From Candidatus Thorarchaeota archaeon (GTDB lineage: Archaea > Asgardarchaeota > Thorarchaeia > Thorarchaeales > Thorarchaeaceae), in assembly GCA_011364905.1 (NCBI GenBank), contig RDNZ01000016.1, positions 10,830-57,070 on the forward strand: a DNA stretch of 46,241 nt, read 5' to 3'. The position numbers and the translations under genes are program-made. This document shows, one piece after another, positions 1-46,241 of this stretch; position 1 is the first letter of the stretch, and the number at the start of each line of letters is the position of its first letter. The notes below the pieces were generated by a model. It worked only from the letters and a program-made list of their open reading frames with translations. It had not been told where the DNA came from and made no database searches.

Positions 1-1160
1 ACTAGAGATAGTATCAGAAGGGCAAAAAGGGTTAGAATGATTGAATATTGAAATGCAACCGCTGGTGCGTAAGAATCCCATAGGTATCCTATCACAATAC
101 CTGCGGGAAGTGCACTGATACCCACAGCCATCTGAAAAGCTCCAATAATGCTCGCTCTGCGCTCCGCCTCCACCAAATCAGCGACAAAACTTGTCTGGAC
201 TGGGTCTAATGCGCCGTTCATCAGACCAAAGAATATGAACATGGGAATGACCATTAACGGATCAAAAATCAGATAGATCCATACTGATGTCAGGATAAGA
301 GAGAGGAAAGCAAGTGCCATGACCGTCTTTCTGCCAATCTTGTCAGACATCCATCCAAAGGGATATGCAGAAGCGGCATAGACAAGTGTGAATAATAAGT
401 AAAGCAGTGTCTGTTGCGGTACTGAGAATCCCAGTCTTTCTGAGAGTAGAATCAATAACGAGTAGCTGAAAGTTGCTAGTGCAAAGAGAATGGAAGCAAA
501 CAGAAAGAGTTTCAGGTTTCGATCAAGCCCTCGAAAAGTGACTCCCTTGAACACGTCCTTGCCACGTGTTTCCTTTATCAGGACACTCACGACAATCACG
601 GATCCAAGGCTTGGTATAGCTGCTAGCAAGATGATACCTGTGTACCCAAAGAAATCGAAAAGGAAGAAAGTAATGATGGTTCCAATAGCTGCTCCAGCTG
701 TATCCAGCGACCTAAGTATACCAAATGCCCGTCCTCTTTTCTTTTCCTTTACATGCCCAGCCACAATGGCATCACGGGGAGGGCCTCTCATCTTACCCAG
801 ACGGTCTAGCGATTTCCATAGGACTATCTGAAAAAGCTGGTATGCATAGGTTGCAAGAATAAAACCAATGCGGGCGATCATTGAAAGCGTGTACCCCAAT
901 GTTATGAACGCCTTTCTCTTACCAGTGCGATCTGAAGCATATCCTGCACCAATCTTTGCTAGAGAGGTGACAGTCAGGGCAAGCCCATCGACAATCAGCA
1001 CAAAACCATCTTCGAGTCCGAGTTGCTTTGTGAGAAAAGTAGGCCATATTGGTGCAATCATGTCTGAACCTGTGTCATTCAGGAGCGAAGCTGCACCAAA
1101 TACAAGTGCTGGATTTCTCTGAGTTTCCTCATCTTCAGGCGGAGATTCATCGACTGCCAC
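1..1160 (-). CDS. MFS transporter (3' end runs off the window)
   Basis: Read manually on the minus strand: GTG at 1160 then AVDESPPEDEETQRNPALVFGAASLLNDTGSDMIAPIWPTFL...; MFS loop motif GWMSDKIGRK; many hydrophobic helices; no stop seen before position 1. Confidence 0.85.
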   Translation of the reverse strand, partial: MAVDESPPEDEETQRNPALVFGAASLLNDTGSDMIAPIWPTFLTKQLGLEDGFVLIVDGLALTVTSLAKIGAGYASDRTGKRKAFITLGYTLSMIARIGFILATYAYQLFQIVLWKSLDRLGKMRGPPRDAIVAGHVKEKKRGRAFGILRSLDTAGAAIGTIITFFLFDFFGYTGIILLAAIPSLGSVIVVSVLIKETRGKDVFKGVTFRGLDRNLKLFLFASILFALATFSYSLLILLSERLGFSVPQQTLLYLLFTLVYAASAYPFGWMSDKIGRKTVMALAFLSLILTSVWIYLIFDPLMVIPMFIFFGLMNGALDPVQTSFVADLVEAERRASIIGAFQMAVGISALPAGIVIGYLWDSYAPAVAFQYSIILTLFALLILSL

Positions 1161-1259
1161 TGGTCTACACCGAAAAATGCTTCAAATAACCGACTCTTAT
1201 CTTGTTTGGATTCTGACCCAATCCAAAGCCATATTATCGAGGCGAGTTGAAAAACAGCC

Positions 1260-1652
1260 ATGATCGATGTGTTACGAAAGGAAGTCCCGTATGGGTTCGA
1301 AGAAACAGTAAAGAGAGTTGAAGATGCTTGCGTGAGTGAGGGATTCGGTGTTCAACTCACAAAGGGTATTCATGACGTATTCAAACAGGAACTTGGTATT
1401 GATTACCCGCAATACACCACAATCATGGTCTGCAACCCGCAATTTGCTAAGCGAGCTCTTGACATCTCAAAAGACATGGGTACAATCTTTCCATGCAGTT
1501 TCACAGTCTACGAAGAGGACGGAAAAGTCAAGATCGCTCACACATCAATCATGAAGATTGGTGTGGAAATCGGTCTTGCATCTATGGATGATATGAAGGA
1601 GCTCATCGCAGATACTGGAAAGCGCGTTCGAAAGATCTGGGACAAAATCTAG
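1260..1652 (+). CDS. DUF302 domain protein
   Basis: 130 aa with YTTIMVCNPQFA and FPCSFTVYEEDGKV motifs typical of DUF302. Confidence 0.8.
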   Translation: MIDVLRKEVPYGFEETVKRVEDACVSEGFGVQLTKGIHDVFKQELGIDYPQYTTIMVCNPQFAKRALDISKDMGTIFPCSFTVYEEDGKVKIAHTSIMKIGVEIGLASMDDMKELIADTGKRVRKIWDKI

Positions 1653-1696
1653 AGTAATTCGAAAACTTCAGAAGAGCCAAGTCCCCCTTCAGCGGT

Positions 1697-2470
1697 ATGG
1701 ACGATAAAATCCGTGAACAGTGGGAGAACAATGCTGATGCTTTCGCAGGGCTCATTGATGGGATGGGAACGCCACACCACAGAGAGATACTAAATCCGTG
1801 TGTAGAAAGACTTCTGGGAGATGTGAAGGGCAAAAAGCTTCTCGATGCAGGTTGTGGAGAGGGGTATCTTGCAAGACACTATGCCAAGAGAGGAGCAATT
1901 GTGACAGCTATCGACGTGTCGAAACGTCTGATTGAAACATCCCAACAACTCTCGAAAAAAGACGCTATCAAAGTTGATTTTCGGGTTGACAATGTGTGCT
2001 ATATCGAGTCCGTCCACAATCCGGAATTTGACATCGTTCTCTCCAATCTTGTCTTGCTGAATGTTCCATGCTTGGAAGATGCCCTCAAGGAGTTTCATAG
2101 AGTGTTAAAGAATGGGGGTATTCTTGTTTTTTCAATAGTCCATCCCGCCTTCAATTTCTATGGACCAGGAGCATGGCAAATGGGAGGAAGAGATCCTAAA
2201 ACGCACAGACGTGAGGGGGTTTATTTTAAGGTTGACAGATATTTCGAAGAGAGGGAGTATGAGCGTTTCTGGAAGACCAAGGCAGGAGACACATTCCCCA
2301 AGCCAATCAGCTTTTTCCACCGAACCCTCTCAACATACCTCAATTCGCTGTCGGGCACAGGATTTCAGCTGATTGAGTTTGCCGAGCCACAGCCAGTTGG
2401 TGATGATGCGTTCTTTGATAGAGAACGGAGAGTCCCATTCTTTGCTGTGTTCAAGGCAGTGAAAAAATAG
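1697..2470 (+). CDS. Class I SAM-dependent methyltransferase
   Basis: LLDAGCGEG motif I; FDIVLSNL; RVLKNGGILVFS. Confidence 0.9.
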   Translation: MDDKIREQWENNADAFAGLIDGMGTPHHREILNPCVERLLGDVKGKKLLDAGCGEGYLARHYAKRGAIVTAIDVSKRLIETSQQLSKKDAIKVDFRVDNVCYIESVHNPEFDIVLSNLVLLNVPCLEDALKEFHRVLKNGGILVFSIVHPAFNFYGPGAWQMGGRDPKTHRREGVYFKVDRYFEEREYERFWKTKAGDTFPKPISFFHRTLSTYLNSLSGTGFQLIEFAEPQPVGDDAFFDRERRVPFFAVFKAVKK

Positions 2471-2532
2471 TATATTGCCAAGCCTAAACCCTTTTTCCTG
2501 AGTAATGCGCGACTAAGAAGTAGGTGTACCCA

Positions 2533-2967
2533 GTGAGCGAAGAAGCCAAGTTATATCCTATACGACTTGTGTGGACTGGCGGAAAGAGTGGTGATCTCAT
2601 CGTTGAAGGAAAAGTCAACATCAGAACAGGGGTTCCTTCAGGAGGCACCGATGAGGCAAAGTATCACTCTCCAGAAGACCTCTTCGTTGCATCAGCAGCA
2701 ATGTGCTACATGAACGGATTTGTTGAATTCGTAAGAAAGATGAGAATTGAGTTCAAGTCCTTTGAGTGTGATGCAGTAGGAACTCTCGAAAGAGTAGGTA
2801 GAAGTTTTGAAATGACAAAGATAGACATGAAGACAAGGGTCGTGATTGAATCAGAGGACATCCGAAAGAAGATTAACCGGGCTCTTGAGCTAGCAGCCAA
2901 GTATTGCTTTATCGGCAATAGCATGAAGTGTCCTATCTCACATGAAACTAATGTCACAATTGCATGA
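2533..2967 (+). CDS. OsmC/Ohr family protein (paralog 1)
   Basis: SPEDLFVASAAMC and KYCFIGNS two-Cys signature; start GTG 2533 or 2524. Confidence 0.85.
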   Translation: MSEEAKLYPIRLVWTGGKSGDLIVEGKVNIRTGVPSGGTDEAKYHSPEDLFVASAAMCYMNGFVEFVRKMRIEFKSFECDAVGTLERVGRSFEMTKIDMKTRVVIESEDIRKKINRALELAAKYCFIGNSMKCPISHETNVTIA

Positions 2968-3020
2968 CCAAACAAAATCCTTTTTCTATGCTGATTCTCC
3001 AGCGATTCCAAGTGATATAG

Positions 3021-3455
3021 ATGACTGATGATGTTCACGAGTACTTGGCGACTGTCAATTGGAAGCATGGCCGGATTGGAGATTTGATCATTGAAGGCAA
3101 ACCGAATGTTGAAGTGGCTACTCCTCCTGAGTTTGAGGGGCCGAAGGGAATTATCTCCCCTGAAGACCTCTTCGTAGCAGCTGCAACTTCATGCTTCATG
3201 ACAACATTCGTCACTTTTAGTAAGAAGATGCGTTTTGAGTTCAAATCATTCTCATGCGATGGTCACGGTAGGCTTGAACGGGTTGACAAGGGATTTCAAT
3301 TCACAAAACTGGTTCTGAAAACAAAAGTTTCAGTTGCTGAAGAGGATCTCTTACCAAAAGCTGAGCGAGCTCTTGATTTGGCTGGAAAATATTGCTTGGT
3401 CTCGAACAGCATGAAGTGTCCAACAGAACATGAGAACAGTGTTGTTGTTGGATAA
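3021..3455 (+). CDS. OsmC/Ohr family protein (paralog 2)
   Basis: PPEFEG, SPEDLFVAAATSC, KYCLVSNS. Confidence 0.9.
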   Translation: MTDDVHEYLATVNWKHGRIGDLIIEGKPNVEVATPPEFEGPKGIISPEDLFVAAATSCFMTTFVTFSKKMRFEFKSFSCDGHGRLERVDKGFQFTKLVLKTKVSVAEEDLLPKAERALDLAGKYCLVSNSMKCPTEHENSVVVG

Positions 3456-3487
3456 ATGAAAGGATTGGAGCGACTCCAGTCGTCCAA

Positions 3488-5959
3488 TCACTCTTTCTTT
3501 TCGACAGGAGGACGAATGTATATCACATGCTCAGTCTCAGGAAGGTTTACCTCGATGAAGACATCGTCTTTAGGTTTGCCAAAACTTAGTTTCTCAATTC
3601 CATGCATCGCTTTAAGGTCTTGAGCCCATGGTTTGAGCTTCTCAGAGATGTATGCTTCAGGTAGACCTTGTCTCAGAGAGAGGTCGTTCTCTCGTTTGAA
3701 CTTCCAGAAACCTGTGTTTGTCTGAAGCAACAAATCGGTGTGTTCAGTCAGCGATGACCGCCAGTCCTTCATAGGTTTTGGAAAGTCGTGTCTGTGAACA
3801 CCTTTCTCGTCATAGAGCTCGCGGTATATCTTGTCAGTGATGAATGGTGTCATCGGCGCGAGGGCTCGTGCAATGACCTTCAATACCTCATGTAGCGTGA
3901 ACCATGCAGACCTCTGTTCTTTATCAGTAAATGCATTGTCAGTGTTGAAGGATCTTCCCTTCACCATCTCAAGGACATGATCAGCAAAGAAATTCCATGT
4001 GAATCCGCGAATCTCAGTCGCAGGTTTATGGAAATCTAACAAGTCACACTCCGGCCCAATCCGTTCCACAAAAGCATTCGTTTCAGCAAGTATCCATTGA
4101 TCCACAGGAGTCAGTTGTTTGAAAGGAATTGGTTCTGGAATTGGGAACATTGAGATGAACCTTGCTACATTGTAGAGTTTGGTCATGAACTTGGACACAC
4201 CTGCTAGACGGTCCTCTGAGAATCTGACATCACTGCCAAGACCAGCCTCCAGTGCACCATAGATACGCATGGCATCGGCACCGTATTTCTCCACAAAGGG
4301 CATTGGCGGAGGTGAGTTGCCCTTTGACTTACTCATTGCCTCTCCCTTGTCATCTACCACATGTCCCGAAACCCACACCTCACTGAAGGCAGGCTTGCCA
4401 GTCAGCTGAAGTGTCCTGAGTAGAGAATAGTAAAGCCAAGTTCTAACGATGTCCTTTCCTTGAGGACGCATGACATTGCTGAAACCTTTCTTGAAGAGCT
4501 TCTCGTCATACATGTACCCCACAGCCTGCATTCCGCTAATAGAGGAGTCCATCCATGTGTCAAAGGTTCTATCCTCGCCTGTAAAGCCCTCCTCACTATT
4601 GCATAACGGGCATTTCTTGAAAGGTGGGTCTTCACGCCAGGGCTGGTAGTATTTTGGCACGTCAGTCAATTCTGGAACCACAGGTTTGCCGCACGATTTA
4701 CAGTACCAGATTGGTATCTCAGTCCCGTAATACCGGCGCCTGCTGACAGGCCAATCAACACTCACTCGATTGAGCCAGTCTATGAGAATCTGTCTATGAA
4801 AGTCGGGATAGAAGGGCGTATTTGCAGCAATCTTGAGAAGTTCATCAATATAGTCAGTCTGTTTCACATAATACTCATCCATCGCAATGAACTCTATGGG
4901 ACTACGACTACGCCAGCATTGTGGTGCCCTCTGAATGGTATCTTCCTGTTTGAAGAGAAGGTCCTTCTCCTTGAGATCGGCAATGATTTTCTCGCGAGCG
5001 CTTTCAATCTTCATTCCTGCGTATTTTCCTGCTGCCTCAGTCATGGTACCGTCTGTCGCAACTGCGGCGATTGGTGTCAATGCATAGTCGCGAAATGCCA
5101 TCACATCAGCTTGATCTCCGTAGCTGCAAACCATCAGTGCACCAGTTCCAAACTCCATTTGTGCAGTGGGGCTTGATATGATGGGAACTTCCAGACCAAA
5201 GATAGGTACCTTTGCAGTTTTCCCTTGATAAGATGTGTATCGTTCATCACTCGGATGAACAAACACCGCACCACATGCGCAGAGCAGCTCAGGTCTTGTG
5301 GTGGCAATCTCAAGAGGTTCTTGTCCCTCAACCTCAAAATAGAGGTAGTTGAGTTTCGTTGGACGTTCCTTGTACTCCACTTCAGCATCAGCAATTGTGG
5401 TTCCACACTCAAAACACCAGTTGTTGGGACGATAGTCACTGTACACTAGATCCTTGTTCCAAATATCTATGAACGTGGCTTGCGTGACAGCTCTGTAACG
5501 TGGACTGTCAGTGCGATAACTGCCTTCGTCCTCGTATGTGTTAAAGGCTATTCCCAGTCTCTTGAAGCTGGAGAGTGATATCCTCTCGGCTTCGTCGAGG
5601 CGTTGCTTGCACAGATGAAGAAACTCCTCTCGCGGGGTCTCATGCATATGAATTCCAAGTTCTTTTTCTACTCGAACCTCTACTGGAAGACCATTTCGAT
5701 CAATGCCAAGAGGAAAATTCACCTCAAGACCTTGCATCCGTCTGTATCGTGCAATGGTGTCTATCTGTGTATAGTGAATAACTTGACCCACATGCATCGG
5801 GCCAGAGAGATAGGGAGGAGGAGTGTCCACTGTATATAATTTCTTACCAGAGTCCATGTTGAATTCATAGGTATCCTCATTGGCCCATGCTTCAAGTAGT
5901 TCGGCCTCTGCTTCAGGCTTCCAACGTTTAGATTTAATCTTTGGTTCTAGCTTAGACAA
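3488..5959 (-). CDS. valS: Valine--tRNA ligase (archaeal type)
   Basis: DTPPPY, HVGQ (HIGH), ATTRPE, GTG, DWPVSRRRYYG, DTWMDSS, AMSKSKGN (KMSKS); likely start TTG 5959 after GGAGG. Confidence 0.93.
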   Translation of the reverse strand: MSKLEPKIKSKRWKPEAEAELLEAWANEDTYEFNMDSGKKLYTVDTPPPYLSGPMHVGQVIHYTQIDTIARYRRMQGLEVNFPLGIDRNGLPVEVRVEKELGIHMHETPREEFLHLCKQRLDEAERISLSSFKRLGIAFNTYEDEGSYRTDSPRYRAVTQATFIDIWNKDLVYSDYRPNNWCFECGTTIADAEVEYKERPTKLNYLYFEVEGQEPLEIATTRPELLCACGAVFVHPSDERYTSYQGKTAKVPIFGLEVPIISSPTAQMEFGTGALMVCSYGDQADVMAFRDYALTPIAAVATDGTMTEAAGKYAGMKIESAREKIIADLKEKDLLFKQEDTIQRAPQCWRSRSPIEFIAMDEYYVKQTDYIDELLKIAANTPFYPDFHRQILIDWLNRVSVDWPVSRRRYYGTEIPIWYCKSCGKPVVPELTDVPKYYQPWREDPPFKKCPLCNSEEGFTGEDRTFDTWMDSSISGMQAVGYMYDEKLFKKGFSNVMRPQGKDIVRTWLYYSLLRTLQLTGKPAFSEVWVSGHVVDDKGEAMSKSKGNSPPPMPFVEKYGADAMRIYGALEAGLGSDVRFSEDRLAGVSKFMTKLYNVARFISMFPIPEPIPFKQLTPVDQWILAETNAFVERIGPECDLLDFHKPATEIRGFTWNFFADHVLEMVKGRSFNTDNAFTDKEQRSAWFTLHEVLKVIARALAPMTPFITDKIYRELYDEKGVHRHDFPKPMKDWRSSLTEHTDLLLQTNTGFWKFKRENDLSLRQGLPEAYISEKLKPWAQDLKAMHGIEKLSFGKPKDDVFIEVNLPETEHVIYIRPPVEKKE

Positions 5960-6104
5960 AAGGATTAGCCTCCTTGATGTCAGCAAGGGTGGGCGTTTAA
6001 CGCTCGGGCTCGAAGATTGCTTCTGGCCTTTAAGAGTTATGGCCAAATAGAACTAACCATACATAACGAAAGAGTTATGCATAACCATTAACAATTGTTT
6101 AGCC

Positions 6105-7085
6105 ATGATATACAGAAAGCTTGGTCGCACAGGTCTGAAAGTATCACGGTTTATTCTAGGAACTATGCAGATGGGCTGGATTATCGACAAAGAAGCCAGT
6201 CATAGTCTTTTGGATACAGCTCTTGAGGCTGGATTAAACACCATTGACACTGCTGATATTTACAGCAAGTGGGGTGAGGGATCATACGCTGGAAAGTCAG
6301 AGGAGATTATTGGTAGTTGGCTTTCAGACCGGGGAGTGAGGGAGGATGTGGTGCTGGCTACCAAGGTCAAAGGAGAGATGAGTGATAGGTCTAATGATGG
6401 TGGACTCTCACGAAGACATGTCATGGATGCAATTGAGAAGAGTCTGAATAGACTGAATACTGATTGGGTTGATATCTACTGGAGCCACTCACCAGACCAA
6501 GATACACCTCAGGAGGAAACCCTTCGAGCCTTCACAAGCATCATCGAAAGCGGAGCAGTTCACTATATCGGAGCATCGAATCATACGGCCGCAGAGATTG
6601 TCGAGGCCCTGTGGGTCAGCGATGTAAATGGTCTGGCAAGATACGAAGCTATTCAGCCATCCTACAGCCTAGCACGAAGGCGTGACTTCGAAAAGCATCT
6701 TCAGCCGGTGATTGAAAAATACGACCTGGGCGTCACAAGTTATAGCCCATTAGCAGGCGGGTTTTTGACTGGTAAATACTCAAAGGACAAGTTGCCTGAT
6801 TCCAAAAGAGCTGAAACGACAAAAGCCCGTTACTTCAAGGACCGCAACTTCAAAATTGTAGACACATTAGAGGAGCTGGCGTCAACCCATGATGCATCAG
6901 TCCCTCAAATTGCTTTGTCATGGGTCCTTGCTCAAGAGATAGTGACTGCACCCATAATCGGTGCAAACTCCCCTCAACAACTTGAAGAAAATCTTGGAGC
7001 CTTGGAACTCAAACTGACCCCAGATGATATCAGCCGGCTGAATGAGGCGTCAGACTGGATGAAAATGGATGAGTTGGCGCGTTAG
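6105..7085 (+). CDS. Aldo/keto reductase
   Basis: LGRTGLKVS, DTADIY, LATKV, YIGASN, YSPLAGGFLTGKY, PIIGA. Confidence 0.93.
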   Translation: MIYRKLGRTGLKVSRFILGTMQMGWIIDKEASHSLLDTALEAGLNTIDTADIYSKWGEGSYAGKSEEIIGSWLSDRGVREDVVLATKVKGEMSDRSNDGGLSRRHVMDAIEKSLNRLNTDWVDIYWSHSPDQDTPQEETLRAFTSIIESGAVHYIGASNHTAAEIVEALWVSDVNGLARYEAIQPSYSLARRRDFEKHLQPVIEKYDLGVTSYSPLAGGFLTGKYSKDKLPDSKRAETTKARYFKDRNFKIVDTLEELASTHDASVPQIALSWVLAQEIVTAPIIGANSPQQLEENLGALELKLTPDDISRLNEASDWMKMDELAR

Positions 7086-7203
7086 ACAACCTTCAGGCAC
7101 ATTTCTTTCTGGTCGAAATATCGACGAACTGGTCTATTCAAGAAAGCTTCATTAATAATATCCAATAGAAGAACTTGTCCGTAAGTGCATCAGAGGAAGT
7201 TCT

Positions 7204-7899
7204 ATGAGAGCCGTACTCAAGATTGGAGGATCACTCCTCTATGATGATGACGGTCAAGTTCGTATTGACCGACTGAGAGAGTACGCTAACTCAATCAAGT
7301 CTTTGGTCAATGATGGAAACCTGTTGGTTGTCGTTGTGGGTGGTGGAAGACCTGCACGAGTCTACATCTCAGCAGCTCGAACCCTAGGCGCAGATGAGGC
7401 ACAGTGCGATTGGCTCGGAATAAAGGCGGCAAGAAATAATGCCGAACTCCTTGGTGCAGCTCTTGGTGATTTTGCGTATCCCAAGGTTGTTGACGATTAC
7501 GATGAGCTCGAGGTGGCAGTCAATCTGGGGAAGGTTGTACTGCTAGGGGGCATGGTGCCTGGTCAGTCGACCAATGCAGTGGCTGCGGCCTCTGCAGAAC
7601 TGATACATGCAGACATGTTGTTCAACGCGACCAATGTTGATGGTGTATATGACAAAAATCCTGAGAAGCCAGACGCCAAGAAACTAGAGAGCGTGACTAT
7701 CTTTCAATTGAGAGAGATTCTCTCAGATGAGGGAATCAAAGCAGGACAATACAATTTGTTTGATCCTGTTGCGATCAGGATTGTTGAACGATCACAGATC
7801 CCAACTGTGATATTCAATGGGAACAACCCAGAGAACTTGAAAAAGGTATTCAACAAAGAAAAGATTGGAACCCGAATTACTCATGGTACGAAAAAGTGA
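7204..7899 (+). CDS. pyrH: UMP kinase (archaeal type)
   Basis: VLKIGGS, VVGGG, PGQSTNAVAA, TNVDGVYDKNP, FDPVA. Confidence 0.93.
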   Translation: MRAVLKIGGSLLYDDDGQVRIDRLREYANSIKSLVNDGNLLVVVVGGGRPARVYISAARTLGADEAQCDWLGIKAARNNAELLGAALGDFAYPKVVDDYDELEVAVNLGKVVLLGGMVPGQSTNAVAAASAELIHADMLFNATNVDGVYDKNPEKPDAKKLESVTIFQLREILSDEGIKAGQYNLFDPVAIRIVERSQIPTVIFNGNNPENLKKVFNKEKIGTRITHGTKK

Positions 7900-7920
7900 A
7901 TCCAACAAGAGGGAAAAAAA

Positions 7921-8211
7921 ATGAAGATGTTGCTCGAGAAGATTTTTGCATCCCGCGCGCAGACCCGCGTTGTCCAGCACTTCCTAGACCGTCCAAAGGA
8001 GTTCTTCAATCTGAGTAGGTTGGCAAAGGAAACTGGGCTTGCACACTCTACGATTCATCGTGTCATGCAACCTCTTGTTGACATGGGACTGGTGAAGGAG
8101 ATTAAGGCTGGACAACAGATTAGATTGTTTATTCTTGAGACCGAAGACGACAGATCAAAGATAATCTCAGACTTTTATGCCAAAATCAGACCTCACCTTG
8201 AAACAAACTGA
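7921..8211 (+). CDS. Small winged-helix HTH protein
   Basis: FNLSRLAKETGLAHSTIHRVMQPLVDMGLV wHTH pattern. Confidence 0.75.
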   Translation: MKMLLEKIFASRAQTRVVQHFLDRPKEFFNLSRLAKETGLAHSTIHRVMQPLVDMGLVKEIKAGQQIRLFILETEDDRSKIISDFYAKIRPHLETN

Positions 8212-8286
8212 AATCTTGTGCTGCTCGCCTTTTTCATTGTTTAAGCCAAAACGGCTATATTGAGATAGAATATTCCTGCAAAGTAT

Positions 8287-8435
8287 GCCGAGGTAGCCAA
8301 GCGGCCAACGGCGGTGGACTCAAGATCAGCTAAACATCGCTTTGACTCCTAGGAGAAATCCACTCTCGCAGGAGTACATGGGTTCGAACAACCATACGCT
8401 TCGTATGATTGGAACAAATCCCATCCTCGGCACCA
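8287..8435 (+). tRNA. tRNA-Leu(CAA) with two introns (8325-8357 at 37/38; 8388-8417 at 58/59), CCA encoded
   Basis: Acceptor GCCGAGG/CCTCGGC + A-CCA; anticodon stem GTGGA/TCCAC with CT-CAA-G|A; long variable arm; T stem ATGGG/CCCAT; both inserts have bulge-helix-bulge-like flanks. Confidence 0.9.
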
Positions 8436-8464
8436 TCCCTGTAACTAACTCTGAGTCAACTTCC

Positions 8465-8923
8465 TCATTTCCTGATACGAACTATCCTCGCACGAGTAGC
8501 TCTCACAATTTCCTCAGGGCGTATTCTGAGGAGATGATGATCTGTCCCGCCCCCTCCAATCACCTCAGACATCTCCATAACTCTTGAATCAATAAGGACA
8601 TCAGCATTTTTGATAGCTATCGGAGGGGTCCCACCAACTTCGAATCCTGTCAGATTGAGTGCCTCCTCAGGCGACGCAAGTCTGGGAGGTGCAATACCAA
8701 TGGCAGCGCCCAATCTCTTTGAACTTGCACGGTCGGTGCCATTCACGATGGCAAGAATCACTTTGTCGTCAACTACGAATACCACTGTCTTGATGATTCG
8801 TTCTGGAGGAATCCCAAGTTCTTTTGATGCAGCATCGACTGAATGAACCCGCCCCACCATGGTGAGAATTTCAGCATCTATGTTGTGTGATATTATGTAA
8901 CTCTGGAGATCCTTGTCATTCAA
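8465..8923 (-). CDS. YbaK/EbsC/ProX aminoacyl-tRNA deacylase family protein
   Basis: IIKTVV, TGFEVGGTPP, GGGG motifs. Confidence 0.88.
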   Translation of the reverse strand: MNDKDLQSYIISHNIDAEILTMVGRVHSVDAASKELGIPPERIIKTVVFVVDDKVILAIVNGTDRASSKRLGAAIGIAPPRLASPEEALNLTGFEVGGTPPIAIKNADVLIDSRVMEMSEVIGGGGTDHHLLRIRPEEIVRATRARIVRIRK

Positions 8924-8999
8924 CCACTGTCACGTCCCTGAAAACGAACGGAACTTAATCTTCAGGTTATAAACGAGTGAAACGAGTTTAATTTTCCGT

Positions 9000-9041
9000 A
9001 AAGAAAAAGAGTAGTGCTCATGTTGCTTCCAACGCGAGCAC
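9000..9041 (-). terminator. Hairpin plus U-tract ending the small-peptide operon
   Basis: Minus strand GTGCTCGCGTTG-GAAG-CAACATGAGCAC followed by TACTCTTTTTCTTT. Confidence 0.6.
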
Positions 9042-9131
9042 TTCAGCCACAGAGAGGACGCTACCATCTCTGGTCTTGTTATTCTGGGCCTCATTCGAGG
9101 ACTTCTGTACTGGCGAGTCGAACTTGACCAC
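9018..9131 (-). CDS. Small peptide 3, 37 aa (MVKFDSPVQKSSNEAQNNKTRDGSVLSVAEVLALEAT)
   Basis: GTG start 9 nt downstream of GGAGG; the SD overlaps the last codons and stop of peptide 2; ends inside the terminator hairpin. Confidence 0.55.
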   Translation of the reverse strand: MVKFDSPVQKSSNEAQNNKTRDGSVLSVAEVLALEAT

Positions 9132-9137
9132 CGAAGA

Positions 9138-9233
9138 TTACCTCCTGAAGTAAGCACGAGTGATCGCGTCAGTAGACATTCTCTTTCTGAGATGAGATTC
9201 CATGTGTCGTTTCTCAACATTAGCAAGAGCCAT
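9138..9233 (-). CDS. Small peptide 2, 31 aa (MALANVEKRHMESHLRKRMSTDAITRAYFRR)
   Basis: ATG preceded by GGAGGTAATCTC; paralogous to peptide 1 (MAL start, ST-x-A-[LI]-T-x-AY...RR end). Confidence 0.72.
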   Translation of the reverse strand: MALANVEKRHMESHLRKRMSTDAITRAYFRR

Positions 9234-9237
9234 GAGA

Positions 9238-9339
9238 TTACCTCCGATAAGTGTAGGCATAGGTCAGAGCAAAGGTCGAGACCTTCGCTTTCTCGTTCTT
9301 CAGCACTGATGTGTTTCGTGAGTTAGTTGTTAGAGCCAT
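9238..9339 (-). CDS. Small peptide 1, 33 aa (MALTTNSRNTSVLKNEKAKVSTFALTYAYTYRR)
   Basis: ATG about 33 nt downstream of a TATATATA box; paralogous to peptide 2 with synonymous codon differences. Confidence 0.72.
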   Translation of the reverse strand: MALTTNSRNTSVLKNEKAKVSTFALTYAYTYRR

Positions 9340-9371
9340 GATATTTCACAAGAATTAGTACTCAGATTTAG

Positions 9372-9379
9372 TATATATA
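9372..9379 (-). promoter_or_regulatory. TATA box of the small-peptide operon
   Basis: TATATATA at archaeal promoter spacing upstream of ATG 9339. Confidence 0.55.
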
Positions 9380-9462
9380 GCGGAGCCACTTGAGAGGGTC
9401 ACAGGACGAAGTCACATCTTGTGACTAGCAAAAGCGGTTTGTGAAAGCCTTTCAGACCCTAC

Positions 9463-11178
9463 CTACTTCTTAATCGCCTTCATCAGTTCCTTCAGATGGT
9501 AGGTGTTGATGACGTCATTCGAGGTTAACCATCCCCGGCGTGCTTGAAAGACTCCAAACTGCATGTTCTCAAGCTCTGAGATTCTATGTGCATCAGTGTT
9601 GACTGCAATCTTTAGACCCATTTTAATAGCTGCACGAAGATTACCGGCATTGAGGTCTAGTCTCTGTGGATACGCATTCAACTCCATGACTACATGGTGC
9701 TTTTGTGCGGTCTCAAAGACTCGCTCCAGATCAATTTCGAATTCTGATCGTTTCCCTATGAGACGTCCAGTAGGATGCCCTAAGATATGTACATGGCTGT
9801 TCTCCAGAGCGCGGCAGACACGTTCTGTCATGGTCCCCTTGGTGTCTTTCATCCTGCTATGAATAGACACAGTGACAACATCGAGCTGGGATAAAACGCA
9901 ATCCTCGATGTCAAGACCACCGTCCGCCAAGATGTCCACCTCTGCACCCTTCAGAATCCTCATTTTCCATCTGCCTGATGCGTTCAGTTCGTCAATCTCC
10001 TCAATCCGTTTCAGAAGGCGGCTTTCATCCATGCCATTTGCTATTGTAAGGCTTTGAGTATGGTCTGATACGCAGTAGTACTCGTAATTCAACGCCTGTG
10101 CAGCATCCAGCATCTCCTCAATCGTATTCTTGCCGTCAGATTGGTCTGTATGACTGTGAAGGTCTCCCCGAATGTCGTCCTTGGACAGCAGAGCAGGAAG
10201 CTCTCCTCGTTGTGCGGCCTCAATCTCGCCTTTGTCTTCTCTCAGCTCAGGAGGTACCCATTGGAGTCCAAGTGTTTTGTAGATGCCCTCTTCATCCTCG
10301 CCTGCTACTTTCTTCTCGCCTTTGAAGAGACCATATTCATTGAGACGCAACCCCATTTTTTGAGCAATCGATCGTATTCTGACATTATGGTCCACGCTAC
10401 CAGTGAAGTATTGAAGACCAGCACCGAAACTATCATCGGGCAAAACTCGAAGGTCCACTTGCAGACCAGAGCCCAAACGCACTGACGATTTTGTGGGTCC
10501 TTGAGCCTGAATCGAGGAAACTCCATCGGACTTGACAAAGGCGGCCATAACAGCCTCGGGATCCGTTGCAACCACCAGAATGTCAAGGTCTCCGATGGTT
10601 TCTCTTCGCCGACGAGTTGATCCAGCAATCTCAAGTTTTTTGATGACCTTTAGTTTACGGAGTGCATTCTCTATTCCCTCAGCAGCCAGCATGGCATCAG
10701 CAAGAAGCGTTCTTTCGAGTCCAGCTCGAACAACCTTGATTCCCTCAATGATTTGAATTTGGGTTTTTTCACCAAGACCTGGAAGACCAGAGAGTTTCCC
10801 CTCGTTTGCAGTTCGTTCCAGTGACTCGAGGTCTGTCACACCAAGCTTGTCGTACACAAGTTTGATGGTCTTCGGACCCACGCCTGGGATTGAGTCAAGC
10901 TCAAGGGCTTTTACTGGAACACGTGTTCTGAGCTCCGTAAGAAGCTCCACCTCTCCAGTTTCCAGGTACTGCTTGATAACTTCTGAGAGGCCCTTTCCAA
11001 TACCCGGAATGTCTGTGAGCGCATCCCGTTTGGCTATGGTCTCAACATCCTCTCCCAGGGATGCTATGGACCTCACACCACGATAATATGCAAGAGGCTT
11101 GAACTTGTCTTTGCCCTCGATTTCTAAGAGCAGACCAATCTCTTTCAGAACACGAGCCACCTCAGCATTCTTGGTCAT
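9463..11178 (-). CDS. polX: DNA polymerase X / PHP-domain 3'-5' exonuclease
   Basis: HhH motifs IPGIG and IPGVGPKT; GSTRRRRETIGDLD; YFTGS; PHP motifs DLHSHT..SDG, DH, HPTGR, NTDAH. Confidence 0.95.
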   Translation of the reverse strand: MTKNAEVARVLKEIGLLLEIEGKDKFKPLAYYRGVRSIASLGEDVETIAKRDALTDIPGIGKGLSEVIKQYLETGEVELLTELRTRVPVKALELDSIPGVGPKTIKLVYDKLGVTDLESLERTANEGKLSGLPGLGEKTQIQIIEGIKVVRAGLERTLLADAMLAAEGIENALRKLKVIKKLEIAGSTRRRRETIGDLDILVVATDPEAVMAAFVKSDGVSSIQAQGPTKSSVRLGSGLQVDLRVLPDDSFGAGLQYFTGSVDHNVRIRSIAQKMGLRLNEYGLFKGEKKVAGEDEEGIYKTLGLQWVPPELREDKGEIEAAQRGELPALLSKDDIRGDLHSHTDQSDGKNTIEEMLDAAQALNYEYYCVSDHTQSLTIANGMDESRLLKRIEEIDELNASGRWKMRILKGAEVDILADGGLDIEDCVLSQLDVVTVSIHSRMKDTKGTMTERVCRALENSHVHILGHPTGRLIGKRSEFEIDLERVFETAQKHHVVMELNAYPQRLDLNAGNLRAAIKMGLKIAVNTDAHRISELENMQFGVFQARRGWLTSNDVINTYHLKELMKAIKK

Positions 11179-11189
11179 TTGTACACCCC

Positions 11190-12203
11190 CTATTCGAAGT
11201 CATAGGGATTAATTGACCGCACTGCATCTCTGACAGCAGAGATGTTCTCTTCTGGTGTATCGACTGTGATGACACAGCCAGGAGCAATGACTAGGCGGTC
11301 TGGTCCAGCTTCAACCATCGCATCAAGTACTTGTTTTTGGGCCTCTTCTGGACCACCTGTTCTGAAAATGCCATTATGATCAATGCCTCCGAGAGCAGCT
11401 CCTCGAAACCGTTTCTTACCCTGCTTTAAAGAGAGTGCTGAGCTTTGGTCCTCCCAGTTAATGGCATCTACGCCTGGAGTCTTTGCTATCTTGTCAAACC
11501 GAATCTCTTCGTTCTCTTCGCGAGCATGGAGATGTAGGACAATAAACTTGGCCTTACCTCTGAGTCGTGTAATCAGCTCGAGATCATAGGGATAGACAAA
11601 CTCCTTGTATTGTGCATCTGTGACAGAGGACTGGGTGGAGTGTTGAGAAGCTAGGAATATTCCATCAGCACCAGCGTCGATTGTTGCACGAGCAAAATCA
11701 ACCATGACATCGGTGATTATATCAAGTGCACCTTTCAATATCTCAGGGTATTCATCTGCATACTTGGTAAGGTTCTTGTTTGATATCTTGTCAGCCACCA
11801 TTGCGGGATCGAACACAGTGGCCATTGTGGGAACAACGCCGTGAGCGTACTTCTGAATCAGTCCAACTGCACGAATCTGATTGCCAAGTTCCCCTGAGTT
11901 CACATCCAATGGCTCAAGGGTTTCCCAGTCGCTCACATCATTTATTGCAGCGCTGGTCAAGGTTGTAGAGCCTGACATTTCTCCTTCATAGACTGCCGTG
12001 CAGCCAAAGTCAATACAGGGATAGTGGCCAAAGAAGGATATTTTCATCAAATCATGGTCGAAGAGCCTATGAAAATCAATCTCAGCTTGAGCAAGACCCT
12101 CAGGGGTCCTGTCTATTTCGGGATGATGTTTCCAGAGGGAGATAGGAATCTGCTCTCCTAAATTACCCAAGAAGGTCTCTTTAATCAAATCATATTTCGA
12201 CAT
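11190..12203 (-). CDS. Uroporphyrinogen decarboxylase / MtaA-CmuA methyltransferase superfamily protein
   Basis: AGADGIFLA, LHLH, GGIDH, APGC TIM-barrel pattern. Confidence 0.75.
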   Translation of the reverse strand: MSKYDLIKETFLGNLGEQIPISLWKHHPEIDRTPEGLAQAEIDFHRLFDHDLMKISFFGHYPCIDFGCTAVYEGEMSGSTTLTSAAINDVSDWETLEPLDVNSGELGNQIRAVGLIQKYAHGVVPTMATVFDPAMVADKISNKNLTKYADEYPEILKGALDIITDVMVDFARATIDAGADGIFLASQHSTQSSVTDAQYKEFVYPYDLELITRLRGKAKFIVLHLHAREENEEIRFDKIAKTPGVDAINWEDQSSALSLKQGKKRFRGAALGGIDHNGIFRTGGPEEAQKQVLDAMVEAGPDRLVIAPGCVITVDTPEENISAVRDAVRSINPYDFE

Positions 12204-12331
12204 TGCAAATTTACATGCTGATTACAGAATAATGAGGCTTTCGAAGCAACTAAGAGAGTTCATAGCCAGCAAACATAAGAGCAGAATAGAACCAGACTTC
12301 CAAGTCTAAAACACTATCCGGGGGTTCTCCG

Positions 12332-13525
12332 ATGTCAGAGCTCACAGCCGTATTTGATCCAAAGGCGATACTTGATCTGGACGGTATCGACGAGCTTGAC
12401 AGAATGAGGACAGAACCGAATCCTTACTGGAATCGAGCAAGATTAGAAGTCACATGGAAGCTACCGGTGATGTCAGGGCTCCTCAGCAGTCCACGAATAT
12501 CTATACAACCTATGCGTCTTGCAACACGTGAAGAACTCCTACTGTTTCATGACCCATCATATATCGAAACACTGGAGCTCTTCGGAAACATGGGTACTGC
12601 TTTCTCTGCACGCTTTGGGTTAGATACCGATGAGTGTCCAATCTTCCCAGGCGTGGACAAGTATGCAAGCTATGTAGTAGGTGCAACTATTGACGCTGTA
12701 TTGGGAGTAGCTGATGGCAGATTCGAGGATGCTGTATCATTCTTTGGAGGCCTTCATCATGCAACAGAAAGTCAAGCCTCAGGATTCTGCTATTACAATG
12801 ACTGCGTTATTGCATTAAAGAAATACCAAGAGAAGTATCCAAAAAAGAAAGTTCTCTACCTCGATACTGATGCCCACCATGGAGACGGCGTCCAACATGC
12901 ATTTTACAACGACCCCAATGTCCTGACTATTTCACTTCACGAGCTAAGTATGGGATTTTTCCCAGGAACAGGACGAGTAGAAGAGAATGGCATCGGCGAA
13001 GGAAAAGGATACTCGGTCAACATTCCTTTACCGCCACTAACAGACGACGTTGAATGGTGGCGAGCCTTTGAGGATGTTGTCGTACCAATCTGGCTAGCGT
13101 ATAAGCCAGACTTCGTCTTTTGGGAAGTTGGTGCGGATGGGTACATGAATGACCCGTTGACCGATTTAATGCTGACCTACGACACCTATCAGCGAATGTC
13201 AAAAACTGTCCGTCAGCTTGTCCATTTGGGAACAAGAAAGCTGGTTGTGACCGGAGGCGGCGGCTACAATGCGGTTGCTGCTGCAAAGATCTGGAGTATC
13301 TTATTGGCAGATATTGCGGACATCGCACTGCCTCCGACAATCCCAGCAGAGTGGATTGAACTGTGTCAGAAACACGGATTTCAGGTGAAGAGAGGTGGAT
13401 GGACCAGCAGACCCTTCAGAATGCCTAGTGACCAATATCCCAAGATTCGACGCGCTGTGGATGATACTATTGAGAAGGTGAAGAGCCTGATTTTTCCAAC
13501 CTTTGGACTTGAGGACCAAATTTAG
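12332..13525 (+). CDS. Zn-dependent deacetylase, HDAC/AcuC family
   Basis: GGLHHA, GFCYYND, DTDAHHGDGVQ, GAD..NDPL, GGGGY. Confidence 0.92.
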   Translation: MSELTAVFDPKAILDLDGIDELDRMRTEPNPYWNRARLEVTWKLPVMSGLLSSPRISIQPMRLATREELLLFHDPSYIETLELFGNMGTAFSARFGLDTDECPIFPGVDKYASYVVGATIDAVLGVADGRFEDAVSFFGGLHHATESQASGFCYYNDCVIALKKYQEKYPKKKVLYLDTDAHHGDGVQHAFYNDPNVLTISLHELSMGFFPGTGRVEENGIGEGKGYSVNIPLPPLTDDVEWWRAFEDVVVPIWLAYKPDFVFWEVGADGYMNDPLTDLMLTYDTYQRMSKTVRQLVHLGTRKLVVTGGGGYNAVAAAKIWSILLADIADIALPPTIPAEWIELCQKHGFQVKRGGWTSRPFRMPSDQYPKIRRAVDDTIEKVKSLIFPTFGLEDQI

Positions 13526-14157
13526 TCAAGGTGCAATTTGGCAATGACACATCGATGACCCGTTTCATCTAGATAGACTTCTTGGATTTCAAACGATTGA
13601 AACTCATAAGGGATCTCATCTTCTGTGAAATAGTGATGAGGGATGCCACTCTCCCATCCACTTTGAGGGATATAGGTCCCTTTCTCTACCTCTTTCAGTT
13701 TCCAACCATCGTCCTTACTGGCTGGGCTAGCACGTAATATAGGAAAAGTAACAAAGAGGACTCCATCTGGCCTGAGAACTCGTTCTATCTCAAGGATAGT
13801 CTTTCTGATATTTGTGATTAGATTATGATGTATGACTTGAGTCGAAATGACTGCGTCAAAGAAGTTGTCATCGTAGGGAAATGGTTCTTCCATCCTGTGT
13901 TGACAAAGATGTGCGTTCAGAGATTCTTCGTCAAGCCAGTCTTGAGTCATTCTGATTGCTTTTGGTGATGCGTCAAAACCATAAACATCGAAACCAAGTT
14001 TGGCAAGGTGTATAACATGTCGTCCAGACCCGCAGCCTAATTCAAGGATTCTTGAACCGCTTTTGTCTTTAATCAGTTTCACTACTTTATCAATTTCCGA
14101 GTGAGGACCTGTAAACACCCGGCCTCTGTCGGCAAAGATGCTGTCCCAATCTGGCAT
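13522..14157 (-). CDS. Class I SAM-dependent methyltransferase
   Basis: ILELGCGSGRH, FDAVIS, RVLRPDG; likely start ATG 14157 (MPDWDS). Confidence 0.88.
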   Translation of the reverse strand: MPDWDSIFADRGRVFTGPHSEIDKVVKLIKDKSGSRILELGCGSGRHVIHLAKLGFDVYGFDASPKAIRMTQDWLDEESLNAHLCQHRMEEPFPYDDNFFDAVISTQVIHHNLITNIRKTILEIERVLRPDGVLFVTFPILRASPASKDDGWKLKEVEKGTYIPQSGWESGIPHHYFTEDEIPYEFQSFEIQEVYLDETGHRCVIAKLHLD

Positions 14158-14403
14158 TAGTGAGTTCCTCAACATTTCATGAGTGATATGGATATTGGAT
14201 GTCAGCAGACAGAAATAAAGCACTGGATTCGGTACAACAAAACTCACATCCCTGAGAGGAGCAGGGAGTCGACCCCCTGTCAATCTCAAGAAACTCAGAA
14301 AGACAGAGATTCAATTCATTCAAAGGCATGAGTTCGTATCAAGAAGGCTTTTTTCTATAGATGTTATGACAATCAAGTTACTCAAAACGGCTGTGGGTTC
14401 AAG

Positions 14404-16503
14404 ATGATTAGACTGGTGGGTGTTCTGACTGAAGGCGGCGTACCTATCAAGTTCAAAAGCTCAATGGAGGCAGAAGGAGAGCTAATTCTAGGACCACTTA
14501 TCGAAGCCACAAAGGCATTGAGTAACATAATTGGTAGTGGTGAAGTAAGAAGACTAGCATTCAAGGACAATACAATGATTGTCACAGAAACCAGCAAGGG
14601 ATTCACAGTAGTGGCATTGGTGACCAAGGCTGAAGACTACATGGATAGCCTTCTACGTGTGATTGCGGAGAAGATAGATGAGTCTGAGATTCAGCGCGCG
14701 GATGGATCTGTAAATGAGAAACAGACGAGTATTATAGAGCGGATTCTTGATCCCTACGTGAAAGATCATATCGAAGCCTCCTTTCCTGATGCGCTCTCGA
14801 ACCTGTGGGACCCAATCCATGAAGTACTCAAAAGTGACAGTCGTTTTGCCGAGGTGACTCAGGAGATTGATGCCCTTTTGGACAGACGTGCGCCTGAAAA
14901 GAAGTGGAGCCAATTGAAGGAAGACTTCACGGGCTCGCTGAGCGATGCCTTGGCTCATGCTCTGAGAGGAGAATTTGATAGAGCTTGCGCAATTGCTATG
15001 GGCTGTGAGGGAGAATTAGCAGGAATATTCAGTATCAAGATGGGTGCTTTGGCACACTCGATGACGAAAGCCACTCCGCCGACGCTCGTGGAATTAAAAA
15101 CGATTGCCTCTAATCTGTCCGACAAACACCAATTTACCAAATTTGCTAGAGTTCTAGTTGGATCTATAGCAGGCGAGGTCATACCCGCAGACTATTATCG
15201 TGTTTTCAGGGAATCCATGAATCACTTCGAGTTCATTGATGATGAAGAGCATCTCATACTGGGTTTTCTGTTTCTTGATGCTCGAGTAGTTGACTATTAC
15301 GAGTTCTCTGAAAAACTACAGCAAATGTATAGGGGAAAGTCTGAGGTGTACTGTTCATTCATTGAAGCAATTCAGGAACGGAACAACATCTTTGCTAAAC
15401 TTTATTCCATAACTAGCTATGATGGCTTCAAGGACGAACTTGACTTATACAAGACACAAACCTCCAGTATTTTGAGTAGTATCTCGTGGGTCACGAATGA
15501 GGAATTGATGTGGGAGCTTCAGAAGGAGGGAAAAGCGAACGAGGTTGGAATCACAGCATCGCTGAAGCTACAGAACTATATTGCAATACTAACTGCTCTG
15601 GCGGAGTCGCCAGTCTTATCGATTGGCGAAAGAAAGCACTTTCTTGAAGAGGTACTCATGCTCTATCGTGACTACTTCAGGGACCTCATGAAGACTGAGA
15701 TTCCTCTGTTTGCTTACACCTTGGACAGCGTCTTTCAGAGCGTTGGTGTTACCCATGCGGAGTATTATTTTCTATCTACAGGCAATGCCAGGGAACACCA
15801 TGTTCAGAGGACTATAGAGTTTCTCGGTGACATTTATGAAACATTGGACGAAGAGTGGTCAAAGGCTCGAGTTCGATTCTCCCTTTTCGTTGTCACCAAC
15901 TCCATCTCTCCTGTTCTCACACGGGCAGGAAAGCTGCCAGAAGCAGAGATTCAATTATTGTATATTGCTATGCAACTTCTTGATGTCAATACAATTGATG
16001 CAACACAGATCACGAGACCAACGACATACGCAACATACTTGGGTAACACCAACACCTCACTTATCGCCCTAGCCTCAAGACTGCTTCAAAATGAGATAAG
16101 AGCAAACGCCCTCAAGACTGGATTGAACATTGCACTAGATGTACAGGAGTGGTTCCTCTCCTATGGAGAGGTCATCAGAGATGATGTAATGTCTGCAAGC
16201 TATCACGCTTCTTTGATTGCTGATACGTTGAATGAAACAGAACTGAAGCTAGTCGTTGATCGTGTTCTTGACCTGAACAGAATTGTGGTTCAAGATCCGG
16301 ACAAGTTTGACTATGAGCTAGCAATTATGTCTATGCCCTTAATGGACCTCTTATCCAAAGCGTGGAGAAGACTTGAAGACAAGAAGTACATGGAGATAAG
16401 TAAGGACACCTATGATTCAGCCATTGCAGCATGGAGAAAGTATGGATTCAACGAGAAAGCTGAGAACTTCGAGAGATCTTTTGGAGGGTTTCTAGAGTCC
16501 TAG
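14404..16503 (+). CDS. 699-aa protein with probable N-terminal longin-like domain and long all-helical C-terminal region
   Basis: N-terminal ~110 aa beta-beta-alpha-beta-beta-beta-alpha pattern (IRLVGVLTEGGVPI...LIEATKALSNII..EVRRLAFKDNTMIVTETSKGFTVVALV); domain call is inference. Confidence 0.6.
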   Translation: MIRLVGVLTEGGVPIKFKSSMEAEGELILGPLIEATKALSNIIGSGEVRRLAFKDNTMIVTETSKGFTVVALVTKAEDYMDSLLRVIAEKIDESEIQRADGSVNEKQTSIIERILDPYVKDHIEASFPDALSNLWDPIHEVLKSDSRFAEVTQEIDALLDRRAPEKKWSQLKEDFTGSLSDALAHALRGEFDRACAIAMGCEGELAGIFSIKMGALAHSMTKATPPTLVELKTIASNLSDKHQFTKFARVLVGSIAGEVIPADYYRVFRESMNHFEFIDDEEHLILGFLFLDARVVDYYEFSEKLQQMYRGKSEVYCSFIEAIQERNNIFAKLYSITSYDGFKDELDLYKTQTSSILSSISWVTNEELMWELQKEGKANEVGITASLKLQNYIAILTALAESPVLSIGERKHFLEEVLMLYRDYFRDLMKTEIPLFAYTLDSVFQSVGVTHAEYYFLSTGNAREHHVQRTIEFLGDIYETLDEEWSKARVRFSLFVVTNSISPVLTRAGKLPEAEIQLLYIAMQLLDVNTIDATQITRPTTYATYLGNTNTSLIALASRLLQNEIRANALKTGLNIALDVQEWFLSYGEVIRDDVMSASYHASLIADTLNETELKLVVDRVLDLNRIVVQDPDKFDYELAIMSMPLMDLLSKAWRRLEDKKYMEISKDTYDSAIAAWRKYGFNEKAENFERSFGGFLES

Positions 16504-17331
16504 TAAATCCACTGTGATGTCCCAGAGCTTTTTTTGCAGTTCAGTATCATTCGATGTTTCAGAGGTTTCAATGACTTCCTTCTTTTCAAAACATTTTCCT
16601 GTAACACCTTCAACATCAGGCGAAGATGCCACATATACCGATGTTTCAGCACCTTCCTTCGGACTAAGCTGGAATGGTTTCATCATCCCAAACATGATTC
16701 TTGACATCATACTGTTGCTACTACGTCCGAGATTGGTAGCTACGAAGCCAGGTAGAACTACGTTGACTGCAACACCTGCATCCTTCAGCCGGCGAGCCAT
16801 TTCATAGGTGTGCATTATGAGCATGAGTTTGGCGCTCTTGTAGGCATCCATGGACTTGTAGGATGACTCACACTGTAAATTATCCAAGTCTAATTTCGCA
16901 GATTCATGAAGTCCAGAGGAGAGATTGATTACTCTGGAGGGTGCAGTTCGTTTCAGAACAGGCAGGAGTTCATGTGTAAGTAAGAATGGTGCCAAATAGT
17001 CTAGGGCAAATGTTTGCTCGAATCCCTCAGGAGTTACCTGTCTTTTATTGAATACAGCCCCTGCATTGTTAATTAGCACATCCAGTCGATTGTATTTGTC
17101 CTTGAATTCAGCCGCAAATTGACGAATAGCGCTCATCGATAATAGATCACATAACATCAAATCCACTGAGTGATTTGAGCTCTCACGAATAATTTCTGAG
17201 CGAGCCAGTTCGCCCCGCTCTTTGTTTCGAACAACCATAATGACCTTTGCATCCATCTTAGCCAGCGTCAATGCTGTTTCCTTTCCGATACCTGAGTTAC
17301 TGCCAGTGACAATGCATGTCTTGTCCTTCAA
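16492..17331 (-). CDS. Short-chain dehydrogenase/reductase (retinol-DH/WWOX-like)
   Basis: TGSNSGIG, DVLINNAG, YKSAK; likely TTG start at 17331 after GGAG. Confidence 0.92.
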   Translation of the reverse strand: MKDKTCIVTGSNSGIGKETALTLAKMDAKVIMVVRNKERGELARSEIIRESSNHSVDLMLCDLLSMSAIRQFAAEFKDKYNRLDVLINNAGAVFNKRQVTPEGFEQTFALDYLAPFLLTHELLPVLKRTAPSRVINLSSGLHESAKLDLDNLQCESSYKSMDAYKSAKLMLIMHTYEMARRLKDAGVAVNVVLPGFVATNLGRSSNSMMSRIMFGMMKPFQLSPKEGAETSVYVASSPDVEGVTGKCFEKKEVIETSETSNDTELQKKLWDITVDLLGL

Positions 17332-17418
17332 ACCAATTGCTCCTATATGATGAACATGAGATATACAATTCACATATTTCAGCTATCTACTTTAAGATGT
17401 GGGTGTCCTAAGGGAATC

Positions 17419-17886
17419 ATGTCACTGATCGAGAAATTAGTGGGCTATCTAACTTGGGCGAATGAATCGATATGGAGAGTAGTCAAAGATCTTAGCGACG
17501 ATGAGTTTATGCAAACTCTAGCTACCGGAGCAGGTAGCATTCACAACAGGTATGTCCATCTTGCCGAAGATACATGGGAGTGGTTTCAGGACTGGCACAA
17601 TAAAGAGCCAGAAAGGCCAGATTTTCAAAATATGTCAAGGAATGAGCTATATCGGTTCATTTCCGAATATTCGATGAAGTGGTCGAGTCTGATTAAACAA
17701 AGGTCCATTGATGAGTTCACTGATGAACGTGCAGGGAAGATTGTCGTGATTTCCTTCGATGAGATGATCTTTCACTTGGTGAATCACTTCACCTATCATA
17801 GAGGACAGATTGTGATGGGTTTGAGAATGCTTGGAAAAGAAGTCCCAATGACTGATTACGTACCCTACAGATTCTCTACCAACTGA
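17419..17886 (+). CDS. DinB family protein
   Basis: YLTWAN, SIHNRYVH, HLVNHFTYHRGQI. Confidence 0.88.
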   Translation: MSLIEKLVGYLTWANESIWRVVKDLSDDEFMQTLATGAGSIHNRYVHLAEDTWEWFQDWHNKEPERPDFQNMSRNELYRFISEYSMKWSSLIKQRSIDEFTDERAGKIVVISFDEMIFHLVNHFTYHRGQIVMGLRMLGKEVPMTDYVPYRFSTN

Positions 17887-17987
17887 TAGGCCAAACGAAG
17901 TTGTTTGAATGAAAGACAAGACCATACATATGAACGCGGTTGTGTAAAGTGAGAATCTGCTAACTTGTCATAATCTCGTGGATTGCA

Positions 17988-18434
17988 TCAATACACGATT
18001 CCATGTTCTACATAGAATTTCATCAGTGTGATTGCTTCGCCCCACCCTGCGGCACATTCCAGTAGTGCCGCCCTTCCAGATGGTGTGTCATGATACCCGT
18101 ACTCTCTTAGCCGGACAACAGTTCCTTCCTCAACTGCTTCAAAATTGATTTCAATAGTGGTAGCATAGCTCGGGTCATCAGAATACCACTGAAACACAAA
18201 CCGTTCCGGTCTTTTTGCCTCTAGTACAGGACCTCTAGATACCATTGTGTATTTATCGGGTCCCCAGTCTTTCCAACTGAATTTGATACTTCCACCCGAT
18301 CTTGCATCAACCTCAGATCCTACTGTGAACCAAGCATCCAGACCTTCCCCGGTGGTCAGAGCATCATAGACTTTCTCTGGTTCAGCACGTACAAGCGTGC
18401 TCTGCTTAATCTCAACATCAATCAATTCGGTCAT
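17988..18434 (-). CDS. SRPBCC/AHSA1-like domain protein
   Basis: AEPEKVYDALT..LDAWF, PERFVFQW, AGW C-terminal helix. Confidence 0.85.
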   Translation of the reverse strand: MTELIDVEIKQSTLVRAEPEKVYDALTTGEGLDAWFTVGSEVDARSGGSIKFSWKDWGPDKYTMVSRGPVLEAKRPERFVFQWYSDDPSYATTIEINFEAVEEGTVVRLREYGYHDTPSGRAALLECAAGWGEAITLMKFYVEHGIVY

Positions 18435-18558
18435 AGGAATTCTCCTTTTAATTCTTAACTATAGTTATATAATTATCGTAAAAAGCCTTGCGTCGCTGAT
18501 ATATTGTAGGCTATTCCTGCAACCATCTCAGGTTGGGTGTTTCAAAGGTATTGAGATG

Positions 18559-19497
18559 TCAGTAGTCTAAATCTTCCTTGGCTGGCTCTTCTGGTAGTTG
18601 CTCCTGGACTTTCTTCTTTGAGCCTTTCGCTGCTATTACAGGCTTTTCCACTTCCTTGGCGGCTAGGCCTCTAGCAAAACGCTGGATAAACCCAACTGAT
18701 CTTTTCTGTTGATGTTCATTCAAGAGCACGACCGGCACTATGAACGCCATCACAAGCAAGGGGATACCAATTGTCCACAGACTGCTGATGAGAAGTAAAC
18801 GTGGTGTGGGAGAAATGTCTCCAATGATAAATGGACCGATAAAATGCGCACTCGCCATCGCGATTGGATATGCAAGCAGGGAGTAGCCTCCGAGCATACT
18901 GCCATACCAGCGACCTACACCCTCAGTGTTTGGACATTGTCTTACATTCATCTGTCCTTCCTTGAGGTATGTGACAATACCAGCGTCGTTGAGGACCCAA
19001 GTGGGAATGAACAGTGCAAGGGCAATGGGCATGATTATGAGCGCGCCCATCAGAGTTATGCTTAGTCCGACTAGATATCTTTGATCGGGTGGGAGAGACG
19101 AAAAGTTACCTGCGAGGATTCCTTCAATTAGGCCCGAAACCAATCCTGCAGAGCTTATGCTGAAAAGAGCTGGGGTTGCGCTCCTACGGAGCATTCGATA
19201 ACCGCCAAAATCCTTACCGATATCCATGATGCTGAAATTGTAGGCAGCTGACTTAATCAGACGACTGCCAATAAGGAATAGAGCTGCAAGGGGAAGTGCA
19301 ATGATGAAGTACTCGATAGCTATCACTGGAATTGCTACTCCCAGAACAATCACAATATCAGTGAAGAGCGACCCTTGAATAAATGGAAAGAATTCAAAGG
19401 AGGGGACCAGTATTGTCACTCGGTACATGATATACAAAGCGGCCGCAATTCCTCCAACTGAGAAGAGAACAGGAAATACGAATCTAGCTTTACCCAT
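18559..19497 (-). CDS. Hypothetical multi-pass membrane protein
   Basis: 312-aa ORF with about 6 hydrophobic segments. Confidence 0.7.
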   Translation of the reverse strand: MGKARFVFPVLFSVGGIAAALYIMYRVTILVPSFEFFPFIQGSLFTDIVIVLGVAIPVIAIEYFIIALPLAALFLIGSRLIKSAAYNFSIMDIGKDFGGYRMLRRSATPALFSISSAGLVSGLIEGILAGNFSSLPPDQRYLVGLSITLMGALIIMPIALALFIPTWVLNDAGIVTYLKEGQMNVRQCPNTEGVGRWYGSMLGGYSLLAYPIAMASAHFIGPFIIGDISPTPRLLLISSLWTIGIPLLVMAFIVPVVLLNEHQQKRSVGFIQRFARGLAAKEVEKPVIAAKGSKKKVQEQLPEEPAKEDLDY

Positions 19498-19605
19498 TTT
19501 CTCTAAACTCCGATTCTGTTATCCTAACACGTAGAACTCGGCAGTATTTAGACAATTGGTATGACAAAGAGGTTTAAATCGCACCCAGCAAACTGAGGCG
19601 GAAAG

Positions 19606-20361
19606 ATGGCGCTTCAGATAGGATCGAACCAAAGTAGATTCGTAGCATTTGTGGCCACTTTCACAGCCATGATAGCTGTCCTAGATGTGATTCCAACTCT
19701 TCCAACATTCTATGCCGGAATATGGGACAGCTGGCCCTTTCTTCTTAGTCCAATAATCGGGATCCTGTTAGGTCCATATCTTGGAGCCTTGTCTGTTGGA
19801 CTTGGTAGTTTTCTGGGGCATGTGATCTACTTTCGTGACCCTACTGAGATGCTATTCATGCTGGGATTGCCCTTGGGAGCTGCAATAGCAGGCTTTGTGT
19901 ATCAACACCGGTGGAAACCAGTATTTGGTATCTACACACTAATGCTTCTCGGTTACTTCGTCTATCCCGTTTCTTGGGGGCTCCCGCTTTGGGGAATCTG
20001 GGACATTCTCGTTGGATTTGTGATTGTGTTGATTTATTCTGTAGTAACAATGAGAGATGTCTGGTCCAATTCGAGTGAATCCTACAAGTTGCTCTTACTG
20101 GTTTTCTGCTCGGTGATTGCACTAGAAACTGATATTCTATTTCGGGTATTCGTGCTAGTGCCGGGGCAAGCCTACTGGTTCTTCTACGGATGGACACCTA
20201 TTAATCTCTATTACCTTTGGCTAGGTGCTGGATTCATTACTCCAATTAAAGTCCTGATGGCAACAATAGTCACTACCACTCTTGGACGACAGGTGCTGCG
20301 AGTTCTTGAAACGCATGGTGAGATGATCCCCATGGATAAGGAAACAGCAACACCCACCTAA
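19606..20361 (+). CDS. ECF transporter S-component-like membrane protein
   Basis: AFVATFTAM..., IIGILLGPYLGA..VGLGSFLG pattern; about 7 TM. Confidence 0.6.
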   Translation: MALQIGSNQSRFVAFVATFTAMIAVLDVIPTLPTFYAGIWDSWPFLLSPIIGILLGPYLGALSVGLGSFLGHVIYFRDPTEMLFMLGLPLGAAIAGFVYQHRWKPVFGIYTLMLLGYFVYPVSWGLPLWGIWDILVGFVIVLIYSVVTMRDVWSNSSESYKLLLLVFCSVIALETDILFRVFVLVPGQAYWFFYGWTPINLYYLWLGAGFITPIKVLMATIVTTTLGRQVLRVLETHGEMIPMDKETATPT

Positions 20362-20615
20362 GTAGGAGCTTTCGCTGAATCTGAAAGAATTCCATCTTGT
20401 CGCATGGGGAACCAACCTGCCCAAGAGAGCATGAAAAAGACCACAATGGTGATTATAGCCCAAGAACCGTATGCAACAATCTCGTAAAGTGGGTAGTGAG
20501 TTGAGATTCCAATCAATGGGAAGACATAGATGTCAATGAGAATCCAAGCAATAAACAGAGAAACTGCACCTACTGTTCCAATGATACGTCTGCGACTACC
20601 AGGTTCTAGACTCAT
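20358..20615 (-). CDS. Small two-TM membrane protein
   Basis: MSLEPGSRRR followed by two hydrophobic helices. Confidence 0.55.
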   Translation of the reverse strand: MSLEPGSRRRIIGTVGAVSLFIAWILIDIYVFPLIGISTHYPLYEIVAYGSWAIITIVVFFMLSWAGWFPMRQDGILSDSAKAPT

Positions 20616-20708
20616 TTTTCTCACTATAAATGTCGCAGGATGTGATGGTTTTCTATGTTGTCCTATGGTCAATTTGTTGTGTGTGTGTACAGGGACTTGT
20701 CAGTCGAA

Positions 20709-21410
20709 TCAGTGATGCAAGTTCATCAACCAGTGATGTACTGGAGCGATCCTGACAGCATGTTCATAGCAGGTTTCAACAAGCTCTGGTCTTTTCAATA
20801 CGCTTATGGAGATCTTAGGTGAACTGATATACAATCCGTCATGTTTGAGTAGTTTTGCTCTTGGGTGGGCAACATCATATCCTTTCGGAACACGTTTGTA
20901 ATGCTCCCCGCCAATCTCGAATCCAGGTTGAGCCCTAATCTCATCAATTAAGTTTGCTAGACGCACACCTGATTTCTCATTATCCACTGCCGCTCTAAAG
21001 GCATCTTGTGTGGGCTTAACAAACTTGTAGAGGCCTCCAAGTAGCTGGCCTCCAGTATCATCCAATCCGAAGAAGAACCCCGGATATCCACTTTTTTCGC
21101 CTTTCCCCTCGTTAAACCTGAATCGAAGCCGAGTATTGTAAGGAGTCTTGTCTTTGCTGAAACGGGTGTCACGGTGTATACGTAGTATTGACCCTCTACC
21201 GTTCGTACGAGTGTCGTATGTGAATCCTTTTGATATCCCCTTCAGGCGCTCACCAAGAGCAACCACAAAGGTCTGAGCAGGTCTTAGAACATATTCTTCA
21301 TACTGATCTTTGTTCTCGTTGAACCACTCTCTGTTGTTATTCTCCTTGAGTTCTTTGAAGAATCTCAGAGTTTCCTTTGGAAATCCGACAAACTTTGGAA
21401 TCTCTTCCAT
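20709..21410 (-). CDS. DUF2461 (TIGR02453) family protein
   Basis: FFKELKENNNREWF, RIHRDTRFSKDKTPY, KRVPKGY..HP..LLK. Confidence 0.9.
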   Translation of the reverse strand: MEEIPKFVGFPKETLRFFKELKENNNREWFNENKDQYEEYVLRPAQTFVVALGERLKGISKGFTYDTRTNGRGSILRIHRDTRFSKDKTPYNTRLRFRFNEGKGEKSGYPGFFFGLDDTGGQLLGGLYKFVKPTQDAFRAAVDNEKSGVRLANLIDEIRAQPGFEIGGEHYKRVPKGYDVAHPRAKLLKHDGLYISSPKISISVLKRPELVETCYEHAVRIAPVHHWLMNLHH

Positions 21411-21598
21411 GACCTTCTTCTCCAACAGACAAAACAATAGTTAAAACAAATAATATGTTTTCAGGTCTGTGTTTTTGAAGTTGTTCATATTTCTTTGATA
21501 ATGCGTACTATATAGTCGTGAGAGATTCACGCTCAAAAAACTCCTGCATTGGAGAATAGATAGTTTGGTACTTCGACCAAATGAGGGTTGTTAAGAAT

Positions 21599-21635
21599 AA
21601 AAAATAGAGAAGGAGAGGCCCTAGTGGGCACTCTC
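21599..21635 (-). terminator. Hairpin plus U-tract downstream of acs
   Basis: Minus strand GAGAGTGCCC-ACTA-GGGCCTCTC followed by CTTCTCTATTTTTT. Confidence 0.55.
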
Positions 21636-21647
21636 ATTTTATTATTC

Positions 21648-23639
21648 CTATTTGATTCGCTCTCGGACCAGGGTTTCAACGACTGTTGGGTCTGCCAGGG
21701 TCGTGGTGTCGCCAAGGTCGTCGATTTGACCTGCTGCGATCTTCTTGAGGATTCGTCTCATGATCTTGCCTGAGCGAGTCTTCGGTAAGGCATCAGCCCA
21801 CTGAATCTTCTCGGGAGTCGCGATTGGACCAACATCAGAACGAACGTGATTCTTGAGTTCAGCCTTGAGGGCTTCGGTCTTCTCCACGCCCATCTTCAGT
21901 GTGACGAAAACATAGATTGATTCACCCTTGATATCGTGGGGGAACCCAACAACAGCACACTCTGCTACTGCAGGATGCTTGACCAAAGAGGACTCAATCT
22001 CAGCAGTTCCGAGTCTGTGACCTGACACCTTTAAAACATCGTCAAGGCGGCCCATCACAAAGATGTAGCCATCCTCGTTGAAGCGGGACCCATCACCAGT
22101 ATAGTACATGGGTTCACCGTTGTCAGGATTCTTGAACTGAGACCAATAGGTGTCCACGAATCGCTTGTGGTCCCCATAGACTGTTCTCATGAGACCTGGC
22201 CAGGGTTTTTTCATACAGAGATAGCCACCCTCATTCGCACCAACGGGAACACCATCTTCTGCAACGATGATTGGATCAACTCCGAAGTATGGAAATGTTG
22301 CTGAACCAGGGATGGTTGGAGTTGCTCCAGGGAGCGGAGTGACAATTACACCACCGGTTTCAGTCTGCCAGTACGTGTCAACGATTGGACACTTCTCCTT
22401 ACCAATCATCTTGTGGTACCAGACCCAAGCTTCTGGGTTTATTGGCTCACCAACTGTGCCAAGCAGGTTCAAAGACGACAGGTCATGCTTCAGCACAGGT
22501 TCGTCACCGAAACGCATCAGAGCACGGATAGCGGTTGGAGCTGTATAGAACTGGTTGACCTTCCATCTCTCAACCTCTAGCCAAAAGCGGTCGTTGTCAG
22601 GATAGGTTGGCACTGACTCGAACATTAGTGTCGTGGCACCGGCTGAGAGCGGCCCATAGACAATGTATGAGTGCCCGGTTATCCAGCCGATATCGGCCGT
22701 GCACCAATAGACGTCGCCCTCATGCCAGTCGAAAATGTGCTTGAAGGTGTGGGTCACATAAGTCATGTATCCGCCAGTTGTGTGAAGTACACCCTTTGGC
22801 TTCCCAGTTGATCCGGAGGTGTACAGAATAAAGAGAGGATCCTCAGCATTCATCCACTCAGGGTCACACTTGTCATCGACCTTTTCATATTCCTCGTGAT
22901 ACCAGACATCTCGGCCCTCAGTCCATGGAACATCAATTCCAACTCTCTTGACGACAAGTACTTTCTCAACCATATCTAGATCAGCAACAGCAGTATCAGC
23001 GCCCGCTTTCTGTGGAATGACCTTCCCAGCTCGGTAGTAGCCATCTGCTGTGACAAGTAGTTTTCCCTCACAGTCAATAATCCTGTCTTTGACGGAGTCT
23101 GCACTGAAACCACCAAAGACAATGCTGTGAACAGCACCAATCCTGACACAAGCTAGCATGATGATTGCTAGTTCAGGGATCATTGGAAGGTACATAGTTA
23201 TCCTGTCGCCCTTCTTTATACCGAGGTTCTTTAGGACGTTCGCTGCTTTGTTGACCTCACTAAGGAGTTCACTGTATGTATAAGTCTTAGACTCTTCAAG
23301 GGGTTCACCCTGCCAGATTAGAGCAACTTGGTCGCCCCTGCCTGCCTCAACATGTTTGTCAAGACAGTTGTAAGCCATGTTGGTCACACCATCTTTGAAC
23401 CAAGTGAATCGTATGTCCTTGATGTCCTCCCACTCAAATCCTATAGTTGGTTCTTTCTTCCAGTAACATAATTCCTTCGTTGCCTTGAGCCAGAATTCAT
23501 CAGGGTTTTCGACTGACTCCTTCCAAATCTTCATTCGCTCATCATGGCTTTTCACATAAGCCTTGTCAACGAAGCTCTTTGGAGGATTAAAACGCCTTTC
23601 TTCTTGGCTATAAACAGTAATTTTCTTTTCTTCAGACAA
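21648..23639 (-). CDS. acs: Acetyl-CoA synthetase (AMP-forming)
   Basis: YTSGSTGKPKG, WCTADIGWITGHSY, GEPINPEAW, DTYWQTETG, PKTRSGKIMRR; TTG start after GGTGA. Confidence 0.96.
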   Translation of the reverse strand: MSEEKKITVYSQEERRFNPPKSFVDKAYVKSHDERMKIWKESVENPDEFWLKATKELCYWKKEPTIGFEWEDIKDIRFTWFKDGVTNMAYNCLDKHVEAGRGDQVALIWQGEPLEESKTYTYSELLSEVNKAANVLKNLGIKKGDRITMYLPMIPELAIIMLACVRIGAVHSIVFGGFSADSVKDRIIDCEGKLLVTADGYYRAGKVIPQKAGADTAVADLDMVEKVLVVKRVGIDVPWTEGRDVWYHEEYEKVDDKCDPEWMNAEDPLFILYTSGSTGKPKGVLHTTGGYMTYVTHTFKHIFDWHEGDVYWCTADIGWITGHSYIVYGPLSAGATTLMFESVPTYPDNDRFWLEVERWKVNQFYTAPTAIRALMRFGDEPVLKHDLSSLNLLGTVGEPINPEAWVWYHKMIGKEKCPIVDTYWQTETGGVIVTPLPGATPTIPGSATFPYFGVDPIIVAEDGVPVGANEGGYLCMKKPWPGLMRTVYGDHKRFVDTYWSQFKNPDNGEPMYYTGDGSRFNEDGYIFVMGRLDDVLKVSGHRLGTAEIESSLVKHPAVAECAVVGFPHDIKGESIYVFVTLKMGVEKTEALKAELKNHVRSDVGPIATPEKIQWADALPKTRSGKIMRRILKKIAAGQIDDLGDTTTLADPTVVETLVRERIK

Positions 23640-23737
23640 GTGCGTCACCTAATACCATCAATTCGATGGCCGACGAGCTAAGAATTTAGTATATGAAGAT
23701 TGTCAAATGCCACTTGTTTTTCTTGAAAATCGATTGA

Positions 23738-23841
23738 TTGCAAAGAGCTCTGCAAATGACGGCTGGCGAAAGCATTCCTGCTGAGAGCCTTTCGTCTGGA
23801 TACAACGTAAGCAAAGCCGCTTGCAAATGCCTATATGCAAG
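23738..23841. promoter_or_regulatory. Repeated operator-like boxes (TTGCA-N8-TGCAA) in the divergent acs / CoA-transferase promoter region
   Basis: TTGCA-AAGAGCTC-TGCAA at 23738-23755; AAGCA-AAGCCGCT-TGCAA at 23809-23826, abutting a TATA-like CTATAT. Confidence 0.45.
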
Positions 23842-23876
23842 TTCTTAGCGAGAGAGTTGCCAACAAGGGGCGATAA

Positions 23877-25766
23877 ATGATGAGTGTGACAGAGTGGACT
23901 CAAAAATACAAGAAAAAAGTTGTAAGCGCGTCAAAGGCAATTCAGAGCATTAAACGCGGCGCAAGAATCTTCCTAGGGACCGGCTGTGGAGTGCCTTATC
24001 ACCTTGTTCAGGAACTGGCAAAACATGCAGGACAAATGGCGGACAATGAAATTGTTCACCTGCTCACACTTGGCGATACACCGTCAGCAGACCCAAAGTT
24101 CCAGAATGAGTTTCGACACAACACTTTCTTTGTGAGTCAAAATATACGTGAAGCTGTGTCAGAAGGACGAGCTGATTATACGCCCATCATGCTCTCAGAT
24201 ATCCCTGAATTGTTTAGGCAAAGGAGGATGCCTCTTGATGTTGCAATGATTCAGATCAGCCCTCCTGACAGGAATGGGTACAGCTCTTTGGGTATCTCTG
24301 TGGATATTACCAAGTCAGCTGCAGAGAGCGCAGACATTGTCATTGCCCAGGTAAATGAGAAGATGCCCATCACACACGGTGACTCATTCATAGATGTCAG
24401 GGATATCGATTTCCTCGTACCACACAATGAGCCACTGAGAGAGTTTCAGGCTGCTGAAATCGACGAAACAATTGACAAGATAGGGCGTTACGTCGCTAGG
24501 CTTGTTGAGAACGAATCAACCCTCGAGCTTGGGATTGGTGCACTGCCTCAGTCGGTATGTAATAACCTGTTGGAAACAAGTGTGAGAGACCTTGGAATCC
24601 ATACGGAAATGTTCAGCGACAGTCTAATTCCATTGATTGAGCAAGGGATTGTCACTAACAAGAAAAAGACCCTCCACCGAGGGAAAGTAATAGCTAGTTT
24701 TGCAATGGGTTCTGAGAAGTTGTATGACTATATCAATGACAATCCTATGTTTCAGTTTCATGATACTGCATATGTGAACGATCCATACGTCATTGGACAG
24801 AACAATAAGATGATAGCTATAAACTCAGCTCTTGAGGTGGACCTCACCGGACAGGTATGCGCAGACTCGATTGGACCCAGATTCTACAGTGGTATCGGAG
24901 GACAAGTGGACTTCATACGTGGTGCTAAGAGGTCGGAAGGAGGCAAAGCTGTCATTTGTATGGTCTCTACGGCGATGGATGGTCAAGTATCCAGAATCGT
25001 CCCGCGTCTGAGTGAAGGTGCTGGAGTTGTGACCACTCGCGGAGATGTGGATGTTGTAATTACTGAATATGGCTTTGCTACGTTACATGGCAAGACGATC
25101 AGGGAACGTGCTCTCTCGCTGATTGCTATTGCGCATCCCAAATTTAGAAACGATTTACTCGAAGCCGCTAAGAAGATGCAGTATGTCTTTGAGGATCAAG
25201 TCCCATTCCTTGTTCAGGGAACATATTTCGCCACAGAATATGAAACGCAAGAAACTTTCAAGACTGCAGATGGACCTCTTGAGGTTCAGTTCAGACTAAT
25301 AAGACCAGATGATGCTGATAGAATCAAAGAGCTGTTCTATGACTTGAGTGAAGAGAGCATCTATTTCAGATTCCTCACTCCGCTGAAGTCGTTACGGAGA
25401 CAAACGCTTCAAGACTTCTATAATGTTGATCAAGCAAGCGATATCAGTGTGGTCGCAGTTATACAGGGAAGCGAAGAGGGAGATGTTGAAAAGATCATTG
25501 GTGCTGGAAGATACCTTCTGAACAGAAATACAAACGAAGCTGAGTTTGCTTTGCTTGTTCAGGATGATTATCAGGGAATCGGAATTGGTACATTTCTTCT
25601 TAACCATCTCATGAGAATTGCCAAGAGTAAGGGTGTTGAGGCGTTTATTGCCTTTGTTCACCCACAGAATCAACCTATGATTCGATTCATTCACAAGACC
25701 GGAAAGGTTGTTGAGAGTAGACTTTCAATCCAGGATGAGGAGTATCTGTTTCGACTCAAGCTGTAA
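23877..25766 (+). CDS. Acetyl-CoA hydrolase/CoA-transferase fused to a C-terminal GNAT acetyltransferase
   Basis: LGIGALP, DLGIHTEM, SGIGGQVDF, VITEYG; C-terminal LSEESIYFRF, AEFALLVQDDYQGIGIGT, N.PMI GNAT motifs. Confidence 0.9.
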   Translation: MMSVTEWTQKYKKKVVSASKAIQSIKRGARIFLGTGCGVPYHLVQELAKHAGQMADNEIVHLLTLGDTPSADPKFQNEFRHNTFFVSQNIREAVSEGRADYTPIMLSDIPELFRQRRMPLDVAMIQISPPDRNGYSSLGISVDITKSAAESADIVIAQVNEKMPITHGDSFIDVRDIDFLVPHNEPLREFQAAEIDETIDKIGRYVARLVENESTLELGIGALPQSVCNNLLETSVRDLGIHTEMFSDSLIPLIEQGIVTNKKKTLHRGKVIASFAMGSEKLYDYINDNPMFQFHDTAYVNDPYVIGQNNKMIAINSALEVDLTGQVCADSIGPRFYSGIGGQVDFIRGAKRSEGGKAVICMVSTAMDGQVSRIVPRLSEGAGVVTTRGDVDVVITEYGFATLHGKTIRERALSLIAIAHPKFRNDLLEAAKKMQYVFEDQVPFLVQGTYFATEYETQETFKTADGPLEVQFRLIRPDDADRIKELFYDLSEESIYFRFLTPLKSLRRQTLQDFYNVDQASDISVVAVIQGSEEGDVEKIIGAGRYLLNRNTNEAEFALLVQDDYQGIGIGTFLLNHLMRIAKSKGVEAFIAFVHPQNQPMIRFIHKTGKVVESRLSIQDEEYLFRLKL

Positions 25767-25829
25767 TGACATGTAAGAGAATAGATTCCATGGATGCGTG
25801 ATTAACACGCAAAAAGGATCGTTTGGACA

Positions 25830-26651
25830 CTAAATGTACGTGTGACGAATCTGAGCAGGACGACCCTTGACATGAATTGTTTCAAGAAAGGTTGTCATCG
25901 AATCGTTTGGAAACTCATACCCCTGATCGAGAATCTGCTGTTTCAAGGTCTTGAATAACTCCAAGACTGTTTCAAATTTCGGATCATCCAAAACGCTGCA
26001 GAACAACCTGTAGGTTTCTTCGGACATGCCCATCTGCTTTACGTGAGGGGTCCACCATTTAAGAGGTGGTGTCCACGACTTCTGCATCGTGAACCATAGA
26101 TTGACCGCTGCCACTACAGCACGAAACACGTTCAATTTGGAGTCATACATGAATCCTCTTCGTTGGTTGATGTCGGCATATCCTAGAGATCCGAGTAGGG
26201 TGCAGTACTTGTTCTTAAGTCGGTCGAGGTGTTCCTCCTCGGGATATCTTGCCAGCTTCTGTCGCCACTCCTCTAGTTTACCTGTTGGGTCGTGAATCAC
26301 AACACCTTCGACATATGGAAAGTGATCCATATCCAGTGGAGAATCAACCTGTTGTCTGAACCAAGCATCAGATATCGGAGAGAAATCGATCACCAACTTG
26401 CGAGGCTCGACTGATTCATCGAACTCAAGCCAAAGGGTATCTTTCAACTCAAGACTGTCATAGTACTCCTCGGTGACATAGATTAGGGCGTCCCAGTCGG
26501 TGGTTGGAGCACCAAATCCAGTGGCTCTACTCCCCCATAACATAACGCCAAGCACATGTGGCTCCTTTACAAGACCCTCAAGACGTTCGCGGACTATCTT
26601 GTCATCTATTTCTTCAATGCTTTTTACAATAGGAATCTTGTTTTCGATCAC
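25830..26651 (-). CDS. Nucleotidyltransferase-domain (DUF4037-like) protein
   Basis: GVMLWGSRATG...TDWD pol-beta NTase motif; IHDPTG..L..W; PPLKW. Confidence 0.7.
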   Translation of the reverse strand: MIENKIPIVKSIEEIDDKIVRERLEGLVKEPHVLGVMLWGSRATGFGAPTTDWDALIYVTEEYYDSLELKDTLWLEFDESVEPRKLVIDFSPISDAWFRQQVDSPLDMDHFPYVEGVVIHDPTGKLEEWRQKLARYPEEEHLDRLKNKYCTLLGSLGYADINQRRGFMYDSKLNVFRAVVAAVNLWFTMQKSWTPPLKWWTPHVKQMGMSEETYRLFCSVLDDPKFETVLELFKTLKQQILDQGYEFPNDSMTTFLETIHVKGRPAQIRHTYI

Positions 26652-26710
26652 CAGATATCGCCTTAGTCAATTTCGAATGTATCCGTCATTAAAGCGTGAT
26701 TGTCTGCGCC

Positions 26711-26795
26711 AAAAAGAGTGAAGGCGCCACTCCGCCGGGAAGCGGGAACGACAGACACTAGAAGTCGTGAATAGGGACCGTGGCGCTCAACATAC
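26711..26795 (-). ncRNA. Putative structured small RNA (three-way junction)
   Basis: GC-rich intergenic element; closing stem GCGCCAC/GTGGCGC, internal hairpins ACGAC/GTCGT and CCGC/GCGG; TTATTA box upstream and U-tract downstream on the minus strand. Confidence 0.45.
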
Positions 26796-26868
26796 ATGGA
26801 TTCTGTTCCTATCTAATAAGCACCTAGAAGTTTGGCGAGGTTAAATTGAAACCATCAGACTAGATTCC

Positions 26869-27060
26869 ATGACAGACACTGCGTTCCTTTCACTTGTGAG
26901 AAAATTCACAAAAGAGCAACTCCAGGCTATTGAGTCAATCCTTAATGTTCTCGACCCGGAGGAGTTTCGTGACTATCACGATCAGTTCGGTGTCTGTAAT
27001 GCACCAGACCGAATCGAACTGCTTAGGAGAGAGATACATTCCGCTTTAGAAAGGAGATGA
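26869..27060 (+). CDS. Small hypothetical protein (63 aa)
   Basis: Fills an intergenic gap; TTAAAT box upstream; helical composition. Confidence 0.5.
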   Translation: MTDTAFLSLVRKFTKEQLQAIESILNVLDPEEFRDYHDQFGVCNAPDRIELLRREIHSALERR

Positions 27061-27061
27061 A

Positions 27062-27313
27062 CTACACGACCACAAACGCAGGTGGAAACAGGACAAAATA
27101 CTCAATGACAATGGAAAGGACAATACCACCTAAGATGAGCCCTTTTCCTCTGTTCGGGTTGACATCCGTGAACCAGAGTATCGCACCAACGAGAACTACA
27201 ATGACTCCTGAGATCTGACCGATGAATATCAAGAAGTCCCAAATCTCAGCAAGGTAAAAACCAATCATCTGTGCAAAGTTCTGTAACGGAGATTGTAGTA
27301 GTACAAGATCCAT
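27062..27313 (-). CDS. Small hydrophobic hairpin protein, possibly VirB2/CedA1-like pilin fold
   Basis: 83 aa; two hydrophobic helices linked by NPNRGKG. Confidence 0.55.
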   Translation of the reverse strand: MDLVLLQSPLQNFAQMIGFYLAEIWDFLIFIGQISGVIVVLVGAILWFTDVNPNRGKGLILGGIVLSIVIEYFVLFPPAFVVV

Positions 27314-27403
27314 TCTCTCAACCCAAGAGATTGTGTGGCTTTCACGATTTAAGGTCCTAGAGAAGCCATTAGGGATACATGCCCTACAGAATTCAATATA
27401 CTA

Positions 27404-27832
27404 CTATAGTCTGTAATATCGCCTGGCACTTGGAATAGCCAGTGAGATGATCTCTGCTCCAGCAAAAACATCGATAATAGCAAAAAGAAGTTTTGAACTC
27501 ACATGTCCGGCATATGGCCAAAATGCAAGACTCTGGAACATAACCGGCGCCACCAATAGAATTACAATGCTCATAGAGATTCCGTAGAACCACAATATCT
27601 TACGCTCCTTCTTCATCCATCCTAGCATTATAATATCCATGAAACCCATTAAGTAGAAAACTGGTGGAAACGCGATGATCATAACGTCTATCGGCAGATG
27701 CGGACGATGGTCAAAATGAAAGATAATTACCCAATTGAAGACAATGAGCATCATTCCTCTGGTTGCCTGAAGTAGTGTACCTAATAGGACACTGTCCGGC
27801 CTCTTTGTTTGAACCTCAATAGTTGATTTCAA
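27404..27832 (-). CDS. Four-TM membrane protein, paralog of 29927-30367
   Basis: KRPDSVLLGTLLQATRG vs RKPDSVVVSTLLQADRG; IIDVFA vs IIDLFA; ARRYY vs AREFY; TTG start after GAGGGA. Confidence 0.75.
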   Translation of the reverse strand: MKSTIEVQTKRPDSVLLGTLLQATRGMMLIVFNWVIIFHFDHRPHLPIDVMIIAFPPVFYLMGFMDIIMLGWMKKERKILWFYGISMSIVILLVAPVMFQSLAFWPYAGHVSSKLLFAIIDVFAGAEIISLAIPSARRYYRL

Positions 27833-27894
27833 TATTCCCTCAGCCACCGGATAATTATGAACTCGAAATCTCTTTTGTTTTACGATGGGTTTAA

Positions 27895-27943
27895 AGAAAG
27901 TCCAGCAGAAGTGGTGGGCCCGGTGCAAAGTTCTGAAGCAGAG
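27895..27943 (-). repeat. tRNA-Ile 3'-end-derived repeat R3 (att-like junction)
   Basis: TGGTGGGCCCGG (27912-27923) is identical to the last 12 nt of tRNA-Ile; flanks are homologous to R1. Confidence 0.75.
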
Positions 27944-28070
27944 ATCAAATTGGTATCGGATTCATTTACTCTGCGTATTCAAAGCGCTTGCATGTTGATT
28001 CATGGTCTTGGAGGTTCTGGGTCGGAGTAACATCAATATGGTCTCATGTAACAATTGAACGAGGAGTTTC

Positions 28071-28412
28071 ATGAAGTTGATAGAAGAAAAAAATGGTGTC
28101 CCACAGAAATGCGTGTGGTGTGGTAAATCGGTCACGAGCGATACTTGGAGTGAGTACTGCTCTTTCAGATGTACTGCTGCTGGTAGGTATCGTATGTATG
28201 TGTTGCTTTCTATCATTGGTCCAATAATATTGACAATCATGTTGTTTGTGCTAGTTATGATGGAATTTGATTCATGGACTTATCTGCTAATACGCCCGAG
28301 TTTGTTATTTCCACTCTTTATTATTACTGGAGTGAGTATATTCTTCATTTATGGAACATATGTGGGAAGGATATTAAGAAACGAAAAACAAGTGGACACT
28401 ATAGAAAGTTAG
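28071..28412 (+). CDS. Zn-ribbon (CxxC...YCSxxC) plus two-TM protein
   Basis: CVWCG...YCSFRC followed by two hydrophobic helices (DUF2116/TRASH-like architecture). Confidence 0.7.
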   Translation: MKLIEEKNGVPQKCVWCGKSVTSDTWSEYCSFRCTAAGRYRMYVLLSIIGPIILTIMLFVLVMMEFDSWTYLLIRPSLLFPLFIITGVSIFFIYGTYVGRILRNEKQVDTIES

Positions 28413-28423
28413 TCAAACAAAAA

Positions 28424-28437
28424 CGGTGGACCCGGCG
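28424..28437 (-). repeat. tRNA-Ile 3'-end-derived repeat R2
   Basis: CGGTGGACCCGGCG, 12/14 identical to the tRNA-Ile end, preceded by the same AAAA flank. Confidence 0.6.
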
Positions 28438-28695
28438 GTTTAATCCTTCCCTGTCTTTTTCATTCTCAATTTTTCATTGGCTAGTGTATTCATTTAGCGC
28501 GGGGATTTGAGAGAACCGATAATTGGGGACAGACAGAATATATCAGGAGTTTAGATCCGTAATTGAAGAGGGTCCTGAGAAACTCTCTGGGGTGTCTAGA
28601 ATGCATTGTCGGGCAATCCCATATTTGTTGAAGAAGCAAAAGAACAAACACTTCATAAGATGGATTGCGTTGATTCCACCAGGGAGTCACTAATA

Positions 28696-29811
28696 ATGAG
28701 GTCTAGGGAAATACGGGTTTTTCTCATTCTTTCACTTTTGTTGATCATCTACAATTGCCTTGATCTCAATCAGGTTGAAGCACAACAGGCAACTTGGCAT
28801 GAAATTGAACCCGGTAGTATGATTGAATGCAGTGAAGAGATTGGTAGTGGAGAAACCATCCAGTATTCTGTACTTGTGAATGCCCCTCAGGCATATCAGG
28901 TCAAGGTCCTGATCATGAACGATGCTGCATTTTATGAGTGGTGGTATGAAGAGAATTCAACCGGAGTCGTCTATGAGGAGTGGGCAATAACTGGAGAATT
29001 GTCTACGTATGAGATGCAAGCGCCCTATAGTGACGAGTGGTACGTTGTATTCTATAACACAAATCAGTATGATTCAGCAAATATAGATGCGGAGGTCCAC
29101 ATTGGTTCTTGGACCATATATATTCCATACGAAGGTACCGGTGGGCGTTCATCGTTGTCAGGAATCCTCTTCATAGGGGGACTTGTTCTCGTCATAGCTG
29201 TAGCGATATTTCTGCTTTATAGGCGGCGAAGATCGATAGTTGAAGCGAGAGAGAAGAATCTTCTAGAACAGGGAATACAACAGCTAAGTGTTGGAGGTTT
29301 TGATGATGCAGAAGTGACTTTCAGGACTATTGTTGAACAAAACCCTAAGTCTGCGATTGGGTGGCGTTATCTTGGTGATGTCCTTGTGTTAAAAGATAAT
29401 ATACCCAATGCTAGAATATGTCATCAGACAGCAGTTAGGTTCAATCCAAAGTACGGGTATAGTTCAACAATTAAATCAAAAACAAAGGTTTCAGGTGAAC
29501 CTTGGACTGAGTCAACAGTCACTTTGGATTTGACCATGAAAGTGCAATCACTAACAAAACCTCTGCCATTTGGAATTATGGATTCTGATGCGAAATTGTT
29601 CGAACAGACGCTAGAACAGCAACAAGAGAAATTAAAGGAGAGTCCTGATGATTCTGAACTAATGAAGAAGGTGGCTGAAACTCTATACATGATTGGAAGA
29701 AATAGAGAGTCAGCAGAAATGTATGGTAAACTACTAGCTAAAACTCCTGATGACTGGAAAGTTCACGATTCACTTCTAATGTCTTTGGGCGGTGCAAAGT
29801 ATCAAAAATAA
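28696..29811 (+). CDS. Single-pass membrane protein: signal peptide, extracellular beta domain, TM, cytoplasmic TPR repeats
   Basis: Hydrophobic N-terminus ending VEA|QQ; WYVVFYN beta-rich domain; TM followed by RRRR; TPR motifs (QNPKSAIGWRYLGDVL...AVRFNP). Confidence 0.75.
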   Translation: MRSREIRVFLILSLLLIIYNCLDLNQVEAQQATWHEIEPGSMIECSEEIGSGETIQYSVLVNAPQAYQVKVLIMNDAAFYEWWYEENSTGVVYEEWAITGELSTYEMQAPYSDEWYVVFYNTNQYDSANIDAEVHIGSWTIYIPYEGTGGRSSLSGILFIGGLVLVIAVAIFLLYRRRRSIVEAREKNLLEQGIQQLSVGGFDDAEVTFRTIVEQNPKSAIGWRYLGDVLVLKDNIPNARICHQTAVRFNPKYGYSSTIKSKTKVSGEPWTESTVTLDLTMKVQSLTKPLPFGIMDSDAKLFEQTLEQQQEKLKESPDDSELMKKVAETLYMIGRNRESAEMYGKLLAKTPDDWKVHDSLLMSLGGAKYQK

Positions 29812-29815
29812 AACC

Positions 29816-29866
29816 GGAAACTCAAGCAGAAGTGGTGAGCCCGGCGTGGATTCTCTGAAGTTAGAG
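29816..29866 (-). repeat. tRNA-Ile 3'-end-derived repeat R1 (att-like junction)
   Basis: TGGTGAGCCCGGCGTG (29833-29848), 15/16 identical to the tRNA-Ile end; flanks GAAAnTCnAGCAGAAG and TCTGAAG..AGAG shared with R3. Confidence 0.8.
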
Positions 29867-29926
29867 CGCAGTGATTCTGTCCTGAGCTAATGTCCTAGGA
29901 ATGCAAATGAGGGATTACATGAAAGG

Positions 29927-30367
29927 TCATACTCCATAAAACTCACGAGCGTCTTTAGTGATCAATGCTGCAAGTTCAACTACGGCAAACAGATCAATGA
30001 TGACATACAAGAAGGAAATGTGGATTGATACGAAAATAGAGAAGAAAAACGGGACTACGAAGAGAATAACTATGCTCGATATTATACCGTAACGCCAGCC
30101 GTTCAGATTCTTCTCCCATACCAAATTCATCATGAATAGGTCAATTACGCCTATTAGAAAGTAAATCAAAGGCGGAGGTAGAAAAATGATATTGGTTCCG
30201 GGAATTATACCAACGGGTATTATTCTAATTGAGCCGTATCTGAAATAAAGAACCAAGTCGAGAATAATGAGAAGAATGCCTCTATCTGCTTGGAGCAATG
30301 TGCTTACTACAACACTATCTGGTTTCCTTCTAGGAACTTTGGATTTTGTTTCAGAGATGTCCCTCAA
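29927..30367 (-). CDS. Four-TM membrane protein, paralog of 27404-27832
   Basis: Alignable along its whole length with 27404-27832; TTG start after GGAAG. Confidence 0.75.
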   Translation of the reverse strand: MRDISETKSKVPRRKPDSVVVSTLLQADRGILLIILDLVLYFRYGSIRIIPVGIIPGTNIIFLPPPLIYFLIGVIDLFMMNLVWEKNLNGWRYGIISSIVILFVVPFFFSIFVSIHISFLYVIIDLFAVVELAALITKDAREFYGV

Positions 30368-30474
30368 CTTCCTTTCTCTGATTTTGAAAAATCCATGACT
30401 CAGTTTATTTGTTTTACGAATAGAACTATGGAATAATAGACTAGAACACTATAGGCAAGTAGGATAAGAGAAAA

Positions 30475-30552
30475 TGGTGGGCCCGGCGTGATTTGAACAC
30501 GCGATATCCGCCTTATCAGAGCGGCGCAATAACCAGGCTATGCCACGGGCCC
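30475..30552 (-). tRNA. tRNA-Ile(GAT), CCA encoded
   Basis: GGGCCCG/CGGGCCC acceptor; CCGCT-CT GAT AA-GGCGG; GCGTG-TTCAAAT-CACGC. Confidence 0.96.
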
Positions 30553-30675
30553 ATGAGTGAGTTTTGCTGGCGCGGTCTGGATAAAAACGTTATGACTGTG
30601 TGCGAGTCGATACGTTCCATAATGAGGTAAGAGTTGTCAAGAAATTTATAGAGTCTATGTTATCAGAAAAAAGGC

Positions 30676-30768
30676 ATGAAAAAGCTAATCGTTGTGGGAC
30701 TTCTAATTATCCTCGTTATTGCTATTGGAGTTCTATTCATTCTAGGACTGATCCAACCACCCACATAA
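30676..30768 (+). CDS. 30-aa single-TM micropeptide (MKKLIVVGLLIILVIAIGVLFILGLIQPPT)
   Basis: Manual translation; MKK plus 22 hydrophobic residues; TTTATA box about 30 nt upstream. Confidence 0.5.
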   Translation: MKKLIVVGLLIILVIAIGVLFILGLIQPPT

Positions 30769-30832
30769 CAACATATTTTAACTATAGTTAAATAATTGGT
30801 ATGGGGTCTTTGCCTTGGGCGAAAAAAACGAG

Positions 30833-31240
30833 ATGAAGCGAATAGGCGCTAACGATTTGCTACGGTTCATCCTTGAGCTTTGGGCACTGGTGGCCTTTGG
30901 ATATTGGGGTTTGAATCAGAGCTTTGGACTCATTAATTATGTACTCATGATTCTGCTTCCTGTACTGGTGGCTGTCCTTTGGGGAGTTTTCGCAGTTCCA
31001 AACGATCCGAGTAGATCGGGGGGCGCGCCAGTCCCTGTTCCTGGTACTATCCGTCTACTTCTGGAGTTTCTGATTTTTGGGTCTGCATTTTTAGCGCTAT
31101 ATTGGGGAGGTTTATTCTATCTCAGTCTAGTCTTCATATCACTGGTAATCATTCACTATATTTTGGCGCGCGAACGAATCAGATGGCTCCTCAACACCAA
31201 GAGTCAATCAAGAGCCTCAGGGACAACATCCTCAATGTAA
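30833..31240 (+). CDS. YrdB (DUF2568) family membrane protein
   Basis: NDLLRFILELWAL..YWG, WGVFAVP, RLLLE. Confidence 0.8.
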   Translation: MKRIGANDLLRFILELWALVAFGYWGLNQSFGLINYVLMILLPVLVAVLWGVFAVPNDPSRSGGAPVPVPGTIRLLLEFLIFGSAFLALYWGGLFYLSLVFISLVIIHYILARERIRWLLNTKSQSRASGTTSSM

Positions 31241-32103
31241 TCTAGGGACTCGCCAGCCTCATCCTTGGACAGTTCAAAGATTATAGGACCTTCGAATCTA
31301 TCGTTTGATAATTCAAGGAGAAACTCGCGCAAGACCTCATCGCCCATTAGTCCTCGCCCTAGAGCTATGTGGTCCTCCCGAGCAACTGCACCCTCATACT
31401 CCTTGTAAGTTGCATCTTGAAGATGAATCTCGGTGATTCTGTCTTTGTGAGCGTTATAGAAGTCCATCACAGACTCGTCACCCGACATTTTAGATAACAG
31501 GTGTGCAGTGTCAAAACAGATGCTTGTATCCAAGTCATCGATCAGGTCTCTCAAGACTGTAAAGGGAAATTCAGTGTTCTCTATGGCCAGTCTATGTGGT
31601 TTGATTTCAGTCCTGCTGATAATGTCCTCCACGCTTGCAGCGGCATACCCAGCTAACAGAGTGCTGATAAGATGGACGAGGCCGGCATCATAGTTCAAGC
31701 CTGAAAACTCGGTAGCAAGAGCACCTGTTGTATGAAGAACATAAGCCTCAGGCTCAAGAGGCTTGGCAAGCTCAATGGCCTCAATGGTGCTGGTGACTCC
31801 TCCCAATCGCACATGTTCGTTGAAAGAGGCTAGCTCGACTGACCAGAATGGGAGATGCGCCGTATATGAGTGACCGAGCTCTTCCTTTAGGTCCACTAGG
31901 CGGTCAATGGACTCGGATGTGAGTGAGCCAGGAATGATATGTAGCACATCCATTGTGATCTCTATGACTGAGTAACCATTTGAGACGGCCTCTCGAACAA
32001 TATCTACGACATCTAGACGAGAGAAGTCAGGAGTCCCATCAACGATTACTCGCCCTGCGACCTCTTGAAATTCCAGAGCTGTTAGACCAAACCTAAGAGG
32101 CAT
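31204..32103 (-). CDS. Xylose-isomerase-like TIM barrel / AP-endonuclease 2 family (CbiR-like cobamide-remodelling phosphodiesterase candidate)
   Basis: YTAHLP, YVLH, IEN, CFDTAH, IHLQD, DHIALG, IFE metal ligands. Confidence 0.7.
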   Translation of the reverse strand: MPLRFGLTALEFQEVAGRVIVDGTPDFSRLDVVDIVREAVSNGYSVIEITMDVLHIIPGSLTSESIDRLVDLKEELGHSYTAHLPFWSVELASFNEHVRLGGVTSTIEAIELAKPLEPEAYVLHTTGALATEFSGLNYDAGLVHLISTLLAGYAAASVEDIISRTEIKPHRLAIENTEFPFTVLRDLIDDLDTSICFDTAHLLSKMSGDESVMDFYNAHKDRITEIHLQDATYKEYEGAVAREDHIALGRGLMGDEVLREFLLELSNDRFEGPIIFELSKDEAGESLDYIEDVVPEALD

Positions 32104-32208
32104 TATCAAGCACCACCTTGTGGATATGGTGTAGGACCTCCCGATAAACTGTTTCATGTCATGAAAGACATATACGTTGGTTTTTGATGCATGATAGCAG
32201 TGAAAACT

Positions 32209-32886
32209 ATGACAATCACGATTCGGTACTTAGCACATGCAAGTTTCCAAATCAAGACAGCAGATCAGAACATCTACATCGACCCCTCTACAAAGAACAC
32301 AGGTCTGAAGAAGGATGCTTTTGGTCCTGCGGACTTGATACTGGTCACACATGGTCATGACGATCACTTTGACAAGGACTTGATTAAGAAGATTCGCAAT
32401 TTTGGAAGTCCCATCATTGCGCCTCCCAATCTCAAGAAAGAGATCAAGGGAGGAATTGTATGGGACTTGAGCCCAGGTCAGTTCATGAAGATGATAACAG
32501 GCGATGGAACTATTTGGGCCACAGAGGCATACAATGTAAAAAGAGTAAGATCCAATGGAAAGCCATTCCATCCAAAAGGGTTTGGGATGGGATTACTCGT
32601 TAAACTTGAGGACAAGTACATCTATCATGCAGGTGATACGGACTTCATCCCAGAGATGGAGAAATTGGCTGCACAAAAGGTAGATGTCGCACTGCTCCCC
32701 ATTGGAGATACCTATACCATGGATGCAAATGAGGCTGCTGAGGCAGCTCTACTCATTAAACCAAAGGTTGCCATTCCGATGCATCAGAAGGGGACCGACC
32801 CGAATGTCTTCAAGGAGAAGGTCGAATCTCAGTCAGACATCAAAGTGGTGATTCTTGGAGAAGGAGAAGAGTATACCCTAGAATGA
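32209..32886 (+). CDS. MBL-fold metallo-hydrolase (UPF0173-like)
   Basis: HASF, IDP, THGHDDH, YHAGDT, LPIG..YTM, IPMH. Confidence 0.9.
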   Translation: MTITIRYLAHASFQIKTADQNIYIDPSTKNTGLKKDAFGPADLILVTHGHDDHFDKDLIKKIRNFGSPIIAPPNLKKEIKGGIVWDLSPGQFMKMITGDGTIWATEAYNVKRVRSNGKPFHPKGFGMGLLVKLEDKYIYHAGDTDFIPEMEKLAAQKVDVALLPIGDTYTMDANEAAEAALLIKPKVAIPMHQKGTDPNVFKEKVESQSDIKVVILGEGEEYTLE

Positions 32887-32945
32887 TTATGGAAGGGACA
32901 ACAGGTAGCAGAGCTACCTGTTCATTCCATGTATGTTTCCGAGTT

Positions 32946-33422
32946 CTACATTTTCTGAAGTTCATGTGCTTCTATGACAGGATCTACTTCCAGTACTTCG
33001 ACCTTGAGCATCTTATCGCCTTGACGAATGCTCCTAACTACATCCATCCCCTCAACAGTCTTTCCAAAGACAGTATGCTGGCCATCAAGGTGTTTGGTCT
33101 TCTCTCTTGTCAATACAATGAAGAACTGACTTCCTCCGGTATCTTTTCCAGCATGCGCCATCGAGAAAGAGCCGGGTTCATGATGTTGCCTTGGACCATC
33201 GGTTTCACAGGGAATGCGATATCCAGGACCCCCTGTTCCATCGCCCTTAGGACAGCCTCCCTGTATGACAAAATCTGGAATGACTCTATGAAAGGTCAAG
33301 CCATCGTAATATCCACTCTGTGCAAGGGTGACGAAGTTTTTGACAGTATTAATCGCGTCATCGTTCCATAGTTCGGCTATGATGTCTCCGCGGTTTGTTT
33401 GTATCTTGATTCTAGTTGGCAA
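32946..33422 (-). CDS. Cyclophilin-type peptidyl-prolyl cis-trans isomerase
   Basis: [39 protein letters not shown]. Confidence 0.95.
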
Positions 33423-33542
33423 AATTCAATCGCCTCTATGTTTCGCTTCTCCATACCTTCTTAGCAGTTCCGGATTGTGCGGTAACCAGGGTGGTACGGC
33501 CTATCTGCTTATTAGCGATTCCGCGATTTTTGGGATAAGAAG

Positions 33543-34748
33543 ATGACTATCGAGAAAGAGTACACTGAAGGTAGGACTACGTTCCTGAGCGCAGATATAG
33601 AGCACTATAGTGGTGGAAAGAAACAACCAACAGCAAGCTTACCAGTGTTCTATAATCCAAGGATGCAGCTCAACCGAGACCTCTCAGTCCTCTTTCTTGT
33701 GGCATACATGAAGAGATATTCAATGGATCTGATGTGTGAACCCTTGACAGGCTCGGGTGTCAGAACTCTGAGATATCTCAATGAGTGCCCAGGCGATTTT
33801 CGGGCGATACTGTGCGATGCAAACCCATTGGCTGTAGAAACAGCAAAACGGAATATTGCATCCCTTGGGTTCAGTAATCGAGCAGAAGTAGTACATGGCG
33901 ATGCAAAGGTGCTATTGACAACAGAGTCACAGGAGAAGCGCTTTGATTTTGTTGATGTAGACCCATTTGGTACACCGGCTCCGTATCTCAACGCAGCCAT
34001 TCAATCAATGAATCCAAGAGGAGGACTTCTTGCTGTGACTGCTACAGATATGCCAGTTCTATGCGGCATTCATCCCAAAATCTCACTCCGAAGATACGGG
34101 GGTCTTTCTGCTCGAACGCCGTTCACCCATGAGATTGCAGTTCGGCTTCTCAATGGATTCATCTATAATGTCGCGGGGTCCAATGATTGCTCGATGCAGC
34201 CTCTAGCAGTTCTGAGTACAGACCACTATGTCAGAACATGGGTAAGGATTGAAGCAAGCCCCGAAAAGGCCAATCTTCAGGCTAGTGAGATGGGTATTAT
34301 TCTGTATTGTCCAGGATGTATGCATTCAGAGGTGAAACCACTCACATCTACAGTTCGAGATGTTGATTTTGCACATGAGATTGCTGGCTGCAGTGGACTT
34401 GTACGCATTGCGGGCCCTCTATGGATTGGTGACTTGTATGATACTAAGTATCTCAGCGATGCTTTTGACTTGCTTTCGGGAGAGAACCCTCAAATCTATC
34501 ACCGAAGAGTGCCAAATGTGCTTGAGAGAATGATGGGAGAATCAAGTCTAACAGACAGACCATATATCGACATTCATGCCTTGTGTGACCTCCATAACCT
34601 GACCCCTCCCAAGAACCGGTTCATAATCGAGAGACTAAAGGACCAAGGTTTCAAAGTTGCAAAGACACATTTCAAACCAACCGCAATTCGGACAACGGCT
34701 TCAGGATATGAAATAACGAAGATCATAGAAGACTACCAAATGAGGTGA
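33543..34748 (+). CDS. trm1: tRNA (guanine-26-N2)-dimethyltransferase
   Basis: VFYNPRMQLNRDLS, SGVRTLRY, DVDPFGTP, VTATD, GPLWIG. Confidence 0.93.
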   Translation: MTIEKEYTEGRTTFLSADIEHYSGGKKQPTASLPVFYNPRMQLNRDLSVLFLVAYMKRYSMDLMCEPLTGSGVRTLRYLNECPGDFRAILCDANPLAVETAKRNIASLGFSNRAEVVHGDAKVLLTTESQEKRFDFVDVDPFGTPAPYLNAAIQSMNPRGGLLAVTATDMPVLCGIHPKISLRRYGGLSARTPFTHEIAVRLLNGFIYNVAGSNDCSMQPLAVLSTDHYVRTWVRIEASPEKANLQASEMGIILYCPGCMHSEVKPLTSTVRDVDFAHEIAGCSGLVRIAGPLWIGDLYDTKYLSDAFDLLSGENPQIYHRRVPNVLERMMGESSLTDRPYIDIHALCDLHNLTPPKNRFIIERLKDQGFKVAKTHFKPTAIRTTASGYEITKIIEDYQMR

Positions 34749-34754
34749 TAATGT

Positions 34755-35381
34755 ATGGGACGACCGAGAGGAGGGCAGAAGGAACGAAAAAAGGAGCATT
34801 ACTATCAGGAAGCCAAGAGGCATGGATACCGAAGTAGGTCCGCATACAAACTGAAACAAATTGCCAAGAGCCACAAGCTCCTTCACGGTGTAGATCGGGT
34901 TGTTGAACTATGTTGCAGTCCAGGAGGGTGGACACAGGTTCTGAAAGAGCTTGATAGTAGTCTTCAGATAGTGGCAGTGGACCTGAATTCGATGTCACCA
35001 GTGGAAGGTGTGAAGTTTATCCAGGGCGATATTCTTGATGAGGAAATCATTGCAAGATTAGAAGCACTCACTGGTGGCACTGTCGACCTCGTTATTTCGG
35101 ACTGCTCGCCAAAAGTGACTGGACAGTGGAACCTAGATGTGGTCAGACAACTGGCTCTTGTGGAGGGAACTATTAACATTGCTCACCGATTACTTGGAGA
35201 GAGAGGAAAGGTCCTCGCTAAGGTGTTTCAGGGCCCGGGGTTTCAGGAGTTTCTCCAATCAGTCAAAAAGAGATTCAACTCTGTAAGACTAATCAAGCCT
35301 GCTGCATCACGAAAAACCAGTGCAGAGATGTACCTTCTTGCCATTGGACCGCGCAACAGTGGGTCAGAGAGCGAAGATTAG
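34755..35381 (+). CDS. rlmE: 23S rRNA Um2552 2'-O-methyltransferase (FtsJ/RrmJ)
   Basis: GYRSRSAYKL, SPGGWTQ, ISDCSP, KVFQG, KPAASRKTSAEMY. Confidence 0.93.
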   Translation: MGRPRGGQKERKKEHYYQEAKRHGYRSRSAYKLKQIAKSHKLLHGVDRVVELCCSPGGWTQVLKELDSSLQIVAVDLNSMSPVEGVKFIQGDILDEEIIARLEALTGGTVDLVISDCSPKVTGQWNLDVVRQLALVEGTINIAHRLLGERGKVLAKVFQGPGFQEFLQSVKKRFNSVRLIKPAASRKTSAEMYLLAIGPRNSGSESED

Positions 35382-35737
35382 CTGACTGCCCTACCGAGAC
35401 CAGCGCCTAACCATTCCTCAAGCTCACTACATGTGACTGGAGAGTCGGGCTGTCTGATTCCGCATCTGCCGATCTTCAGGCAATGGAAACACGGGCAACC
35501 GTTCATATCGGATAGAGCACCGGGTTCTGCATCGTCTGTAACTGGAGTTTTAATCATGTATCTTTCTTCTTCGAGTTCTTGTTTTTGCATTATCAGTCCC
35601 TCAGACATCAATGTGTTGATTGTTTTTGCTATCTCTTGAGAGTCGATACCCAGCCTATCCACGAGTTCCCCGATGAGTAGACCATTCTCACCTGCGTCAC
35701 GCAGAGCCTTAAGGATCTGGTCAGCATCATCGTTCAT
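35378..35737 (-). CDS. TFE-beta / RPC34-like protein (wHTH plus C-terminal Fe-S cluster)
   Basis: wHTH followed by PCFHC..IGRC...SPVTCSELEEWL Cys cluster; context next to gar1 and trm1. Confidence 0.85.
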   Translation of the reverse strand: MNDDADQILKALRDAGENGLLIGELVDRLGIDSQEIAKTINTLMSEGLIMQKQELEEERYMIKTPVTDDAEPGALSDMNGCPCFHCLKIGRCGIRQPDSPVTCSELEEWLGAGLGRAVS

Positions 35738-35867
35738 TGAAATGACCTTGAATAGACACGTGGCAACATCAACCGAAGTGCACGAGATGATATTTAAATT
35801 TCGGAAGCTGCTATCCATATTCGGCAAATGTCGTATTCAATAGGACGTTGATGTATAAAAGTGTACA

Positions 35868-36104
35868 TCATGTTTTCTTTAAATAAAGCATTTGACCGAC
35901 TAGTTCAGACACATTGAGGCCTCGTTTTGGGCGTACAGCCACATAAGGTTCCTTCACAGGTCCAAAGACATCTATGATTTTTCCTACCTCTTGTGCTTTT
36001 TTGTCCAGAACAATCGACCTTGATCCAGCAGGCGGCGTTTTTTCTGTGCGTAGAATAATCGAGCCGCGTTTTGAAATATGAAGAACTTTCCCAAGACGTC
36101 TCAA
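35868..36104 (-). CDS. gar1: H/ACA RNP protein Gar1/Naf1
   Basis: RRLGKVLH, VGKIIDVFGPVKEPYVAV. Confidence 0.92.
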   Translation of the reverse strand: MRRLGKVLHISKRGSIILRTEKTPPAGSRSIVLDKKAQEVGKIIDVFGPVKEPYVAVRPKRGLNVSELVGQMLYLKKT

Positions 36105-36125
36105 CGAGTAACACCCACTTGATGA

Positions 36126-36485
36126 TCATTTTCTTCGTTTTTTCTTACTCTTGCTCTTCTTCTTCTTTGCAGCTAATCGAGCTGATTCGCGTTGAGCAAC
36201 AGCTCTTCGAACACCCTTCGCAAGCATAAGAAGCACTCGTTTCTTCTTGTGTCTTTCTGGATTGGAAACAAGCAAGTAGCCCCTGTGTTCGGAAAACCCG
36301 CGAGAATATTCCTTGTCAGGTTCACTTTCATACTCAAAACCGGACGATTCTGCGGCCATCTCAAGAATCTTTAATGTCACATTCGATGCAGCCAAATTGC
36401 TTGGTATACGACGACCCTGCATTCTTGTAAGGTCTTTTTCAAAATATGCAGGCCAAACAATTAACATTCCATCATGTTTCTTCAT
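36126..36485 (-). CDS. srp19: Signal recognition particle protein SRP19
   Basis: [28 protein letters not shown]; ATG 36485. Confidence 0.9.
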
Positions 36486-36643
36486 TATGTGCTGCTTCCA
36501 AGTTCTGTACATCAACTTCAATTTGGATGTTCTTTTTATCTTTCGCATTAGAGGAAAACATACAGGATAGTCAGGTACCGAAGGATGAACTTGATAAGTC
36601 AGTAAACCTGCCACTTCATAACGGAACAGAGGATGACTACAAT

Positions 36644-37117
36644 TTGACCAGAAAGAGCAAAGATGTATACTTTGCAGAGATAGCAGACCTAGTATCATCA
36701 CGCAGTACATGTATGAGGAACCAGGTGGGAGCCGTCATTGTCAAGGATTCACAGATTCTGAGCACAGGCTACAATGGTGCTCCGAAGAAACTTTCGCATT
36801 GTAAAGATGTAGGATGTCTTCGCGAGGAGAGAGGGATAAAGCCAGGAGAACGTCATGAACTTTGTAGAGGATTACATGCCGAACAGAATGCCATAATTCA
36901 GGCAGCTTTTCATGGGGTCAGTGTGGACGGAGCTAAGATCTACTGCACAACACGACCTTGCAGTATCTGCACTAAAATGCTCATCAATGCAGGCATTCAT
37001 GAGATTATCTACATTGAGGAGTACGAGGATGCACTAGCTGCACAACTTATGAAAGAGGCCGATTTGAATCTCCGGCGTGTTGAGATAGATAGGAAGTATG
37101 GTAGGAACGCCAAGTAA
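36644..37117 (+). CDS. dCMP deaminase (ComEB-like)
   Basis: RSTC, VGAVIV, GYNG, HAEQNA, PCSIC; likely TTG start at 36644. Confidence 0.9.
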
Positions 37118-37192
37118 TCCACCGAGTGAAACCTTGTCTGGAAAGGTTAAAGAACAACATCGTTTCGTTCCAGCTTGAGTGGGTGTTCTTAG

Positions 37193-38107
37193 ATGGGAAA
37201 ACTTCAGAACTTAATTAGCATCCATGACCTTGATAGAAAAACCATAGACCATATCCTCGATGAGGCATCAAAGATGGAGGATGTGGCAGTTAATAGAAGC
37301 AAGGATTTGGACTCAAAGATCATGGCGGTCTTGTTTTTTGAACCTTCTACCCGTACACGACTCTCGTTTGAGAGTGCGATGCTTAGGCTTGGTGGGGGTG
37401 TTCTTGGATTCGCTGAAGCTGGAGTGTCTAGTGCAGGGGGAAAAGGTGAAACACTTGCCGACACCATACGGACTGTCGAAAGATATGCGGACATCATCGT
37501 GATTCGTCACCCGTTGGACGGGTCTGCAAGAGTGGCTGCTGAGTTCTCAAGCATCCCTGTAATCAATGCTGGGAGCGGATCTGAAGAACATCCGACTCAA
37601 GCGCTACTTGATCTGTACTCTATTAAAAAAATGAAAGGGAAGATAGACGGTCTCTCAATCTCGCTCTGTGGAGACCTCAAGTATGGACGTACTGTCCATT
37701 CTTTGGGAATGGGACTTAGCCATTATGATGTAAAGATCAAACTGGCAGCACCTCAAATGCTCCGGATGAAACCAGCCATCATTGAGCAAATGAAGAAGTC
37801 GGGAGCCGATGTCGTAGAAGTGGAAACTGTAGAAGAGGCTGTGAAGGATGTCGATGTCATCTATACCACCCGGATTCAGAAAGAACGATTCCCTGATATT
37901 CGTGAGTATGACAAGGTGAAGGACAGATTTCGAATCACTGTTAGTGACTTGGCACTGATGCGAAAAGATGCGATTATTCTTCATCCACTTCCTAGAGTGG
38001 ATGAACTTGACCCTGAAATCGATAAGACGCCCCATGCAAAATACTTTGATCAGGTTTACAATGGAGTTGTCCTACGGATGGCTGTATTGAAATTAATCCT
38101 CGGTTAG
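37193..38107 (+). CDS. pyrB: Aspartate carbamoyltransferase catalytic subunit
   Basis: FFEPSTRTRLSFE, HPTQALLD, GDLKYGRTVHSL, RIQKER, HPLPR. Confidence 0.97.
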   Translation: MGKLQNLISIHDLDRKTIDHILDEASKMEDVAVNRSKDLDSKIMAVLFFEPSTRTRLSFESAMLRLGGGVLGFAEAGVSSAGGKGETLADTIRTVERYADIIVIRHPLDGSARVAAEFSSIPVINAGSGSEEHPTQALLDLYSIKKMKGKIDGLSISLCGDLKYGRTVHSLGMGLSHYDVKIKLAAPQMLRMKPAIIEQMKKSGADVVEVETVEEAVKDVDVIYTTRIQKERFPDIREYDKVKDRFRITVSDLALMRKDAIILHPLPRVDELDPEIDKTPHAKYFDQVYNGVVLRMAVLKLILG

Positions 38108-38829
38108 GTTGACTTTATTCCTCTTAACTCACGAATCAAAGATTCCACAGGCCCCGCTTTACTCGTTGCTAGAGGAATCCTCATCTGTTCGGAAAGTTCC
38201 ATAGCAAGTCGATCAACCTCGGCAACACCATGAAGAACAACAAGAGATGGTTTGAATTCCTGCGACTTTATGGATATCATAGGGGCTCGACCTGTGTTGA
38301 CATTGGTGAATATCAGGCATCTCTCGGTTGTTGCACCAAAGAGTTTGAGAAAAGCATCACTATTCAGTTCCTTAACAGCCCGTTCCACGTCAACGATGGT
38401 ATATCCAAATATCTCTCTCTCGAGAAGCTTCTCTCCAGTCCTAACAGTGAACTTCAACCGTTGACAGAATTCCCTCGCAGTCATCGGAGAAGGAAAGTCA
38501 CTCATTGCTAGCACTATATTCAGATCAACAAGGCTGACATCCATAAGACGAACAAATGCGGATACAACCTGTCCACCATTTCGCTCATCCAGTGTGAGCA
38601 AAGCCATGACGAAACGTCGTATTGTTGAGGTTCCGGGGGATTTCCTTCGTCCAGATTCATAGTCGCTAATCACACTAGGGCTGACGCCAAGATAATCGGC
38701 AAGAACAATCTGAGGTTGCCTGAACCGTTCTCTCCAGACTCTCATGGTCTGACCCGGATGGTCTGATAATGCAATCTCCCCTGCAATCCGACGCGCAAGA
38801 CGCTCCCGGACAGATGATTGATACGACAT
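38104..38829 (-). CDS. Archaeal XRE-HTH transcriptional regulator (COG1709-like)
   Basis: IAGEIALS..PG, VSPSVISDYESGRRKSPG, IFTNVNTGRAPMI. Confidence 0.85.
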   Translation of the reverse strand: MSYQSSVRERLARRIAGEIALSDHPGQTMRVWRERFRQPQIVLADYLGVSPSVISDYESGRRKSPGTSTIRRFVMALLTLDERNGGQVVSAFVRLMDVSLVDLNIVLAMSDFPSPMTAREFCQRLKFTVRTGEKLLEREIFGYTIVDVERAVKELNSDAFLKLFGATTERCLIFTNVNTGRAPMISIKSQEFKPSLVVLHGVAEVDRLAMELSEQMRIPLATSKAGPVESLIRELRGIKST

Positions 38830-38939
38830 TAAACGAACTTCTTGGTGTTTTGAACATAAGGATTTCGACTATTGACGAAGTGTCGTTTATGTGATAATCA
38901 GAGTGTTATACTGGATATGCAGCAATATACAGACAGGTA

Positions 38940-39046
38940 TGGTGGGCCGGCCCGGATTCGAACCGGGGATCCCCTGGAGTCTTGCTTTCGAACATGAGTT
39001 CGCTAGACCCAAACCAGGAATCATAGCCAAGCTAGACCACCGACCC
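38940..39046 (-). tRNA. tRNA-Pro(TGG) with canonical 29-nt intron (38979-39007), CCA encoded
   Basis: GGGTCGG/CCGGCCC; CCTGG-TT TGG G|T-CCAGG; BHB central helix TTTG/CAAG; CCCGG-TTCGAAT-CCGGG. Confidence 0.93.
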
Positions 39047-39144
39047 ATGCTAAACGGGCAGTCCTCCAATTGGGGTTATAAGAATAACGGAGCTGTTTCA
39101 AAACATCAGTCACGAATAAGGTCTTAACTGCTGGGTAATATTAG

Positions 39145-39399
39145 ATGGTGAGTACGATGAGTCTACTTGGCCCAGATGACTTTGACTTGGACAAAAAAGG
39201 TCGAAAGAAGAAGCTGGCAAAGGATCTAGCACCCTCGGTGGCAAGGGAGATTGAAAAGTGGCTAGACAGGGAAGATGATCCTGAAGCGTTCAAAAGAGTA
39301 TCAGACCTTGTTGGTCCGGAAGAGGCGGCCCGATTATTTGCAAAGCATCATAAACAAGGTAGAAAACCAAAGCCCGGAGACCCGCTACTTGAAGATTGA
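39145..39399 (+). CDS. Small hypothetical protein
   Basis: 84-aa charged ORF with a TTAA box upstream. Confidence 0.6.
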   Translation: MVSTMSLLGPDDFDLDKKGRKKKLAKDLAPSVAREIEKWLDREDDPEAFKRVSDLVGPEEAARLFAKHHKQGRKPKPGDPLLED

Positions 39400-39412
39400 C
39401 GATGGGACAACA

Positions 39413-39781
39413 TTGACAACAGAAAAATACGAAACCAATGAGAGACAGGAACACAACATTACTAGAACATCGTTGGCGCTGATACGTACAATTGATGCTG
39501 AGAAGAGAACTCACCTTGCAGAACTTCGTACTGGAATTGGCATAATCACAATAGCGCTATCATTATTGACGGTCATCATTGCTATCGCAGAGATTTACTC
39601 TGTGATTGAAGCCCTTGGATTCACAGTCACTCTAATTGCAGGCATCGCTTTCCTATTCATAATTGGAGGATACCTTGCGCTTACATCACTAAGAAATCTA
39701 CGAAAAGACGCTTTCCTCCGAAGCAAGTGCGAAGATCTTTCATGTCTAGTATCAGAGTTTGGCAATCACGATCATGATTAG
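39413..39781 (+). CDS. DUF202-like two-TM protein
   Basis: AEKRTHLAELRTGIG followed by two TM helices; probable TTG start at 39413. Confidence 0.6.
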   Translation: MTTEKYETNERQEHNITRTSLALIRTIDAEKRTHLAELRTGIGIITIALSLLTVIIAIAEIYSVIEALGFTVTLIAGIAFLFIIGGYLALTSLRNLRKDAFLRSKCEDLSCLVSEFGNHDHD

Positions 39782-39838
39782 AAGCTGTAGGAATACTAGA
39801 ATCGCAAGATGGAGAGTTGTTCTGAGTTGGTCATTATT

Positions 39839-40210
39839 TCATTCAGTGGGCTTGTTTGTCAAACTTTTTTTGGTATAGTCTAGCGCAGCATAATACCATA
39901 CTGCAAAAACGATGATTCCTAGGTAGAGTCCGAGATAGATCCCGAATATGGCGAAAGTCCCACAAACAGCGATACCGATACCAATGATCAGTTTTGTGGC
40001 CCACACTTTCTGTTGCCATATTGGTAAGCTTGCGCAAAGCGAGAGGATTCCAAGTACTATCAATGATATTCCGAAAAGAGGGGAGAGAAGAATTGCCGAT
40101 ATTACGAAAAAGTAATAGAACTGACAGCCACTGTAGATTAGTATTATTCCTCCGAGAGCCATTAAGATGGTAGCATTCTTGACTCCTGAAGGCTTCTCAA
40201 CATCATTCAA
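39839..40210 (-). CDS. Small four-TM membrane protein
   Basis: EKPSGVKNATILMALGG N-terminus; hydrophobic; lies directly downstream of the tRNA-Thr 3' end. Confidence 0.65.
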   Translation of the reverse strand: MNDVEKPSGVKNATILMALGGIILIYSGCQFYYFFVISAILLSPLFGISLIVLGILSLCASLPIWQQKVWATKLIIGIGIAVCGTFAIFGIYLGLYLGIIVFAVWYYAALDYTKKSLTNKPTE

Positions 40211-40313
40211 TCAGACTCCCTCATATCGGACAACTCTATTTCCGTGGAGCTTAATGGATTTTGTTACTAGCAATAGTGCGATTCAAGTCAGTGTATGACG
40301 AGTATGGAAAAAG

Positions 40314-40391
40314 TGGAGCCCCAGGCGGGATTTGAACCCGCGGCCTCCTCCTTACCAAGGAGGCGATCTAACCGGTCTAAGCTACTGGGGC
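40314..40391 (-). tRNA. tRNA-Thr(GGT), CCA encoded
   Basis: GCCCCAG/CTGGGGC; CCTCC-TT GGT AA-GGAGG; GCGGG-TTCAAAT-CCCGC. Confidence 0.96.
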
Positions 40392-40562
40392 ATCCGTAAG
40401 ACAACCGAGGGCTGTCACTTCGCCTTCCGCATGAAAATCGGTGATAAAGATTTCTACAGTGGTTCTATTCTTCGAGGGGTACAACGCCAAATGACGCGGC
40501 TGAACCTGCAAATCAGAACAGAATGGAGATAAAACGAGTGCTTTGGACCCAAAATCGAAGAA

Positions 40563-41447
40563 GTGATAAAAACAAGATATCCATACGAATGTTGGAGATT
40601 GGAGCAGGTGGAAGACTATTCGGATGTATCTGAACCCAAAAAACCACTCGGAATACGAGCCTATGGCATATCTGGTTCAACTTTAAGGAAGGAAATTGAG
40701 AGTATAACTGGTGTAAATCCTGGGAATGACGCAGTATATTCCAAAGAAACCGGCCGCGTTTCAGTTGAGTCTGAAGTATTTGGTGCCGGAGGCTGTGGTG
40801 GTGGGAGTAATTGCTACTGTGATGGCGGTGGTGGTGGTGGTGGTGACGAAGGTGTCGCTATCTGCCTCATTATTGTTCTAGCGGTTATGATTGCCTTTAC
40901 AATTGTATGGTTCATCGTGATGCTTGCCTTCTCAATAATGACAATAGGGGGCTTCTTCAAGAGGCGTTTTCGGACTCTTGTTGTGGTTGAGAATGAGAAC
41001 AAGGAGTTCATCGGAAAACTTGCTGCAGCCACAGTGCAGAAACGAGGTGCTTTAGATTATTCATTCGGACAGCTTGAGTATGATGATTGGAAGGCCCATA
41101 CATTTGGATTGTTTCACAGGCTGAAACTTCTTAGACAAGTTGGATTCTTCTTTGGGTTTTGGTGGGCAGTTATTGAAATCGCATTCAAGTTGAACGAGTA
41201 CATCAATCACCAAGGGGGTTATAATCTATGGCCACTTCGCTATGTGATGATAGCAATCTTTCTCCCTCTTCTACTCTATAGTCCAATACTAGAGATTCAA
41301 TTCAGGCACAATTTTGAAACTGGAGAGGAGATGATTCAACGACTAATCAGTCATGAGCCTGCATACTCACCAGATCAACCCATGATGTTCTCAGAAACGC
41401 CAATTGCGGCGGGAAGGATATCACCAAATGGTACAAAGAAAGACTGA
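40563..41447 (+). CDS. Hypothetical membrane protein with Gly/Cys-rich linker
   Basis: GAGGCGGGSNCYCDGGGGGGGDEG before TM1; three hydrophobic segments; true start may be 40599 or 40608. Confidence 0.65.
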   Translation: MIKTRYPYECWRLEQVEDYSDVSEPKKPLGIRAYGISGSTLRKEIESITGVNPGNDAVYSKETGRVSVESEVFGAGGCGGGSNCYCDGGGGGGGDEGVAICLIIVLAVMIAFTIVWFIVMLAFSIMTIGGFFKRRFRTLVVVENENKEFIGKLAAATVQKRGALDYSFGQLEYDDWKAHTFGLFHRLKLLRQVGFFFGFWWAVIEIAFKLNEYINHQGGYNLWPLRYVMIAIFLPLLLYSPILEIQFRHNFETGEEMIQRLISHEPAYSPDQPMMFSETPIAAGRISPNGTKKD

Positions 41448-42344
41448 CTATTTGAACAAATCATGGAGATGGATGTGGTACTCTCCGAGCTTCCCACCAT
41501 AGTTGCCAGCGGTAATCTTTGTGATTCCTGAGTGACTGCACACTGCTTCTATAGCGGCCTTCATAGCCTGGGCAACTGCTGATTCGCTGAGCCCATTGAT
41601 GACAATCTCTTGAACAAACTCACTTCCCTTGGGTACAAGTGAGTTGGGGACTATTGCTCGCAGAGTAGGGCAGAACTTCTCATTTGTGGATGCAAACAGT
41701 ACCTTGTATTTTGATGAGGGCTTAGAGCCGGATCCAACAAGGCCTCCAGGGAAAGGAGTATACGCACCTTCTACCCCCTCGATGGCTTCCACGGCAGCCA
41801 TCCCACTGGTCATACCACTCTCCACATCCTCACAACAATAGATGATGTTCCCACCTGCCACTCCTTTCACACGACCAAACATGTTGTCCATAATGCACGT
41901 ACCACTCATTCGTGGGATAAACCAGAGGACTCTTCCATCAATGGGTCCCTTCTTCGTCTGGAATCCATCACCAAACATGGCAATTTTCTTTCCAATCACA
42001 TACTGTTCTTTTGCATTAGGAGTATCATCGTAAGCAGAGGCTGTTGGACTTGTCAGGACACATTGTCCAAGTCTTGCAAGCAGCTGTGGCTCGAGCGCCT
42101 TTTTAGATCCCACAGCAAAAACAACTCGTACCCCAGGTCGTCCATCAGGAGTCTTTTCAGGGGGCAGGACGTATTCGATTCCAGCTTCTGCAGGAGCCAT
42201 AATCACTGAGGTCCCAAATCCTGTGGCTTCGGTTGCGGTTACTCGTGCCCATTCTTCGGTGTAGGCTGTGATTATTGTACGATTCATATGCATGCCAAAG
42301 GCTTCAGCAAATGTGTCTTCAATCGGAACGCCATTTATCTCCAT
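41448..42344 (-). CDS. ftr: Formylmethanofuran--tetrahydromethanopterin N-formyltransferase
   Basis: IEDTFAEAF, ATGFGTSVI, TPDGRPG, RLGQCVLT, GVAGGN, PFPGG..GSGSK, AGNYGGKLG. Confidence 0.96.
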   Translation of the reverse strand: MEINGVPIEDTFAEAFGMHMNRTIITAYTEEWARVTATEATGFGTSVIMAPAEAGIEYVLPPEKTPDGRPGVRVVFAVGSKKALEPQLLARLGQCVLTSPTASAYDDTPNAKEQYVIGKKIAMFGDGFQTKKGPIDGRVLWFIPRMSGTCIMDNMFGRVKGVAGGNIIYCCEDVESGMTSGMAAVEAIEGVEGAYTPFPGGLVGSGSKPSSKYKVLFASTNEKFCPTLRAIVPNSLVPKGSEFVQEIVINGLSESAVAQAMKAAIEAVCSHSGITKITAGNYGGKLGEYHIHLHDLFK

Positions 42345-42469
42345 TTCATTCCACCAGCTGCATCAATTTCGATGACAAAGCCCTCTTTTCTTTTTTCCGT
42401 CAGCCTTGAGACCCGCAAAAGGCTTTATCAGTGGGATATTCATCAAGAAAATTTCAGGTGGATGGGCTC

Positions 42470-43324
42470 ATGACAGTGATATTGTCACTTAGAAAGGCTC
42501 CAGATATTCCAATTGAAGCCGACACAATAACACCCACACATTTTGCTGGAAAGGGTGTGAAAGAAATTGGAGAGATTCCCATTCAATGTGGCAATGAGGT
42601 CCTTAGACTCAAAGACTTCTTTGACATCAGTGGGAAAAGTGGTCCTTCTCCAGATGAAACCGAAATACTGGTCAAAGGCGACCTCAGAAAAGTGAAGATG
42701 ATAGGGAAAGGGATGAATGGTGGTCAAATCACTGTGGAAGGAGACACAGGTATGTATCTCGGTGCACAGATGATTGCAGGGCGTATTCATGTCAAGGGAT
42801 CGGTTGGACCTTGGGCAGCCGCAGAGATGGAGGGCGGAAACATCCAGATAGAGGGAGATGCTGGAGACTATCTCTGTGCTGGGTATCGTGGAACTCCTGA
42901 GGGGATGAAGGGTGGTCGAGTCTACGTCGCAGGAAATGTGGGACGTGAGATGGCAGCACATATGCGAAAGGGATTCATCGCTGTGAAAGGAAATGTTGGG
43001 CCTCAGTCAGCAATTCGCATGATGGGCGGCACTATCATTGTGGCTGGTGATATGGCTGAACGTGTCGGCGTTCAAGCAACAAAGGGGATGATATTCTGTC
43101 TTGGAAAGATGGACTCCCTGTTTCCAACCTACAAGTTTAGTGGCAAGTCCGAGAGAGAGTTCGTCAATTATTACCTGAGATACCTGAAAGAGCATAGACC
43201 AGATTTTCTCTCTGAGGATATTGGAGTTTCAGAGAAGTGGGTTAAATACATGGGAGACTTTGCTGAAGCAAATCCGGGAGAAGAAGTCTACTTTCGTGCT
43301 TCCAAAAACCAGCATTTGATTTGA
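42470..43324 (+). CDS. fwdC: Formylmethanofuran dehydrogenase subunit C
   Basis: IEADTITP, GxxMxxGxIxVxG repeats, GYRG..GMKGG. Confidence 0.92.
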   Translation: MTVILSLRKAPDIPIEADTITPTHFAGKGVKEIGEIPIQCGNEVLRLKDFFDISGKSGPSPDETEILVKGDLRKVKMIGKGMNGGQITVEGDTGMYLGAQMIAGRIHVKGSVGPWAAAEMEGGNIQIEGDAGDYLCAGYRGTPEGMKGGRVYVAGNVGREMAAHMRKGFIAVKGNVGPQSAIRMMGGTIIVAGDMAERVGVQATKGMIFCLGKMDSLFPTYKFSGKSEREFVNYYLRYLKEHRPDFLSEDIGVSEKWVKYMGDFAEANPGEEVYFRASKNQHLI

Positions 43325-43335
43325 GGCGAGAAAAG

Positions 43336-44295
43336 ATGAAACTTAGTGTGAATGAAGGTGCGCATGAGATTACTAGGGAGATAATGGACCAGAAAGAGGA
43401 CTTAGACTGTACTGTCAAAGAACTTGGAAATGGTACAACCGTCATCGATGCAGGCATTGAAGTGAAAGGTAACGAAGAGCTTGGGAGATTAGTAGGCGAG
43501 GTCTGTCTGGGAGGACTTGGAGTGGTCAGACACACCAAGATGCATGTTGGCGACTTGGACCTTCCAGCAGTTGTTGTGAGTTCGGACCATCCTAAGATAG
43601 CATGTATGGCATCACAATATGCAGGTTGGACTATCAATGTTGACAAATACTTCGCAATGGGATCCGGTCCAGCAAGAGCACTTGCACGTGTGGAGAAGAA
43701 ACTCTATTCAGAGCTTGATTATGAGGATGATGCGAAAGTTGGTGTGATACTACTTGAAACAAGAGAAGTGCCCCCTGAAGAAGTTACACAGTATATCGCA
43801 GACAAATGTAACATCTCACCAGCAGACCTCTATTGCATTCTGGCACCAACAGCCTGCATAGTTGGTTCAGTACAGGTTTCTGCAAGAGTTGTTGAGGTAG
43901 GAATGCATAAGCTGCATGAGATAGGATTCGATCTTGATAAAGTCAGGTCAGGATATGGTGTTGCACCAGTCGCTCCAGTAGCAAAGAAAGATGCGAAAGC
44001 GATGGGCATTACAAACGACTGCATTCTTTATGGAGGACGGACATTCTACTTCGTCCGCTCAGATGACAAGGATTTGGCAGATGTCATAAAGAAGGTACCA
44101 TCCTCCTCTTCAAAGCAGTATGGTCAGCCATTCTATGACCTCTTCAAGAGTGTGGAGTTCGACTTCTATAAAGTGGACCCGCATCTGTTCAGTCCAGCTG
44201 AAATCACGCTTAATCACATCGAGAGTGGTAAAGCGTATCATGCAGGTGAGCTGAATCCAGATGTTCTAAAACTATCATTGGAGAGCGCAAAATAG
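43336..44295 (+). CDS. mch: Methenyltetrahydromethanopterin cyclohydrolase
   Basis: VIDAG, SQYAGW, MGSGPARALA, QVSARVVE, TNDCILYGG, DFYKVDPHLFSPA. Confidence 0.96.
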   Translation: MKLSVNEGAHEITREIMDQKEDLDCTVKELGNGTTVIDAGIEVKGNEELGRLVGEVCLGGLGVVRHTKMHVGDLDLPAVVVSSDHPKIACMASQYAGWTINVDKYFAMGSGPARALARVEKKLYSELDYEDDAKVGVILLETREVPPEEVTQYIADKCNISPADLYCILAPTACIVGSVQVSARVVEVGMHKLHEIGFDLDKVRSGYGVAPVAPVAKKDAKAMGITNDCILYGGRTFYFVRSDDKDLADVIKKVPSSSSKQYGQPFYDLFKSVEFDFYKVDPHLFSPAEITLNHIESGKAYHAGELNPDVLKLSLESAK

Positions 44296-44300
44296 AGGAC

Positions 44301-45818
44301 TTAGGTAATCTCCATCCCTTGAACCTCGTGCTGCTCCTTTTCGGTAGCAGGGACTAACTCCTCAGCCCTAGGTATTGGATTTTTGAAGGCAGCCCATATC
44401 ATTACGACTGATAATAACGATATGATAGCGCATATCAAAAAGGTCAGCAGGAAACCCCCAGTGAATGGAATAAACCATCCAAAGAATGCAATGAGTGGCA
44501 TAGAAACTAGCATCGTGAGTGTCGGTTGCAGGGAGTACATCGAGTTTCGAATGCGGTTGGGTATGACATCGAGCATCACCCTCTGAGTTAGGATGTCCGC
44601 AATCGATCCAAACAAGCCTAGGCAAACGAAGAGTATGAAGAGGAGAATTACAGGGATGATTGTCTGAGCAGGAACCTCAATCAGTGGGAGGTCTGTGAAG
44701 GGAATGAATATCGTGTAGAACTCGATGGTCGCAGAATCTGTTCCTGCGGGTATGGTAGGAAAGACATAAACTATGATAGCAAGTATCAAGTAAAAGACGA
44801 CGCCTGTGAACTGAAGTAATCTGAATCGGGGAATCCATTTCTTTGGCTCGAATCTTTTTGCCAGTACACCACTTCTCTCACTAGCAATAGCCTGCGGAAT
44901 GAAGACCACAGTTCTAAAGGCAGACACAGCAACTTGAGTAGCGAGAAAACTGAAATAAAGAGGGAAGAGGATAAGGTTCCACCAAACTGGTCCAATGCTC
45001 CACATAACGACACCCCCAAGCATGATGAGCGTCACAAACCTGTTGGACCAGAGAAACCGGAAACCATCCTTGAGAAGCGACGCATATTCGCCGAGTGAAG
45101 GTTGTTCCGCTTGTTCATCTTTGACTCCAGGAAGGTCTCTAACAAGTCTGAAGACGATAAGGGCGAGCAGAACAGAAACGACTGCCTGAAGACTAAACAC
45201 CCATGTTTCCCCATAGATGTATGCGAGCCAAGACCCAGGAAGTAGGACCGCTGTGGCTGATACTTGCCAGACCATCCCGAGTCGACCTTGGAATACTCCA
45301 TACTGTTTCCGGTCACGGTCATGAGGCATGGCAACTCGGTAATTGTTATCAAACCAGGCACTGAAAGCGCCACTCTCCTGTGAAGACCCGAGTCCGAAGA
45401 GAATGTAGATAGAAACATAGAGCCACATTGGTGCAGGAGTGTTCTTCGCGATAAGCGATGACAACTCAAAGGCCAGCGCATAGCAGATCAGAGCAGAGGC
45501 TATTACATATCGCTGCCCAATCCAGTCCCCCAAAGCCCCAGTGGGATAATCGAACATGGTCTGTATGGCCATCTGAATGACCACTAGGAGACCAACAATG
45601 GTGAGACCCGCAAAATAGTCGCCATTGCCTAAGGATTCCGCGATATAGATCATCCAGAACGTGGTGCTAATCTGAAAACTTGCAGCAAAGGTTGGAAGGA
45701 GCACAGATAGAATCTTGACTAGACGAACAGCATTTTCCGTTGGTGCTGCAATGCCGAAAATTCTGGCATACCTGCTGGATACAACTGCAGTCTCTTCTTG
45801 CTCTTGTTCCACAGCCAT
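44301..45818 (-). CDS. MFS transporter
   Basis: DYPTGALGDWIGQR, SQESGAFSAWFDNNY; about 12 TM. Confidence 0.85.
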   Translation of the reverse strand: MAVEQEQEETAVVSSRYARIFGIAAPTENAVRLVKILSVLLPTFAASFQISTTFWMIYIAESLGNGDYFAGLTIVGLLVVIQMAIQTMFDYPTGALGDWIGQRYVIASALICYALAFELSSLIAKNTPAPMWLYVSIYILFGLGSSQESGAFSAWFDNNYRVAMPHDRDRKQYGVFQGRLGMVWQVSATAVLLPGSWLAYIYGETWVFSLQAVVSVLLALIVFRLVRDLPGVKDEQAEQPSLGEYASLLKDGFRFLWSNRFVTLIMLGGVVMWSIGPVWWNLILFPLYFSFLATQVAVSAFRTVVFIPQAIASERSGVLAKRFEPKKWIPRFRLLQFTGVVFYLILAIIVYVFPTIPAGTDSATIEFYTIFIPFTDLPLIEVPAQTIIPVILLFILFVCLGLFGSIADILTQRVMLDVIPNRIRNSMYSLQPTLTMLVSMPLIAFFGWFIPFTGGFLLTFLICAIISLLSVVMIWAAFKNPIPRAEELVPATEKEQHEVQGMEIT

Positions 45819-45910
45819 AACCTCGAGCTATAACCATCCAATATAGAGCTTGATACTCAAGCATAAATCAAGCAGTTTATCAAGCATTCACTCATCCAGA
45901 GTGAGTGGCA

Positions 45911-46189
45911 ATGTACATGAGAGTTGTGCTTAAGTTCAAAGGACCTCTAGCCAAGAAATTCCAAGAGGAAATCATTGAGATTGAGGACAACGCCGCCCTA
46001 TTAGATTTGTTTAACATGGTGATTGAACGAGAGGAATCAGTTAAAGAAAATTGGTCAAGTCCAGAGCACATTGACCGGGATGCATTGGTCCTCTGTAATG
46101 AAACGGATATCGGTCTCACAGGAGGACTTGCTACGAAACTAAATGAGGGCGATACTGTTGTGATCCTCCCGTTGATTCATGGAGGCTAA
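45911..46189 (+). CDS. MoaD/ThiS/SAMP-like ubiquitin-fold sulfur carrier
   Basis: Beta-grasp pattern ending in LNEGDTVVILPLIHGG (C-terminal GG). Confidence 0.9.
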   Translation: MYMRVVLKFKGPLAKKFQEEIIEIEDNAALLDLFNMVIEREESVKENWSSPEHIDRDALVLCNETDIGLTGGLATKLNEGDTVVILPLIHGG

Positions 46190-46241
46190 ACGAGTTCAGC
46201 TCCAGCCATTATTGCCTTTAGGTCCATCTCCAGAGCCCTTG
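46186..46241 (-). CDS. 3' end of a CDS continuing beyond the window
   Basis: ...RALEMDLKAIMAGAELV-stop, overlapping the MoaD stop by 4 nt as other convergent pairs here do. Confidence 0.45.
   Translation of the reverse strand, partial: RALEMDLKAIMAGAELV

Follow-up and report, generated by a model that had tools for sequence, protein, structure and literature searches.

Between polX and ybaK, the analysed stretch of Candidatus Thorarchaeota DNA (46,241 nucleotides; hereafter the window) contains a seemingly empty gap that, when read on the minus strand, proved to be a mini-operon of three open reading frames (ORFs), which we termed P1, P2 and P3. The unit, all features of which lie on the minus strand, begins with a palindromic operator-like site, GTCACA-N3-TGTGAC (9411..9425), found by reading the sequence and kept across genera. 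It is followed by a third half-site, CCTGTGACCC (TGTGACC; 9396..9405), the position of which is conserved in all arrays with the common promoter, and by GTGGCTCCGC and then a consensus TATA box, TATATATA (together 9372..9389; TATA box at 9379–9372). A conserved TTGTGAAATATC (9340..9351) lies directly 5′ of the P1 start. P1 (9238..9339) encodes a peptide of 33 amino acids with a charge of +5, its paralogue P2 (9138..9233) one of 31 amino acids with the same charge, and P3 (9018..9131) an acidic peptide of 37 amino acids with a GTG start. The unit closes with a hairpin (9013..9042) and a U-tract, TCTTTTTCTTT (9000..9010), the likely transcript end; ybaK lies on the same strand, 95 nt past P3 in the window.

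Successive ORFs are separated by only 4–6 nt, and the identical 11-mer GGAGGTAATCT occurs at both junctions (9235..9245 and 9135..9145), spaced by exactly 100 nt. At the first junction it ends P1, supplying its final Arg codons and stop, and forms the Shine–Dalgarno sequence (SD) of P2; at the second it does the same for P2 and P3. Because the 16S rRNA of the same genome ends in ...GGATCACCTCCT, 10 of the 11 positions of each junction match the anti-SD, the exact run being 6 long, whereas a run of at least 5 was found for only 3 of the 45 long ORFs of the window, a rough count in that the start codons of those ORFs are not curated. From such signals, P1 and P2 may be highly translated. A previous sequence-only reading of the locus had placed TATATATA, the three ORFs and the two junctions at these minus-strand coordinates. 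It had described the junctions as identical, 100 nt apart, one base off the anti-SD complement and stronger than the SD of most neighbouring genes, had taken the ORFs to be chained through them, and had listed five synonymous codon differences at residues common to P1 and P2. All of this was recovered in our analysis, including the overlap of stop and SD at both junctions.

Comparison of related loci gave, for P1, a dN/dS of 0.44 in frame versus 1.10 and 1.28 in the shifted frames and, for P2, 0.23 versus 1.09 and 1.17. Stops numbered 0 in frame versus 69 and 38 in the shifted frames of P1, and 0 versus 18 and 40 in those of P2. Length changes across loci that are 72–82% identical are in frame, and no internal stop occurs in those that were listed of the 466 matches in 72 genomes. 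The in-frame constraint, set against values of about 1.1–1.3 in shifted frames, together with the open frames and in-frame indels, bears out the proposal of duplicated tiny basic peptides under peptide-level selection, and indicates that P1 and P2 are real, paralogous coding genes for strongly basic, hydrophilic peptides of about 30 residues. Part of this peptide conservation reflects nucleotide-level constraint, since pS is 0.32 in the N-terminal codons of P1 compared with 0.56 in the remainder; the last two residues, Arg-Arg, are at least partly fixed by the overlapping SD.

Conservation is strongest in the last 12–13 residues, in which P1 carries S-T-x-A-L-T-x-A-Y-x-Y-R-R and P2 carries S-T-D-A-I-T-R-A-Y-F-R-R. 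The motif of the family, S-T-[DE]-A-[LI]-x-x-A-Y followed by 1–4 residues and then Arg, has invariant Ser, Thr, Ala and Tyr positions, and its distance to the stop varies by 1–2 residues among copies. The peptides have a charge of +5 to +6, a pI of about 10.5 and a mean GRAVY of −0.64; they lack Cys, contain hardly any Gly or Pro, and have Trp nowhere in P1 and only rarely in P2. AlphaFold2 predicted P1 to be a single helix spanning residues 6–31 (pLDDT 73), and prediction of a P1–P2–P3 complex, run without controls, scored 0.02, which speaks neither for nor against binding.

The sequence-only reading had listed three coupled micropeptides and placed a hairpin after the last of them, P3. In our analysis P3 is not a third member of the family, and the hairpin instead spans the last eight codons and the stop of P3 and extends five bases further (9042–9013), so that the conserved C terminus of this acidic peptide coincides with a covarying RNA structure. 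The frame of P3, which starts with ATG in most relatives, is open in all copies (0 stops versus 30 and 71 in the other frames), and its dN/dS of 0.54 is no better than that of one shifted frame (0.56); by part, dN/dS is 0.61 in the weakly constrained N-terminal region and 0.29 in the last 12 codons. The hairpin has a folding energy of −18.7 kcal/mol (z = −2.5) and a G+C-rich stem of 13–15 bp with a 4-nt loop and a U-run directly after, a T-run being found 3′ of it in nearly all copies. Across 34 copies, 85.5% of cells were paired versus 23–47% with slid partners, and the 26 compensatory cells compared with 8.9 in shuffles, a level reached by 0 of 500 shuffles. No covarying structure was found in the unit outside the terminal hairpin, and the whole transcript is not unusually structured (z = −0.65). 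Together, these data indicate that P3 is a translated ORF with a weakly constrained product, the last codons of which double as the terminal hairpin. The stem, loop, U-run and compensatory changes resemble an intrinsic-terminator-like hairpin and U-tract over a stop codon; it is uncommon, however, for such a stem to consist of conserved codons in a translated ORF, as it does in the window unit. Archaeal termination is generally credited to U-tracts and factor-dependent cleavage rather than to hairpins, and the stem may therefore act as a 3′-end stabilizer.

The promoter region is shared among copies. Its common parts are the palindrome, the third half-site, the TATA box and a start codon lying some 10 nt after the transcript start, which we predicted from the spacing that archaeal TATA boxes and start sites usually show; P1, which is not preceded by an SD, is thus predicted to have a very short leader, with transcription starting about 10 nt upstream of its ATG. 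The palindrome marks the upstream limit of the sequence common to all copies (query positions about 28–36), and comparison of the copies showed the promoter and the first codons to be the most conserved DNA of the unit. The palindrome occurs five times in the genome, each occurrence counted on both strands, and four of the five lie upstream of peptide arrays. The composite of GTGGCTCCGC and TATA box is likewise found five times in the 3.08-Mb genome, four times before P1-type ORFs; in the fetched loci it precedes a P1-type ORF in 109 of 110 occurrences, a count biased by the fetching of those loci through P1. No transcription-factor gene is recurrent beside the arrays in the fetched loci. A wHTH gene (HTH_45; L154:2120-2443) adjacent to the fifth promoter copy was considered as a neighbouring gene for the regulator of the arrays and was rejected, no homologue of it being present in any fetched array locus.

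Of 76 genomes searched in the taxonomic family of the window genome (Ca. Thorarchaeota metagenome-assembled genomes), 71 gave matches to a profile built from P1 and P2, whereas 225 genomes representing 29 further families of the phylum gave none. Matches number 3–13 per genome, with six loci in the genome of the window, and arrays with the common promoter number 4–8 per genome. Elsewhere in the window genome the unit is found again at 91% identity, and each of the 24 other genomes searched in the genus has it, a recurrence far beyond chance; synteny of the polX-adjacent locus extends to at least 10 species. One genome holds three near-identical P1-P2-P3 arrays (L158, L159 and L169), which points to selection for dosage. 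In orthologous polX loci a convergent tRNA gene lies beyond the array, and in other loci a gene of the opposite strand does, so that at those loci no downstream gene is available for regulation. P1 and P2, as judged from these comparisons, constitute a lineage-specific, multicopy family of microproteins undescribed so far. What stands of the sequence-only reading is the family of basic peptides, its SD chaining and its lack of a known family; P3 lies outside that family, and the notion of precursors for ribosomally synthesized and post-translationally modified peptides (RiPPs) gains no support. The wider context, 4–8 arrays per genome under one operator-promoter with many of them coupled to pumps, was beyond what the window could display.

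Database searches agreed with the view that no known family is represented. Pfam, NCBIfam, PHROGs and PADLOC returned nothing for the peptides except a sub-threshold U-box match (E = 0.19), matches to PDB profiles were at chance level (E ≥ 0.3) and were rejected, and a feature search of the ESM Atlas gave no usable match. Rfam 15 gave no match up to E = 10 for positions 8700–9700. ARAGORN reported only two unrelated tRNAs. The 45 database clusters found by profile are all of tiny proteins, bar one unrelated repeat protein of 229 amino acids. Five database proteins of 70–73 amino acids, which resemble 'Rosetta-stone' fusions of P2 and P3 with Gln at the P2 stop, come from short contigs and were dismissed as gene-calling artefacts; the two of the five checked at the DNA level both carry TAG and translate only with TAG read as Gln. 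Programmed read-through of the P2 stop is unlikely because this stop varies among TAA, TAG and TGA and the 6-nt in-frame spacing is not universal. Public protein sets thus hold false P2–P3 'fusion proteins' created by TAG=Gln gene calling, which is a practical warning. A viral or mobile-element origin was also rejected, the two IMG/VR matches to a 20-nt pattern lying by chance inside ordinary phage genes, and three bacterial matches in the genome collection look like chance matches too. One oligo-dT sediment RNA library matched 5% of sampled words and yielded three contigs at 90–95% identity, which derive from copies of relatives and cover only the promoter-proximal 9297–9433; since they extend upstream of the TATA box, they are uninformative on the window transcript. 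The idea that P3 might be a relic of a pump N terminus was discarded at an hhalign probability of 0.1.

Elsewhere, an MFS efflux pump follows the last peptide in roughly 40% of the arrays examined. In some arrays a DHA3 pump of the Mef/Tet(V)/EntS-like type takes the place of P3 and starts 5 nt past the P2 stop; the SD of the pump lies inside the last peptide codons of such coupled arrays. The window genome has a P1-P2-pump locus of its own (C17), and MFS pumps of 520–570 amino acids occur besides the DHA3 pump. For the coupled pump, matches are to TIGR00900 (DHA3; 3e-64) and to MFS_3, and coupling is seen in another genus as well (L164). Clustering of the neighbouring genes placed MFS, GNAT, 3-hydroxyacyl-CoA dehydrogenase, hydrolases, flavodoxin, F420 ligase and PolX at the top. 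No modifying enzyme of the radical SAM, YcaO, ATP-grasp or peptidase kind recurs among the neighbour clusters, and none adjoins the window unit, which polX and ybaK flank, as had been noted before.

These features allow us to propose, with about an even chance of being right, that the P1/P2 unit encodes small basic proteins that act in trans and at high dosage within a stress regulon linked to pumps. We suggest that P1 and P2 would work in trans as stoichiometric, high-dosage effectors, that one transcription factor would switch the regulon, and that the link to efflux would reflect a xenobiotic or stress response. The conserved C-terminal helix would bind a common intracellular target, for which the candidates are nucleic acid or the ribosome, the transcription factor of the regulon itself and the pumps. 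P3 would serve mainly to bring ribosomes into the 3′ hairpin and to form the transcript end, and the window copy would be a stand-alone dosage copy rather than a regulator of ybaK. Action in trans is favoured over action in cis by the covarying hairpin and U-tract that end arrays of the P3 type, by the convergent loci, which offer no downstream gene to regulate, and by the three near-identical arrays of one genome. Against this reading, arrays at the 5′ end of pump operons occupy the classic position of regulatory leader peptides, and ybaK, on the same strand and within 95 nt of P3, could be under read-through control in the window copy.

We consider it unlikely that P1 and P2 are instead cis-acting regulatory leader peptides, that is, nascent-chain sensors that control translation of the downstream ORF. 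Under such a scheme, the conserved last dozen residues would halt the ribosome, or slow it, at or near the stop, perhaps on sensing a small molecule exported by the pump, and, as each stop overlaps the next SD and start, arrest would set the translation of P2, P3 or the pump. To our knowledge, no arrest peptide has been described in archaea. In bacteria, mef(E)/mel is controlled by the leader peptide Mef(E)L (PMC4335068), and the 34-residue SpeFL, encoded before speF-potE, arrests at its own stop codon (10.1101/604074). The arrays share with both precedents the placement of short ORFs at the 5′ end of a transporter operon; the Mef pumps and the pump coupled to P1/P2 both belong to the DHA3 group, and SpeFL is similar in length and basic character. 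The concentration of conservation in the last 12–13 residues and the need for the terminal hairpin to melt when P3 is translated would also suit control of this kind. However, Mef(E)L and SpeFL each have one leader ORF with an attenuator or Rho site, whereas P1/P2 arrays consist of two or three SD–stop-chained ORFs without an attenuator, and many are stand-alone copies that end in a terminator. In the pump-coupled paralogues a short ORF does precede, within one transcript, a gene that it could regulate; in arrays of the window type a hairpin and U-tract follow and the orthologous loci converge on a tRNA gene, although in the window itself ybaK lies 95 nt downstream on the same strand. With ORFs only 4–6 nt apart, no attenuator, alternative structure or Rho site was found between leader and regulated gene, no alternative structure besides the terminal hairpin covaries, and the spacing between P2 and the pump is too small for an attenuator. 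The stand-alone arrays, each with a terminator of its own and without a co-directional gene downstream, are conserved across genera and have been duplicated. Purifying selection also extends to the N-terminal halves (dN/dS of 0.24 for the first half of P2) and so spans the whole length, unlike a pure arrest motif, the distance from motif to stop shifts by 1–2 residues, and stalling at the stop would obstruct the start site of the pump rather than induce the pump. In its specific form, in which P1 and P2 respond to a small molecule as nascent peptides, stall the Asgard ribosome over the stop/SD overlap and thereby gate the chained ORFs and DHA3 pumps, we regard the idea as quite improbable. If true, it would provide the first ribosome-arrest peptides described in archaea, and the stand-alone P1-P2-P3 copies would be ribosome-borne sensors in which translation decides the formation of the 3′ hairpin.

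The tandem arrangement of homologous, cationic peptides of about 30 amino acids (P1, 33; P2, 31) without signal or leader, translationally coupled and in many loci followed by a transporter, would fit exported antimicrobial or signalling peptides; the MFS pumps would then export them or protect the producer, and P3 would play an accessory or immunity role. The multi-peptide leaderless bacteriocins aureocin A70, garvicin KS and the cereucins are likewise encoded by three or four tandem genes in one operon, followed by transport or immunity genes, for homologous peptides of about 30 residues with a pI of 10–11 and a charge of +4 to +5 (PMC6131525), and P1 and P2 fall within the size and charge ranges of the first two (PMC6131525, Table 2). 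We nonetheless rate export as distinctly unlikely. Leaderless bacteriocins have a GRAVY of +0.4 to +0.7, are often Trp-rich, use ABC-type export and are patchy traits of strains or plasmids (PMC6131525). P1 and P2, in contrast, are hydrophilic, have no Trp in P1, bear no sequence similarity to any bacteriocin and are near-universal and syntenic across an archaeal family, with 4–8 loci per genome rather than the strain-variable distribution, with ABC export and immunity genes, of accessory systems. Their transporters are MFS drug:H+ antiporters with small molecules as known substrates.

It is similarly hard to credit, if a little more so, that P1 and P2 are anti-repressors, the C-terminal helix of which would insert into the factor that binds the operator and so produce feed-forward on peptides and pumps. 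One conserved operator does precede all arrays, including those that carry pumps, and the conserved part of the peptides is predicted to be a short C-terminal helix. A precedent exists in ArmR of Pseudomonas aeruginosa, a protein of 53 amino acids with a C-terminal part that binds MexR, a MarR-family repressor of an efflux operon (PMC6018408). The resemblance extends to small size, a functional short C-terminal segment and an efflux-pump circuit, but ArmR is single-copy and has a separate TetR-type repressor (PMC6018408), is not arranged in arrays and has no similarity to P1 or P2. A regulator would not need 8–13 gene copies with strong translation signals, and the arrays are not accompanied by a recurrent transcription-factor gene.

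The sequence-only reading had suggested RiPP-like precursors, and we find it very improbable that P1 and P2 are precursors of RiPPs or cofactors, modified by enzymes encoded elsewhere to yield a small product that the MFS pumps export. Several precursor-like copies per genome, the invariant Ser, Thr, Ala and Tyr positions and the pumps that adjoin some loci would agree with it, and the Ser, Thr and Tyr residues leave room for RiPP classes that do not need Cys. The peptides, however, lack Cys, have almost no Gly or Pro, show neither a leader/core split nor a cleavage motif, are conserved at both ends and under purifying selection along their whole length, and have no recurrent maturase among their neighbours. 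Finally, we give almost no credence to a non-coding RNA or promoter-only element with incidental ORFs: conservation that peaks in the promoter and first codons, RNA-level selection on the 3′ hairpin and the lack of a frame-specific dN/dS signal in P3 could suggest one, yet P1 and P2 are under frame-specific purifying selection with in-frame indels and no internal stop among the listed copies, Rfam gave no match, the transcript is not unusually stable and nothing covaries beyond the terminal hairpin.

No part of archaeal genomes is less well charted than their small proteins, and eukaryotes have no closer known relatives than the Asgard archaea; we know of no cultured member of the lineage that hosts P1 and P2. 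The arrays provide a cleanly defined case of family-wide, multicopy microproteins of about 30 residues that have their own operator-promoter, chained translation signals and a recurrent link to drug:H+ antiporters and that routine annotation has missed. They also illustrate dual coding clearly, eight codons and a stop codon forming a covarying RNA hairpin at the same time. P1 and P2 are short enough for chemical synthesis and thus for binding, antimicrobial and ribosome assays. The arrays further offer a testable putative regulon, with one operator, a regulatory factor and a defined target set.

The peptide unit occupies the minus strand of the 539-bp gap between the gene for a YbaK-type tRNA-editing domain (8465–8923) and polX (9463–11178, assigned from its PolX and PHP domains). 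Its minus-strand sequence matches the layout described in the sequence-only reading: a TATA box (TATATATA, 9379–9372) is followed by P1 (9339–9238, 33 aa), P2 (9233–9138, 31 aa) and P3 (9131–9018, 37 aa, GTG start), and the junction 11-mer GGAGGTAATCT occurs twice at a spacing of 100 nt. Because the 16S rRNA of the source genome ends in ...GGATCACCTCCT, both junctions are near-perfect SD sequences, and the terminal Arg codons of a peptide are dual-coded, serving also as the SD of the next ORF. An SD run of at least 5 nt was found for just 3 of the 45 long ORFs of the window, a rough count made on uncurated ORF starts. The hairpin, which had been placed downstream of P3, is actually built from the final eight P3 codons plus the stop and the next five bases (9042–9013, minus strand), followed on the same strand by a U-tract (9010–9000).

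Coding tests covered 24 P1, 17 P2 and 17 P3 copies from loci 72–92% identical in DNA. For P1, dN/dS was 0.44 in frame and 1.10 and 1.28 in the shifted frames, and for P2 the values were 0.23, 1.09 and 1.17; neither had an in-frame stop, with 69 and 38 (P1) or 18 and 40 (P2) in the shifted frames. Taken with the predominance of third-codon-position changes and the in-frame length differences, these sequence comparisons indicate that P1 and P2 are real protein-coding genes. The P3 frame was open in every copy (0 stops, 30 and 71 in the shifted frames), always with an SD and a start codon, and its dN/dS (0.54) did not stand out from that of one shifted frame (0.56; 1.45 in the other); its N-terminal part gave 0.61 and only the last 12 codons were constrained (0.29). 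The earlier proposal of a duplicated micropeptide family under peptide-level selection thus holds for P1 and P2 but not for P3, whose product is little constrained.

The constrained last codons of P3 coincide with the hairpin. Over 34 copies, pairing was retained in 85.5% of cells, compared with 23–47% when the partners were slid, and 26 compensatory cells were counted against 8.9 in shuffles, a number that none of 500 shuffles reached. The compensatory changes satisfy both codes: GTG/GCAC to GTA/GTAC keeps Val, and CTC/TGA to CTT/TAA keeps Leu and the stop. Given the open frame, weak constraint and covarying 3′ hairpin, the description that fits P3 best is that of a translated ORF with a product of little importance and a 3′ end that is an RNA element. 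No convincing covariation was found in any other helix of the unit, the whole transcript is not unusually structured (z = −0.65) and the unit has no match in Rfam.

P1 and P2 are basic and hydrophilic (charge +5 to +6, pI ~10.5, GRAVY −0.64); Cys is absent, Trp essentially so, and Gly and Pro are very rare. The charge of P3 is about −1.6 and its pI ~5.8. M1, A2, the motif Thr and the following Ala are invariant across P1 and P2, and the motif Ser and a later Ala are kept in at least 90% of sequences. AlphaFold2, run with the family alignment, predicted P1 as one helix (residues 6–31) with a mean pLDDT of 73, peaking at 84 over the conserved motif.

Homology between copies starts abruptly at a palindrome, GTCACA-N3-TGTGAC (9425–9411), and runs through a third TGTGACC half-site, GTGGCTCCGC, the TATA box and TTGTGAAATATC up to the ATG. 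No other DNA of the unit is as well conserved: identity is 80–91% even between copies that differ in their downstream ORFs. From the spacing of TATA box and ATG, the leader would be ~10 nt long and lack an SD. Five instances of the composite motif are present in the 3.08-Mb genome, four of them ahead of P1-type ORFs and one ahead of a bactofilin-like gene; among the fetched loci, a P1-type ORF comes after 109 of 110 instances, a proportion biased by the use of P1 to fetch them. The bactofilin-like gene (in L154:2120–3071; contig C10:61119–62070 of the source genome, G000), named from a weak Pfam match (E = 2.5e-4) and truncated at the end of the contig, is alone among the non-peptide genes of the genome in having this operator–TATA promoter. 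A 108-aa winged-helix gene (HTH_45) ends ~30 nt upstream of its palindrome and is, by this proximity, a possible candidate regulator.

A second copy of the 400-nt unit in the source genome is 91% identical over 388 nt, two further places carry parts of it, and a whole-genome motif and HMM census gave six loci and about 13 peptides in total. By DNA similarity, all 24 other searched genomes of the genus contain the unit, at 3–8 places each. Of 76 genomes in the taxonomic family of the source genome, 71 were matched by a P1+P2 profile (alignment A1), and the 225 genomes searched from 29 further families of this phylum gave no match; the carriers are Candidatus Thorarchaeota MAGs, SMTZ1-45 and AB_25 among them. 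Positive genomes had 1–13 matches (3–11 inside the genus), with no internal stop among those listed. The whole module, operator, TATA box, P1, P2 and then either P3 with its hairpin or a pump gene, is recognisable in other genera of the family, and one genome carries three near-identical P1–P2–P3 arrays. When 1.84 billion representative proteins were searched with a profile, only 45 clusters were returned, all tiny except one unrelated repeat protein. The match (E = 8e-5) to P0026, a 229-aa protein with six tandem repeats of ~17 residues, each containing S-T-D-A-L-F, is most likely a chance resemblance boosted by repetition. Public collections also contain 'proteins' of 70–73 aa (P0003, P0016, P0033, P0038, P0039; loci L145, L146) that fuse P2 to P3 through a Gln in place of the P2 stop. 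We checked two, which can be translated only under TAG=Q, and therefore rejected the set as artefacts that arise when short contigs are gene-called with an alternative code. Searches of the full-text literature returned nothing on the peptide family, which appears undescribed.

Clustering the neighbours of 77 arrays and inspecting the array ends showed that ~30% finish, like the window copy, with P3 and the hairpin. In ~20%, a 446–456-aa MFS transporter begins 5 nt after the stop of the last peptide; its matches are TIGR00900 (DHA3 drug:H+ antiporters; 3e-64), Pfam MFS_3 and, more weakly, EntS, Mef(A/B/C), Tet(V) and Tap. In a further ~20%, additional small ORFs separate the array from a downstream gene for a second MFS protein (520–570 aa). 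Within the source genome, the array on contig C17 is coupled to the DHA3 pump, that on C78 precedes the second MFS gene, and those on C11 (the window), C53 and C23 end in P3; pump coupling is also present in another genus (L164). Where the first peptide ends in ...T-V-V-R, a ~150-nt spacer comes next (L148, G000 C78:64500–69500; L147, G000 C17:29000–33500; also L037, L046, L067, L073 and L103). The spacer has recurring GGTCACAG / CTGTGACC half-sites and another start context of the TTGTGAAAT type, which may represent a second, internal promoter or, alternatively, a long-range RNA helix; a conserved ORF of ~40 aa also stays open across it. Further conserved small ORFs (~40–55 aa), one with a ...V-Q-S-F-G-A-L-C-N-A-G segment, lie between the array and the 520–570-aa MFS gene in L148 (~2650–3700, minus strand) and homologous parts of L046, L067, L080 and L103.

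Synteny of the locus next to polX extends to at least 10 species, where the array converges on an intron-containing tRNA gene with no co-directional gene downstream; other P3-type arrays converge on an opposite-strand gene (neighbour cluster 10). In the window's genome ybaK is an extra gene between the unit and the tRNA, absent from most orthologous polX loci of the genus and therefore a local insertion or loss. ARAGORN did not detect the intron-containing tRNA previously placed at 8287–8436; in relatives, the peptide strand at this position carries the reverse complement of a tRNA 3′ end, which puts the tRNA on the plus strand, converging on the unit. A 96-aa winged-helix regulator gene (7921–8211; IclR/MarR/TrmB-like HTH matches) adjoins the tRNA, with no connection to the peptide promoter seen.

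We favour a reading in which P1 and P2 would act in trans as stoichiometric small proteins, because stand-alone, terminated arrays are conserved and duplicated, because purifying selection spans the whole peptides, and because 8–13 gene copies with strong translation signals would fit a bulk effector better than a regulator or cis element. The idea that they are instead leader peptides regulating the downstream ORF or pump keeps real weight: their position 5′ of DHA3 pumps resembles that of Mef(E)L (PMC4335068) and SpeFL (10.1101/604074) 5′ of a transporter, and the stop/SD overlap would make any termination pause directly regulatory, but an attenuator is lacking and the next start would be masked, not exposed, by a stalled ribosome. 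It is also possible that P1 and P2 are anti-repressors akin to ArmR (PMC6018408). Near-universal, syntenic occurrence argues against a bacteriocin-like accessory trait, as does hydrophilicity against membrane-active peptides (comparison PMC6131525), and a role as RiPP precursors has no support. Together, these data show what appears to be a regulon specific to this lineage, in which microprotein arrays sit behind a common operator and in many loci are physically and, by their gene arrangement, probably translationally joined to efflux pumps.

Follow-up and report, generated by a model that had tools for sequence, protein, structure and literature searches.

A variable locus behind tRNA-Ile in Candidatus Thorarchaeota with stacked one-gene units and copies of the tRNA 3' end

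Background

Genes are captured at archaeal tRNA genes by SSV-type integrases, as reportedly described by She and colleagues (2001, Nature), and integrons have reportedly been described in archaea by Ghaly and co-workers (2022, Sci Adv). Insertion of the casposon or CRISPR-type Cas1 kind duplicates the target at the 3' end of a tRNA or another conserved gene and results in a polar array. Two further processes have reportedly been described, namely homology-facilitated illegitimate recombination (de Vries and Wackernagel, 2002) and the upkeep of flexible genomic islands through recombination in their conserved flanks (Rodriguez-Valera and colleagues). These two are not known to produce ordered rows of anchor-end copies, or to move discrete single-gene units whose ends are constant. 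In Prochlorococcus, tycheposons constitute tRNA-linked islands, with decay remnants carrying partial tRNAs (bioRxiv 10.1101/2020.12.28.424599).

Here we analyse an array of one-gene units behind a tRNA-Ile gene; no paper describing such an array was found in the literature. The window, i.e. the whole stretch of DNA analysed, covers 46,241 nucleotides of a metagenome bin of 3.08 Mb that is 80.8% complete (G000, the genome carrying the array). A preliminary description of the sequence had suggested an Asgard archaeal host, and the relatives of the locus are indeed Candidatus Thorarchaeota. At this site small one-gene units have been swapped between lineages and, in a few genomes, stacked. Each stacking left a spare tail copy consisting of the last 9-24 bases of the tRNA, together with its trailer.

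Locus and island limits

The features of the locus are given below by window position, with the evidence used.

27062 to 27363, minus strand: gene of an 83-aa two-TM protein (27062-27313) with its promoter region (27314-27363), the distal boundary; synteny.
27404 to 27928, minus strand: 4TM-B, about four TM segments; ORF, alignment and identity matrix, hydropathy.
27895 to 27923, minus strand: R3, copy of the tRNA 3' end (27912-27923, 12/12) with a G018-type trailer (27895-27911); direct reading, repeat search, profile.
27923 to 28042, plus strand: decayed copy of the first ~14 codons and the promoter region of the 83-aa gene, joined directly to R3; repeat search, blastn, nhmmer, alignment.
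28071 to 28412, plus strand: Zn-ribbon protein, 113 aa, CxxC...CxxxC, two TM segments; ORF, hydropathy.
28424 to 28437, minus strand: R2, degenerate copy of the tRNA 3' end (12/14); direct reading, repeat search.
28606 (or 28696) to 29811, plus strand: TPR protein, 401 aa (371 aa from the ATG at 28696); ORF, sub-threshold TPR families, hydropathy.
29811 to 29848, minus strand: R1, copy of the tRNA 3' end (29833-29848, 15/16) with tRNA trailer (29811-29832); direct reading, repeat search, profile.
29850 to 29898, plus strand: adjoining R1, a decayed duplicate of where the conserved left flank ends, in the promoter region of the 83-aa gene; nhmmer with a flank-end profile of 14 species (E=0.0048), MAFFT.
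29927 to 30367, minus strand: 4TM-A, 146 aa, about four TM segments; ORF list, hydropathy, no Pfam match.
30475 to 30552, minus strand: tRNA-Ile(GAT), the anchor of the array, intron-less with encoded CCA; ARAGORN, Rfam RF00005 (63.6 bits).

The variable island extends from the tRNA-Ile 3' end to the conserved 83-aa gene, 27364-30474 or ~3.1 kb. The 83-aa gene is syntenic in every relative (protein identity 63-93%), and variable DNA begins directly after 27363 in all loci compared. An extent of 27404-30552 had been proposed earlier; the array itself stands, its limits are corrected, and 4TM-B falls inside the island. The region had also been called AT-richer than its surroundings, which the GC profile confirms: island GC is 40.4% against a genome mean of 44.9% (sd 1.9), at the 0.55th percentile and thus in the lowest 0.6% of genome windows.

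A genome-wide repeat is excluded, as the island has no second copy in the 3.08-Mb genome. Rfam gave no further RNA genes within the island, and no pseudogene remnants of other cassette families were found in it, including the non-coding stretch of 258 nt at 28438-28695. A conserved GGGACCGTGGCGC block near 26774, considered as a second tRNA, was rejected since it showed neither an RNA family nor a conserved structure.

Copies of the tRNA 3' end

The positions, match counts and common orientation with the tRNA that had been reported for R1, R2 and R3 were all reproduced, as were the distances of 22 nt from the TPR stop to R1 and 12 nt from the Zn-ribbon stop to R2. Within the 3.08-Mb genome the exact 12-mer occurs in the tRNA and R3 only, and the 16-mer with at most one mismatch in the tRNA and R1 only; the core sequences are thus confined to the tRNA-Ile locus. 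A rough chance expectation in the 3.1-kb island is ~4e-5 for R1, ~2e-4 for R3 and ~0.01 for R2. Scored with a profile of the tRNA end and trailer, the copies gave E=8e-6 (R1), E=5e-5 (R3) and E=0.5 (R2). Judged by sequence, R2 is the weakest copy; it is supported by its position, which mirrors the adjacency of Zn-ribbon stop and tRNA in the single-cassette loci of G008, G012 and G033.

Tail copies measure 9-24 nt at the tRNA-Ile array. Those at tRNA-Val, Ala and Leu are 21-44 nt long, and at Cys the copy is an entire second tRNA. No hairpin or attC-like fold was detected at the R1, R2 and R3 regions on either strand (DNA-fold z-scores from -1.3 to +1.5), and the CAGAA/TTCTG inverted pair of the preliminary description gave no fold beyond that of shuffled sequences.

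Junction flanks

R1 and R3 have flanks in common, on the left with 89% identity over 28 nt and on the right with a weaker match. These had been taken for attP-like arms. Their existence is confirmed and the interpretation is not, since the left one is tRNA trailer and the right one corresponds to the promoter and first codons of the 83-aa gene. Compared with the tRNA-Ile end and trailer of the relative G018, the R1 region is 94% identical over 32 nt and the R3 region 93% over 29 nt. At 93-94% identity, the left flank is a genomic tRNA trailer from an allele of the G018 type.

On the other side of the cores, the pseudo-flank at R3 was recognised by nhmmer (E=3.1e-7 for 27923-28012) and by blastn matches to the flank ends of G008, G010 and G007. 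The first ~20 nt of the pseudo-flank at R1 can be aligned in two ways, which leaves the exact join ambiguous. Decay is evident in the pseudo-flank copies (about 71-74% identity, a stop codon, indels), and where the tRNA tail meets the 5' region of the 83-aa gene, at R3 and R1, the partners have 1-4 nt in common. Pseudo-flanks together with trailers matching another lineage indicate that the copies were made at the DNA level from chromosomal loci. As the flanks consist of trailer and 83-aa 5' end, the stack resembles a head-to-tail series of three alternative forms of one locus. The first version would read as tRNA, 4TM-A and flank promoter; the second as tRNA tail, TPR gene, R2, Zn-ribbon gene and flank promoter with first codons; the third as tRNA tail, 4TM-B and the true flank.

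It is highly improbable that such a stack is an assembly artefact concatenating strain variants of one locus. The window does come from a metagenome bin and its units resemble alleles of one locus, yet 1-4 nt shared between partners is far too little for a k-mer join. Furthermore, the decay of the pseudo-flanks, the substitutions in R1 and R2, and comparable stacks in the independent assemblies G018, L069 and L071 (the last two from different samples) argue against it.

Cassette genes

The ORF list confirms that each repeat interval holds one gene, and hydropathy of the four cassette genes of G000 that all encode membrane proteins. That the cassettes are cell-envelope genes throughout does not hold across the genus, since relatives also carry other cargo at this locus: flavodoxin-like, a soluble protein of 130-180 aa, and a 309-aa protein taken by eye as an aminoglycoside/choline-kinase-type (APH-like) phosphotransferase.

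4TM-A and 4TM-B are paralogs with 34% identity, and the true start of 4TM-B probably lies downstream of 27928. Single-copy genes that occupy this locus in G039, G010, G037 and G005 share 40-46% identity with 4TM-A. Homologs of the Zn-ribbon protein, at an identity of only 25-40%, are found next to the 83-aa gene in G008, G012, G015, G033 and several metagenome loci. The TPR protein appears single-pass, with a signal/TM segment, an ectodomain, a TM segment and a cytoplasmic TPR-like tail to which the TPR matches are weak. No close ortholog was found in 27 genus genomes, the only match being a stop-interrupted one of 31% in G036.

Variation among related loci

In 39 related Thorarchaeota loci the interval from tRNA to 83-aa gene ranges from empty to 3.1 kb. 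Five are empty, 23 hold one gene, seven hold two or three genes, and four hold a stack bounded by tRNA-tail copies. The loci draw on a common pool of one-gene units, and gene order in G004a is swapped relative to G015. Cassette number and order thus vary among relatives, as had been predicted, with one breakpoint on a repeat, which rules out invariance. Intact tRNA and co-oriented repeats of its 3' part also bound inserted DNA in G018, L069 and L071. The distal-most copy adjoins the conserved flank in L069, L071 and the tRNA-Val array, whereas in G000 4TM-B intervenes. Multi-gene loci of the F4-F0-F1 type and its subsets are mostly devoid of detectable tail copies.

One explanation of the copies is the decay of larger integrative elements (integrase-bearing proviruses or plasmids), each of which would have shrunk to a single gene and left the copies as scars. 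Remnants with partial tRNAs are indeed known from tRNA-linked islands (bioRxiv 10.1101/2020.12.28.424599) and R2 is degenerate. However, every unit across the 39 loci measures 0.45-1.4 kb and has one intact gene. The same units recur intact with equal ends in other lineages, the boundaries of F4 being constant across genomes. With neither an integrase fragment in a six-frame search of the genome nor pseudogene remnants of other cassettes in the island, we consider this explanation improbable.

A purely in-place origin, by tandem duplication of the tRNA-to-83-aa segment followed by divergence and differential loss, with no horizontal input, is quite improbable as well. It would account for the head-to-tail joining of tRNA tail and flank 5' end, which is the expected trace of tandem duplication; the 83-aa gene is tandemly duplicated in G017, and identities of F0 (flavodoxin-like) follow those of the flank. 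Against it, the genes of the units are unrelated, and 4TM-A and 4TM-B are each closer to genes of other species (40-46%) than to one another. In the closest relatives, whose 83-aa protein is 90-93% identical, the site is empty or occupied by another single gene, and transfer between lineages is seen in the mosaic locus L069.

The mosaic locus L069

In this metagenome locus the tRNA and F4 cassette are 89-95% identical to L078/G015 within flanks of 69-75%, and the next block is 97.8% identical to L071 within flanks of 81-85%. Blocks of 89-98% inside flanks of 69-85% are the mosaic identity expected of homology-driven exchange. The F4 cassette protein is 92-93% identical to that of G015/L078, compared with 83% for the adjacent 83-aa protein. 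The identity switches exactly on the tRNA-tail copy, where the junction has an identical core of 11 nt and a foreign left arm (CACGC). The other block ends lie in ordinary flanks, one of them 75 nt upstream of the tRNA, the other some 320 nt beyond the 83-aa gene. L069 and L071 were also considered as one strain with and without a cassette; this was rejected, as they are different species with a common transferred block.

Search for recombinases

PF00589, PF16795, PF00239, PF01867 and PF01797 had no match in the G000 genome (80.8% complete; for PF00589 including a six-frame search), i.e. no tyrosine, SSV-type or serine recombinase, Cas1 or Y1 transposase was found, and Pfam gave no integrase domain in the island ORFs. 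The genomic Xer or SSV-type integrase that had been proposed for checking was thus not found among the tested families. Tyrosine recombinases (PF00589) are present in 9/28 genus genomes and absent from 19/28, including genomes 93-97% complete. The stretches fetched from genus integrase contigs held no tRNA or tRNA-end fragments. A viral attP was rejected after an IMG/VR scan for the 15-nt tRNA tail, whose 48 matches were all unrelated, mostly GC-rich and lacking upstream tRNA similarity.

These results bear on the main rival explanation, the model of the preliminary description, in which the tRNA 3' end is the target of a site-specific recombinase and receives small non-autonomous cassettes. 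This enzyme could come from an unbinned plasmid or virus, as an integrase working in trans, or belong to a family not yet recognisable, with tandem accretion as in tycheposon islands and cis-mobilizable elements (CIMEs). The architecture is the classical one, an intact tRNA with co-oriented 3'-end copies of which the distal one adjoins the flank in L069/L071 and the tRNA-Val array. In L069 the junction resembles attL/attR, F4 boundaries are equal in different genomes, and some genus members do have tyrosine recombinases. Beside the negative searches in G000, the genus, the integrase contigs and viral contigs, the unequal tail copies with no common arm motif or fold stand against it, and so do the chromosomal-flank pieces found at R1 and R3 in place of element arms. 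The term integron-like applies as an analogy in outcome only, no recombinase of the tested families being found in the genome and no attC-like fold at the junctions; the recombinase in trans is putative. We therefore regard insertion by a recombinase as possible and rather doubtful.

Proposed route of exchange

The turnover in the 39 loci, the L069 mosaic and the gap in identity between F4 and the 83-aa protein support exchange, and we put at roughly 85% the probability that the tRNA-Ile 3' end is a hotspot of exchange whose breakpoints coincide with the repeats. That this exchange proceeds recombinase-free, by homology-guided recombination of the host, is the reading we favour, at about even odds. 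DNA from related lineages would recombine by homology- or microhomology-guided host functions, with no need of a dedicated integrase. Homology arms would be provided by the near-invariant tRNA, by its spare tails and by the conserved 83-aa gene beside the island. The first tail copy would arise when the tRNA tail is joined illegitimately to the 5' end of the 83-aa gene, and a unit of tRNA, gene X and tail could then convert any plain tRNA locus.

The varying tail length, the lack of recombinase families and the lack of a junction hairpin support the recombinase-free reading. Several points count against it. The L069 core, with 11 nt, has a size typical of site-specific recombination and is very short by the standards of RadA-type recombination, and tRNA 3' ends are a classical integrase target. 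A recombinase in trans could be missed given 80.8% completeness and bins that often lose mobile elements. Pseudo-flanks are seen in the tRNA-Ile array only, none being detectable in the tRNA-Val, Ala, Leu and Cys arrays searched within G000; most multi-gene loci have no tail copies, which could reflect simple differential loss; and no circular or excised cassette form was observed.

The genomes of Asgard archaea are large and rich in genes and contain much foreign DNA, whose entry route is poorly understood. The locus represents a concrete and repeatable route of gene entry, by which individual genes are exchanged and accumulate behind a tRNA, while most genus genomes have no visible integrase. 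If host recombination alone suffices, this would be a simple, general way of building accessory-gene arrays at conserved genes, and would bear on gene acquisition by the archaeal ancestors of eukaryotes. Being small, with natural empty, single and stacked states, the locus is a good target for read-level population analysis and reconstruction.

Comparison with known systems

As in tRNA islands, tycheposons and CIMEs, an intact tRNA is followed by co-oriented partial copies separating accessory blocks; new material enters at the tRNA with older material further out, and content differs between close relatives. Unlike in these islands, each unit here measures 0.45-1.4 kb and holds a single gene, neither an integrase nor a replication module nor their remnants were found in the array, pieces of the opposite chromosomal flank lie at two junctions, and Thorarchaeota tail copies range from 9 nt to the whole tRNA. 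The repeat-flanked, integrase-less state of CIME arrays, which are mobilised by the integrase of a related element in one and the same cell, is found here, with no cognate integrase in G000 or tied to tRNA ends in the genus (metagenome bins).

SSV-type capture likewise places foreign DNA behind an archaeal tRNA, flanked by repeats of its 3' part, where it can become trapped. That mechanism leaves split integrase halves at the borders, however, and none were found here (no PF16795/PF00589). Casposon or Cas1 insertion differs in that G000 has no PF01867 and the duplicated length is not fixed (9-44 nt, or even an entire tRNA); the cassette ends, read by eye, showed no terminal inverted repeats. 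With homology-facilitated illegitimate recombination and flexible islands the locus has in common foreign DNA beside a conserved anchor, mosaic identity and block ends in ordinary flanks, and also putative illegitimate joins, which in G000 have 1-4 nt in common.

Like integrons, the locus occupies a fixed place in the chromosome and consists mostly of promoter-poor cassettes with one gene each, whose order and content are reshuffled from one relative to the next. Unlike integrons, G000 has no IntI (no PF00589 match) and no attC-type folded sites at its junctions, its cassettes lie in both orientations, and the repeat is the anchor gene's own 3' end. Tentatively, and at somewhat less than even odds, Thorarchaeota may run a recombinase-free equivalent of the integron, in which a conserved gene (here tRNA-Ile) lends its 3' end, together with the spare copies of that end, as homology arms that travel with the DNA. 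With the host machinery for recombination alone, cassettes of one gene or entire alternative versions of a locus would then be passed from species to species and stack up.

Copies of the tRNA-Ile 3' end

The preliminary description placed three copies of the tRNA-Ile(GAT) 3' end (tail copies R1, R2 and R3) downstream of the tRNA and co-oriented with it, with a single gene in each interval. The copies were recovered at these positions by direct reading and by repeat search, and the ORF list of the window gives one gene per repeat-bounded interval.

Features of the tRNA-Ile region (window positions)
30475-30552, minus strand: tRNA-Ile(GAT), found by ARAGORN and Rfam, CCA encoded
29927-30367, minus strand: cassette gene 4TM-A
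29833-29848, co-oriented with the tRNA: R1, 15/16 to the tRNA 3' end
28606/28696-29811, plus strand: cassette gene TPR
28424-28437, co-oriented with the tRNA: R2, 12/14 to the tRNA 3' end
28071-28412, plus strand: cassette gene Zn-ribbon
27912-27923, co-oriented with the tRNA: R3, 12/12 to the tRNA 3' end
27404-27928, minus strand: cassette gene 4TM-B
27062-27313, minus strand: 83-aa gene, a two-TM protein and conserved distal neighbour

Hydropathy and Pfam agree with the protein descriptions made earlier: 4TM-A and 4TM-B are 4-TM paralogs, the Zn-ribbon protein has 2 TM, and the TPR gene encodes a single-pass protein whose tail resembles TPR only weakly. The island had also looked AT-richer than its surroundings, and its GC content is 40.4% against 44.9 +/- 1.9% for the genome (0.55th percentile).

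The source genome (G000) was searched in full (3.08 Mb, 95 contigs, 80.8% complete). Exact copies of the 12-mer are confined to the tRNA and R3, and copies of the 16-mer, with at most one mismatch allowed, to the tRNA and R1. A profile of the tRNA end and its trailer, the DNA directly 3' of the tRNA, scored R1 at E=8e-6, R3 at E=5e-5 and R2 at only E=0.5, so that R2 is supported mainly by its position.

The tRNA-Ile(GAT) gene has no intron in the source genome or in the genus genomes G014, G018 and G017. Among the loci compared (L011-L023), a T-loop intron is found in G005, G008, G012 and G004, and a D-loop intron in G001, G015, G003, G006 and G007. G010 has an anticodon-loop intron and some species have two introns; the intron position thus shifts inside one genus.

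Locus states among relatives

A set of 39 loci was compared, drawn from genus genomes and from metagenome contigs retrieved by the 83-aa protein. The tRNA and a left flank (25831-27363) ending in the 83-aa gene and its promoter are syntenic in the genus and the DNA between them is not, which defines the variable island as 27364-30474, 4TM-B included. Five of the 39 loci are empty, with 12-74 nt separating flank and tRNA; L055 and G014, in which the 83-aa protein shares 93% identity with that of the source genome, belong here. A single gene is present in 23 loci (4TM, Zn-ribbon, the flavodoxin-like family F0 or F4, a protein of 130-180 aa), and two or three genes in 7, mostly in the order F4-F0-Zn, which is swapped in G004a. 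Tail copies are seen in four loci (G000, G018, L069 and L071). The variability of cassette number and order predicted for relatives is therefore borne out.

Cassette proteins of the source genome are 25-46% identical to counterparts in genomes that share 88-93% identity in the 83-aa protein; 4TM-A and 4TM-B share only 34% identity, and no intact ortholog of the TPR gene was found in the 27 genus genomes searched. Between genomes, Zn-ribbon and 4TM proteins are likewise 25-46% identical with the adjacent 83-aa protein at 80-93%, whereas flavodoxin-like identities follow the flank. Identities this low in the membrane cassette proteins suggest that these diverge very rapidly or that their alleles are replaced.

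On the 5' side of the tRNA, a DUF2568 membrane-protein gene (30815-31240) has DNA matches in about 4 of the 13 relatives with the region (G008, G018, G013, G004), and in G014 a TIM-barrel gene follows the tRNA almost directly, so the upstream side is variable as well. Two relatives, L049 (G037; 2684-2829) and L064 (2075-2286), have the tRNA-Ile in reversed orientation with respect to the 83-aa gene. In L064 a fragment of the tail that has kept the original orientation lies about 100 nt off and suggests an inversion at the tRNA-Ile site.

Some lineages have a tandem duplicate of the 83-aa gene (L023 of G017, 1067-1658, with copies 65% identical; L083, L099, L131). Paralogs lie just upstream of another tRNA (3' end ...GCCCGCCA) in L092, L096, L101-L104 and L124. 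The source genome has paralogs on contigs C93, C72 and C21.

Exchange at a tail copy

L069 and L071 come from separate source samples; an assembly artefact is a highly improbable explanation of the array. The two loci have a 1.9-kb block in common at 97.8% identity, with flanks at 81-85%. The start of this block coincides exactly with the tRNA end in L071 and with the internal tail copy in L069, and the block ends about 320 nt past the 83-aa gene. In L069, the tRNA is separated from the internal tail copy by an F4 cassette of 480 bp with about 95% DNA identity to the tRNA-proximal F4 of G015 and L078, where flanks are 69-75% identical; the F4 protein is 92-93% identical among the three and the 83-aa protein 83%. 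The L069 tail copy has a foreign T-stem allele (CACGC) at its left, and G015 has at the same position a decayed stretch resembling the tail and, after it, a trailer-like run.

Since block and cassette exceed their flanks in identity, cassettes with constant ends move between lineages, and since the switch falls on the internal tail copy, a breakpoint of the exchange lies there. Breakpoints at the repeats had been proposed as a test in relatives, with this positive outcome. At the level of sequence comparison, we thus show the tRNA-Ile site to be a hotspot for the exchange of one-gene units between lineages, with stacking at times, and tail copies to mark a breakpoint of this exchange.

The transferred block terminates at an element matching 26768-26855 of the window, an intergenic stretch that is conserved among species (GGGACCGTGGCGC ... 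TCTAATAAGCACCTAGAA ... CGAGGTTAAATT). It has neither an Rfam match nor a conserved fold and is probably promoter or regulatory DNA.

Anatomy of the junctions

With 93-94% identity, the left flanks and core of R1 and R3 match the tRNA-Ile end and trailer in the genome of G018, and these flanks differ from the trailer of the source genome's own tRNA. The match to a genomic trailer means that the copies were made from DNA and not from mature tRNA. On the right, R1 and R3 are bordered by decayed versions of conserved left-flank sequence: 27923-28012 corresponds to the promoter and the initial ~14 codons of the 83-aa gene (nhmmer E=3.1e-7), a match reaching 28042 against G008, and 29850-29898 to the promoter end of the 83-aa flank (nhmmer E=0.0048). 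No flank fragment was found at R2 or at the tail copies of G018, L069 and L071.

With these remnants, the stack reads as three locus versions, head to tail.

Apparent locus versions in the stack
Version 1: tRNA, 4TM-A, promoter remnant
Version 2: R1, TPR, R2, Zn-ribbon, promoter and codons 1-14
Version 3: R3, 4TM-B, true promoter, 83-aa gene

Each version has a single-copy counterpart arrangement in other species: 4TM adjoins the flank as a lone arrangement in G005, G010, G039 and G037, and Zn-ribbon is divergent from the 83-aa gene as a lone arrangement in G008, G012 and G033. Purely local duplication and loss could be read from a head-to-tail order; we regard it as quite improbable. The two junctions, as aligned, show head-to-tail joins of both conserved flanks, and the tRNA tail/flank joins have only 1-4 nt in common. 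For the first ~20 nt to the right of R1 two alignments are possible, one to the start-codon region and the other, as in the preliminary description, to the codons that the R3 flank matches, so that R1 and R3 may be two events or copies of one ancestral junction.

Recombinase search and mechanism

Serial capture by a recombinase acting in trans had been proposed. No tyrosine recombinase, SSV-type integrase, serine recombinase, Cas1 or Y1 transposase was found in the 80.8%-complete genome, and control genomes gave matches in each recombinase-family search. Of 28 genus genomes, 9 have tyrosine recombinases, most of them located on very short contigs; the fetched stretches of these contigs contain neither a tRNA nor a tRNA tail. 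Viral contigs scanned for the tail gave chance matches only, and junction DNA folds no better than shuffled sequence. Most archaea carry a XerA-type recombinase, and the lack of any tyrosine recombinase match in the other 19 genus genomes, several of them 93-97% complete, is therefore unexpected.

We favour exchange without a dedicated recombinase, at even odds (a probability of about 0.5). Host recombination guided by homology or microhomology would drive the exchange, using as arms the near-invariant tRNA, its tail copies and the conserved gene next to it, and the first tail copy would have been created by an illegitimate join. Tail copies of unequal length, exchanged-block ends in ordinary flanks, flank fragments at junctions, the many different anchors in use, the lack of any recombinase match and junctions that do not fold all speak for it. 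Against it stand a core of just 11 nt in common at L069, the role of tRNA 3' ends as classical integrase targets, and the chance that mobile elements escape metagenome bins; an unseen or unknown site-specific enzyme is a possible, if less probable, agent. Most multi-gene loci also show no visible copies, and simple loss could account for these loci. Decay of larger elements is an improbable source of the one-gene intervals.

Other tRNA genes of the genome

The same tail-copy pattern is found at four other tRNAs of the source genome.

Tail copies at other tRNA genes (contig positions)
tRNA-Cys, C25 58653-62037: whole second tRNA with the same trailer, partial copy between, 62-nt trailer in common
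tRNA-Leu(TAG), C7 41372-41911: exact 44-nt copy, 437 nt downstream
tRNA-Val(GAC), C31 6715-8729: 2 tail copies
tRNA-Ala(GGC), C31 25134-29739: 4 tail copies

For tRNA-Val, the relative G038 has an empty site, and the distal copy adjoins the conserved flank.

Comparison with known systems

Asgard mobile elements are described in the literature as integrating beside tRNA genes via viral integrases; in our literature searches, no account turned up of one-gene arrays that lack an integrase and lie between tRNA tails. The array had been called integron-like, which holds for its outcome, but not for the defining enzyme or attC, neither of which was found. Among known systems the nearest is tandem accretion at tRNA genes, of which tycheposon islands (bioRxiv 10.1101/2020.12.28.424599) and cis-mobilizable elements are examples; their defining enzyme was not found at the array. 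If the recombinase-free mechanism holds, the array would be categorically new.
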